A stretch of DNA of 64,000 bases from Oculina patagonica (GCF_052425735.1 NC_135769.1:18910001-18974000), one strand, 5' to 3'; shown: positions 1-64,000, counted from the stretch's first letter. Program-made: numbers and translations. The notes: generated by a model from the letters alone, not told the origin.

Positions 1-336
1 AAACAACTTTTATGTTGGCTCAATAAAATAGCTATTTTATTTTGTGTGAAACATGAAAATGGCCGTATGCATTAACTTTCCCTGAAACATGATGTAGACC
101 CCCCCCCCCCCCCCACCACCACCACCCTTTACTTATACATATCTTAGAGATCACCAATTTTGCCTGAAGGTATGTCTTGTTGTCTCCCATCCCCCTTCCC
201 TCCTCAGCCATCCCTCCTCCCCCCCCCCCCTCCCCCTACCACTTCCACTCCTTTCTTCTTTTCTTATTTTGATAGGTGTATAATGAATGGCAATCGATGA
301 TTCTGAGTCCTGAATACTCCACAAAACTTCACTAAC

Positions 337-691
337 CAATATCACATCCTCTTATGTCTACAAGCTGTAAATTATGCTTTGTCCTTTGTAAACAGTAAGC
401 GAGAAGAACTGCTTTCGGTTCGTCAAAACCTGAGGCATGCTGCAGAACGAGATGTTTCATCGGCCAGTTTGTAATCAGGCTTTTTAAACAGAGCATCCTT
501 GATTGGGAAATTGAGGTCAAGAGAAGTTCTTGTAACACAGTTCTTGGCAACGTAGTCAAGTCGCATCCTTCCACGATACATCCGTCCTGAATAACAGCGG
601 AGGCCGATAACTTCACCAGCGAACTGGCCGACATCTTGGCAACTGAACAGAGGACTGAGATCGAGTTCGTATTTTGACTGCAATTTGACAT
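337..691 (-). CDS. First coding exon of an LRRC14/PRAME-family leucine-rich protein; gene continues beyond the left window edge (alternative start ATG at 634)
   Basis: Translation SSLVKLSA...LTTLPRTVLQELL...RMLCLKSLITNWPMKHLVL resembles the PRAME/LRRC14 N-terminus (SL..L.A, LP..L...L, LK.LV..WP...L); GT donor at 336-335 (ATTG|GTTAGT). Confidence 0.6.
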
Positions 692-1324
692 GTCACGATT
701 GTCGTCACGCCACAGATAAATATGGTCACGCTCTAAAGTCACGGGATGGTCAGGAGTCTAATCATAGGGGATCAAGATACAAACGGCAAAACAACTGTAA
801 AAAGTTGATAATCTATAAACATGTAGATCCCTAAGTAGGTCTATTGAATTTTTCTCCTACTCTTTTACAGTTTCCTACAGATCTTCACATGGCTCTGTGC
901 TCTGTGGCAAACATCCTCAAGGCTCAGGAAAGGGCTCCAGAGAGCAAAATGATGGGGCTCCACTGCACGGCGAAAATTTTTAGGCTGGGGTGTCACTCCC
1001 GTTTGGAACTGCTTACTGCACTATCCCCACCCTACCGCTACTGCGTAAATTTTCGCCAAGACTAATAGCCTGGCTGCTAAGCGCTCAGTTGGACCTTTGA
1101 CTGGTTTCTGACGTTTCTGGTCGTTTCTCCCTTGGGAGAAGAATTCTCTTATTTTCGTATATACACATTCTTGCGAAAGGCGAGCACCAGTGCATGTGAC
1201 CACAGCGTGTTGTTAATTCAACACAAGGCCAAAGAAAAACGCCAGTGTGTCTACAGATATTGCGGTAGATATTACACTCGCTGACGGAACTCGAACCAAC
1301 AAGAAACACTAAAGAAAGAAAGAT

Positions 1325-4300
1325 ATGGTGCAACAGCAAGAATCTTTTTACGTTGTCGCTTGTGCGCTTCTTGTACTTCCTTTTCAAATACACTCTGCTC
1401 ATTTTGGAGACTACAAAGTGCTGATCTCAAACAGTGGACCAACAAAACAAGGAGAAATAACATCGTTTGACGCTGAAGTTGTACTGAATCCTGAAGCGAG
1501 GACGAGTCGACATGTTGCAAATGAAAATATCATCTACGAGTTCTTCTGGAAAGTTCCTTTCGAGCCTTGGATAAAGCACAACAAAACGACACATAGATGG
1601 AATAGCTTTAGGTGGCGATGGAGCAGTAACGGACAAAAAACTGTTTCTGTTTATGTGCGGATTCTTGTTGGTAGTTTATATGGTGGTCGTGATTCTAAAG
1701 ATGAACGAAAATACCACAGTGGATACAGTGCCCACTATGCACAAAACAATACAAACGTCAAAGTTACTGCAGCTAACGGTATTAAGTTTAAAATTTACGT
1801 TTGTGATAAATACCGTATTTATCCGATTAAGCGCCTATTAATTTTTGGACTTGAGAGTAGGTGTTTTTGAAGTGGGGCTCATAATTCGAGGTGGGCGCTA
1901 TTTCGGATCAGCAAAAAGTAAGTTTATTTTTGTAACAAAACAAAGCAAAATTTGACTGTTCAGAAAGTGAAATACTAAGAAACTCGGTCATGAGGAAAGT
2001 CAGTAGTACTTAGTCAATTTAATAATCAATACTCTTGTGCACTTCAGTTTTTTGTGGGGTGGGGGGTGGGCGCTTATTCGAGGCTGGACGCTTATTACTT
2101 TTCCTACCTCAGGGTGGGCGCTTATTCGAGGTGGGCGCTTATTCGAGGTTGGGCGCTTAATCGAATAAATATGGTATTTGGGTAAGGTAAATGTGAAGAA
2201 CAGCTCCCGCTAACCGACTGTCAGTCGACTGTCGGTCGTCTGTCGGCCGATAGTCGTCCGTCTGTCGTCCGTCTGTCGGCCGTCTGTTGGCCATTAGTCG
2301 GCCGGCTGTCGGTCGTCTGTTGGCCGACAACCTGCCGACAGGTTATGGCTATGATGTCGGACAACTGTCGGCCGACAGCCGGCCAACAGGCGGTGATGTG
2401 TCCGTAAGGTGTAGTAAGGTTTCGGTAAGTTGTCGGTTATACGGTAACACTAACCTTTTTGTTTCTTTATGTTTTTCCTCCGTAACGGACCCCAAAATTT
2501 TATGAGAAATTGAAAGGAAAGGTATATACACCTGAGTTTCGGTCATCACAGCCTAAAACTAGCTTCTGCGCTGCCGAAATCGACCGGAGAATTTACGCGA
2601 ACACAGCTACTCCATTTTTGTCCACCATATCGGCCGACAGTTGACCGACAGTTGGTTAGCGGGAGCTGTTCTTTACAATTACCAATATTTGGTTTGTCCT
2701 TGGGAGTGTCATTCATTTAATTCAATAGGTCATTTCTGAGTTACCCTTTGCCTCTGTTTCAAAACGAATCTATGTGCAAAACCATTCAAATGAAAATGAG
2801 TTTAATTTGCATGAGTTGGACCCGTGGGTGAAACTTATGCAGCATGTACTAAAACCCGAAACAAGTGAAACCACCGAAAAGAAACCCCCAAAACAACCGA
2901 AATGGCCTAAGGTGCGAAACGAAACAAAATCACCAAATGAAAACAAGCAAAACCCATAACAATTATTGAGAGCTAACCATAAACAGGCTAACCGGAGTGC
3001 ATACTAGACCATAGAAGGCTAACCGAAGTGAATAGTAGGCTAAACGGAAGGTTTTGTACGGTAAGTGGCGGAAATCTTGAAGTTTTGCTTGTTTTGGTGA
3101 TTTTGAATTGTTTCGGTCGTTTTGGCGGTTTGGTCGTTTCGGTGGTTTCGTTTTGTTGTCTCGGGTTTTAGTACTTGCCAACTTTAATATTTTCATATAA
3201 ATGGTTTTTATACATAGCCTCGTTTTGAAACAGAGGTGATGGGGAACTTGGAAATGGCCTATTAATTTGCCCGCGTTGTTTTTACATCTTTGATGAGTGA
3301 TGTGATTGGTCAATAGCTATATCAACAAAAGTATCTAGATTATATTAGCGGTGAGCACCCATTCTCCTTCAGATTATGTTTGGTAAAGGAGCATGCAAAC
3401 TGTAAATTATGTTGATGTTTGGACAAGTCCCAGTATGGGGGGGGGGGGGGCACTCCCATATGTGAGCTATATAGGTATGTGCCGCTGTGAAGGGTATGCA
3501 GTTTAGTCTAGGACAGGGTATAGAAATCAGAGAGTTTTGGTCCTAAATAGGGTATCATTCGCCTGGAAACTGATCAAAGGTTTGGAAAATTTAGTTCAGA
3601 ATAGGAATAGAGACTCAGAAGAGAAATAGGATTCCCTGAACGTACTGAATAACATGCTTCAATATTTTTTATGTTTTTTTTAAAAATAATAATTAAGTTT
3701 TTTTTTCAATCAGTATAAAAAAAAAAAAAAAGCGAAAAAAAAATATACAGTAAAGATACCAGCTGATTTACTGTTGTGGCCATTCAAAGAGTTGAGCACA
3801 CTTGGCTATTTTGTGATAGCTACTTGTTGTCTTCATGCTGTGGAAGAGAATACGCTCTAGCAGTGCATCCCAATTCCTGCCAAGCAAAGAGTTTGAACAC
3901 CTCTTTGAAAAGTTAGAATATTGTAATTATTTATTAAATTGTTTAAAACATGCTTCCTGACCGATTTGTTTTCTACATCTAGCCACCAACAAGATTAATG
4001 CAACTTTATATGCCTATCAGGATTCCTCAGGATCCAAAACTGGTGATGGGACTTTCCATGCAGGACTGGTAAACTTGGAAGTTAAGATTCACAAACCCAA
4101 AGATCTTGACAAAATAATATGTGACTGGAATTTTGGTGATGGCTCACAGTTGCGTAATTCACACCTGACATATATGAGCCACAATTTTACTACTGTTGCA
4201 TCTTCTACGGTCAATGTCACTCTCCGTGGATGGAGCCAAGGGCAGTTTTATGTTGGAACTGCCAGTAAAACATTAAAATTTACAGGTATGATATGACTGT

Positions 4301-7300
4301 CTTTGTTTTAAAACTGCAGTAAGGGTTGTAATTAGATTTTTACAGTGGAACCCTTGTATGACAAACCCCTTTATAATGAATTTCATAATATGTTCAAATG
4401 ATACTCCATAGCCAAGCCAAATACTAACACTCAGTAAAATGTACTGGAACATAACCCTGATATAATAAACCACTGTAATGATACTATGAACACATTTCCC
4501 CAGTTGCTTGGCTCTCCATTATATCAGGTTTAACTGTACATATTTGCTTTGACCTTTGCATATTTCTTTTAACCCTTTGATCTCCCCACCCACAAAACCT
4601 CATCATTACTTTTGTCCCACTTAATTATAGAAATTTGGTGTTGCATCGAGAAACTGCATTAAAAAGTCACAGAGGGTAACATTTGCAAGCATTTTGCAAT
4701 GCAATTGAAATTGCAACTTGCACTCATCCCTAAACTTCTACCTTATTGTATGCAATATTGCACACAACAATGTCCACAACCTGCAAAACTGTGCAGCAAT
4801 GCCATTACACAACAGTTACTGTTCGCCATATTTTTATGTCTTCTGGCCATCTACAGTAAACTCCCACCTTTATAACGGACATCTTCAGTACCACAACTTG
4901 GTGTCCGCAATAGAGAAAGTTCTTAGTAGTGGGAGTTATTTTCAGTAATTCTTATTCGCTGGGACCTCAATGCAACTCCTGTCCAAACAACAGGGTGTCC
5001 ATAATATCAAGGTGTCCACAAGACGGGAGTTGACTGTAATCCGTAAGCCAAACCAGACCCATGTGTTTCATTATTTGATATATTTTTGTTTTATTCTTTT
5101 CAAGCTGATGTTTCTCCCTATTTGGAAATTACGAGTTCTGCTGGGCCCAAGCTTCCATCGGGTCACACACATGCGATTGCCAAGAACAGTCCAGTTAAAT
5201 TTGAGGTGAAATTTAAGGATCGATTCAAGGCAATAACTGGTGTATCTATTGATTGGAAATTCGGTGATGGTGCTTTGGTGACAAACTGGAACAACACAAC
5301 AATATTTCACACATATAACAAAGAAGGGAACTATCGTTTGTGGGTGACTATCAGGGTCCACACCAAGTATCAAGGGAAAAAGTCATTTGATCCAATTGTC
5401 AAGTATCTTTATGTAAAAGGTTGGTATATGCTTTTCTTCTCACGATAGTTAAGTTCTGTTAATTTACTACATGGTTATAGCTTTTATTTATTAGTTAATG
5501 TTAATGTGATCTGAAAAGTCTGGAAAGTGTGAACACTTTGATAATTTGAGTTTGATTTTTTCATTTTTGATTTAAGTTTGACATGACACTTTGATTTGAG
5601 TGCTGTGTAGTGTTGAAATGCTCGGAGATACAGTCGAAGCTCTCGTAAGCAGACACCCTCGGGACGCGAAAAAAGTGTCCGTAACTGGAGCTGGCGGCTT
5701 ATGAACCGAGAATGGTTCTCATAAGCGGCCACTAGAGGTGTAAGGGATAAATGGCCGCTTACAGGAGCTTGCCGTAAGTGTAAGTGGTGTTTCGAAAATG
5801 TAACCAGACGTGGATGACGACAAAACAAACACTGAAATATGTTACTGTAATTACTGTAAAATCATTGTGACTCATTGTGACGAACGGCGATGAAAAGTTG
5901 ATTGGTAAGAACAAGATACAGAGGTTGTTTATAGGATTTTCTTTGGGGTGTCCGCTTACGGGAGCTCAAAAACAAAGAAAAAGTCTAACTCGTTATCTCT
6001 GAAAGTGCCCGCGGCTGCTTACAGGAATGTCCGCTTACGAGACTGTAAAAATACAGAGTTTGTATGGGAGTTAAAAACGGGGTTTCAAACCAGGCGGCCG
6101 TAAGTAGAGCTGTCCGCTTATGAGAGTGTCTGTTAAGGGAGCTTCGACTGTATTATTATTTAGCTGTACAAGCTACTCTGAAATCTGACGGTAAAAAACA
6201 GGATGATGATGATGATGAGTTGATGTGAGAATTGTGCTCAGCTTTGACCAATCAGATGGTAGATCAAACCACATGTGAATAATTACCATTCTCACACACA
6301 ACTGGGAGCCAAACAACAGACAAAAATGTGACCTATACCCCCTCCCCCCCCCCCCCTTGCACACTAGCACCCAGACTCAAAGATCATTGTGCAAGAAAAA
6401 TGTTTTCCACTTCCTTTGTACCTCATCCTGTGGAAAACATCACTTCTATGTACTTGGGATGGTTTGTACTGTATATGAATGTACACTGACATATTACCTA
6501 TATATGATTCTTTGTATTGCAGCACCTGTATCTCTTGCAGTGCGGCACAAACATGCAGCCAAAGATAAAATGGTGACATTTGACATCTCTTGTAATGGAA
6601 GGTATGTAATTAATTTAGGTTTTATGCACACTTTTTTGTTTTGCCTAAGTATAATCGTATAGTAGTGAAAGTGATTGTAGATGTAATTGTAGTCATGTCG
6701 TAAATGATGTAAGTAGCGATTTGTTATTAAGTAAGGAAACTGTATTGTAGTGCAAGTAGCTGTGTTGTATAATATTTGTATAATAAGTAGTGTGTTGTAA
6801 TGAACTGTATTGAGCCTCAGTGTTGTAAGTAGGGTTGGCAAATTCATTAAAAAAAAAAAAAAAAAGTTTTGCCTTCACAAAGAGACTACAAGATTCCTAA
6901 ATTATCCAGTGTTTTAGATTATCTTGTAATAAACTTAACCTTTTTAAAACATTTTTAGTTTCTACAATGATAACAATCCTCTCGACTTCATCTTTTTTTA
7001 TTTCTAGTCACTGTAGTTTCCTGTTGTGCAGGTCATGCCTCTTTTCAGGGACAAGGTTCTAGGACTTTTGTCCAAGCAAGTTTGCTTTAACAAATCTTTT
7101 TCATGCAATTACAATGTAACTTCACTCAAGTTAGTGTTATAGTTTTCCTGCATCATTCTATTTTCACTTGCATCTAAGAACTTTCCAGGACATGCCACTT
7201 ATTTTCCAAGACTATCTGCAATTTTCAGAAACAGTGTGAGCACAACTGTTAATTCTGCTGTTTGTTTCTTGCAGTCTTCCTGTATCCTTTCACTGGTGTG

Positions 7301-10300
7301 TTTCAAAACAATGCAACCTGCCACCAGGAAAGATGTGCAGTCCCATGATGGATCACAGAAACTCTTGTAGTTTAATAGTAAATCACACATTCCGTGATTC
7401 TGGAAAGTATTGTGTCAATGTTGGAGTAAGGAATGATGTCAGTGGCACAAATACTTCCCTGATGGTACAAATTCCAGGTATGTTATTCATTAATATTTAC
7501 AGGGCAATTGTCTTCAACAGATAAAAATGTATAAAAAGTAAAACACTAAATTGTTGAATCTCAGTAAACTAACGAGCGGTCCGTACGGACAGTGTAGTGT
7601 TTGATACAAATGTGCTACTCAGGAAAATATTAATACTCACCCCCCTCCCCCCTTCACCCCAACATCCAACATCTCTGGAAATTTCGGTTTATCTTCATAC
7701 TTTATTTTAAAAGTTTAATTGTGAGACCCCCTCCCCCCTCTCCCATCAGAATTTCCAATGAACCTCTGTCGGGTGGGCACAAAGATTTTCTGGAATCACA
7801 ATAAAAGTTGTTAGCAAGCAAGTAAGAAAAAAATCATGGGTTGCACAGGAATGTTAGAAGTTGTATTGTCAGTGTTCAACATAAAATGCGAACAGTTAAA
7901 TACTCGTGATAATCAATCACGATCTCGCGAGGTTAGCAATGAATACCAATATCCTGTTCTAGCTGCAGCTTTAGAAAAAAGCAAAACAAATCGACAAATT
8001 TTTTGCAATTTGAAATAACGTCATTTGTTTGATATTTTTAAAAATTCGGCTGAAAACCATCCGTCTTAATTGACTGCTAACATTTGATGTATATACACGA
8101 TCTTTTTAGCTTTTACACACAAGATTAAGGTGTCTTCAGCCTCAAACCTGGCTGGTACTGGGTTATTATAAGTATCACATTTATGCGACGGTAAAGTCAG
8201 ACGCATAACACAACAGTTTTTAAAGGCAAAATAAAGATGTCGCTGGTTCAGGAAATCTACGGAGTGGATTTTCCTGTAAGTTGTTGTGAGTAAACTTCAA
8301 CTGTTTGGCAGCGTTTTGGGGTAATTACAAAAAACTTCACCGTGGCATTTTAAAAATAATCGCATTTTATTAAAAACGAAGGCTTCCGAAAATCGCTCAT
8401 AACTTAAACAAATCACGTTTGATCGCTATAAAACTTATCATTTAATATAATTTAAGCATGATTCGTTCAGATTCTTAAAAATCTAAGCAATCGTTCCACG
8501 TTTTCCCGTCTTAAAATGCGCTTAAAAAAGGGAACTGTCAGCCTCATAAATACCCGCGGGCCACCTTAAATGCAAAGATTTGAATCTTGTCTAATTAATT
8601 GCGTGCGACCTTTGAAAGCCCCAAAATGAATATTGTTTTACTTTAAGAACAAAAAAACCGCCATGCAAACCCCTTTGTAAGTTTAGCACGCACAGTGGAA
8701 ACAGCTGCTCTCAGTACTTTAATTAAACGCTACCAAAATCGCTGTCTTTAAAATTTGGATCACCAATTGCAGGATTTATTTTAGACTGTCCATAGCCCTC
8801 TATTTTTTCGTGTTTTTTCGATCGATGAGCGCGTGGTGAGAACGGCGAGAGAACTGGACGCCAGCGCAAAACGGAAGAAGCAAGGGGGGTGGGGGCGGAG
8901 AAAAATCGAGAGGCTGTGGACAGTCTAGATTTGTTTTTATCATCAGTACACTTCAATGCAATGCACACATGCCGACAAATAGTGGCAGCTTGCCGAACAT
9001 GATATTTAACATCACGCGAAAACTTTACAGCTAAACGGTCAAATCTATTCGCGGTCTGAAAACATAAGCCCCCATCACACAGTCTAAACGGCCAGTTTAG
9101 GACTTTATCGAGGATATTGCGACAAGTCCTGCTGCAAGGCAGGCGAGAAAACTCAAGCTAATGGTCCTTGTGACGAACCATTCCGCTCTCAGACGAAGGA
9201 CAATTTGCGTGACCGATTGTTGATGTTTTAGGAAAAGAGCATGCTGCTTTTAAATTACTCGTAGTACATTAAAAACTTTCGCTTTCATGTTTGACAAATA
9301 AACTTAACTTGCAACTCGAAGTTTTTGACATGTATTTGCAGTTTCTTTTGCGGCGAAAGACAAGAAATTCTTGCAATTCATACTGGGAAACGCGAGGATT
9401 TGCATCTTGCATATAATTACATACGATCTTTTGAAAGCCGATCTTTCGAAATGAATGGCACGCTTGTTCTACTTCAGTGCGCATTAGTCCACACCTAGCG
9501 TTATCCCGGTAGCACTTTTACCTCACCCACAATCACCACATAAGTGTAGTTCAAACACTACACTAAAAATGATATGAATAAATAATAAGATTTGGAAGGA
9601 ATGTGTTGACAGATCAATGTGTCCGTCTGTGATCACATTAAACTGTCAACTGTTAACTTAATAAATTTACTTCAGAATGCTGTTTGGTTATAAATGCTAA
9701 TTAGTTTGACCCCTAGAAATTTAGAATGCTGGCACCCTGTTAAACTGGAATGAAATGAATTTATCAAAATCTGGCTGGCTATCACCCTTGCACTTTGCAA
9801 TCGAATTGTGTTTCATGCACAAATAATTCAAAGTTGCTAAGATTCTTAGCTGAATGCTCATTTTGTGCAAATAATTTATACGCTTATTTTTCTTGGGAAA
9901 TAGCAAAAATGTTTGAGACATCTGGGATTATAATCAATAAATTTAAGGACCTAGAAAAACTAGGATATTTTTTTTAAGGTTGTGCTTATGTTGTTGTTAA
10001 TGTTCTTTTAAGGTGATATTCCAAGACCTAAACACAGCACTGGCAAAAATACAGCAGGAGTTCTTGTTCCCGTCATCATCGTCTGCTTCTTGTTAATTTT
10101 CATTGTAGTAGTTGTGCGGAAATGGGTTTATAGCAGAAGAGAAAAGACAGAAAAGGCTGACTTTGATTTCAGAGATGAGGATACTTCAAGTTTGTCCTCT
10201 GTGGATTTGTATGGCAAAAGTTCTTGTTTTCGGAAGTGTGGAATTTGGGGCTCTTGTAAAAGCCAAGAAAGTGTTCCCCTTCGAATCCAGGCTGCAGATT

Positions 10301-10320
10301 ACAAACTATATTCACTATGA
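1325..10320 (+). CDS. TMEM130: TMEM130-like PKD-domain type I membrane protein (PMEL/GPNMB/TMEM130 family), 553 aa; join(1325..1778,3983..4285,5105..5419,6523..6601,7275..7477,10013..10320)
   Basis: All introns GT-AG and phases consistent (1662 nt total); signal peptide, PKD motifs WNFGDG and WKFGDG...HTY...G.Y, FDISCNGSLP, YCVNVGVRNDVS, transmembrane segment VLVPVIIVCFLLIFIVVVV, and cytoplasmic KADFDF resembling the TMEM130 tail motif. Confidence 0.8.
1813..2174. mobile_element. Tc1/mariner-type MITE
   Basis: TIRs ccgtatttatccgattaagcgcc / ggcgcttaatcgaataaatatgg flanked by TA; internal gggcgcttattcgag repeats. Confidence 0.75.
2181..2683. mobile_element. MITE with long TIRs and 8-bp TSD (GG..CC termini, Merlin-like)
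   Basis: ggtaaatgtgaagaacagctcccgctaacc / ggttagcgggagctgttctttacaattacc; TSD AATATTTG recoverable after removing the 1813-2174 MITE; internal tgtcggccga repeats. Confidence 0.7.
2724..3263. mobile_element. MITE (aataggtcattt...aaatggcctatt) with a nested inverted-repeat element at ~2846-3174
   Basis: Outer inverted termini; inner gtactaaaacccgaaac / ctcgggttttagtac with gaaac-rich subterminal repeats. Confidence 0.6.
5631..6150. mobile_element. Tc1/mariner-type MITE in a TMEM130 intron
   Basis: ta|cagtcgaagctc ... gagcttcgactg|ta; repeated ccgctta motifs. Related short TA-flanked cagt...actg MITEs at ~4343-4536, ~4853-5036 and ~23576-23765. Confidence 0.75.
8782..8927. mobile_element. MITE with 9-bp TSD (Mutator-like); same family as 31448-31645 in opposite orientation
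   Basis: tagactgtcc...ggacagtcta TIRs; flanks gatttattt / gatttgttt. Confidence 0.75.
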
Positions 10321-12234
10321 ACTCTTCAGTTATTTTAAAGAATACCTTAACTGTTGACATTTGTACCAAATTTTCTATTCTCACAAGGAAAACCAAGTAA
10401 CTATCACAATCTTGAAGTTAAAACATCCATCAACTCAATTTTGTGGGTAATATTGTTGGGGAATAGCTTTGGTTTTTCTTTGCTACGCTAGAAATGAACT
10501 TTGTTTGAAGAAAAACTAAGTCAAACAGGGCTCAAGACTAGTTTTGAACAATTTGAAACGATATGAAGTGCAGAAGAGATCAATAAATTAATGTCTAGTA
10601 TACAGGGATGTTTAGAGGGGCTAGGTTATGGTATTTTAGGTAATTCTATTTATTTCATTAATTAAGAGCTCTAAACTTCAAATTGGCAGAGCAAAAGTAT
10701 TTTATTGGCAAATTCACGACCATATAACAAATGAGGATGATTTTCAAGCATTGTAAATGACACTTTAATACAAATTAAGCTAAACTTGAAAATAGTCAGG
10801 TCGACGTTTCTAAGGTTAACCGAACGCAATGTGTTTTAATCTTCTCAAATTTTGCCTAACAGAGCCCGTTTTTGGCCTTTCTGTTTTCTTTGTAGTTATT
10901 CTACAGTTTTAAGCCGTTGTGATATTTCAGTTAATTCTATGACCAGTAGGTCACTGCCGAAATTGCCTAAAATTGCATGACATAGCCCCTTAAAATGACC
11001 ACTGATGGAACAGAACTCTCTTTGAACTTAAGTCAGTTTACCAACAATGTATCTTTGAATGTAGTCAGCTGCACTCGTGAAAATTTTTAATAAGTAAATA
11101 AAAAATTTATTTCATATTAAAATTATTTTATATATATTTTACAGAGTTAATATCAACATAATAGTTAGAGCATAAAAATTACTTTTAACAATAATTATTT
11201 TATAAAATTTTGTAAAGAAATGGAAAGTGTACAAAATAAACAAATAATATATTAAGTAGTTAACTGTGCTGTCTGAGAATGTTTGTAGTAGTTTAGCAGA
11301 AGTGATAAAATTAAATTCCAAAAAACTGACTAGTTATGTTGTAGCTTAAAATTAATTTCAGGTGAAAACGATTTTGAACTAGCTTGCTGGCTTATGGCAG
11401 ACTTTTTTTTTTTCGTTTTTGGCTACGTTCGAAGAGGATGATGGAAAGGACGTAGAAATAGTAACGGCGCTTCACAATTTAAGTTCGGCCTTCTCTCGAT
11501 GCCTTGCGCGCCGCTCAAAAAGCAAGAGAAGTGACTGGGTACGAGTCTGGGCTTATGGGTATAGATCTGGAACAAAGGACCAGAAATTCACTTTAAACTG
11601 CAACTGTTACAATAAGCAACGAAAAGCAGGCAATTCAACATTTTCAACTTTAGTAAATTTGACAAAAAAGTTTTAATAGAACAATGCACACCCTACATGT
11701 ATAAAATCATACCAGACAGAAAGACTTGCAAATAAACTTTTTTATTAGAAATCAGTTATTTTGCTTGTGGTTTGTAAAAATTAATTTATTATTATGGTAC
11801 ATTGTATACAACTTGAAAACAAAATCACAACACAAATTGGGCTGGAGCAGAAAGTGACCAAGATTACAAAGAAGACCTTCATGCCACATTCATGCCAAAA
11901 CACTGATGAAGAATCAAGCTTTCCAATAAATAACAAACTACCAGTGAAGCTATTCAGGGCTGACAGGTGAAAAAGAAAATTTAACAAATAATACAATAGC
12001 ATTGTCAAGACAAATCTTTTCTAATAAAGATTTGAAGACTTGCAAATGAAAATAACTACCGGTAATCTCATTTTCATGGGATTTCTCCTGCCAGTAAATT
12101 TGTCCTGGGGGTGGTTGGTAGGACAAATTAGAGATGTCACTACATGTATTGCTTTTAAAATATGTAATGTTTTTATGTACATCTAAGTCTGGTTCGATCA
12201 ACAAAAGATGAATGTTTATATTATAATGGCCTTT

Positions 12235-13667
12235 TCAAGAGCATTTCCATACACAGACTGCAACAGTCCCTCCAAAATACATATAAAGAAGATTCTTGAC
12301 TTCATGTGTGAGCTCAAAACCAAATCCTTCACCCACTACTGCATGCCATGATGAGCCAAATTTCTTATCCAGACTTTCTTTTATCATCTTCGCAGCAGCC
12401 TGAAAACCAGCAAGATAACAAACGTCAAGTGAAGTCATGACACCTGTATCATAACACCTTAATGCGGTTTTCAGTGAAATGCCAACTCTGAAATTCAACC
12501 CTCAATCAACGGTTTACGCTTTTTGCTGCCGTCAATCATCTTAGCGGACCTCTCGGGAAACAGGAGCTCACTTCAACCAGGTCAAAAGGTCACGTCCATC
12601 AGTTGTGATTGATAGATTTCGATCCATTTTGTTTGTTTCAGTTTTTCATGGTTCGTTGGCTGTCGCCATAATTATGATTGACGGCAGTGAAAAACGCAAT
12701 CGTTAGTTGGATTTTGAATATTAGAGTTCGTATTTCACTGAAAACCACAATAATTGAAGACCATTTTATTGTAAGATTGTGAAAATGTCTTGAAGAATGA
12801 GAAAGGCATGAATTCAGTGGTCATGAGTAATGACAAACCATAAAGTCAGAGTTCCCTGATGACAGTGTTTCAACCCCACCTGGCCCTGCAAGCATCAGCT
12901 CACAGTATTGTTGATGTTCTGTAAAGGATGTGTCAATGGGTCTGTATGGTGGTATGTACATGTGCTGTATATAATAATGTCAGGTAATGAAATCAGAAAC
13001 CCTTTGAGTGATTACATCATTTTTTTTACACTCTTCAACAGCAACCATCCTTTTTTTTAAGAATTGTGCCCTAGCAAAATGTGATACTGGAGTTTAGGAG
13101 AGAAATTTTTTTAGTGTGTGTGATGAAAATGGCTTTTGGAGGTATTTTGCATTATTTGGGGATCAATCTTTTTTTTTATAGAAAGGGATATTTTTTGGAG
13201 TCTGGAGGAGAGGGCTGGGGGGAGGGTAATTGGATCATAAAGTTAACCATCACCCTTATTATCGTCGTCATCATTACCACGAGCTTGTTAAAGTCTTTTC
13301 CTTGGATGGTGAACTATCTGCACAAAACCAACCTGCAACACTTGCAGATCAGATCAGACCGAACAATAAATTATATTTTGCACTATTTCATTAGTAAACA
13401 AACCTCGTTATTTGCTGAAAACTTTTCACAAGCTGTTACACAGAGCTCCATCGCTTCAGTTCGCATTTCATCATTCATGTCCGAGTACTGCAGTTTAAAT
13501 ATCCAGGGAAAACATTAAAAAAGATTGCAATATTCGGAATTATAAATTTCATTTTTTTGCAACTGACACTCGCAACAGCTTACACGTATCAGAGGGTAGC
13601 TGTGAAGCCTTTTGTAATCGTATCCTCCACTTTCCTGTGCTGCACCTCCTTCTGGATTTTCTGCCAT
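12235..13667 (-). CDS. DNAL4: Dynein axonemal light chain 4, 110 aa; complement(join(12235..12399,13404..13487,13584..13667))
   Basis: Spliced product MAENPEGGAAQESGGYDYKRLHSYPLIRYSDMNDEMRTEAMELCVTACEKFSANNEAAAKMIKESLDKKFGSSWHAVVGEGFGFELTHEVKNLLYMYFGGTVAVCVWKCS closely matches DNAL4; GT-AG introns, phase 0. Confidence 0.96.
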
Positions 13668-13764
13668 GATATAAACCCTTTAATAAACGGCAAAAATGCA
13701 AAAAATATCTGCGCTTTTACTTCAAAACATACAAAGATGGCGCCGATCTATCTTTATGGTATTC

Positions 13765-13778
13765 GTTTCCATGGAAAT
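13765..13778. promoter_or_regulatory. RFX X-box in the DNAL4/ENDOV bidirectional promoter
   Basis: GTTTCCATGGAAAT, a near-palindromic X-box about 100 bp upstream of the ATG of a ciliary gene; a YY1-like AAGATGGCG motif lies at ~13734. Confidence 0.6.
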
Positions 13779-14011
13779 AAGAGCCTCGTTTTCGGTTGTT
13801 AGTCTCGCGCGCGATCACGCGAAGATTGGATTTCGCGCGAAATTTTCAGCTGATTTCTGATACAAGTCTCTATAAAATCTTGCAATCTGTTTTCTTTGTC
13901 TGTTATTTTGCTAAAAGAGGGGTTTTTTTTTCTCGCATGATTTTTTGATTGCAATGATACTGGTGAAACTGTATCGGTTACAAATCCTGGTTGAAGGAAA
14001 CAAAAATCAAA

Positions 14012-17000
14012 ATGGCGGCCATAAATGATGTGACTGAGCTGCCCGTGGAAAATGACATCGGCGAAACATGGAAAATGTAAGGGAGTATTCTGGCTCTAAA
14101 ATTTTAATTTAACAAAAAATAATAATAAAAGTTTTATAGTGTAGGCAAATCGAATAGTACCGGGTCTTGATCTTGTTTCGGTACTGAGACGATCTCCAGT
14201 AAAAATTACTGCTTCAAACACCGCCTGACAACAAACCATCAAACCAATGACATTCTAAAGCCCACACTATGAAGCAGAGGTTAAAGAAAATTGTCACATG
14301 GGGACATTTTCTTGCCTGAGCTAAAAGATGTGACTCTTTGGGCAAAAAATCAGTTTCTCAATCTGCCAACAGGAGAAGCATCTGAGATTTAAGATAAAAA
14401 GAAAAACTTTCCACACTGATGACATTCTCTTCAAAGCTGAGATCTTATTCGTGTCTTGATTTGGTCAATAGACTGTGAACGGGTTCGCATTTGGGGTCTC
14501 AAGCACAAGTACAAAGCTGTANNNNNNNNNNNNNNNNNNNNNNNNNNNNNNNNNNNNNNNNNNNNNNNNNNNNNNNNNNNNNNNNNNNNNNNNNNNNNNN
14601 NNNNNNNNNNNNNNNNNNNNNNNNNNNNNNNNNNNNNNNNNNNNNNNNNNNNNNNNNNNNNNNNNNNNNNNNNNNNNNNNNNNNNNNNNNNNNNNNNNNN
14701 NNNAACTGGATTGTTGTTATGATTGGTCTAGTGAGCATAACAGCCAATCACAGATGCTATATGTGCCCTAATAGTACACATCCTTAACATCTCTTTTGGG
14801 TGTTCAGAAATGTGGCACCTACAGAGTTTTTTCCCTTTACTCACTGACAGGTTCATATACACTGTCTTGACGTACAACAAAATATTCAAAACTAACAATA
14901 TTATAAGGAGAATGGATGATTTTAGCTTCGATGAAAGGGTGGAGAAATGATCTGCAGGAAACTTAATTTGTACATACAATTTTTAGGGAACAAATGAGTA
15001 AGAAGAAATTGTGAGCGAGGACTGTGTTGGGGAGAGAGGAGGACCCTCAGTAAGATTGATGGTGGAGTGACATCTCCCAAAGGAGATGAGATCATGATGT
15101 GTTGCTTGGTAGTGTGACTTCCCAGAATTGAGGTAGGGTACAGGGGCGGATAGGATTCAAAAGGGGGGGGGGGGGTGGATGGCGACCAAGGGCCAAAGTG
15201 AATTTGATGAAAAATGAGGGGTGGATATCCACCCTATCCACCCCCTGTATCCGCCCCGGGGTTTCTCAGTGATTTACTTGCATCTGTACACTGTATACCC
15301 TGACCTTGTGTGGGAGAATGGCTATGTTTAGTGATAATGGACCGAGGGGCGGGGGGCTAGTGAGGGGAGAAGAAGGTTTTGGAGTGAATCAGGGTGTGAA
15401 ACTTTTGGGGGTGAGTAGGATTTTGGGGGGAAAACCAGTAATTGTGAATACAAATTTTTTATCTTTTCCCCTGTAGGGTAGGAGGTTTTGGGGACATTAT
15501 AGATTTGGGGGTTTGTAGCCCTAGGGATTTTGGAGGGTTGATATTTTTTTCCCCATGTGCTACCACCCCCCCCCCCCCCCAGGCGGTCAGGGGATATATG
15601 TTGATTTGGTGAGGAACCAGCACCACCAGTCAGAACTGGCAGAGAGGTTGTATGAAGGGGGAGAAAGAACTACCCTAGTGAGATGAAAGGAGAGATAAAG
15701 AACAAAAAAAAAATTAGATGTGGGAAGTGCATAGGGAACACTCCATAAAATATAAGTGACAACACTTCAACAGATTGTGATGTGCAAGGAACTGAGTATA
15801 TGTTGAGCACAAACACAAGACTCCAAAAAACGAATGAGATGCTTGTGTCACAGACTATTAAATTAACATTTTTGTCAATAATTTAAGATTAATTAATTCA
15901 TTATTATTATTGATCTTTCTAAAGAAATTTAGCACCAAATTCGTTTTATTAATAATTTATTATTTCAATGTTGTTTAAGGTCATTCTTGTTGATGGAAAT
16001 GGAATGTTGCACCCAAGAGGTAGCTTTTTCTTGTCTTTTTTATGTTTATAATTCTAATATTTATCGTAATTTAATCAGACTGACTAGGAATTTAGAGAAA
16101 GGAATTGTATCACTGTGCTATTTATTCAGTAAATTTCTTTAAAAAATAACTTGAATAATTTTTTGCAGGTTTTGGTATTGCTTGTCACCTTGGAGTTCTG
16201 ACTGATATTCCTACGGTGGGTGTGGCTAAGACCCTGTTTCATGTGGATGGAATAGAGCGAGACTCCAAACATGCTGATCAGGTAAACATGCTGATCAGGT
16301 ATTTAGGTACCTAAATTCTATTCGCTAAAATAAACGCCCAGCTAAACGAAAAAGGGTATCTTAAAACTGAATTTTCTGTTCAGGTATTAGTATTAAAGCG
16401 ATTTTATAAAGATTTGTCTTGCCGGGCGCGGTTAGCCGTTATTTGGTTCATCACGGAACGCTTCTCCTCCCCTTGAATAGGGTGTCATTTTTCGGTTTTG
16501 GGCTTTAAAAGGGTATCAATTTTTACGCTTTCTTTATCCTTAAATAGGGTCAGAGTTTAAGAACCTTGGCGGCACACCCCTATCCGAAATTTATGGGAGT
16601 ACCCCCCCCCCCCCCTGGCTAATCAGACTATTGCAAGTAACTTATAATAATTTATAATTGGACACAAAAAAACTCAACCAATCCAACCAACTGAAACTAG
16701 CTGATTCCAGTTGCACACAGAATTATGATTTAACCGTCACTTCCAAAATTGACCAAAACCAGTTGTGGTTAAGACTGCAGTTGGGTCTAACAGAACTCAA
16801 CCTTTTAAAGTCTTACTATTTTTAAAAAGAATAAAAACATTTTGTGATGATGATATTGGTTCCTCTCTTAACAGATCAAAAACCTTTTGAAAACCAGCGG
16901 AGACTGTTTTCCACTGTTGGGCTCTTCTGGCACAACCTGGGGCAAGGTAGGTATGAATCATTTTAAATTAACAAACATTCTGGATCAGATAATGCATTAG

Positions 17001-18170
17001 GTTTTAACTGCCCTTGTGCCATGACCTTGGCCAGTGCCTCTTGCCACCCAAGTGTCATGCTGGGTGTCAGTGAATTGTAGGAGAAATCTGACAGAATGCT
17101 GGGAGAAGGGAGAATTCAATGCAATATTCCTGGTCATGTAGTTGCATGCTGCATTAAGATGACCCACTAGTGGATTGAACAGTCTTGGTCAGCTGCCTGT
17201 AATATGAAATCCCTCAGCATTTTGCATTGAATCATTGTTTGTTTGTTTGCTTGTTTTTTATCAACTTTTTAGGCATTAAGAAGTACCCAACAAGCTTGTA
17301 ACCCTATCTATGTATCAGTAGGCCATAAGATAGGACTGGAAACAGCAGTGAGTCTGACACATGCCTGCTGCCAGTACAGAATACCAGAACCCATCAGACA
17401 AGTAAGAAACAAAATGATTAAAAAATTCATTGCTCTGCATGTTCTCCGTTTCTTTTCCCAGTGTCTGCTCTACATTATTGTCTTTTCTTGTTTCATGGTA
17501 ACTTTTTTTAACCTTTGCAGATTTTCAGCAAATTCTTTAGCTCACTGCCAAAAAATGCTGTTATTCTGAAACAGTATTTAGAGGAGTTCATTTTTAAATT
17601 GCTATAATACAGAACTTTTATTTCAATTGATTCTTTGGTTTTTGTGGAAAGAAAGTAAGGGAAAATGAAGACTGTACATGCATAGGTACCCATAGTGACT
17701 CTTAAATACCCCGTATGTAGTAAAACACTTGCTCAGTGTAAACACTGAGGCCAAGAAAGTAGTTACCTGAAATAAAAAACATGTAAAAATAATAATAATC
17801 ATCATCATTATAACCATAGTTTGCAAAATTGGACAAAAAAGAAGTCATAACAAGTCCTGATTTTAAGATGATGAATATATGAAGTAGATTTTTTTTCACC
17901 TTCTGTAGTTGACATATAACTGCGAAGTTCTCATTCTGTGTTGTTAATTAAATTTCATTTTGCTGTATTTATTGTTTTTATTGTTTGCAGGCAGACATCA
18001 GATCTAGAGAGTATCTCAGACAGCATTATACTGAAGAATTAAGAAACTGTTCCTGTAGGACACAAAATAATGAAGAAAATGCCTCAACAGCAGAAAAAGA
18101 CAATGAAAAAACTCAAGAAAATCTTGTAGATGACACTTGTCAGACATTTACTGATCTTAAACTAAGTTAG
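14012..18170 (+). CDS. ENDOV: Endonuclease V; clean exons 14012..14076, 15980..16019, 16169..16281, 16875..16946, 17273..17401, 17991..18170; exons 2-3 (~14987..15132, ~15590..15680) are present only in indel-corrupted form
   Basis: Motifs [42 protein letters not shown] and RIPEPIRQADIRSRE are diagnostic of EndoV; GT-AG boundaries checked. Confidence 0.9.
14522..14703. other. Assembly gap (182 N)
   Basis: Run of n. Confidence 1.
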
Positions 18171-18544
18171 AGAATGTTGATTTTGACCCTTCTTTCAATT
18201 AACTGATACTTCAAAATGTATAAAAATCAGAAAAAATTGCCTTCCTCTTTCCAAGAAAGATCAAAGGAACTTTGCTAGCAGGGTGAACTTTTCATGGACT
18301 AAAAAAATGTTATTGTACTTGGAAAAGTATTTTAATGAGCAAATCAAAAGCTCTTTGTTGATGTTTCTTATTTTTTTATAGAAAATTTACTATGCTCAAG
18401 TGGTTTCATATCCGTTTCACACTGTTCTTATTATAAATAACAACTACTTTATATGAAGAATTTTATTAAATTTTTTATCATGTTTCAGTAAAAAAATATG
18501 ATGTATACCGTTTTAATGTAATAAAGGAAGACATAATGATAAAC

Positions 18545-19340
18545 CAGGCGCGTAGCTGAGGTTTTTGGAAGGGTGTTCGTATTGACAGTAAATTTTTTTT
18601 AAGGGGGGTTGTTAAATACGAGCGAAAAGGGCGCAACCCTCTAGGGGGGTCTAGGGGCATGTCCCCCCAGAATCTTTTGAAATCTAGAGGCCCGGAAATG
18701 CTATTTTCAGCATTTTGCACGCCAATGTTTCAAATTCGATGGAGTGTAAAATAATAATTTTTTAGTGATAACAATAATATTTCCGGCATTTTGTTAAATT
18801 GAGACATTCATACATACATACCGGCTTAGTACACTAAACGTTTAACAAAAGCTTGACGTGTGCTGCAAAGGCTTCTCAGGATAAAAGCTTAAGCCCCCTG
18901 ACCCCCCAGCTCCACTGTCAATGTACTAAAAGCAGCATCAAAGCGTGAATATGCACTAAACACACGTATCACATGGGTCCCCCGAAATTGTATTCCCCAC
19001 CTTTCGTCTATTTTTACTTCATTTATCAAATCCCAAATCACTTACTTTTGGAAAGTAACTTAAAATAGAAGCTGATATTCCGGCTGATCGTTTAGACGCC
19101 ATTTTTTAAACTTTATACTTCATGTAAGGTTCTCAAATTTCACTTGTACCCATCATCCTAACAATTTAATACTTTCTCGATACTTTTAGCGTTTTCTTGC
19201 AGGGTAGTTTAAAAGCTTCAACACTCATCCACTATTTGCTAAAAGCTGAAAATCAACAGTTTGTTTTTCAGTCCTCCATTATTGACCTCCAAAGGGGGTT
19301 CGAACCCTTCAAACCCCCCCCCCCCCCTCCTACGCGCCTG
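18545..19340. mobile_element. Non-autonomous DNA transposon (CAGG termini)
   Basis: caggcgcgtag / ctacgcgcctg TIRs, flanked by the direct repeat taaac. Confidence 0.65.
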
Positions 19341-19856
19341 TAAACCTTTTGCGTGAACATTGTCTGTCTGCCTAAATATTGTTCTTCGTGTTGAACCATG
19401 CAAAGTTGTACCATATGTGTTCACCACTATTGTGCTGAAACCCAAGTGGGCATTTCCTGCATCATATAATTTATCATCCTGAAGCTAAGACCCTGTATAA
19501 TGTGCGAGAGTGGGTGACAAAGTTTTGTTGCCAGATCTTTATTACTATAAATTCCAGACATCTGTTGAATTAGCACCATTGGTTTCGAACACAGATAAAA
19601 AATATACTTTTCACATGATGCTGTTTTTGATGTTCACTTATCCAGTAAAGTTGAACCCGAGTTCCACTTGTAAATGGGGTGGGCCAGCTTGGTCTACCTT
19701 ATTCACATCTGTCAGAATGCTTTGTGGAGTAATGGATTGTGTAGTCCTGTCCAATTAATAGTAGCACAAGTTGTCTGTAGTTTTCAGGCCCATACCATGG
19801 CCAAACTTCAAGTTCAATCGATGTCTGAGTCAGGAATTAACCTATAGTAAACACCT

Positions 19857-20414
19857 TTACTTGATTGTGCTATACATAGCACACTCCACAGAAGTGAACG
19901 TCGGCATTTTGTTCGTTCCAGTGTCTGTTAAAGGCGCGTGAATCTTGATCTGCCTCATATGGGTGTCTCTTCCATTCTGATGATTGGCCAAAACCGCGAT
20001 TTGTAACATGTAAGTTCTCAACGGTTTGTCTCCATCTGACAGTGACACAGTCAACCATCCACTGGGTTCTTCCAGCTCTATCAGTTCTATTTGATGCAAG
20101 TCGTGAAAATGATTCCCGGCACGAACAGATATTTTACTTGGCGTGTAGCTCTCGTCCGCCTTGTAATCAGCGTACAGGCAAATGTTCTGAATGGCCGTTT
20201 TTCGCCTGAATTGAATGCTGATCAAATGAGGCTGCGGTCCATCGGATTGCCAGTACGTTTCTAAGTTTCCATCACGCAACTGTTCTACCCCGAAGCCGGG
20301 TTTACAAGAGGATAAAGACCAGACTGCTTGATCGCCAATTTCTCGGTATTTCTCGCCGCTAATGCTATCAATTTGTTGTTCGGCATCGAAGAACTCTTCC
20401 GTTCGAGCCGCCAT
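19857..20414 (-). CDS. ANAPC10: Anaphase-promoting complex subunit 10 (DOC domain), 185 aa, intronless CDS
   Basis: REIGDQAVWSLSSCKPGFGVEQLRD...TYWQSDGPQPHL...DESYTPSKI...ANHQNGRDTHMRQIKI; start aaaATGgcg at 20414 preferred over the ORF-track start at 20507. Confidence 0.96.
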   Translation of the reverse strand: MAARTEEFFDAEQQIDSISGEKYREIGDQAVWSLSSCKPGFGVEQLRDGNLETYWQSDGPQPHLISIQFRRKTAIQNICLYADYKADESYTPSKISVRAGNHFHDLHQIELIELEEPSGWLTVSLSDGDKPLRTYMLQIAVLANHQNGRDTHMRQIKIHAPLTDTGTNKMPTFTSVECAMYSTIK

Positions 20415-20529
20415 TTTGAATTTGGCGCGTAATGAGTATGCGTCAAAGTGAACAACCGCTGCAATTACCGTCGTACATAACATACAGCCACGTGACAGCG
20501 GCGCCATATTGGTTTTGAAAGCAACGAAA

Positions 20530-23500
20530 ATGGTGAGTTTGAACCGTTTGTATCTCAGTAATTTGTGTGATTTAAGCTTTTCTTTATTCTTTTAAAATAG
20601 ACTTAGTTTATGGTAAAGCTTGGGGAAGTTAGGATTTATTAACAACACCAAAAGAAAAGCAAGATATCACTTCTACTATTCAGTTTGGTGCGCATGAAGT
20701 TAAAATCAATGAGTGACAGTGCATTATTTCCAGGCAGTAGTACAAAACGGTAAAGTTAAGACACTGAAAACACAACCTTTCCCTGTCTTTCCACCTACAG
20801 TTTGTAATCATGGCTGAGTTGTAATTTTTCCCATTATTAGCAGGATCAAATCAAATCAAACACCCAATAAATTCACAGTAGTTCAGAAATAGCTCCAATT
20901 TTCCCGGCATAGTCAATCGAACGTTCGGAAATCGAACACAATCGAACTCAATCGTGGATTGAGTTCGATTGAGTTCGGCAATCGAACAAAACACCAGACT
21001 TTCAGTGAGTTCGATTTCCGAACAAATCGAATTCAATCAAACAAATCGAACTCAATCGAACGCAATCCATCTGATTGTGTTCGATTGACTTCGGAAACCG
21101 AACTTAATCGAACACAATTAAATGGATTGCGTTCGATTGGCTCTGGTAAACCAATACAAAGCAAGCCCATCAAAGCAGATTTTTCTCGTGCAGAAACCCC
21201 ATTTATAATCTGTCCAAGGAGAACAGAACAGAATAAAGCTATCATTATTCCCGCGGGCGTATTTTCCCCCCCCTTCCGAAATTGATGTACCCTTTCCTTT
21301 ATAGCTAACTTACAATTGCGGCAAGACAACTTGAAGGGTTACTTTTATGCAAAAATACAGGTAAATTACTAACTTCGACACAGGCAACAGCATACAGTAG
21401 ATGGATGATTATGAAAATATCTTACTAACGATATACATGATTCTCTCAAATTCATCTTGGACAAAAAGAGTGACCAAGAGAGTAAGAGGTGAACGAGGGT
21501 CAGTATATTGGATGTATGGGAGCATCTTAATTACTGCCATGATAGAAAGGATAAACAGTTAATGCAACAGTAAAATTAGTTTTCTCCTCAGGTCAAAATC
21601 AAAGTAAATGATCAGATGTTCGTGTACATTTATTTCTTGAGTGTCAAGAGTTGTCTTACCTCGCAAAGGTGACCTACATGTAATTGTCCACGCTCGTTTA
21701 CAATTCGGTATGCACGGCCTTTCTTGCCTACTTTCTTTCAATCCGTGAAAACTTCGCCATCCTTTACGTCAAAGCGGTATTCCTTGTATCCTTTACTACA
21801 CATTTCAAGTTTACAATCCACAGCGCATCTGAAGCCATTTCTGCGGCATTTCTTTGTTTTAATACAAAAAACACGTGCGCTACACTCCGGGCTGAAGTAA
21901 CTCGAGCTTCCAAGATCTGGTTATGGATTTTCAATGCCTGTATAACACAAATAACGAGTTCGAAAATCGAACATTCGATTGGGTTCGATTGATTTTTTTT
22001 CTTTTCGGTGAGTTCGATTTTGTTCGATTGCCGAACTCAATCAAACTAAATCCATGAATTGAGTTCGATTGAGTTCGATTGGGTTCTATTGACTATGCCG
22101 GGAATTTTATTAGTTTTCCTCTGAGCCTTCTGGGTACTTGAAAGAGGTACTATGACATGAAATTGATTTGGGCACTTTAAGTTGGTATCTCTGAGGTAAA
22201 AATGGCAAATGGTATCTAAGCTTTTAAAAAAGAAAAGTACTTGAAGCAAGGTTGTGTTGACAAAACCTTGAGACTGGGTCCCATACAAATGTAAATATTC
22301 ATAGACTATGGCAATCTTCAGAATGTCGTTGGAAATCTTCAGACATCTTCGGATATGGTCTGTAAATCCGAGAAAAAATAAAGTTAATGTATGTATGTAT
22401 ATGTAAAGTGAAATGCCCTAGTATATGACCTCGCTCACCACGAGTCTCCCATAGCTCAGTGGTTAGAGCGTCCAACCGGTATTCTGGAAGGTCATGGGTT
22501 CGACTCCCGTTGGGGGAACTCGGAAAATCTTTTTTCTGAGTATTCAACTTGAGAACGCTTCTTCATTTACTTTATGTATGTATGTATATGTATGTATGGT
22601 TTGTCTTCAAAAACCCCTGATACTCCCAGGATAAAAATCTCATGTCTTTGACTCAGAAGAAGTTGGAAAGTGTATAACTTAGATACCTGGTAAAATATTT
22701 TTACCTGTCAAAATTGATGGATATGTGTGTAACTAAAAGTTGTAAATTGTCTGTTGCATTTTCAGTTTTTAGCACACTTCATCAAAAACACAGTAAAATT
22801 GTGCAAGTTGCTGTCTGTTATTTTGCCCAAATATATTTGACATCATTTCTTGGATTTTTTTCCTTTTTAGACTGACAGATACAACATTCACAGTCAACTT
22901 GAACATTGTAAGTATCAAGCATCCTTGATTCTCATCAAGTACAGTGTAAGGGAGGTTATGGAAGGACAGCAACACTAATAAATGTTGTATGAGTACCGTA
23001 ATGATTCGATTTAGCGCCCTCCTTCCAATAAGCGCCCCTTCCGAATAAGCGCCCCCCTTCGAATGTGTTTTTGTAAATAAGCGCCCCTATTCCAATAAGC
23101 GCCCCCATTCTTATAAGCGCCCCCATTCTTATAGGTGCCCTTATTCTAATAAGCGCCATCTATTGCGGATAAATGCCCCTACTGAAGTCATCGACGTCAA
23201 ATAGATAAACGCATGAACATTTACCGTACCGTACATGTATATATTTACTGCTAAAATGAACAATTCTTTCAAAAGTAGCTTAACTTTCGACAATTTGCTA
23301 ATATTTATTTTAAGTTTTGTTTTGAACATTTGGTTGTTTTTCGAAAAATTAAATAAGCGCCCTGTCCCGAATAAGCGCCCTGTCTCGAATAAGCGCCCTC
23401 CCTTGAGGTGCCAAAAGTAAATAAGCGCCCCGGGCGCTAAATCGAATCATTACGGTAGTATCATGAACTGTTAAAGGCAGCCTCCTGCACAGATGTTCTT

Positions 23501-26500
23501 TTGGTTCATCGCACAATCTTTCCTAAACAAACAAACAAACAAATATTGATAAAAAAGAACCCAGCAATTTACATACAGTCAAGTCTCTCTTAGTGGAGAC
23601 CTCCATAAGAGGAACACCTCTTTAAGAAAGACACCTGCTGTTGGTCCGGCCCCTGCCGTTTTTCAGTCATTTTACTGTAACTAAACTCCCTATAAGATGA
23701 ACACCTCTCTAAGACGGACAGTTGGAGCTGATCCGGACGGCGTCAATTTTAGAGAGAGTTGACTGTAGACCAATCAGAACACTTTTACAAATCTTTGGAA
23801 GTGACCTTGAGAATTTTGTGCATGATTCTAGCAGGAGCCACGGGTTTCGCCCATAACGAGTTTCGCCCAGAACGAGTATGAACTATCTAGACTTGTTTTA
23901 ATATCATTTCAAAATATATGTTGCTATTACCTATGTCAGAAATACAATCTTTAAAAACTCTTGATTTCTTTTTTTTAGTATTCGCGAATCTGTATTCATA
24001 ATTTGTCGTGTGAAACTTATCTTTCGTGTACAAAAGATTTGCAACAATGATGTGTTCAATGCGCAAGTGTTTTCAACAACCTTTAATTCGCTTCAACTCA
24101 AAACAAACGTGACCTTCTCGAGAAAATAAGTGCTGCAGATAAAAACAAAATCATAGCCATGCTTTTTCGATAAACATTTAAACCTCTCTGCAGTATTTTG
24201 TGCTCAAATTACTGTATCAATCCCCGCTTCATTGTCCGTGAAAGTGATACATGTGACTTGCCGTCGTTTCAACAGTGAAAGTGATAACTTGTTCGTTTCA
24301 ACATTTCATGGTCTCAGGTCAAGTCACTTTTTTTCAAAACTTTCATTCTGATACGCACGTTTAGGTTGACGTTTCATTGAGTTAGATTCTAGACGTTTTA
24401 CTTCTGGACGAAACCAATCTCATTCTGGGCAAAACGATGTGGGCGAAACTCGTTATGGGCGAAACTCGCTATATCCATTCTAGCTGACATAACTTTCCTT
24501 ATTTTTCAGTACAATCAAAGTATGTTGGAACTGGCCATTCAGACACCACAAAATTGTAAGTATTTTATTTTCATTTATCGGCTAACTTCCACATGTGAAT
24601 ATTGAAAGGAAAATAGGTAAAAATCATTATTCACTGTTCCTGTACTGTGCTGGTTTTCTACTTAAAACTCTAATTAATGCAGGAAATATTGTCTTGCTTT
24701 ATGGAAGGAAAACTTTCTATCTCTACCTTAACCCATTGACCCCCAAACCAACCAAATTTGGCCTGAGGGAGCATGGTCCTTCTACCTCTTGTGTGATGCC
24801 ATCACCTTTCAGTCTACAAGATGTTTTTAATGATAAAATGGAAAAAGTCTTTCCAAGCATCCTAAACGAGCATAATAGGGTGAATTGGACTAGAGAAAAG
24901 TGTTGGCACGAGCAACAAATTTCGTCCTGATAAACTATCTTCAATGATAGAGTTTGAGAGTAAAGTTTTTTGCCCTTAATCATCTTTAAGTAAGCATTAC
25001 AACTGCTTTGGTCTATGGTTGAAGGTCGAGTACTGCTAGTCTATTTGGGTTTCAAGCTAGCCCCAGCATTTTCCTCAGGTGACCAAAACAATTTACCAGA
25101 AGCCATTTACAAGTGTACTCATTTTATGCTCCTTTCATTTGTTAAACATTACATTCTACAAAATCAAACCAAATTGATTTCTCCATGTCATGCCAAAATT
25201 CATTTTCATGTGTGTTTGTTTTCAGTGAGTGGCTTGTAAATCAGCACAGAGACAGTTCAGCTTCTTACATTGGACATTATAACCTGTTGGATTACTTTGC
25301 TCTAGTGGAGAATGAAACAAGAGCCAGAACAAAATTCAACCTTTTAGAGGTAACACACTGTCTGTCTGGTATTTTTTTTTTTGGATTGTCTATGTTAGTT
25401 ACAGGGTTGGAAACTAAAATTTCGGAGCACTCGCCATCTGGGCGAGTGACCTTCAAATTGCACTCGCCCAGATCAGTTTTCACTCGCCCAGGGTCCTAAA
25501 GTGAAAATTTAGTCCCCCTCCGCCCACTTATAAAATGTACAACTTAAATTTTTAATCATGTTTTATCACGCTTTGCTACCGTGGTGGTCGATCGCGATAC
25601 AGACTGAAATTTATTTCTTTAACGAAAAATCGACAAAGATAGACCTTACTCCACGACAAAAACAAAAGCACACTTACTTCAAAAGTTAAAATGCAGTTTT
25701 ATTTGATACGTATTCCTAAATTCCTGTAGTTTTTGTTGAAACTGTACAGAAAAAAAGGCGGGAAAATAGCCATTTTGCCTTGTTTCGCGGCTCGGTGGAC
25801 GAGTCAGTTTATTTATGACCAGAGGTATTACTTTCTATAAGCAAGTCCATCATGTAAAAATCACCAAACGGAAGCCATTTTTGTCTGTTTACGAACGCAA
25901 ACACAACCTTGTCTGCCTTGTTGGAGATTTCAAAATGTTGAAAAGCTATCGGCTTGTAGATAGAATAGATTATTTTAAAGTGGAAAGTAAAAGGTAACTC
26001 TTATTTTGAATAATTTATTGAAAATCATACTCGCCAAACCGGGCGAGTGATCCGTGATTTGTACTCGCCCGACTGTTTTCACACTCGCCTGGGCGAGTGG
26101 GCGAGCGCTAATTTCCAACCCTGTAGTTATGTTTGGTTAGTTCATGATCATATAATTTTTGCCGAACCAAAAAGAAAAACACTTTTCTGTGAGTTTTAGT
26201 AATTTTTATCATTGGATGTTGTCAAGACTAATTACTGTATTACTGTACATGTTTGTTGGCTTTTGCATACAGTCAAGGAGACAAAAAAAAATACAGGCAC
26301 TGAATAAATTAATACCAAGAACATACACAAAAGAAGTCAATTTTGTACATTAATGACAAATGGACTAAAATTTGTAAGTTACCTTATTCTCACTTAATTT
26401 CGCGAGTACTAAATTTCGCGATTTTCGCGATTTTGAAAAAATCGCGAAATTTAATACTCGCGAAATATAGAACACGCGAAGTTTAAAATCGCAAAATTTA

Positions 26501-27127
26501 ATATCGTACTGATAATATAAAAATATAATGAAACTCAATTTGTTTTATCATAGTTATTGTAACATGTCTCAGCTTCATGTTTAGGAGTTTCTTGTTTAAT
26601 TTTGTCCATTAGTTATCTCCCACCTTATCAGTCGCACTGTTCCAACTGTTCTCTGCCGCCAAGTTCCTCAAAATCTCGCTCTTGCAGTCGTAAATGAACC
26701 TATTAGGGATTTAGACTGTTGAATGCCTCATGTTTTTTATGTGTATATTGTTTTGTTTGCTGTTTTTACGATGACCTTCATATTAATTATGTTGTTACAG
26801 TTTCGAGGTCAAAGCTCCATATTGAAGAATAGGTAAAAATCGCGAAAGTTAATACACTCCAATTGCACAGCACCTTCCTCTCAAAATCTCGAAATTAAGT
26901 ACTTGCGAAATATGGCTCTTGATTTTTCGCGAAATTAAGTACTCGCAAAATTTAGTGAGAATAAGGTACCTTTTGCACCTATTAAATGGTTTTTTTCCGG
27001 CTGTAAACCACTTATAATGAATATATAGTATAAAATAATACAGTAAGTAACATCGAATTTTTTTGTTTTGTTTTTTTAGAAAATGGTGCAACCTTGTGGG
27101 AATCCACCACATAAACCAGAAGACTAG
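20530..27127 (+). CDS. SF3B5: Splicing factor 3B subunit 5 (SF3b10), 85 aa; join(20530..20532,22871..22907,24510..24555,25226..25349,27080..27127)
   Basis: Spliced product MTDRYNIHSQLEHLQSKYVGTGHSDTTKFEWLVNQHRDSSASYIGHYNLLDYFALVENETRARTKFNLLEKMVQPCGNPPHKPED; first exon contributes only ATG (aaaATG|gtgagt); phases consistent. Confidence 0.93.
20903..22102. mobile_element. ~1.2 kb non-autonomous TIR element (CCCGG termini) in SF3B5 intron 1
   Basis: cccggcatagtcaat / attgactatgccggg TIRs, many aatcgaac subterminal repeats, flanking direct repeat aatttt. Confidence 0.8.
22404..22571 (+). mobile_element. tRNA-derived SINE-like repeat (tRNA-like core 22445..22517)
   Basis: Cloverleaf with acceptor tctccca/tggggga, D-arm gctc/gagc, T-arm atggg-ttcgact-cccgt, but an abnormal 8-nt anticodon loop with a stem mismatch; embedded in an (atgt)n microsatellite on both sides. 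Confidence 0.65.
22996..23455. mobile_element. Tc1/mariner-type MITE in SF3B5 intron 2
   Basis: ta|ccgtaatgattcgatttagcgcc ... ggcgctaaatcgaatcattacgg|ta; aataagcgcc repeats. Confidence 0.8.
23833..24476. mobile_element. MITE with 8-bp TSD
   Basis: gtttcgcccataacgagtttcgccc / gggcgaaactcgttatgggcgaaac; flanked by attctagc on both sides. Confidence 0.7.
25402..26123. mobile_element. Non-autonomous DNA transposon (CAGGG termini)
   Basis: cagggttggaaa / tttccaaccctg TIRs; internal actcgccc/gggcgagt repeats. Confidence 0.7.
26382..26966. mobile_element. Tc1/mariner-type MITE
   Basis: ta|ccttattctcact ... agtgagaataagg|ta; ttcgcga repeats. Confidence 0.75.
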
Positions 27128-27558
27128 GACCACAGTAATGTATGATGAACTCACAACAAGTAAGTAGTTCCATCAGTGCATGATGCAAAAACAACACTGA
27201 ACTTCATTTCCAAAGTGACAAACTCAATAGAGTGGCCGATCTGAACTTTAGGGTGTTTAAAATGTAGTTTTTATTGTAGTTTTTAAGCTAAACAGTTAAT
27301 TGATGTAATCAATCGGTCCCATTCTGTATCAAAATTACGGAATGCCTATTCTGTATTGGCATTGACAGTGCATTCATGTGACCTGAATAGTGCCTTTTCG
27401 TCGGATCCATTTCTTTCGAATTGTTAAAGAATTTTACAAATCAACTTAAAAGTAATGAAAAATGATTGGCAATTAACTAAAATGTCAAATGCTTTATTTC
27501 CACTTGGGGCGAGAACCACATATGTTGTTTTGTTATTGATTTTGTCATTGGTTTGCTT

Positions 27559-28534
27559 CCCGGCATAGCTAATCGAACTCAATCGAACTTAATCCATGGA
27601 TTGAGTTCGATTGAGTTCGGCAATCGAACGAAATCGAACATCGGACTTTCAGTGAGTTCGATTTCCGAACAAATCGAACTCAATCGAACCCAATCAATCA
27701 GATTGGGTTCGATTGAGTTCGGTAACCGAACTAATTCGAACACAATTAAATGGATTGCGTTCGATTGGCTCTTGGAAACCTATACATACAAAGCAATCCC
27801 GTCGAAAGCAGGTTTTTCTTGCGCTTTTTTACAGTTTATTCGATAACAGCTAATAACAGAAACCCCTGCCCGCAGTTAAGAGAACAGAACCGAACAAGAC
27901 AAAAATATCGTTATTCCAGCGTACGTATTCAAGAATTATTGCACCATTTCCTTTTTAAGCTAACTTACAATTGCAAATTGACAATTCCGAGTGTTACTTG
28001 CCACAGGGAAGAAACTAGTTCAAGTTGAAGGTGACCTAATTGTCCGCGCTCGTTTGCAATTCGGAATGCACGGCCTTTTTCGCCGATTTTTTAAAATAGA
28101 TCACGGAGGGTCGTGGGTTCAAATCCCATCTGGAACCCGGATTTTTTTTTTCGAGTTTTTCAGTCAATGCAAAATTTCAAGTATCATGCGATTTTTTTAA
28201 AACATTGAAATCTTCGCCATCCTTGACGTCAAAGCGACATTCCTGGTAGCCTTTTACTACGCATTTGAAGCTTACAATCCACGTGCTAAACTCCGGGCTG
28301 AAGTAACTCGATCTTCTAAGATCTGGTTATAGATTTTCAATGCCGGTTTTACAAAAATCAAGAGTTCGAAAATCGAACGTTCGATTGAGTTCGATTGAAT
28401 ATTTTCCTTTTCGGTGAGTTCGATTTGGTTCGATTGCCGAACTCAATCGAACTCAATCCATGAATTGAGTTCGATTGGGTTCGATTGAGTTCGATTGAAA
28501 TTTAGTTCGATTGGGTTCGATTTGCTATGCCGGG
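27559..28534. mobile_element. Second copy of the CCCGG-terminus element family (cf. 20903-22102), with a tRNA-SINE fragment at ~28097-28160
   Basis: cccggcatagc / gctatgccggg TIRs, flanking repeat tttgctt, internal homology to 20903-22102; gtcgtgggttcaaatcccatc B-box fragment. Confidence 0.8.
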
Positions 28535-28956
28535 TTTGCTTGCAACACTCAAGTTGTCTTACACCCGCTTTTAGTGAAATGTGCATAATGGCTATCCATC
28601 GACATCCATCTTTTGACGTGCTAAACAAACAAGACGGATCGAAATCCGTAAATCACAGCTCACTAGCATGACCTTCTGAACTTTCGGGCTCATTTGCATG
28701 AAACCAACACTGGTATACATCGGTTTTGATTGGCTCATTTCAAACAGCAGGTTGAAAGGCGACGTCAAAAGATGTATGTAAAAAAATGGCTATGCACATA
28801 ACAGCACAATTTAATATAACCGCAATGACAGCTTGATCATCTTGGCTCATAGCAGTACGTTAAGTATTTCTGACTGATCAATAATTTCTATCCCCTAATT
28901 ATATAATAAAAATTTTGGTTTGTATCTGATCTAAAAATGTTGGTAAAAACGTATAA

Positions 28957-28997
28957 AACTGAATTTTCGGTAACTCTCTGCTACCTTCATCAGAGTT
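28957..28997 (-). ncRNA. Minimal type I hammerhead ribozyme motif (Penelope pLTR-type)
   Basis: Minus strand aact-CTGATGA-A-GGTAGC(agaga)GTTACC-GAA-AATT-C-agtt: stem I aact/agtt, stem II 6 bp, palindromic AATT stem III. Confidence 0.7.
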
Positions 28998-29386
28998 AAC
29001 ATTGGTTCAGTATTTGCATAATAAGTTTTTTATACATCGCCGGTCTCTAAGGATATTCCCAATGTTAAATAAACTTGTGGGAAATGCACATGCTCATTCA
29101 CACAGTTAATGTCCTGGATAGAATGTAGCGCTTCTAAGAATAGGCGTTGTTGCCTATTGTTGACATTTCTTTCTAAAATTTCTACATAATCTGGATGAAT
29201 GTCATGGTCTGTTGTTTCCGCGTGAAATCTTATCGCGCTTTCGTTATTAGATCTTGTGCCTGGCTTGTGTTTCTAATTATATCTTTGTCTTGTTTTTTTT
29301 TAGATCGCTTTTCCCTCCTCTCTTCACTGATGTCCCTTACAAGAGTTAACAATGATAATTTATTGTTGCACCAAGATTCTGTAAAC

Positions 29387-29400
29387 GTAACCATGGATAC
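29387..29400. promoter_or_regulatory. Candidate RFX X-box (also at 39315..39328)
   Basis: GTAACCATGGATAC fits the 14-bp X-box pattern; target gene uncertain. Confidence 0.35.
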
Positions 29401-29428
29401 CGTTGTATATACAAATACTTCCTAAGTT

Positions 29429-29715
29429 AAAAATATTGAGGATCCGATACCAGGATTCATTGTAAGAAGATAAAAAAGCGTTCTCTGGTAAAATATTTTA
29501 AAAAATTATGAGCTTTCGACAGCCAGACTGCTGTCTTCGACGGATAAAAATGAAGTGATAAAATGGACCTAAAAATTATGCGATTCGCTAGTCATATTCA
29601 ATTTTTAGGTCCATTTTATCACTTCATTTTTATCCGTCGAAGACAGCAGTCTGGCTGTCGAAAGCTCATAATTTTTTAAAATATTTTACCAGAGAACGCT
29701 TTTTTATCTTCTTAC
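29429..29715. mobile_element. Foldback insertion with perfect 116-bp arms (29462..29577 / 29600..29715), each arm carrying a hammerhead-like motif
   Basis: Arms are exact reverse complements around a 22-nt loop; flanked by the direct repeat (ta)cttcctaagtt at 29416-29428 and 29713-29725; absent from the duplicate copy (~39330). Confidence 0.8.
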
Positions 29716-30359
29716 TTCCTAAGTTCTTTCTCACAGTGTAACAGCTGATAGGGACTTTGTTGTAATGACACTTTGCTAGATGTTATAAATATTGCAATTT
29801 TTACGCTATTTTGTTTTATTTGTCCGACGTCTCACCAACGCCGTGTTTATGAGTCTCCAAGCGAAACATGATTAAGTTTCCTAATCACATTTAACTTCAA
29901 GACCCTGAAGAATCGAGAAAAATTCAACATCCGTTTTTAATTTATTTAAATATTTCAAACTGGCAAACGACACTGCCAGTAAGTCACAGTGTATTCTTTG
30001 TCAACATTTTTCAGAAAACATTTAGACGCGGCATGAAATATGCACGGTTGTACGATCCTGTACACTTTTACATTTTGTGTGTGCTAAAAAAAAGTTTGAT
30101 GTAAAAAAGGTTAACTTTGATATTAGTTTTTGTACTGTCATGTTCTGTGACCTTCACGCATGTTTATATAAGAAACCATTGTCGCAATAAAGTAGAAATT
30201 TCCTTATGCATTTGTATTGTTGGGTCTCTGTTATGTTTTCTTGTTGTTGTTGTTTTTTCAGGAATTACGAAACAGATATTTAAAGGAGCTATGTAAAGAT
30301 ATATAATGTCTTCCTTTTTGCGTCGTACAAAATTACTTTTTAACCGAGAAAAACACCCT

Positions 30360-30843
30360 AAAGCCTAATAGCTCTGGATGGGATGCTAGTCGCCGGTTTC
30401 ACCGCGGTCAAACGTCTCAGGCAGCTTTTATTTCCATTTTGGCGTTTTTTGTTCATATTGAAGTGTTAGTATGAACAAGGATAGACAAAATAGTTGCTGA
30501 GTGTAAACATATTCCCATTTCCTCAGGTAAACGAGTGTTTTTACTTTTTAAATGTTCCGCATCTGAACCAAAGTGCTTTGACAAATGGCATCGACAAGTC
30601 CGCATATCGCTATTTTCAAACACGTAGAACTTTTTTAGTAAAGCTCCAAAAAACTTAGTAAACCCTTATGGTTCAGATGCGGAACATTTGAACTGTGAAA
30701 ATTAAAACCTTATCTTTGCAGTACTTTCCTTTTTTTTTGCATATTTCTGTTGTTTGACCGCGGTCGAGTCGCCCGTACCGCTCGCCGGGAGCGCTCGATC
30801 CGGAGTCCAGCGCACTAATCATTAGGCTACCGCGCCTCCCATA
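30360..30843 (-). mobile_element. tRNA-derived SINE remnant interrupted by an inverted-repeat element (~30390-30775); duplicate at ~40022-40505
   Basis: Minus-strand head gggaggcgcggtagcctaatgattagtgcgctggactccggatcgagc (A-box-like) and 3' gactagcatcccatccag; inner accgcggtcaaac / gtttgaccgcggt. Confidence 0.55.
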
Positions 30844-30910
30844 CCCTTAAAGGTAATAATAAACCTTGAGATGGAATATGTACGAAGAACGTAATACGCT
30901 ACTTCCAATA

Positions 30911-31266
30911 CAGTAAAAACCCGCGTATAAGAACCTAACATTTAAGAACCTGTTAGGCTAAAATTTCATTTTTAAGCACCCTTCACATAAGAACCATTTT
31001 AGGCTAAAATTCTAAAACAGGTTCTTATTTTCAAAAAAGAAAAAAATTATCTTCTCAAAAATATATCTATAACACAGTCTCTACACATTATGGTTACAGC
31101 ATAGTTACATAAAACTTGTCCTCCTTCAATATAATTATTTTATTATTATTTCTTGAACAAAAGTTAAGAACCTAGTTAGCCTAATTTTACACTAAATACC
31201 ATTTATATAAGAACCTGTTTAGGCTAACTTGAAATAACCTAGGTTCTTATACGCGGGTTTTTACTG
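30911..31266. mobile_element. Tc1/mariner-type MITE (duplicate at 40574..40945)
   Basis: ta|cagtaaaaacccgcgtataagaacct ... aggttcttatacgcgggtttttactg|ta. Confidence 0.8.
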
Positions 31267-31447
31267 TAACTTCAATTGTAAAGAAACGAACAATGGAAAG
31301 AGTAATATGAAGTATGGGATAACGTCGCAATCACGGTATGGTACTCGAGAGGGAGAGCATATAATTGGCGAGTGAAAACCGGAATGGTCGCCGGCACGGA
31401 AAGGAGAAATCGGTAGAAACATTACTGATTTGCCTTTGCCCGTTAGT

Positions 31448-31645
31448 TAGACTGTCCACAGCCTCTCGATTTTTCAACGCAAAAAAGCAAACTAAGCGAG
31501 CGCGAAGCGCGAGTGCGTAGGGGGAGGGGGCGGGAAGCGACCCTTGCTTCTTCCATTTTGCGCTGGCGGCCAGTTCTCACGCTGTTCTCACCGCGCGCTC
31601 ATCGATCGAGAAAACACGAAAAAATAGAGGGCTGTGAACAGTCTA
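31448..31645. mobile_element. Polymorphic 198-bp MITE with perfect 9-bp TSD
   Basis: tagactgt / acagtcta TIRs; TSD cccgttagt at 31439-31447 and 31646-31654; empty site with a single cccgttagt at ~41118. Confidence 0.9.
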
Positions 31646-33560
31646 CCCGTTAGTGATCTCGCCCAACTCAATTGTATGCCCCTGGGTCACTTGGGATGTA
31701 ATTAGTTCTCAGTACCAATTAGCTGAACTTCATTACAGTAGATGATCGTGCCGCTTCTCATTTTATAAAGCTCAAATTGCTTATACGAGTATTAAACGTG
31801 TCATTTCTGTGCTGTGTGCCTAGTGTCCACTGATTTGTCTCTGTTTAGTTTAGCCCTCTGTACCAAAAAGCTAAGCTTATGCTTTTGTTGTCGAACTAAT
31901 AACTGGCATCTTAAAGATCGGCGTTAATTGTATGGTGTTAATCAATCATTTGGTTTTCACTTAAAAATTGTTTGGTGGGTTATGTAAGAAGTTAGGCACG
32001 TTTTTTGGCAAAGATTTTGTGATTGACTTAACTGCACATGTGGACACGAAATAAAATCGTAATCCAACGCATTAGTTTGAATTTCGGCAATATGACAATG
32101 GGCTGTTTTGTTAAATCATTTCCCTTTAGAAAATATCGTAGCTCGTCATTTATTAGAATGTCTTGAGCCCTACTTCTTCATTTTCAAACTTTTTTCTCCA
32201 ATATTTCCTGAAAATTAATAGCGTTTTTTTTTCGTTATTTTATTGGGCCTGTCATAAAAATTGATAAAAAATCTAATGAGCTCACGATCATGAAAACAAT
32301 TTTATTTTTAGAATTTAATTAACACTGAAGTAACATAAATTTTAATAACTGGCTGAAACTGTCCGACTTTTTGTCTTTTCGGCTTTTGGTTATGTGCAGC
32401 CGACTAAAACTTAAAATAATTTTCCCGTTCCCGCATAGCGAAAGTTATTAAATACTGGAAGTCGACTTCTGCAACTATTTTTACGCTCCATAAACATCAA
32501 CTGTCTATACTTCAACCTTTCTTTGAAAGAAGTCAGAAAGGTCGTGAAAGAGTTATAAATAAGCTTAGATTTTCATTTTGCTTCGAGCTGTTCCTAAACA
32601 ATAAAAGCGACAACCGAAAAAGGAACAATACAAAGTAATTTTTTTCGGCAACTTTAGTTTGTATGACAGGGTGGACATTGCAATATCATGTGTGATGAAT
32701 AAGCCCCATTATTTGCAAATTAAACCCCTCTTAACAAGGTGCTGGTTTTGTTTACTGTATGAAGAACGTGAAATTAGCTTGAAAAGTTACAAGCAAAATT
32801 GTGAGGAGCGAGCCCTTTTAGTTGAAATACGAAACATCTAGATCTTTTCTAAAAGAAGCCCTTTAAATGTTTTTTCGTCCTTTAAAAAGAAATCATTTTA
32901 GAACGATCAGGTCCATTTCAGAAAAACAAACTACTTAAAGAAACAAAAGTCGGCGAGGGCAAAGAAAACTGTCTGCATAAATTTTAATGATTATCTAATT
33001 CACTAATCCTCGCCAACAAAAGCGAAGTGGAATCATTTAGATATCATTCTCTTACTGTTTATTCGCGTATACCGGTGAATGTCAGTTATTTGTCTTGAGC
33101 TCGAACTCAAAAAGCGATCGTTTACGGTTCGGGATAACTGATATCAACTTTCCATAGAAGAAGGTTTTTAGCTGTAGGCGAAAAAAAGAACGTGCCGATA
33201 ATTGATTATTGCACGGTTGAAAAGGCTTTTTTTTGGCTCGCCTAATGACATGAATTTTTTGTTTCGTGCAGTTAATAAACCCAACGCCGAGCCTTTACAT
33301 AACAATTTAGTCCACAAGGGAATAATCTTGTTGGCTTTTAATTGGCTACTAGCTTTCTCATTATCGACAGACAGCCAACTTGTCCAAATCCTTCTTGAAT
33401 GAGTCTTTTGCATAACAGAGATTATGCCAAGTGGCTGATTTGAAGCTCATAATCGCTTCACTTCCTAACGAGACGTTCTTGTTGTTGTGCAATGTGGGAG
33501 CCCTTGTTTCCAGGCAAAAGAAATTTTCACGGAAACTTTCGAGATTAGTGTATTCCTGTC

Positions 33561-36500
33561 ATGGATCCGGTCACATCCATGAAAATTATCGTTTTTCCGA
33601 GCCTTGAAGACAAGATTTTTGTTGGGGACAAGAGAGGGTTTTGCCCGGCGTCTTCAAGCGTGTTTAACAAGCCAACAAAGTCTGGAGTCCTTCTCGACGG
33701 CAGACAAACAAAAAATGGCGAACGAACTGAATTGAGAATTCTAGCAGACGAACGAAAGAATTGCAAGAACAGAAGACAATTTAGCTGCCCGAAAATCATC
33801 GATTTTAACACGCTGAAATCGTTCCAAGAAATTCAACCCATGCACAAACCCAGACGCATCTTCAATGGGTTCTTCCCTTCCAGGGTCAGATCAACAACTA
33901 CTGGTTTACCGAGTGCTTATAAAGAAGGACAAGTAAGTTCGGGCTTTTTTATCTTTCTGATATAACGTTAATAGAAGGGGATACTTAATAAGATGATTAA
34001 AACGTTTAGTCTCCACAATCGAAGTTGCCATGCGACACAGTGTGTTATCAGCGGGGGCAACCCATTCGGAAATATTACAGACGACCTTTAAAAATTGTGT
34101 TTCGCTGCTCACGGAAGAGCAGGCTTATTTTAGCATAGTTTTTCCTGACTGAGTTGAATACAGAATTTTTTGAGTTATCCCGTTGAGCCTTTCGAATAAT
34201 CATTTTGGATCTTTCAAAACGACTACTAAAGCTTTTCTTACGCTTAAGTACGCATGATTTAATCTGAAAGGCATTTTGCCTAATGCAACATAGCCTTTAG
34301 CTTTGATCGAATTTTATAGAAATGCGGTATATTCTGCGTTATATAAATACGTTTTTGAGGTTTGAATAAGAATTACTGACACTACTTCAGTTTATAAGGG
34401 TTAAATAGCACCAGCTTGTAAAATGGTTTACATAGTATCCACACTCTTATGCAATGTATGTGAGCGCGTTGGCCTTGCATTGAAAATCATTCTTCAAAGC
34501 AACCTACACTAACATTCGATCCGAAAAGGAAAACGTTATGGTCGTAGTGAAAATACTGGAATAACTAAGATGTCGTGAGCTTTTTGTAGGGATCAAAGTC
34601 TTTCTTGTTTATATTGCTAGAAGGCGCTTTTACTTTTACGAGACGTTATGGGGAAAATTAAATCTTTCGAAGAACAGATTCGTTCACCAAATCTTCCGTA
34701 GAATTTGTATTTTCCCGAAAATCTAGCTACAGCGTAGTCGGCCTTTTTTTCGTACTTGACGTAGCACCCTTTAGATTCCTGGCGACTTCAGTTTTTGTAG
34801 AAAAGAAAGTCGATTTTATTCTTAAAAATAACAGAGAATTCTAAATTGATGTCTGAAGGCAACTCATATCCTCCGTTATATGCCGCTGATATAGTAGGAA
34901 GCAATCAATATCTGAAAATTATTTTCTTTCTCTTTGATATGCCTTCAAACTGCGACAGAACATTTTTACATGTATATAACTTACCAGACAGTTTTTTCAT
35001 TGTTTTTATGAAGAAAAAGGCAAAAATTTTAATAATTTTAGCACGATCTGTATATTAAGAGATCATATATTGATTACTACGTGGCGACAGTTATTAGATC
35101 TTCGTCGCAATTATCATTGCAGGCTTTCTTATGATAGTAATATATTTTTTTGTTGTTGGTTAGTCGAAAGTAATTTTATCATGATAGGAAAGAAAACTAT
35201 CTTGCTAGCAGAGCCTTTCTTAACTCCACGCAGGGTGCAAAAAATTCGAAAACCTTCACTATTGCCTTCGCCTAGAAGGTTGAAAAAAAGAAATATCATT
35301 GATATTGTTTTATCGGGGTTCTGGTTTTTTTTTTAAGAACGGGAAGTAAAATAGTCGCCAAACATCTTAAGATCGAAACAACATCATCGTTTTAATCCCA
35401 TGTCAGTTTACACAAAGACTAGGACTGGGAAACTAAACAGTTCAAATTGATTGGGTTGAGACCCACAGTCTACTGAGACCTACTGAGTTTTTGTAGCTTG
35501 ATAGTGAAGAGAACTAAATTTAAAGATTTAATCGAGAAAAAGTGAGCTATTCCGGAACTGAGGACAATTTTCTTTCTGATCAGCAAAAAGCACCGTGTCC
35601 GACTAACTGAGCAACTGACTGACTTTACTGTTCTAATTGTATGTCGAGCTGTGTAGCATGGTGTCGCTGGCAGGTTCCACCGCTGAGTAAAGGTGAAGTC
35701 TTGTCAGATGCAAGCGTTCACAATAAAATGAGTTTTCTGAGGTCTTCGAAGTTGTTCACAATCGCAGTTATTTCTGTGCACGCTTTTGCTAGTCATTATC
35801 ACTTCCTAATGCGAATTGTCGAGTACTTTATTCTCAAAAAGAAGCCATAATTATTTATTGAGTTTTAGAGTGTCTAAAAATCATGCGCAAACTAAACAAA
35901 CTTCGTTAAAAATAATATTACAGAAAGTAAGCATGGCGTGTTTATTTTTCCCGCGAACGGCAAGAATTATACTTCTGCCGTCTGCAGTTTGGCGTTTCAT
36001 ACGCGGAAATGAGTAGTTTTTGTTTGTCGTGAATGTGGGATTTTTTCTCCATTTTTATGAGGGATTAATTAAGAATTCGATAAAATGGTAACAAAATGAA
36101 AGGCAAGCTCGCGTTTGCCGTTAGCCGTATAACGTCATGCTTAACCTCTTTGCGATTTTCCGGCAGCCTGTAATATTCTGGGCATTCAAAAGATAATCCC
36201 AGTAGTGAAGTAGTCATTCTTTTTGTAAAACGTCACTTAACACTTACGTTTTTTTCCTATTTTTTAAGGAAACTACACTTGAAGAGCTCGTTCCCAATCC
36301 AAACTGTCCACCTTGTCAAGACGGGGCAGTGCTCTCTCGCACCGCGACTTCAAGGAACAGCAGTTTACGATCCGAGCCGATCACATTGCCGAGTGAATCC
36401 GAGCCCCGACTGTCACCACGGCTAAACACAAAAACAGACTCGAGGAGGGTGGTGTACTCGTTGAGAAATGGCTCTCCCTCTCCCTGGGTCGACAGATACA

Positions 36501-36598
36501 AGCTCAAACAGAAGTCAATTTCAGCATCGACATTTGTGGATCTTAAAAACCGTACAGGCACTGCTGAAGATCCGCCAGTTCGAGGATTTTCAAGATAG
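33561..36598 (+). CDS. Uncharacterised basic, Ser/Arg-rich protein, ~233 aa; join(33561..33932,36269..36598)
   Basis: ORF ends at a strong donor CAA|gtaagt and joins in phase 0 to an acceptor tttttaag|GAAACT, giving one open frame to TAG; aataaa shortly downstream; no recognisable domain. Confidence 0.55.
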
Positions 36599-37459
36599 TA
36601 ATTAATTTATGGACTAATAATAAAAGAATAGTTATTTGTTTTGTTAAAGTGAAACAAGAATTCAAGTGTCTAAATTATGAATGTTGTCTTTTTCCATGAA
36701 GGGGAAGTTAGGTCATCTTTCTTTTCGGGATTCAAAATGAAGGCCTTTGCCATCCTCACAGGTTTTAAGTTATTGTCAGAAATGAGCTTCTTTGGCCGTG
36801 TTAAAAAAGTAATATAAATAATACGAATGGGCATTTTATTTATAAGGAACGTGACGTACTTTTTACCGATAACTGAACAGCACTGTTTCGTTTTATGTAC
36901 TTAAATCAGTTGTTGTGCGGGTGTGTGTTTCCTTTCGAGGAGAACTTTTAAAAAAATGGGTTCTGTAGATTTTAAATAGCATAATGCGACAGTTTTAGAC
37001 AGACAGGTCCATGCATGTAAATAAATGAAACAAAATAACTGAATTAAAGGGAAATGTTACGAGTTTTATTTTCTGTGTGTCAGTTTGATGATTAAGATAA
37101 GTAAATGTAGCGCGCGAGGAAAATGCGTGCTCTCTACGCCCTGATAAGTCCCCTCGTTGAAAATCACGGCTTACATTACCATTTGGTACATGATTCTCAT
37201 GCCGGAAAATCTACCGTTAAATTCCGAAATAAAGACCCCCCCCCCCCCCCCGTCTCGGAAAATAAACTCCCAAATTTCTGACGCAAAAACCCTTCCGATA
37301 ATAAGCTCTCCCAAATATAAGCCAATGGGCTTATATTCAGTTATAACTCTTACAGAATTGAAAAGATATAACTTTTCCTGTCATTAAAGATGTGAATATT
37401 GTTCATCGTGGTGTAAGATAGGTAATGAACGTTTATTCGTTTGTCTCACGATAGAATCG

Positions 37460-37942
37460 CTTTGAGATGTTGATCGCGACGAGATGTTGATCGCGACGTT
37501 TCGACTGCAATACTGCTAGTCTTCATCAGGCGATGAGGTCGATTGTTTACGCGTCGCTGTTTATGCACGTTGGTTCGCTGTGATTGGTGCATTTCGATCC
37601 TCATTATTATTCCGACTAACAGATGGTGTTCCCTCATAGGTCCGCTTTGTAGTTGAACGACTGTTATGCTTTCTGATCGTAGGTATCCATGCTTCAGGAA
37701 TTTCATTTCCGCTATCTCTATTGATGTTATGAAGTCTTATTTGGAATGAAGTCTTATTTGGATAGCCTCTTTGACCCTGCGTGTGTATCGGTGAGGGTCA
37801 CGATCGATAAACTTGACTTGATTCCATAAAGGAATATGCCCCGTTTCGTTTGCGTCCTCCGAAACTGCGGAGTTTTGTGTATGAGCAAGCCTTATGTCTC
37901 TGTCGTGTTCTTTTATCCTGTCTTGCATCGCTCTCCCTGTTT
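37460..37942 (-). mobile_element. Penelope-like retroelement 3' remnant (GIY-YIG C-terminus plus pLTR), truncated by the gap
   Basis: TGRAMQDRIKEH...SAVSE...GH...EAIQIRL; hammerhead in the 3' region. Confidence 0.8.
37490..37534 (-). ncRNA. Minimal type I hammerhead ribozyme of the Penelope element
   Basis: ATCGC-CTGATGA-A-GACT(agcagtattgc)AGTC-GAA-ACGT-C-GCGAT: stem I 5 bp, stem II, palindromic ACGT stem III, GUC cleavage triplet. Confidence 0.8.
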
Positions 37943-38442
37943 NNNNNNNNNNNNNNNNNNNNNNNNNNNNNNNNNNNNNNNNNNNNNNNNNNNNNNNNNN
38001 NNNNNNNNNNNNNNNNNNNNNNNNNNNNNNNNNNNNNNNNNNNNNNNNNNNNNNNNNNNNNNNNNNNNNNNNNNNNNNNNNNNNNNNNNNNNNNNNNNNN
38101 NNNNNNNNNNNNNNNNNNNNNNNNNNNNNNNNNNNNNNNNNNNNNNNNNNNNNNNNNNNNNNNNNNNNNNNNNNNNNNNNNNNNNNNNNNNNNNNNNNNN
38201 NNNNNNNNNNNNNNNNNNNNNNNNNNNNNNNNNNNNNNNNNNNNNNNNNNNNNNNNNNNNNNNNNNNNNNNNNNNNNNNNNNNNNNNNNNNNNNNNNNNN
38301 NNNNNNNNNNNNNNNNNNNNNNNNNNNNNNNNNNNNNNNNNNNNNNNNNNNNNNNNNNNNNNNNNNNNNNNNNNNNNNNNNNNNNNNNNNNNNNNNNNNN
38401 NNNNNNNNNNNNNNNNNNNNNNNNNNNNNNNNNNNNNNNNNN
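37943..38442. other. Scaffolding gap (exactly 500 N)
   Basis: Run of n separating the two duplicated blocks. Confidence 1.
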
Positions 38443-38854
38443 ACACTCAAGTTGTCTTACACCCGCTTTTAGTGAAATGTGCATAATGGCTATCCATCGA
38501 CATCCATCTTTTGACGTGCTAAACAAACAAGACGGATCGAAATCCGTAAATCACAGCCCACTAGCATGACCTTCTGAACTTTCGGGCTCATTTGCATGAA
38601 ACCAACACTGGTATACATCGGTTTTGATTGGCTCATTTCAAACAGCAGGTTGAAAGGCGACATTAAAATATGTATGTAGAAAGATGGCTATGCACATAAC
38701 AGCACAATTTAATATAACCACAATGACAGCTTGATCATCTTGGCTCATAGCAGTATGTTAAGTAATTCTGACTGATCAATAATTTCTATCTCCTAATTAT
38801 ATAATAAAAATTTTGGTTTGTATCTGATCTAAAAATGTTGGTAAAAACGTTTAA

Positions 38855-38895
38855 AACTGAATTTTCGGTAACTCTCTGCTACCTTCATCAGAGTT
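38855..38895 (-). ncRNA. Hammerhead ribozyme motif (duplicate of 28957..28997)
   Basis: Identical core and stems. Confidence 0.7.
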
Positions 38896-41800
38896 AACAT
38901 TGGTTCAGTATTTGCATAATAAGTTTTTTATACATCGCCAGTCTCTAGGGATGTTCCCAATGTTAAATAAACTTGTGGGAAATGCACATGCTCATTCACA
39001 CAGTTAATGTCCTGGATAGAATGTAGCGCTTCTAAGAATAGGCGTTGTTGACTATTGTTGACATTTCTTTCTAAAATTTCTACATAATCTGGATGAATGT
39101 CATGGTCTGTTGTTTCCGCGTGAAATCTTATCGCGCTTTCGTTATTAGATCTTGTGCCTGGCTTGTGTTTCTAATTATATATGTGCCTGGCTTGTGCTCC
39201 TAATTATATCTTTGTTTTTTTTTTTTTTTTAGATCGCTTTCCCTCCTCTCTTCACTGATGTCCCTTACAAGAGTTAACAATCATAACTTATTGTTGCACC
39301 AAGATTCTTTAAACGTAACCATGGATACCGTTCCTTCCTAAGTTCTTTCTCACAGTGTAACAGCTGATAGGGACTTTGTTGTAATGACACTTTGCTAGAT
39401 GTTATAAATATTGCAATTTTTACGCTATTTTGTTTTATTTGTCCAACGTCTCACCAACGCCGTGTTTATGAGTCTCCAAGCAAAACATGATTAAGTTTCC
39501 TAATCACATTTAACTTCAAGACCCTGAAGAATCGAGAAAAATTCAACATCGTTAAAACGTCTCATAAAGCAACGAAACGTCTGCATCAAAACACTGAAAA
39601 TATTTCAAACTGGCAAACGACGCTGTCAGTAAGTCACAGTGTATTCTTTGTCAACATTTTTCAGAAAACATTTAGACACGGCATGAAATATGCACGGTTG
39701 TACGATCCTGTACACTTGTACATTTTGTGTGTGCTAAAAAAAGTTTGATGTAAAAAAGGTTAACTTTGATATTAGATTTTGTACTGTCAGTCTGTCATGT
39801 TCTGTGACCTTCGCGCATGTTTATATAAGAAACCATTGTCGCAATAAAGTAGAAATTTCCTTATGCATTTGTGTTGTTGGGTCTCTGTTATGTTTTCTTG
39901 TTGTTGTTCTTGTTTTTTTTTTCAGGAATTACGAAACAGATATTTAAAGGAGCTATGTAAAGATATATAATGTCTTCCTTTTTGCGTCGTACAAAATTAC
40001 TTTTTAACCGAGAAAAACACCCTAAAGCCTAATAGCTCTGGATGGGATGCTAGTCGCCGGTTTCACCGCGGTCAAACGTCTCAGGCAGCTTTTATTTCCA
40101 TTTTGGCGTTTTTTGTTCATATTGAAGTGTTAGTATGAACAAGGATAGACAAAATAGTTGCTGAGTGTAAACATATTCCCATTTCCTCAGGTAAACGAGT
40201 GTTTTTACTTTTTAAATGTTCCGCATCTGAACCAAAGTGCTTTGACAAATGGCATCGACAAGTCCGCATATCGCTATTTTCAAACACGTAGAACTTTTTT
40301 AGTAAAGCTCCAAAAAACTTAGTAAACCCTTATGGTTCAGATGCGGAACATTTGAACTGTGAAAATTAAAACCTTATCTTTGCAGTACTTTCCTTTTTTT
40401 TGCATATTTCTGTTGTTTGACCGCGGTCGAGTCGCCGGTACCGCTCGCCGGGAGCGCTCGATCCGGAGTCCAGCGCACTAATCATTAGGCTACCGCGCCT
40501 CCCATACCCTTAAAGGTAATAATAAACCTTGAGATGGAATATGTACGAAGAACGTAATACGTAACTTCCAATACAGTAAAAACCCGCGTATAAGAACCTA
40601 ACATTTAAGAACCTGTTAGGCTAAAATTTCATTTTTAAGCACCCTTCACATAAGAACCATTTTAGGCTAAAATTCTAAAACAGGTTCTTATTTTCAAAAA
40701 AGAAAAAATTATCTTCTCAAAAAGATCTTCTCAAAAATATATCTATAACACAGTCTCTACACATTATGGTTACAGCATAGTTACATAAAACTTGTCCTCC
40801 TTCAATATAATTATTTTATTATTATTATTTCTTGAACAAAAGTTAAGAACCTAGTTAGCCTAATTTTACACTAAATACCATTTATATAAGAACCTGTTTA
40901 GGCTAACTTGAAATAACCTAGGTTCTTATACGCGGGTTTTTACTGTAACTTCAATTGTAAAGAAACGAACAATGGAAAGAGTAATATGAAGTATGGGATA
41001 ACGTCGCAATCACGGTATGGTACTCGAGGGGGAGAGCATATAATTGGCGAGTGAAAACCGGAATGGTCGCCGGCACGGAAAAGAGAAATCGGTAGAAACA
41101 TTACTGATTTGCCTTTGCCCGTTAGTGATCTCGCCCAACTCAATTGTATGCCCCTGGGTCACTTGGGATGTAATTAGTTCTCAGTACCAATTAGCTGAAC
41201 TTCATTACAGTAGATGATCGTGCCGCTTCTCATTTTATAAAGCTCAAATTGCTTATACGAGTATTAAACGTGTCATTTCTGTGCTGTGTGCCTAGTGTCC
41301 ACTGATTTGTCTCTGTTTAGTTTAGCCCTCTGTACCAAAAAGCTAAGCTTATGCTTTTGTTGTCGAACTAATAACTGGCATCTTAAAGATCGGCGTTAAT
41401 TGTATGGTGTTAATCAATCATTTGGTTTTTCACTTAAAAGTTGTTTGGTGGGTTATGTAAGAAGTTAGGCACGTTTTTTGGCAAAGATTTTGTGATTGAC
41501 TTAATTGCACATGTGGACACGAAATAAAATCGTAATCCAACGCATTAGTTTGAATTTCGGCAATATGACAATGGGCTGTTTTGTTAAATCATTTCCCTTT
41601 AGAAAATATCGTTGCTCGTCATTTATTAGAATGCCTTGAGCCCTACTTCTTCATTTTCAAACTTTTTTCTCCAATATTTCCTGAAAATTAATAGCGTTTT
41701 TTTTTCGTTATTTTATTGGGCCTGTCATAAAAATTGATAAAATTCTAATGAGCTCACGATCATGAAAACAATTTTATTTTTAGAATTTAATTAACACTGA

Positions 41801-43034
41801 AGTAACATAAATTTTAATAACTGGCTGAAACTGTCCGACTTTTTGTCTTTTCGGCTTTTGGTTATGTGCAGCCGACTAAAACTTGAAATAATTTTCCCGT
41901 TCCCGCATAGCGAAAGTTATTAAATACTGGAAGTCGACTTCTGCAACTATTTTTACGCTCCATTAACATCAACTGTCTATACTTCAACCTTTCTTTGAAA
42001 GAAGTCAGAAAGGTCGTGAAAGAGTTATAAATAAGCTTAGATTTTCATTTTGCTTCGAGCTGTTCCTAAACAATAAAAGCGACAACCGAAAAAGGAACAA
42101 TACAAAGTAATTTTTTTCGGCAACTTTAGTTTGTATGACAGGGTGGACATTGCAATATCATGTGTGATGAATAAGCCCCATTATTTGCAAATTAAACCCC
42201 TCTTAACAAGGTGCTGGTTTTGTTTACTGTATGAAGAACGTGAAATTAGCTTGAAAAGTTACAAGCAAAATTGTGAGGAGCGAGCCCTTTTAGTTGAAAA
42301 ACGAAACATCTAGATCTTTTCTAAAAGAAGCCCTTTAAATGTTTTTTCGTCCTTCAAAAAGAAATCATTTTAGAACGATCAGGTCCATTTCAGAAAAACA
42401 AACTACTTAAAGAAACAAAAGTCGGCGAGGGCAAAGAAAACTGTCTGCATAAATTTTAATGATTATCTAATTCACTAATCCTCACCAACAAAAGCGAAGT
42501 GGAATCATTTAGATATCATTCTCTTACTGTTTATTCGCGTATACCGGTGAATGTCAGTTATTTGTCTTGAGCTCGAACTCAAAAAGCGATCGTTTACGGT
42601 TCGGGATAACTGATATCAACTTTCCATAGAAGAAGGTTTTTAGCTGTAGGCGAAAAAAAGAACGTGCCGATAATTGATTATTGCACGGTTGAAAAGGCTC
42701 TTTTTTGGCTCGCCTAATGACATCTGAATTTTTTGTTTCGTGCAGTTAATAAACCCAACGCCGAGCCTTTACATAACAATTTAGTCCACAAGGGAATAAT
42801 CTTGTTGGCTTTTAATTGGCTACTAGCTTTCTCATTATCGACAGACAGCCAACTTGTCCAAATCCTTCTTGAATGAGTCTTTTGCATAACAGAGATTATG
42901 CCAAGTGGCTGATTTGAAGCTCATAATCGCTTCACTTCCTAACGAGACGTTCTTGTTGTTGTGCAATGTGGGAGCCCTTGTTTCCAGGCAAAAGAAATTT
43001 TCACGGAAACTTTCGAGATTAGTGTATTCCTGTC

Positions 43035-46000
43035 ATGGATCCGGTCACATCCATGAAAATTATCGTTTTTCCGAGCCTTGAAGACAAGATTTTTGTTGGG
43101 GACAAGAGAGGGTTTTGCCCGGCGTCTTCAAGCGTGTTTAACAAGCCAACAAAGTCGGGAGTCCTTCTCGACGGCAGACAAACAAAAAATGGCGAACGAA
43201 CTGAATTGAGAATTCTAGCAGACGAACGAAAGAATTGCAAGAACAGAAGACAATTTAGCTGCCCGAAAATCATCGATTTTAACACGCTGAAATCGTTCCA
43301 AGAAATTCAACCCATGCACAAACCCAGACGCATCTTCAATGGGTTCTTCCCTTCCAGGGTCAGATCAACAACTACTGGTTTACCGAGTGCTTATAAAGAA
43401 GGACAAGTAAGTTCGAGCTTTTTTACCTTTCTGATATAACGTTAATAGAAGGGGATACTTAATAAGATGATTAAAACGTTTAGTCTCCACAATCGAAGTT
43501 GCCATGCGACACAGTGTGTTATCAGCGGGGGCAACCCATTCGGAAATATTACAGACGACCTTTAAAAATTGTGTTTCGCTGCTCACGGAAGAGCGGGCTT
43601 ATTTTAGCATAGTTTTTCCTGACTGAGTTGAATACAGAATTTTTTGAGTTATCCCGTTGAGCCTTTCGAATAATCATTTTGGATCTTTCAAAACGACTAC
43701 AAAAGCTTTTCTTACGCTTAAGTACGCATGATTTAATCTGAAAGGCATTTTGCCTAATGCAACATAGCCTTTAGCTTTGATCGAATTTTATAGAAATGCG
43801 GTATATTCTGCGTTATATAAATACGTTTTTGAGGTTTGAATAAGAATTACTGACACTACTTCAGTTTATAAGGGTTAAATAGCACCAGCTTGTAAAATGG
43901 TTTACATAGTATCCACACTCTTATGCAATGTATGTGAGCGCGTTGGCCTTGCATTGAAAATCATTCTTCAAAGCAACCTACACTAACATTCGATCCGAAA
44001 AGGAAAACGTTATGGTCGTAGTGAAAATACTGGAATAACTAAGATGTCGTGAGCTTTTTGTAGGGATCAAAGTCTTTCTTGTTTATATTGCTAGATGGCG
44101 CTTTTACTTTAACGAGACGTTATGGGGAAAATTAAATCTTTCGAAGAACAGATTCGTTCACCAAAGCTTCCGTAGAATTTGTATTTTCCCGAAAATCTAG
44201 CTACAGCGTAGTCGGCCTTTTTTTCGTACTTGACGTAGCACCCTTTAGATTCCTGGCGACTTCAGTTTTTGTAGAAAAGAAAGTCGATTTTATTCTTAAA
44301 AATAACAGAGAATTCTAAATTGATGTCTGAAGGCAACTCATATCCTCCGTTATATGCCGCTGATATAGTAGGAAGCAATCAATATCTGAAAATTATTTTC
44401 TTTCTCTTTGATATGCCTTCAAACTGCGACAGAACATTTTTACATGTATATAACTTACCAGACAGTTTTTTCATTGTTTTTATGAAGAAAAAGGCAAACA
44501 TTTTAATTATTTTAGCACGATCTGTATATTAAGAGATCATATATTGATTACTACGTGGCGACAGTTATTAGATCTTCGTCGCAATTATCATTGCAGGCTT
44601 TCTTATGATAGTAATATAACTTTTTTGTTGTTGGTTAGTCGAAAGTAATTTTATCATGATAGGAAAGAAAACTATCTTGCTAGCAGAGCCTTTCTTAACT
44701 CCACGCAGGGTGCAAAAAATTCGAAAACCTTCACTATTGCCTTCGCCTAGAAGGTTGAAAAAAGAAATATCATTGATATTGTTTTATCGGGGTTCTGGTT
44801 TTTTTTTTAAGAACGGGAAGTAAAATAGTCGCCAAACATCTTAAGATCGAAACAACATCATCGTTTTAATCCCATGTCAGTTTACACAAAGACTAGGACT
44901 GGGAAACTAAACAGTTCAAATTGATTGGGTTGAGACCCACAGTCTACTGAGACCTACTGAGTTTTTGTAGCTTGATAGTGAAGAGAACTAAATTTAAAGA
45001 TTTAATCGAGAAAAAGTGAGCTATTCCGGAACTGAGGACAATTTTCTTTCTGATCAGCAAAAAGCACCGTGTCCGACTAACTGAGCAACTGACTGACTTT
45101 ACTGTTCTAATTGTATGTCGAGCTGTGTAGCATGGTGTCGCTGGCAGGTTCCACCGCTGAGTAAAGGTGAAGTCTTGTCAGATGCAAGCGTTCACAATAA
45201 AATGAGTTTTCTGAGGTCTTCGAAGTTGTTCACAATCGCAGTTATTTCTGTGCACGCTTTTGCTAGTCATTATCACTTCCTAATGCGAATTGTCGAGTAC
45301 CACTATTCTCAAAAAGAAGCCATAATTATTTATTGAGTTTTAGAGTGTCTAAAAATCATGCGCAAACTAAACAAACTTCGTTAAAAATAATATTACAGAA
45401 AGTAAGCATGGCGTGTTTATTTTTCCCGCGAACGGCAAGAATTATACTTCTGCCGTCTGCAGTTTGGCGTTTCATACGCGGAAATGAGTAGTTTTTGTTT
45501 GTCGTGAATGTGGGATTTTTTCCCTATTTTTATGAGGGATTAATTTAAGAATTCGATAAAATGGTAACAAAATGAAAGGCAAGCTCGCGTTTGCCGTTAG
45601 CCGTATAACGTCATGCTTAACCTCTTTGCGATTTTCCGGCAGCCTGTAATATTCTGGGCATTCAAAAGATAATCCCAGTAGTGAAGTAGTCATTCTTTTT
45701 GTAAAACGTCACTTAACACTTACGTTTTTTTTCCTATTTTTAAGGAAACTACACTTGAAGAGCTCGTTCCCAATCCAAACTGTCCACCTTGTCAAGACGG
45801 GGCAGTGCTCTCTCGCACCGCGACTTCAAGGAACAGCAGTTTACGATCCGAGCCGATCACATTGCCGAGTGAATCCGAGCCCCGACTGTCACCACGGCTA
45901 AACACAAAAACAGACTCGAGGAGGGTGGTGTACTCGTTGAGAAATGGCTCTCCCTCTCCCTGGGTCGACAGATACAAGCTCAAACAGAAGTCAATTTCAG

Positions 46001-46074
46001 CATCGACATTTGTGGATCTTAAAAACCGTACAGGCACTGCTGAAGATCCGCCAGTTCGAGGATTTTCAAGATAG
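43035..46074 (+). CDS. Duplicate/allele of the uncharacterised protein; join(43035..43406,45745..46074)
   Basis: Same splice sites and same translation as 33561..36598. Confidence 0.5.
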
Positions 46075-46924
46075 TAATTAATTTATGGACTAATAATAAA
46101 AGAATAGTTATTTGTTTTGTTAAAGTGAAACAAGAATTCAAGTGTCTAAATTATGAATGTTGTCTTTTTCCATGAAGGGGAAGTTAGGTCATCTTTCTTT
46201 TCGGGATTCAAAATGAAGGCCTTTGCCATCCTCACAGGTTTTAAGTTATTGTCAGAAATGAGCTTCTTTGGCCGTGATAAAAAAGTAATATAAATAATAA
46301 GAATGAGCATTTTATTTATAAAGAATGTGACGTACTTTTTACCGATAACTGAACAGCAATGTTTCGTTTTATGTACTTAAATCAGTTGTTGTGCGGGTGT
46401 GTGTTTCCTTTCGAGGAGAACTTTTAAAAAAATGGGTTCTGTAGATTTTAAATAGCATAATGCGACAGTTTTAGACAGACAGGTCCATGTAAATAAATGA
46501 AACAAAATAACTGAATTAAAGGGAAATGTTACGAGTTTTATTTTCTGTGTGTCAGTTTGATGATTAAGATAAGTAAATGTAGCGCGCGAGGAAAATGCGT
46601 GCTCTCTACGCCCTGATCAGTCCCCTCGTTGAAAATCACGGCTTACATTACCATTTGGTACATGATTCTCATGCCGGAAAATCTACCGTTAAATTCCGAA
46701 ATAAAGACCCCCCCCCGTCCCGGAAAATAAACTCCCAAATTTCTGACGCAAAAACCCTTCCGATAATAAGCTCTCCCAAATATAAGCCAATGGGCTTATA
46801 TTCAGTTATAACTCTTACAGAATTGAAAAGATATAACTTTTCCTGTCATTAAAGATGTGAATATTGTTCATCGTGGTGTAAGATAGGTAATGAACGTTTA
46901 TTCGTTTGTCTCACGATAGAATCG

Positions 46925-47400
46925 CTTTGAGATGTTGATCGCGACGTTTCGACTGCAATACTGCTAGTCTTCATCAGGCGATGAGGTCGATTGTTTACGC
47001 GTCGCTGTTTATGCACGTTGGTTCGCTGTGATTGGTGCATTTCGATCCTCATTATTATTCCGACTAACAGATGGTGTTCCCTCATAGGTCCGCTTTGTAG
47101 TTGAACGGCTGTTATGCTTTCTGATCGTAGGTATCCATGCTTCAGGAATTTCATTTCCGCTATCTCTATTGATGTTATTAGAATGAAGTCTTATTTGGAT
47201 AGCCTCTTTGACCCTGCGTGTGTATCGGTGAGGGTCACGATCGATAAACTTGACTTGATTCCATAAAGGAATATGCCCCGTTTCGTTTGCGTGCTCCGAA
47301 ACTGCGGAGTTTTGTGTATGAGCAAGCCTTATGTCTCTGTCGTGTTCTTTCATCCTGTCTTGCATCGCTCTCCCTGTTTCCCTTATATATACTTTGCCGA
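46925..47400 (-). mobile_element. Penelope-like retroelement 3' remnant (GIY-YIG endonuclease C-terminal part plus pLTR), 5'-truncated at the satellite edge
   Basis: GKVYIRETGRAMQDRMKEH...SAVSEHANETGH...RRVKEAIQIRL...NINRDSG matches the PLE GIY-YIG (YIGETGR, R..EH, EH...GH, E...I, NRD.G). Confidence 0.85.
46938..46982 (-). ncRNA. Hammerhead ribozyme motif (duplicate of 37490..37534)
   Basis: Same ATCGC-CTGATGAA-GACT...AGTC-GAAACGTC-GCGAT. Confidence 0.8.
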
Positions 47401-47414
47401 TAGTGACTGCAAAA

Positions 47415-50400
47415 GTACAGTTTGGGCGTTTTTGGAAAGATGCCAACACATGGATTCAGCCTTATGTTCACTCCAGGTCCAAACAAATCGAACAAGAAAT
47501 TGCACCATAAGGCACTGAAAATAGCGACCTGGGACCCATGTGTTGAAATACTACCATGTAGATTAAACCTTCTTTTAATACAGAATCAGCTAAACTTGCA
47601 GTTTGAGACTTAAAATGCACAGTGTGGGCCTTTTTGGACGAACGCCAACACGTGGATTCGGCCGACTGTTCACTCCAAGTCTAGAAGAATCGAACGAGAA
47701 ATTGCTACATGAGGCACTGAAAATGACGATTTTGGGCCCTTGTGATAGAATACGTCCACGTTAATTAAAGCTTATTTTCACTCCAGATCCAGCAAAACCA
47801 GCCAGTTAGAGACTTGAAATGTACCGTTTGGGCCTCTTTGGAAAAATGTCAACACGTGGATTCAGCCTAATTTTCATTCCAGGTCGAAAGAATCAATACG
47901 AAAAAGCTACATGAGGCACTAAAAATGTTGAAATACCACCACGTACACTGAAGGTTATTTTCACTCCACATCCAGCAAAACCTGCCGGTTTGAGACTTTT
48001 AATATACATGCTGTGTCTTTTTGGAAAAATCTCAACACGTGGATTTACCCTAATGCTCACTCCAGTAAAGAAAACGAATACGAAAGTGATTTTGGGCTCT
48101 TGTATTGAAATACCACCACGTAGATAAAAGCTTCCTATCCCTCCAGATCTAGCACAACATGCCAGTTTGAGAATATAAATGTACAATTTGGGCTTTTTTG
48201 GAAAAATGCCACCACAAAGATTAAAGCTTATTTCTACTTTAGATCCAGCAAAACCTTCCAGTTTGAGACTATAAATGTACAGTTTTGGCTTTGTCGGAAA
48301 AATACCAACACGTGGATTCAGCCTCATATTAACCCCCAGCTCCAAAAGAATCGAATAAGAAAGTGCTACATGAGGCACTGAAAATAACGATTTTGGGCTA
48401 TTGTGTTGAAATACCACCGCGTAGATTAAGGCTTATTTTTACTCCAGATCCAGCAAAACCTGTCAGCTTGAGACTTGAAATGTACAGTTTGGGCCTTGTT
48501 GGAAAAACGCCAACACCTGGATACGGCCAAAGGTTCACTCCAGGTCCAAAAGAATCTAACAAGAAAGTGCTACATGAGGCACTGAAAATGACGATTTTGG
48601 GCCCTTATGATGGAATATTTCTACGTTGATTAAAGCTTATTGTTCAGTACAAATCCAGCAAAACCTGCCAATTTGAGACTTGAAATATCCAGTTTGGGCC
48701 TTTTTGAAAAATGCCAACACTTGGATATAGCCTTATGTTCACTCCAGGACCTAAAGAATCGAATAAAAAAGTAATACATGACGCACTAAAAATGACGATC
48801 GTTTAGCCGTGTTGAAATACAACCACGTAAAAAAAGCTTATTTTCAGTCCAGATCCAACAAAAGCTGGCAATTTGTTTGGCAGTTTCGGCCTTTTTTGAA
48901 AAATGCCAACACGTGGATTTAGCCAAATGTTCTTTCCTTGTCGAGAGAATCGAATAAGAACAAACTACATGAAACATTAAAAATGACGATTTTGGTTCCT
49001 TGTGTTGAAATACCACCACGAAGATTAAAGCTTATTTTCACTTTAGATCCCGTAGTAATCTTCATTTCAGGTGAAAGAATCGAAAACAAAAGCAACATAA
49101 GGAACTGAAACCTACGATTTTGGGCCCTTGTGTTGAAATACCACCTTAAAGCTTATTTTCACTCCAGATCCAGCACAACAGGCAACTTTTAGACTTGAAA
49201 TGTATAGTTTGGGTCTTTATGGAAATCTGCCATTACGTGGATTTATCCTACTTTTCATACTAGGACCAAAACACTGAAATAAGAAAAGTGCTAAACAAGC
49301 AACTGAAAATGACGATTTTGGGCCTTGGTGTTGAAATACCACCACGTATATTAAAGCTTATTTTCACTCGAGCTCCAGCAAAACAGGCCAGTCTGAGACT
49401 TTACATGTACAGTTTGGGTCGATCTCAAAATCCTCCATCACCTGGATTCATCCAAATTTTCACTCCAGGTTTAAAACAATGGAGTAAGAAAAGCGCTACA
49501 AGAGCAACTGAAAATGACAATTTTGGGCCCATGCGTTATAATACCACCATGTAGATTAAAGCTTATTTTCACTCCAGATCAAGCAAAACTGGCCGGTTTA
49601 AGACTTAAAAAAAGCCGTTTGGGTCTTTTTGGAAATCCGCCATCACGTGGATTCATCCTAATTTTCACTCCAGCACTAAAACAATGGAATTAGAAACATG
49701 CTGCACAGGCAACTGAAAATGACGATTTTGGGCCCTTGTGTTGAAATACCACCAAGTAGATTAAAGCTTATTTTCACTTCAGATCCAGAAAAACCGGCCA
49801 GTTTAAGACTTGAAAAGTACAGTTTGGGTCTTTTTGAAAATTTGCCATCACGAAGATTTATTCTAATTGTCAATCCAGACCCAAAACAATGGATTAAGAA
49901 AAGTGCTACACAAGAAACTGAAAATGACGTTTTTGGGCCTTGAGTTAAAATCCCACCACGCAGATTAAAGCTTATTTTTACTTCAGATCCAGCGAAACTG
50001 GCCGGTTAAACACTTGAAATTTACAGTTTGGGTCTTTTAGAAAATCCGCCATCACGTAGATTCATCCTAATTGTAACATTAGGTCCAAGACAATGGATTA
50101 AGTAAAGTGCAACACAAGCAACTGAAAATGACGATTTTGGGCCCTTGTGTTGAAATACTACCACGAATATTAAAACTTATTGTCACCCCAGATCAAGCAA
50201 AAATTCCAAGTTTAAGACTTGAAATGTACAGTTTGGGTCTTTTTGAATATCCGCTATCACGTGGATTCATCCTAATTCTCACTCAAGGTACAAAACAGTA
50301 GATTAAGAAACGTGCTACAAGAGGAACTGAAAATGACGATTTTGGGCCCTTGTGTTGAAATACCACCACGAAGATTAAAACTTATTGTCATCCCAGATCC

Positions 50401-53400
50401 AGCAAAAATTGCAAGTTTAAGACTTGACATGTACAGTTTGGGTCTTTTTGAAAATCCGCCATCACGTGGATTCATCTTAATTCTCACTCAAGGTTCAAAA
50501 CAATAGATTAAGAAAAGTGCTACAAGAGGAACTGAAAATGACGATTTTGGGCCCTTTTGTTGAAATACCACCACGAAGATCAAAACTTACTTTCTTCCAG
50601 ATCGAGCAAAACCGGCCAGTTGGAAACTTAAAATGTACAGTTTGGGTCTTTTTGAAAATCCGCCATCACATGGATTCATCCTAATTTTAACATTAAGTCT
50701 AGGACAATGGATTAAGAAACGTTCTACGCAAGCAACTGAAAATGACGATTTTGGTCCTTTGTGTTGAAATTCCACCACGCAGATTAAAACCTATTTTCAC
50801 TCCAGATCCAGCAAAAATTCCAAGTTTACGACTTGAAATTTACAGTTTGAGTCTTTTTGAAAATCCGCAATCACGTTGATTCATCTTAATTCTCACTCAA
50901 GGTCCAAAACAATAGAAGAAAAGTGCTACAAGAGGAACTGAAAATGACGATTTTGGGCCCTTGTGTTGAAATACCACCACGGAGATTAAAACTTATTGTT
51001 ACTCCAGATGCAAGAAAAATTGCAAGTTTAAGACTTGAGATGTACAGCTTGGGTCTTTTTGAAAATCCGCCATCACGGGGAGTCATCCTAATTCTCACTC
51101 AAGGTCCAAAACAATAGACTAAGTAAAGTGCTACAAGAGGAACTGAAAATGACGATTTTGGGCTCTTGTGTTGAAATACCACCACGCAGATTAAAACTTA
51201 TTGTCATCCCAGATCCAGCAAAAATTGCAAGTTTAAGACTTGACATGTACAGTTTGGGTCTTTTTGAAAATCCGCCATCACGTGGATTCATCTTAATTCT
51301 CACTTAAGGTTCAAAACAATAGAAGAAAAGTGCTACAAGAGGAACTGAAAATGACGATTTTGGGCCCTTGTGTTGAAATACCACCACGGAGATTAAAACT
51401 TATTGTTACTCCAGATGCAAGAAAAATTGCAAGTTTAAGACTTGAGATGTACAGCTTGGGTCTTTTTGAAAATCCGCCATCACGGGGAGTCATCCTAATT
51501 CTCACTCAAGGTCCAAAACAATAGACTAAGTAAAGTGCTACAAGAGGAACTGAAAATGACGATTTTGGGCTCTTGTGTTGAAATACCACCACGCAGATTT
51601 AAACTTATTGTCACCCCAGATCCAGATAAAATTCCAAGTTTAAGACTTGAAATTTACAGTTTGGGTCTTTTTTAAAATCCGCCATCACGTTGATTCATCC
51701 TAATTCGCACTCAAGGTCCAAAACAATAGATTAAGAAAAGTACTACAAGAGCAACTGAAAATGACGATTTTGGGCCCTTGTGTTGAAATACCACCACGAA
51801 GATTAAAACTTATTGTCACCCCAGATCCAGATAAAATTCCAAGTTTAAGACTTGAAATGTACAGTTTGGGTTTTTTTGAAAATCCGCCATCACGTAGATT
51901 CATCCTAATTTTAACATTAAGTCTAGGACACTGTATTAAGAAACGTTCTACACAAGCAACTGAAAATGACGATTTTGGTCCTTTGTGTTGAAATTCCACC
52001 ACGCAGATTAAAACCTATTTTCACTCCAGATTCAGGAAAAAAATTCCAAGTTTAAGACTTGAAATTTACAGTTTAGGTCTTTTTGAAAATCCGCCATCAC
52101 GTTGATTCATCCTAATTCCCACTCAAGGTCCAAAACAATAGATTAAGAAAAGTGCTACAAGAGGAACTGAAAATGACGATTGTTTTCAAAATACCACGAA
52201 GAAGATTAAAGCTTATTTCTACTTCAGATCCAGCAAAACCAGCAAGTTTGACACTTGAAATGTACAGTTCGGGTCTTTTGGAAATCCGCCATCTCGTGGA
52301 TTCATCGTAATTTTTACTCCAGGCCCAAAACAATGGATTAAGAAAAGTGCTACAAGAGGAACTCAAAATGACGATTTTGGGCCTTTTGTATTGAAAAACC
52401 ACCACGGACATTAAAGCTTATTTTTACTCCAGAACCAGCTAAACCGGCCAGTTTGAGACTTCAAATGTACGGTTTGGGTCTTTTTGGAATTCCGCCATCA
52501 CGTGGATTCATCTTAATTTTCATTCCAGGTCCAAAACAATGGATTAGGAAAAGTGCTAGACAAACAACTGAAAGGGACGATTTTGGGTCTTTGTGTTGAA
52601 ATTCCACCACGTAGATTAAAACCTATTTTCACTCCAGATCCAGCAAAATCGGCCAGTTTGAGACTGGAAATGTACTGTTTGGGTCTTTTTGGAAATCCGC
52701 CATCACGTTGATGCATCGTAATTTTTACTCCAGGTCCAACACAATCGGTCAAGAAAAGTGCTACAAGAGGAACTGAAAATGACGATTTTGGTCCTTTGTG
52801 TTGAAATACCACCACGCAGATTAAAGCTTTTTTTCACTCCAGATCCAGCAAGACTTGACATGTACAGTTTAAGTCTTTATGGAAATCCGCCATGACGTGG
52901 TTTCATCCTTATTTTCACCTTAGGACCAAAACAGTGGAATAAGAAAAGTGCTACACAAGCAACTTAAAACGACGATTTTGGGCCCTCGTGTTGAAATAGC
53001 ACCGCGAAGATTATGGCTTATTTTCTCTCCAGATCCTGCACAAGCGGCCAGTTTTAGGCTTCCAATGTACAGTTCGGGTCTTTTTGGAAATCCCCATCAC
53101 GTGGATTCATCCTAATTTTTACTCTATGTCCAAAACAATGGATTAACGAAAGTGCCTCAAGAGGAACTGAAAATGACGATTTTGAGCCGATCTGTTGAAA
53201 TACCACTACGAAGATTAAAACTTATTTTCACACTAATTCCAGCAAAATCGGCCAGTTTGACACTTAAAATGTACAGTTTGGGTCTTTTTGGAAATCCACC
53301 ATCATGTGGATTCATCCTATTTTTCACTCCAGGTTCAAAACAATAGATTACGGAAAGTGCCTAAAGAGGAACTGAAAATGACGATTTTGGGCCCTTGCGT

Positions 53401-55560
53401 TGAAACACAGCCACATAGATTAAAGCTTATGTTCTCTTCAGATCTAGGAAAATCGAACGGTTTATGACTTGAAACGTACAGTTAAGTACTGTTTGGAAAT
53501 CCGTTATCACTTGCATTTATCCTAATTTTCTCTCTTGGTCGAAAACAATTGATTAAGAAAAGTGCTACACAATCCATTGAAAATGACGATTTTGGGCTGA
53601 AATACTACCGCGTAGATTAAAGCTTATTTTTACTCCAGATCCAGCGAAACCTGCCAGCTTGAGATTTGAAATGTACAATTTGGGTCTTTTTGGAATTCCG
53701 CCATCACTTTGATGCATCGTAATTTTTACTTCAGGTCCAACACAATGGGTGAAGAAAAGTGCTACAAGAGGAACGATTTTGGGCCCTTGTGTTGAAATAC
53801 CACCACGCAGATTAAAGCCTATTTTCACCCCAGATCCAGCAAAACCTGCCAGTTTGAGACTTGAAATGTACAATTTGACCTTGTTGGACAAAAGCCAACA
53901 CGTGGATTCGGCCTAATGCTCACTCCAGGTGTAAAAGAATCGAATAAGAAAGTGATACATCACGCACTGAAAATGACGATTTTGGGCCGTTGTGTTGAAA
54001 TACCACCGCGTAGATTAAAGGTTATTTTCACCCCAGATCCAGCAAAACCTGCCAGCTTGAGACTTGAAATGTACAGTTTGGGCCTTGTTGGAATAACGCC
54101 AACACGTGGATTTGGCCTAATGCTCACTCCAGGTCCAAAAGAATCGAAAAGAAAGTGCTACATGAGGCACTGGAAATGACGATTTTGGCCCCTTGTGTTG
54201 AATTACCACCACGTACAGTAAAGGTTATTCTCATTCCCGATCCAGAAAATCTGCCAGTTTGAGACTTGAAATGTGTCAGTTTGAGCCATGTTGGAAAAAC
54301 GCCATTACGTGGATTTGGCCTAATATTGAGCCTTGAAATGTACAATTTGGGCCCTTTTGGAAAAATGCCAACACGTGGATTCAACCTAATGTTCACTCCA
54401 GGTCCAAAAGAATCGAATAAGGAAGTGATACATCAGGCACTGAAAATGCCGACGATTTTGGGCCTTTGTGATGGAATACCTCTACGTTGATTAAAGCTTT
54501 TTTTCCCTCCAGATCCAGCAAAACTGGCTGCCAGTTCAAGACTTGAAATGTACAGTTTGGGCCTTGTTGGAAAAACGATAAAAAGTGGATTCGGCCTAAT
54601 GCTCACTTCAAGTCCAAAAAAATCGAATAAGAAAGTGATACATCAGGCACTGAAAATGACAATTTTGGGCCGTTGTGTTGAAATACCACCGCGTAGATTA
54701 AAGCGTTTTTTTTATTATTCCAGATCCAGCGAAACCTGCCAGCTTGAGACTTGAAATGTACAGTTTGGGCCTTGTTGGAAAAACGCCAACACGTGGATTC
54801 GGCCTAATGCTCACTCCAGGTCCAAAAGAATCGAACAAGAAAGTGCTACACGAGGCACTGAAAATGACGATTTTTGGCTTTTGTGTTAAAATACCACCAC
54901 GTGCACTAAACTAAAAGCTTACTCTTACTCCAGATCCAGCGAAACCTGCCAGTTTGAGACTTGAAAATGTACCGTTTGGGCCTTTTTGAAAATCTGCCAA
55001 CACGTGGATTTAGGCTTATGTTCTCTCCAGGTCCAAACGAATTGAATAAGAAAGTGCTACACGAGGCACTGAAAATGACGATTTTGGGCCGTTGTGTTGA
55101 AATGCCATCGCGTAGAATAAAGCTCAGCCTAATGTTCACTGTAGTTAAAAAAGATTCGAATACGAAAGTGATAAATGAGGGACTAAAAATGACGATTTTT
55201 GGCCCTTGAGTTGAAATACAATTACGTAGAATAAAGCTAATTTTCACTCCAGATCCAGCAAAATCCGGCAATTTGAGACTTGAAATGTACAGTTCCGGCC
55301 TTTTGAAAAAATGCCAACACGTGGATTCAGTCTATTGTTCATTCCAGGTCGAAAGAATCGAATAAGAAAGTGATAAATGAGGGACTGAAAATGACGATTT
55401 TGTGTTAAAATACCACTACGTAGATTAATGCTTGTTTTCACTCTAGATCCAGCAAAACCTTCCAGTTTGTAGATTTTTGGCCTGTTTTTGGCCGTGGATT
55501 CAGCCTAATGTTCTCTCCAGGACCAAATGAATCGAAGATCTAAAATGATCATGTTTGGCG
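47415..55560. repeat. Tandem satellite, ~205-bp monomer, roughly 40 diverged copies
   Basis: Recurrent ctgaaaatgacgattttgggcccttgtgttgaaataccaccacg at ~203-207 bp spacing (e.g. unit starts 50107, 50312, 50517). Confidence 0.95.
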
Positions 55561-56432
55561 CAATGTTGTTATAGTAAGCGTTTGAGAAAGCCACCGCGTA
55601 AAGTAAGAAGTATGTATTGTTTGATCACACCTTTTCATTATTTTATTCCATCCCATATCTTCATTCATCACTTTTACCATACGCACTATCTCATCCTTTG
55701 TTTACAAAGATGTTGAAAATAAGACCCATTAGCTTTAATCACATCGATCTCATTTGCACCGTTTCCTACAATAGACCTCCTGTGTTGTGCTTCCGCGTGC
55801 AACAAAGGAATTAGGAGACGTCTGCGCGCAGGCTTTGCTGTGTGGTACATGTTCATGCAGACAAACTGATCCCCACAGAAAACTTTTTCTTCGCGCAGTT
55901 AAAACTGGTTTTCACTAGCGACGCAAGCACGAGAAAACGACAAGGATCAAATTGCAATGCGCTTGTGCTAATGCTTGTGTCGAAACCGTTTCCACGGTGC
56001 CTGTGCTTGCATCGCTAGTGAAAACCAGGGTTTATATTCTCTGTACGTGGATCGCTACTGCGTAAAATACAAAGAGTAATTATAAAGCGCGAAAATCCAT
56101 TCCTTAAATGCGATGTCATTTATGGACCGTCAACGGAGTACGTTTTGTGTGTTTTTCTTAGAAGCAGGTCTTTTAAGGTCTATACATAAGAACAGGTATA
56201 TTTTAACCTGATTCTTGGTTGAGATCGTAAGGTTGCTTAATGAGTGTACAGTGGGACCTCGATTTTACGAACCTCTATATAACGAAGTTCTTGATATAAC
56301 GAACGATATTCTTCGCCCCAGTTATAGTAAAACATATGGAAAATAACCTCGATATAACGACACCTAAAGCTGAATCTGAAGTTTTCCTAAAAACGTGAAT
56401 AAACACTTTTAAACTATAAAGCTGAGTATGTT

Positions 56433-59400
56433 TTATCCTAGCACATTTTCTGCAAGCTCTATTTTTTCTTGAAGTTCTTGTGAATTTGTTAAAATTCTTT
56501 CAATTTCCTCCACACTCATTTCCAAGAGCATCCCTGTGATTTTATCAGCATTCTCAGGATGCGATTCCTCGACCTTTTCGTACAGTTTCCCTCCTAATTC
56601 GTCTTTGGTGATGTCTTCTTTCTTGTGCTGTTCAGCTAGTTCCCTGTGAAACGAAAAAGGAAATAATTTTTTTCTTCAATCAAAACCAGTAGTGGATCTA
56701 AAAAGCAGGAAAATCCTGGGCTTCTTCTTGTCCAAAAGGTTTTTTTAATGGGCTTATTTGAGGTGGTCTTTATTCAGGGAGCACGTTATTGGAAGGATTT
56801 TGTGCTTTAAAGATGGTAAAACTTATATCTGGTAAAGATTTTGCATCTTAAATATATAAGGATGGTTACACTCTCTTAACACAACTGTACAATATTTTAC
56901 CCTAAATGTGACACAGCGTCAAGTGTGAAAGAAGCCCTACAGTAGGGGTGGGGGTGCTGGTGGGAGGGGGATTTATTAGAAAAAATGATATGATGCTTTT
57001 TGATAGGATTACATTCAAATGGGGATGGGGAGGGGCAGTAGGTACTTATCCTGACAGTAAATGCCCATCCAGGCATCCTTTTTTATTTGGAATACAACCT
57101 ACACAGCATAACTTTTTGACACTGGGAACAAAAAATTATAGCTGTTTTGCATTATGAAAGTTATTCTACGGCCATTTTCATTGTAAACAATAACTTAGAT
57201 TTAGTCAGGGGAACAAGTACCAGTTCATGACAAATTCTGATCTGAGAGACTGGACTGCACCTGCAGTTTTTGTTGTCAAAGTTGCTAAGCAACTGGTCAT
57301 GCAATGACTGGTATGACACCTTTCAGAGTACTCTGAAGTACTCACGTTATTATACTAGCACTTGTTCCCACGACTGGATTAGCAGCTGTTTACCTGTGTG
57401 GGACAGTTTGTTCAGTTCTATGTAACGTGGCTAATGCTCCTTCAAGTTTCTCCTTCAACAGTTGCTCATTGATAACCAAATTTTCAAGCACTGTGCAGTC
57501 AATATCCATCAACATTCCCGTTAATTTTCCAGCCTCACCTGGATACCACTTATCTATAATACTATAAAGCTGCTCTGCTAGAGTGTGTTTCATTTGATAG
57601 TCTGATAACATTGTACTTCCAGACTCCTGAACAGAATTACTAGTTGAAGCTAAACTATGGGGAATTCCTTTGTCAATATTTGTGTTACTAAGGACATTGG
57701 CTGCGTGCGAAGCTTTCTCTTTCAATGCTGCAGAATCCTTTACCAACAGGTTCAGAGTAATTACATCAAGTTCTAGTAGCATCCCTGTGATTTTATCTGC
57801 TTGATCAGGATACCACTCACTAATCATATCATATAGCTGTTCCCCAAGAAGTGTTTTCTCTTTCTGCTCAACAGTGGAAGATTCAGTTTCTGGTTTAACG
57901 TTGAGTGCTGTCAAGGCCTGATTTACTTTTTCTTCAAGAGCAGCCTGATTTTTAACAAGTTGTTCTAAATCTTGAAGGTCCATTTCAAGAAGCATTCCTG
58001 TTATCTTGTCAGCTTGATCAGAATCAATTGCACAAACCAGTTCATAGAGCTCTTCTCCGATAGATGTTTTATCGCAAGCTTGTTTTGATACAGTTGATTC
58101 ACTGTACCCATTTTGCATCTGTCCAGAATTATTTTGCAACACTGACAATACTGCTTCAACTTTTTTTTCTAACAAGTCTGCGTCTTCGATCAGGTGTTCC
58201 AAACTTTGATTGTCCATTTCTAACAAGATTCCTGTCAATTTTTCTGCATCATTTGGATGTCGATTTTCAATTAAGGAGTATATCTTTTCACCTAAAGCTT
58301 GCTTTGTTTCAAGGTTACCATGGTCCATGGTGGAATTTCCAGATGGGGAAAAATTGCTACTCTCAAATTGTTTACTCTTGTCATATTTGGTTGAAGGCAA
58401 TTCTTGTAACTGCAGACTTCCATTGCTGTGTTGTCCAGTGTCATTACTTTTGGCCTGTTCTACCCTGCAGATACAGTAAAAGTAGTAGTGTACAAAATAA
58501 TTATTATCAAAAAATAATGATATCTTTAATCTTGGGTGTTACTTGTTGGTTTTTGCAGAAACCACTGTTGATTGTGGCCTGGGGAAAGGGGGGAGGGGGT
58601 ACTCTCTATGATGGCCTATACAGGGAGGCTCCACCCCAAAGGGGTACCTTTTTCATGCTTCAGTTATGTGAAAGGGTAGGGATTTCACAAGTTTTATAGG
58701 TATATTTAGGGTAGGGATATTGGTCATTTAGGTATTGAAAAACACTACATAAAAAAGGCATCAAGACTTTCTGTTTAAGGCATATGTCATGTCATTTTGG
58801 TACATGAAAGGGGTACCTTTTCTCAGTAAAAGGTATATGGAAGGGGTGCCATTTCTGTAGAAAAGGTATATAAAAGGGTAAGGGGTTGGACCTCGGGGCA
58901 GAGCCTTCTCATACAAAACTATTTTGAGTAGCCCCCCCCCCCACCTCCCCTGGCGATTATAGCTATTGTGTTGGAGTGAGTTTTTTTTATTATCCCCAGA
59001 ATCTTATCATTTATCATGGTGTCATTGACAATACCTTTTATAGCAACAGCAGTGAAACAAATTTGCCTTTTATTATTTTCTACAGTAGAAGATCAGAAAA
59101 ATCATGTTTGGTTTAAAATAGTTTTTCCAAAAACATATCTTTTCCAACAATTGAACAAATTTCAACAAAATTATTTAAACAAACGTTTTTGTCATATAAC
59201 ACCTGCAAGTCATTTCATTCTTAGGCCATCCCAATAAAATGTTTCGTTTCCCATCGCCCCGTCTTTTGTGATGGGTCGGTCGGTCGGGCAAAAAAAAAGA
59301 AAAAAGAAAAAACACTTGGGTTCCAGAGAAGGCCGGGCTGCTAAGTAAGAAAGCCTGATTACAAAGTCAACTCGAAAACGTGGTCTTTTCGTTCGTTATT

Positions 59401-59544
59401 CCTTATCAAATGTCTAAACAGTCTTTAAATAACGTAGTATCGATGTTTATTAAAGACAAAGACATCATATACCAATCGTTGTTAATAAAACAAGATCGTG
59501 TGCTTGTAAATTGAAGTACTTGCTTCTTTAACTAGCAAATCTGG

Positions 59545-59584
<40 letters not shown>

Positions 59585-60618
59585 CGAAAAAAATGGGTCG
59601 GTCGGGCGATGGGAAACGAAACATTTTATTGGGATGGCCTTATCTCTTGCCAAAAATATTTTTCAGTAATGTTATCTTTAATCACTGTAATAAGAAAGCC
59701 TAATGTAATAAGCTTTATGGTTACTCTTGAGGCTCCCTTTCCACCTCCTATAACTATTTTCATGCTTTATGAAGTAAATAAAATAAAATAGAAAAGTGAA
59801 TAATATTATCCTTATGTTTTTTTTTGGTTTATGATTGAAAGTTGCTAAACTATGATCAATACAATATTTCATCAAGGGGCAATAAATTTACTTTATTATC
59901 ATTTATTTAAAATAAAATTTATGACAGACAAAAGGGCACCATATCTTTAAATCCTCTCCATAAAATGGGATTCTTTTTATGTTTCAAGGGATAATAAGAA
60001 ATATTGAAAACAAAAGAGAATGTATTTATTTTAATATTCCTATTCAATGATGGAAGAAAAAAATATTGGTTATTGTATGTAATCTTGAATCTTCAAGAAG
60101 TCAAACAAAATTTTTATTTAATGCTGTTATTTGGTCCAATATAAACCATAAAAAGAGAAATAGCAAGAAAATAATAACAATAATCACAGTTCATTCAAGG
60201 ACAGGTAATAATTTATGGGAAATAAAGCTTAAATTTTAATACCAGGTGACACAAACAAAACCGAACAAGGATTTTACCAGCAGCTGAGGGGAAATCAGTC
60301 ACGCGATCACGAAAATCTTTTAAAATCAATTGACGTTTACGTTGAAAGTGGAAAACGAGATTCCTTTTACGAAGCAGTAATATCTCACCTTTCAGGGACA
60401 TCCGAAGAAGACATGTTTTCCGCAGCTTGGTGAATTCTAGCATGGAGTTCTTCTTGATTTGTTGTGATTAGAAGTCGTTCTAATTCCAGATGCTCTAACT
60501 CTAGTAACATACCGGTAATATTTGCACACATTTCTGGATAGATTTGCTGTACTATTTCGTATATTTTTTCTCCAAATTCGGCTTCATTCTTGTCGCGTTC
60601 GCTCTGTGAATTTCCCAT
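56433..60618 (-). CDS. Stand-alone tandem MLLE (PABC) domain protein with six MLLE repeats and an N-terminal myristoylation-like motif, 503 aa; complement(join(56433..56643,57394..58464,60389..60618))
   Basis: Both introns phase 2 and GT-AG, total 1512 nt ending in TAA; six repeats of LGE.LY..I....P..A.KITGMLLE-like sequence; starts MGNSQS; no RRM or HECT domain. Confidence 0.85.
59224..59639. mobile_element. PIF/Harbinger-type MITE in intron 1 of the MLLE gene
   Basis: tta|ggccatcccaataaaatgtttcgtttcccatcgccc ... gggcgatgggaaacgaaacattttattgggatggcc|tta; 3-bp TTA TSD. Confidence 0.85.
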
Positions 60619-60931
60619 CTTCTTGTGCACTGAAACAAATTTACAAAGCAGTACTCTTCTAGGGTGGGGTGAGTACCGTCCTCGCTGATATTTATCTTTT
60701 AGTAATCTTTAATTGTATTCTTTCGCAGAAAAGTATATTTCGATATGTTTTTTTGGGAAATTATTTTAAAAAAATTCTTTTTCTGTATAAAAACCTCGTA
60801 TTTTTCATAATTTTTTTATCGTATATTTATGCAAATTATTTTCTCCCTCCCCTACTCAGTTGTTATTTTTGCTTGAACCTAGGTCTCTTCTGCGCCTTGG
60901 ACAAATCGACGATTGATCTTGGGTTTCAAAT

Positions 60932-63900
60932 ATGGCGCGGGAAGAATCCGAGGTAGTTACACATTTTTTCCAGCTCTTTTTCTCTTACCTTGACGACAAT
61001 TCGACGTTATTAACACATTTTCAAACAACAAGTCACTTTGACTCAAACTTAACAATCATTTGTAATTTCAGGAGCGATATTTGGAAGAGATGCCAGCTTG
61101 TTTGCGTGAGCTGTTTGAGCAAACAAGCTCTGAGCAACTAAAATGCTTTGCAAACAACGCTCATTCTTCGACGAAATCTTTCAAATCGATATTGTCATTC
61201 AACGGCATGGAATTTCCACCACCTCTGGTAAGATCTATGTTACTTCAAATGTAATACATCGTGTTGACGTTCAGTAAAAGTAAGCTTAAAAACTTAGCTT
61301 AATTCTGTTGACATTATGAGTTTTTCGCGTCATCACCAATTTGGGCATGTAAATAAAGGTGTCCTTGGTGAATTTCTAAGGCTTTTGTGCTTTTTTGCAT
61401 TGATTATTGATGTCAACTCACGCCAGGAGTCATGTTGGCTGAAGAAGTTTAGTTTATCGTTTTCAGCTCTTGGCTTTCGCTTTAGCGATGTACCTTTTTT
61501 CAAGTGGTGAATCACACTTTTTACAAAGTATACTGTATACACAAGCATTATTCTTTGTTTTTAAATTTAAAGTAAGCCTTTATAATCTATTGCAAAGCTG
61601 TTGACACCTTGTTTTTGACAATCGTGATCATGTTGGTACATGACATGCACAAGCACGGTTTGTACTGCAAACAATATATTTTCTGCATTTTACTGCAATT
61701 TTGCTAGCTGTGAAATCATTTCTGAGTCAATAGTAAGATTGATGTACTTTTCTTCACTTGTTAATTAGGGTTATTGTCCATTATATAATTGGTCCCATGG
61801 GACAATCAGAACATTACCTCCTGTACATTATTTTGTTGTACTGTTGCCGTGAAAAAGATTGCCACAGCTTCAACCTATTAAATTATTATTCCAAAGAGTT
61901 ATCAACTCTATCTAGCCTACATAGCAGCGTCTGAGTAGTGTTGCACCCATATTTGGTACATGCGAAAAGCGAAAATTGGCCATGCGAGGGAAAAGTAAAG
62001 TGTCACTTTTCCCCTCACGTGGCAGTCTCGTGCCTTTCGCATTTCCCAAACGCGCGCTCAAAAACTACAGGCTTTATCAACTCTAAGTTCTCTTATGTTA
62101 TCAATACACTATTAGCAGACAAATGACAATAACAGAGAAATTGAGAAATTTAACATATTTGGAAATCTTTGGGTCAGACAGTGGGGATGGACTTTAAGAT
62201 CAAAGTACAGATATCAGATTGAGTTCGAGCACGACTTTTCAAAGTTAGTGTTGATAGTCTCCTATTAGACTGGTCGGCAACAGAGAGGACGGACGGCTTT
62301 GGCTACCTAACTGCCTTGAAATCTGAAAGTCATTCTCGTACTCTGTAAAATATATAGTTGATGAATGATATGTTGATCACAGTTACTGTTTTAAAATTTA
62401 TTGTGCCTTCCTATGTAGCTCACCGAGGATGAAAGGGCAGAGATGCGTCAGTACAGAAGAGAGGCAGTCAAATGTGAAGCCAAAATGTTTGAAAGGAGAC
62501 GAGAGAGGTACTCAGACCTACTCTTACAAGTCATGTTAGTGATGGATAGAGTTCAGGTGAGGAGACTACTAATAAAAATGTAAAATCAACAGGCCTGCAG
62601 TACAGTCTTACACCTGAAATGTTCATTTCTACTTCATGAAGTATGAAAGATCTACACCTGTATGTATGGGAAACAAGTTTATTGCAAGAATACTACCAGA
62701 TAATGCACAGTGTGCTCTCATATTTTCATCTTTTGGGACTAATTTCTTTAACAGGTTAAAAGGTTAGAACCACATAACTAACCTGTGTGCACGCCAGACG
62801 TCTCCCATTTTCTAGTTTGCTTCACTTGAAAAAGCAAAGGAAATAGGAGAACGTAGACCTGCACACAAGCTACCACATAACTTGACTTAGAATTTCAGTC
62901 TACATGCAGTGCTCGACACCAACTTTTTTGGATACAAGGCAATTGGCTAGTAGGTACAAATAATCACTAGCCCACAAGGACAAGTCACTAGCCCCACCCG
63001 CCCCCCCCCCCCTTTTAAAAAAAATAAAAACAGCCAAGTTTGAATCAGCTAATCTCTTAGCACTATATTTGTTTGAGTCCACACAAGTACATCTTTCCTT
63101 CACTGAGACGCAGCAACGATGCTATCATCCAACTCGGTTGAGAATTTCTTGACCGTGGATCACACTTCTTTTTCTCTTCATGCTGTGTGTGGTCCTCTGG
63201 TGAACAATGTAAATCTGGCTCACGATTATCAGCCCTTAAAGGCGGTTTTCTTGTAGGTAAAGTGTTACAAAAGCTTGAAATCATGCTCGCGTGGTCGCTC
63301 GCGCGAAAATCCCAAGATGGCCGACTTATTATGGCTCTCTCCCAGGTCCCTTTTGGGTGTCATGGAAGCGAGGACAGAGGGTCTTTTCCAAGATGGCGTC
63401 AGGTTTGCGAGTTGATCGTACGATATAAATCCGTATGCGATGTGGTTTAAATTACTCAAGCTATGGAAACTACATCCTGATGAAGGTTTCTGGGATAAAA
63501 ACTTCCCAAGTTATAGAGTTGTAGTTGATTTATTTTTCCACGAATCTTACTAGTCTATGGGCTAGTAGGAGAGTACTTTTACTAGCCAAGCATGAAATTT
63601 TACTAGTCCTGGGCTAGTGTACTAGCGTTAGTGTCGAGCACTGACATGCTACAGTTATTGGTTGCTTACACAATAACAGATATTTGTGAGGTACTATTGG
63701 GGAGGTGGGGAGGGGAGGAGAGGGAGCATGCATGACTGACCAGCTAAAGTTGAACTATATATCAATTGTCCCTGCAAAATATGATGCAAAGTGTAGTCAG
63801 AAAAAGTGTTGTTACTATGTGAAATTATTTGTATTTAATTTTATGTGTAAAGATTTTTATCGCACCTGTCCACTTGACAGTCTTAAAATATTTGCTTTTA

Positions 63901-64000
63901 TTTTTTTTTGCTGTTTTTGTTTTTGTTTTAACAGGAGCAAAGGGAAACAAAAACTGAATCATGGTATGATACTGAAGGTGTAACAGAAAGAACACTTGCC
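60932..64000 (+). CDS. CCP110: CCP110 (centriolar protein CP110)-like, 5' part; join(60932..60952,61072..61227,62419..62556,63935..>64000)
   Basis: All-phase-0 GT-AG exons give ...KSILSFNGMEFPPPLLTEDERAEMRQYRREAVKCEAK...LLLQVMLVMDRVQ, resembling the CP110 N-terminus as I recall it (SLIRFHGVAILSPLL...KRKEMQQ...LLTRVQEILDNVQ). Confidence 0.6.
62907..63643. mobile_element. Non-autonomous DNA transposon in a CCP110-like intron
   Basis: cagtgctcgacac / gtgtcgagcactg TIRs, flanking repeat acatg, actagccc subterminal motifs. Confidence 0.7.

Follow-up and report, generated by a model that had tools for sequence, protein, structure and literature searches.

The 64-kb window analysed here (the whole 64,000-nucleotide stretch of Oculina patagonica DNA) contains a three-exon gene on the minus strand that codes for a protein made of MLLE domains, and, head-to-head with it, the start of a second gene on the plus strand. 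Once spliced, the three minus-strand exons give a coding sequence of 1512 nt, equal to 503 amino acids. The features of the locus are listed below.

60857-61227, plus strand: start of the neighbour gene, from RNA contigs; coding exon 1 at 60932-60952 (MAREESE), intron at 60953-61071, exon 2 at 61072-61227
60619-60831, minus strand: 5' leader of the MLLE gene, unspliced through the AG at 60631 in a contig of RNA run X1
60389-60618, minus strand: coding exon 1, amino acids 1-76 and two bases of codon 77, with the N-terminus MGNSQSERDK and MLLE domain 1 (sequence, Pfam, RNA joint to exon 2)
60400-60591, minus strand: MLLE repeat 1, amino acids 10-73, signature NITGMLLE
58465-60388, minus strand: intron 1, GT..AG, joint in RNA contigs of X1, X25 and X3
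57394-58464, minus strand: coding exon 2, amino acids 77-434 in part, four MLLE repeats (Pfam, AlphaFold)
58125-58310, minus strand: MLLE repeat 2, amino acids 129-190, signature KLTGILLE
57891-58076, minus strand: MLLE repeat 3, amino acids 207-268, signature KITGMLLE
57678-57863, minus strand: MLLE repeat 4, amino acids 278-339, signature KITGMLLE
57411-57596, minus strand: MLLE repeat 5, amino acids 367-428, signature KLTGMLMD; the only repeat keeping Gly579, with Ala at 563
56644-57393, minus strand: intron 2, GT..AG, joint in RNA contigs of X25 and X3
56433-56643, minus strand: coding exon 3, amino acids 434-503, with MLLE repeat 6 and the stop codon TAA at 56435-56433
56436-56612, minus strand: MLLE repeat 6, amino acids 445-503, signature KITGMLLE

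A sequence-only reading of the same DNA had drawn the 503-residue, three-exon reading frame, and all of its coordinates were correct. The start codon ATG occupies 60618-60616 in the context AAGAAGATGG. The donor of exon 1 at 60389 reads AG/GTGAGA, and exon 2 (58464-57394) is bordered by the acceptor ctgcag/ and the donor CAG/gtaaac. Splice joints were read in contigs from three public RNA runs, in which they appear as CT..AC on the plus strand, equivalent to GT..AG on the minus strand. The joint from 58464 to 60389 was found in contigs of X1, X25 and X3, and the joint from 56643 to 57394 in contigs of X25 and X3; the gene is thus transcribed and spliced as drawn. The same layout of one, four and one domains per exon, with six domains in all, is present in four other coral genome assemblies, and the C-terminus LAENVLG encoded by exon 3 is conserved in other corals. 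We conclude that this stony-coral gene is real and expressed. A tblastn search revealed no further MLLE genes in the window, and Rfam gave no match within 56000-61500. Intron 1 holds repeat-derived sequence, including a MITE-like element.

Comparison with Pfam, in which the gathering cutoff of the MLLE family (PF00658) is 27 bits, returned one match in exon 1 (46 bits, E 4e-12), four stretches in exon 2 (217 bits, E 2e-65) and one match in exon 3 (64 bits, E 1.5e-17). No other Pfam family exceeded its cutoff in any exon: RRM, HECT, UBR, transmembrane and lipid-binding domains were all absent. The description of the protein as six MLLE domains with neither RRM nor HECT was therefore borne out, including the six signature octamers exactly as they had been quoted. 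This composition sets the protein apart from PABPC, which has four N-terminal RRM domains, from the UBR5/HYD-type ligases, which combine HECT and UBR domains, and from Rrm4-type proteins, in which three RRMs precede three divergent MLLE domains; here there are no RRMs and six MLLE domains of canonical type. An AlphaFold prediction of amino acids 78-433 (repeats 2-5) gave four helical bundles with a pLDDT of about 90, linkers below 50 and a pTM of 0.28, which models this part of the protein as beads on a string. Taken singly, the predicted bundles overlay the MLLE-PAM2 complexes of PABPC1 at about 1.0 Å over 63 to 65 residues, and the best Foldseek matches in the PDB for repeats 2-5 were the MLLE domains of PABPC1, UBR5 and Leishmania (rmsd 0.7 to 1.3 Å, TM(target) 0.7 to 0.9). 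Across 43 coral-type relatives, identity to the window protein was 0.72 in the domains and 0.38 in the linkers. The linkers of these relatives are poorly conserved, and no conserved short motif, such as an auto-inhibitory PAM2, was found in them.

An AG lies 11 nt before the ATG, and the sequence-only reading had named beforehand, as evidence that would count against it, transcripts in which upstream coding exons spliced there supply RRMs or bury Gly2. The AG exists, and an X1 contig covering 60388-60831 at a depth of 22.9, equal to that of the exons, passes through it unspliced to 60831. An in-frame TAA is located at 60711, 93 nt upstream of the ATG, with no in-frame ATG in between. The sole upstream ATG in the leader, at 60808, is out of frame and opens a uORF of 15 codons. 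In the Kozak context of the ATG at 60618, position -3 is A and position +4 is G, and the next codon is GGA, which encodes Gly2. Moreover, the neighbour gene begins about 240 nt upstream of the MLLE-gene ATG. Its structure is documented by a GT..AG joint on the plus strand in X1 and X6 and by a 2848-nt contig, and the divergent arrangement recurs in five other coral loci, with the same divergent neighbour also present in Nematostella. Since this conserved gene starts so close, there is no room for upstream RRM exons. Together, the in-frame stop, the exon-depth leader and the adjacent divergent gene rule out upstream coding exons, and the MGNSQS start is well supported. One contig of X6 stops at 60631, leaving three letters unplaced, and a minor isoform whose 5' UTR is spliced may therefore exist. 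At one of the other coral loci (L005), however, the equivalent AG is followed downstream by an in-frame TGA. At another (L003), an in-frame ATG is present 27 nt upstream of the MG codon; were this ATG transcribed and used, Gly2 would no longer be N-terminal in that species. The neighbour gene also holds PAM2-like strings, which were considered as a built-in ligand and set aside as a weak lead, their key Phe not being conserved.

The N-terminus had been proposed to fit the N-myristoylation consensus through Gly2 and Ser6. Following the initiator Met, GNSQSE indeed matches the PROSITE-type pattern G-{EDRKHPFYW}-x(2)-[STAGCN]-{P}, as does every cnidarian relative whose N-terminus is complete, whereas bilaterian MGD.. 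starts fail. The orthologue search suggested along with the proposal recovered about 25 coral and sea-anemone relatives that start with MG(N/S/T)xx(S/T/G). Among them are five other coral genomic loci (MGNSLS at two, and MGNSVS, MGNAMS and MGNSAS), two transcript contigs (MGSSGS and MGTSVS) in which an in-frame stop closely precedes the start, the sea anemones Nematostella (MGNSGS), Exaiptasia (MGNSEG) and Actinia (MGNFVG), and about a dozen further representatives. Representatives with an MG start include P0149, P0169, P0195, P0205 and P0234. A coral relative apparently without Gly2, P0045 ('MSVDREKK'), proved to be an artefact of the ORF caller, which had used a GTG start; the transcript reads ATG GGG, that is MGTSVS, with a stop upstream. 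In these stony corals and sea anemones, Gly2 and Ser/Thr/Gly at position 6 are kept while positions 4 and 5 vary freely, the pattern expected for recognition by N-myristoyltransferase, and this conservation is strong, though indirect, evidence for N-myristoylation. The window protein is probably N-myristoylated, to judge from its sequence. Bilaterian relatives have no Gly2, or have Asp at position 3, so lipidation would not be intrinsic to the wider family.

It is through MLLE-PAM2 contacts that poly(A)-binding protein brings in the machinery of termination, deadenylation and miRNA action. We took the list of PAM2-contacting residues of human PABPC1 (Gly563, Glu564, Phe567, Gly579, Lys580, Thr582, Met584, Leu585/586, Glu587, Lys606 and Ala610) from a published analysis (PMC2854688) and compared it repeat by repeat with the coral protein. 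Thr582, Gly583 and Leu585 are kept in all six repeats. Position 567 is aromatic throughout (Tyr, for Phe in PABPC1), and Lys or Arg occupies position 606 in every repeat, allowing a one-residue insertion in repeat 1. Five of the six repeats retain Gly563 (Ala in repeat 5), Glu564 (Gly in repeat 6), Lys580 (Asn in repeat 1), Met584 and Ala610. Among coral-type relatives, the contact positions are more conserved than the other domain positions (0.83 versus 0.76, Mann-Whitney p=0.001). The exception is position 579, Gly in PABPC1, which reads Ala, Glu, Asp, Asp, Gly and Asp in repeats 1 to 6 and is Asp or Glu in 183 of 199 coral-type repeats (92%). This acidic residue is a family-specific change at the edge of the peptide groove. 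In PABPC1, Gly579 makes a backbone contact with the key Phe of PAM2 (PMC2854688); because this contact residue is replaced, canonical PAM2 peptides may bind poorly, and the actual ligand may be a variant motif. With respect to the proposed PAM2-binding platform, the contact residues are largely kept, and conservation is higher at them than elsewhere in the domains, but canonical specificity cannot be assumed for a protein in which position 579 is acidic in four of six repeats and Ala in one.

On balance, we think it probable that the protein is an N-myristoylated, multivalent docking platform of PAM2 type, or a competitor of poly(A)-binding protein, devoid of RNA-binding and catalytic domains. 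According to this model, six independently folded MLLE modules on disordered linkers would follow a co-translationally myristoylated MGNSQS, and each groove would bind a short linear motif of PAM2 type. As many as six motif-bearing proteins could thus gather on one molecule, or partners with several motifs could be held at high avidity, so that the protein would act as a scaffold or compete with poly(A)-binding protein for shared partners. Termination, deadenylation and miRNA-effector factors, which are the partners in other organisms, would be the candidates. The myristoyl group would not serve as a stable anchor; it would let the protein associate, weakly or under regulation, with a membrane or a hydrophobic pocket on a partner.

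Stable anchoring had been the proposal of the sequence-only reading, and we could not establish it. A PAM2 hub fixed to an organelle or the plasma membrane, where it would concentrate or sequester deadenylation, termination and miRNA factors, would be an animal analogue of the attachment of mRNPs to fungal endosomes. Such a hub would agree with a Gly2 signal invariant across Hexacorallia and with six largely intact MLLE grooves, and it has a precedent in Rrm4 and Upa1, where an MLLE platform links mRNPs to endosomes (PMC9249222). That attachment, however, is indirect and depends on an adaptor with a FYVE domain, and Rrm4 has RRMs in addition. On its own, myristate gives only weak membrane binding, and a stable association of myristoylated proteins normally needs a second signal. 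Residues 2-20 of the window protein contain no Cys that could be palmitoylated and no polybasic cluster, and their net charge is -2. In 13 relatives the charge ranges from 0 to -6, so that none of the 14 sequences checked is basic here, and only P0213 (Cys9) has a Cys near Gly2. Nor did Pfam detect a transmembrane or lipid-binding domain. With an acidic N-terminus devoid of Cys, the second membrane signal is missing, which disfavors stable anchoring, and we regard a stably anchored hub as unlikely.

Alternatively, the protein could be a soluble decoy, titrating PAM2 proteins from mRNA-bound poly(A)-binding protein and thereby damping the coupling of deadenylation and termination, with Gly2 kept for another purpose, for example, protein stability. 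A protein with MLLE domains only, conserved groove residues and no RRMs would suit this role, and the fish, shark, echinoderm and amphioxus relatives do without Gly2, which means that the wider family needs no lipid for its core function. Six domains with long flexible linkers nevertheless exceed the needs of a simple competitor, the Asp/Glu579 signature suggests a set of ligands unlike that of PABPC, and the pattern of invariance at the N-terminus is that of N-myristoyltransferase recognition. These points make a plain decoy quite unlikely in our view. The acidic residue at 579 could also be taken to mean that coral-type MLLE domains were re-purposed for a ligand unrelated to PAM2, without any tie to mRNA metabolism; MLLE1 and MLLE2 of Rrm4, which bind neither PAM2 nor PAM2L, have been proposed to recognize another ligand (PMC9249222). 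Those two domains, however, lack the Gly that permits Phe binding (Devan et al.) and are only 17 to 32% identical to canonical MLLE domains, whereas the coral repeats keep that Gly, which we read as the equivalent of Gly563, in five of six cases, are 41 to 47% identical to the human PABPC1 MLLE and have an otherwise PABPC-like groove. Re-purposing of this kind is very improbable.

The docking platform proposed above can be extended to a bolder model, which we offer as speculation with the odds well against it. In Hexacorallia, a conserved, lipid-modified multivalent MLLE hub would recognize, with its acidic-579 grooves, a variant of the PAM2 code that differs from the one used by poly(A)-binding protein. 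On a membrane or in a condensate, it would bring together or sequester factors of mRNA decay and translation. If true, this hub would constitute an RNA-binding-independent layer of post-transcriptional control and the first counterpart in animals to the fungal MLLE platform, genetically testable in Nematostella. Independently of this model, the locus reveals in animals an entire unstudied family whose members are built solely of MLLE arrays, to which the coral and sea-anemone branch adds a deeply conserved N-myristoylation signal and an acidic change at the groove edge. If PAM2-type motifs are bound, these proteins are candidate regulators that compete with poly(A)-binding protein or relocate its partners. 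For the many database entries named 'PABC domain-containing protein', the locus supplies a defined architecture, together with cnidarian relatives to group with this gene.

The statement that no animal protein of this architecture had been described stands for the literature: our search for animal proteins with MLLE or PABC domains in tandem or in several copies, and for the Nematostella, Exaiptasia and Actinia gene identifiers, found no publication. It does not stand for the sequence databases, which contain many uncharacterized MLLE-only arrays of three to six domains from several phyla, in anemones, fishes, sharks, lamprey, amphioxus, echinoderms, hemichordates and molluscs. Arrays with six domains are those of Octopus vulgaris (CAI9723533) and P0052. 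A feature search of the ESM Atlas returned only generic MLLE clusters. The nearest likenesses are cnidarian: Nematostella vectensis LOC5510140 (XP_001630622.2, UniProt A7SCP7), Exaiptasia diaphana LOC110253855, Actinia tenebrosa LOC116295046 and Desmophyllum pertusum OS493_023541, for which we found no published function. Like the window protein, these arrays consist of MLLE domains only, start with MGN.. and have the first MLLE directly after; their repeat 1 groups with repeat 1 of the window protein in a domain tree (SH-aLRT 93). The window protein, with its MG(N) start, MLLE-only content and positional orthology of repeat 1, belongs among them. The sea-anemone proteins have four MLLE domains in 331 to 346 amino acids, compared to six in 503 in the coral protein, and the Desmophyllum model is a truncated four-domain fragment. 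Bilaterian proteins annotated as 'PABC domain-containing' or 'uncharacterized', such as Callorhinchus milii V9KYV4, Polypterus LOC120535173 and Larimichthys LOC104924493, likewise have three to six MLLE domains and no other Pfam domain, and further examples come from Branchiostoma, Ptychodera, Acanthaster and the octopus. They differ in their N-termini (MD, ME or ML.., with no usable Gly2) and in a variable position 579 (Ala, Gly, Gln, Glu, Asn or Pro). In the domain tree, the octopus repeats are nearer to PABPC1, and the octopus array may be an independent expansion. A common origin of the cnidarian and bilaterian arrays was sought by deep domain phylogeny and dropped, as 62 columns were too few to resolve the backbone.

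Arabidopsis MPC (MATERNALLY EXPRESSED PAB C-TERMINAL) is a stand-alone version of the C-terminal domain of poly(A)-binding protein, lacks RRMs and presumably competes for partners of that protein. It is a plant protein with a single domain and has neither an array nor a lipidation signal. Human PABPC1 (PDB 3KUS, 3KTR and 8SMO) shares with the coral repeats the MLLE fold at about 1.0 Å rmsd, the KITGMLLE signature and most PAM2-contact residues, as well as the sequence identity given above. It differs in having a single MLLE at the end of four RRMs, Gly579 in place of the coral Asp/Glu and Phe567 in place of Tyr. Ustilago maydis Rrm4, described in 2022 as the first protein whose multiple MLLE domains form a platform (PMC9249222), resembles the coral protein in its several MLLE domains on flexible linkers, in divergence of the groove and in a link to membranes, which it makes via a partner. 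Rrm4 binds mRNA and has three N-terminal RRMs, whereas the coral protein has none. Of its MLLE domains, all highly divergent, MLLE3 alone binds PAM2L, whereas all six coral repeats are close to the PABPC type. Finally, Rrm4 reaches the membrane through the FYVE protein Upa1 and not through a lipid on Rrm4 itself.

The MLLE gene lies on the minus strand and starts at an ATG (60618-60616; context AAGAAGATGG). It comprises three exons:

60618 (ATG) to 60389, minus strand: exon 1, donor AG/GTGAGA
58464-57394, minus strand: exon 2, acceptor ctgcag/, donor CAG/gtaaac
56643-56433, minus strand: exon 3, terminating in TAA

The spliced coding sequence spans 1512 nt (503 codons), and both introns are in phase 2. 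We searched the exons with the Pfam MLLE model (PF00658; gathering score, 27 bits). Exon 1 gave one match (46 bits), exon 2 four (217 bits; E 2e-65), and exon 3 one (64 bits). No RRM, HECT, or any other Pfam family scored above the cutoff across the three exons; since only MLLE passes, RRM and HECT are absent. The search thus bore out the six-MLLE architecture proposed in the sequence-only reading, whose six quoted signature octamers matched the translated repeats exactly. A tblastn search with the 503-aa protein revealed no further MLLE-coding DNA in the window. The observation of an MLLE-only six-domain gene is confirmed.

Contigs of four public RNA runs were placed on 56000-61999. The splice joint 58464->60389 was present in contigs of three runs and 56643->57394 in contigs of two; both read CT..AC on the plus strand and hence GT..AG on the strand of the gene. 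Because the contigs contain these joints and span all three exons, the gene model is experimentally supported. Intron 1 also contains a repeat with internal A/T runs:

59223-59640: MITE-like element
59223-59259 and 59604-59640: its 37-nt perfect terminal inverted repeats

Contig depth reached thousands over this element and nearby repeats (58600-58999, 59200-59799, and 56000-56399), which are therefore high-copy transcribed repeats. The window has two N runs, at 14522-14703 and 37943-38442 (assembly gaps or masked stretches).

An AG located 11 nt upstream of the ATG had raised the prospect of upstream coding exons that could supply RRMs. In run X1, a 445-nt contig (depth, 22.9) reads unspliced across this AG to 60831. 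The exon depth in X1 was similar, and a contig mostly within intron 1 had a depth of 6. Reading upstream through the leader, the first in-frame stop is a TAA (60711), and the stretch between it and the start lacks an in-frame ATG; a divergent neighbor begins at about 60857. Together, these features leave no room for upstream RRM exons. The leader contains one short reading frame:

60808-60761, minus strand: 15-codon uORF, MKNTRFLYRKRIFLK, its uATG at 60808 in a frame differing from that of the main ORF

A contig of run X6 ends at 60631 with three unplaced letters, leaving room for a minor isoform with a spliced noncoding 5′ exon, which may exist. At another coral locus (L003, 4149-4175), an in-frame ATG precedes the MG codon by 27 nt and sits immediately 5′ of the conserved AG; were it transcribed and used for initiation, Gly2 would be internal in that species. 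The sister locus, L007, has the same ATG followed by a stop three codons on.

The divergent neighbor has the following start, with a GT..AG intron seen in RNA contigs:

about 60857, plus strand: neighbor gene start
60932-60952, plus strand: coding exon 1
61072-61227, plus strand: exon 2

Its protein starts MAREESE/ERYLEEMPACLRELFEQ. In the window, 313 nt separate its ATG from that of the MLLE gene, and the two genes share a compact divergent promoter region. Five other coral loci (L002-L005 and L007) retain the head-to-head neighbor, lying some 450 nt from the MLLE start codon. The block DSLASTS.S.AFSGK, encoded by a later exon, matches the divergent neighbor of the Nematostella orthologue (L010, 6474-6548), an 880-aa product with Pfam PF16025 CaM_bind. 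The microsynteny extends across corals and sea anemones and hints at coregulation of the two genes. The neighbor protein contains a string resembling PAM2, the peptide motif bound by MLLE, or a PAM2-like motif (SILSFNGMEFPPPL; 61186-61227, plus strand), and a second one, VDEEATEFNRPF, occurs in a later neighbor exon of L003 (1153-1869, minus strand). Other corals have Leu or Val in place of the critical Phe, and in the first string Gly stands where Ala is invariant; these strings are probably due to chance and are at most a weak candidate ligand.

We then compared N-termini. Five other coral loci encode MGNSLS (two loci), MGNSVS, MGNAMS, and MGNSAS, followed in most by SER(D/E). Two transcript contigs of other cnidarians start MGSSGS and MGTSVS, preceded by an in-frame stop at a distance of 12 nt and a few codons, respectively; an "MSVD.." start for the latter contig was rejected as mis-called from GTG. 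RefSeq starts are MGNSGS (Nematostella LOC5510140/A7SCP7), MGNSEG (Exaiptasia), and MGNFVG (Actinia). An exon 1 search of 1.84 billion representative proteins added about 12 more with MG(N/S/I)xx(S/G) directly before MLLE. The cnidarian starts all have Gly2, with Ser, Thr, or Gly at position 6 and free variation at positions 4 and 5; every start listed fits G-{EDRKHPFYW}-x(2)-[STAGCN]-{P}. Bilaterian relatives start MD, ME, ML, or MGD, the last of which fails the pattern. The cnidarian pattern is what would be expected if N-myristoyltransferase (NMT) recognition were under selection, and the proposed N-myristoylation-type start holds in both corals and sea anemones.

To assess the peptide groove, the six repeats were aligned to human PABPC1 MLLE, with contact residues taken from the eRF3-MLLE structure paper (PMC2854688). 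All six repeats retain Thr582, Gly583, and Leu585, and Lys606 is Lys or Arg throughout. Five of six keep Gly563 (Ala in repeat 5), Glu564 (Gly in repeat 6), Lys580 (Asn in repeat 1), Met584, and Ala610; Phe567 is Tyr in every repeat. Gly579 of PABPC1 accepts a hydrogen bond from the key PAM2 Phe (amide to carbonyl) and, with its own amide, makes a water-mediated contact to PAM2 Glu9 (PMC2854688). This position differs systematically from PABPC1, being Ala, Glu, Asp, Asp, Gly, and Asp in repeats 1 to 6. Of 199 repeats in coral-type relatives, 183 have Asp or Glu there, and the position is variable in bilaterian arrays; we read this as a putative family-specific retuning of the groove edge. Across 43 coral-type sequences, identity was 0.72 in domains versus 0.38 in linkers; conservation was 0.83 at contact positions versus 0.76 at other domain positions (p=0.001). 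AlphaFold, run on residues 78-433 with a 36-row alignment, gave four helical bundles (pLDDT, ~90) with linkers below 50 and a pTM of 0.28, and the model therefore has no fixed interdomain geometry. Single bundles superposed on PABPC1 MLLE-PAM2 complexes at ~1.0 Å over 63 to 65 residues (Foldseek).

The transcribed gene thus encodes six PABPC-type MLLE modules, each folding independently and joined by flexible linkers, behind a conserved NMT-type start. We favor, as the probable reading, an N-myristoylated protein in which each groove would bind a PAM2-type linear motif, so that one molecule would be a hexavalent docking platform without an RNA-binding part. Such a platform could act as a scaffold that gathers motif-bearing proteins or as a decoy that draws them off mRNA-bound PABP. 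Complete loss of PAM2-type binding, to which the altered position 579 might point, is highly improbable given the conserved contacts.

The lipid would most likely mediate a membrane contact that is weak, reversible, or dependent on a partner, and not a fixed anchor. The stable anchoring suggested earlier shares the lipidation signal and is somewhat disfavored: the net charge over residues 2-20 lies between 0 and -6 in 14/14 sequences, and 13 of the 14 lack a Cys near Gly2, so that, judged from these N-termini, the usual second signal for a stable anchor is absent. A stable membrane hub is accordingly unlikely in our estimation. A soluble decoy whose lipid has no membrane-targeting role is a reading that we consider quite doubtful beside the invariant Gly2. 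The scaffold or decoy with weak membrane contact remains our preferred reading.

Four other coral genome assemblies share the 1+4+1 exon layout and its six MLLE domains. The domain count is four in the three sea-anemone proteins and in two transcript contigs of cnidarians. Proteins built only of MLLE domains, three or four in each, are annotated with no assigned function in sharks, sturgeon, bichir, teleosts, lamprey, amphioxus, echinoderms, and a hemichordate. Among molluscs, three domains are present in an Octopus bimaculoides protein and six in both a 593-aa Octopus vulgaris protein and a 1573-aa protein of the gastropod Babylonia. Four database representatives (P0145, P0199, P0128, and P0127) join three or four MLLE domains to a rhodopsin-type GPCR, PHAX, F-box/beta-propeller, or MIF4G plus RRMs; the long GPCR and PHAX matches have the look of fused gene models, but all four could also be real novel architectures. 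In a domain tree, repeats were positionally orthologous within corals, and the window's repeat 1 clustered with sea-anemone repeat 1 (SH-aLRT, 93); the deeper nodes of this 62-column tree were without resolution. Full-text searches gave no paper on multi-MLLE animal proteins or their gene identifiers. The claim that no such animal protein is described therefore stands for the literature and fails for databases. Of the sequence-only interpretation, the architecture and lipidation signal survive; stable anchoring and uniqueness beyond the literature do not fare as well. The gene offers a clean, testable way into an unstudied animal protein family at a well-studied regulatory interface.

The coral protein is a member of the MLLE superfamily and, more narrowly, of a cnidarian family typified by Nematostella A7SCP7. 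By its Pfam content, it belongs to neither PABP nor UBR5. The nearest precedent for an MLLE protein without RRMs is plant MPC, a stand-alone PABC protein with a single domain. Closest in working is Rrm4, which likewise combines multiple MLLE domains with flexible linkers and with grooves that have diverged to different degrees; however, Rrm4 carries RRMs, and the coral protein falls outside its family because it has none.
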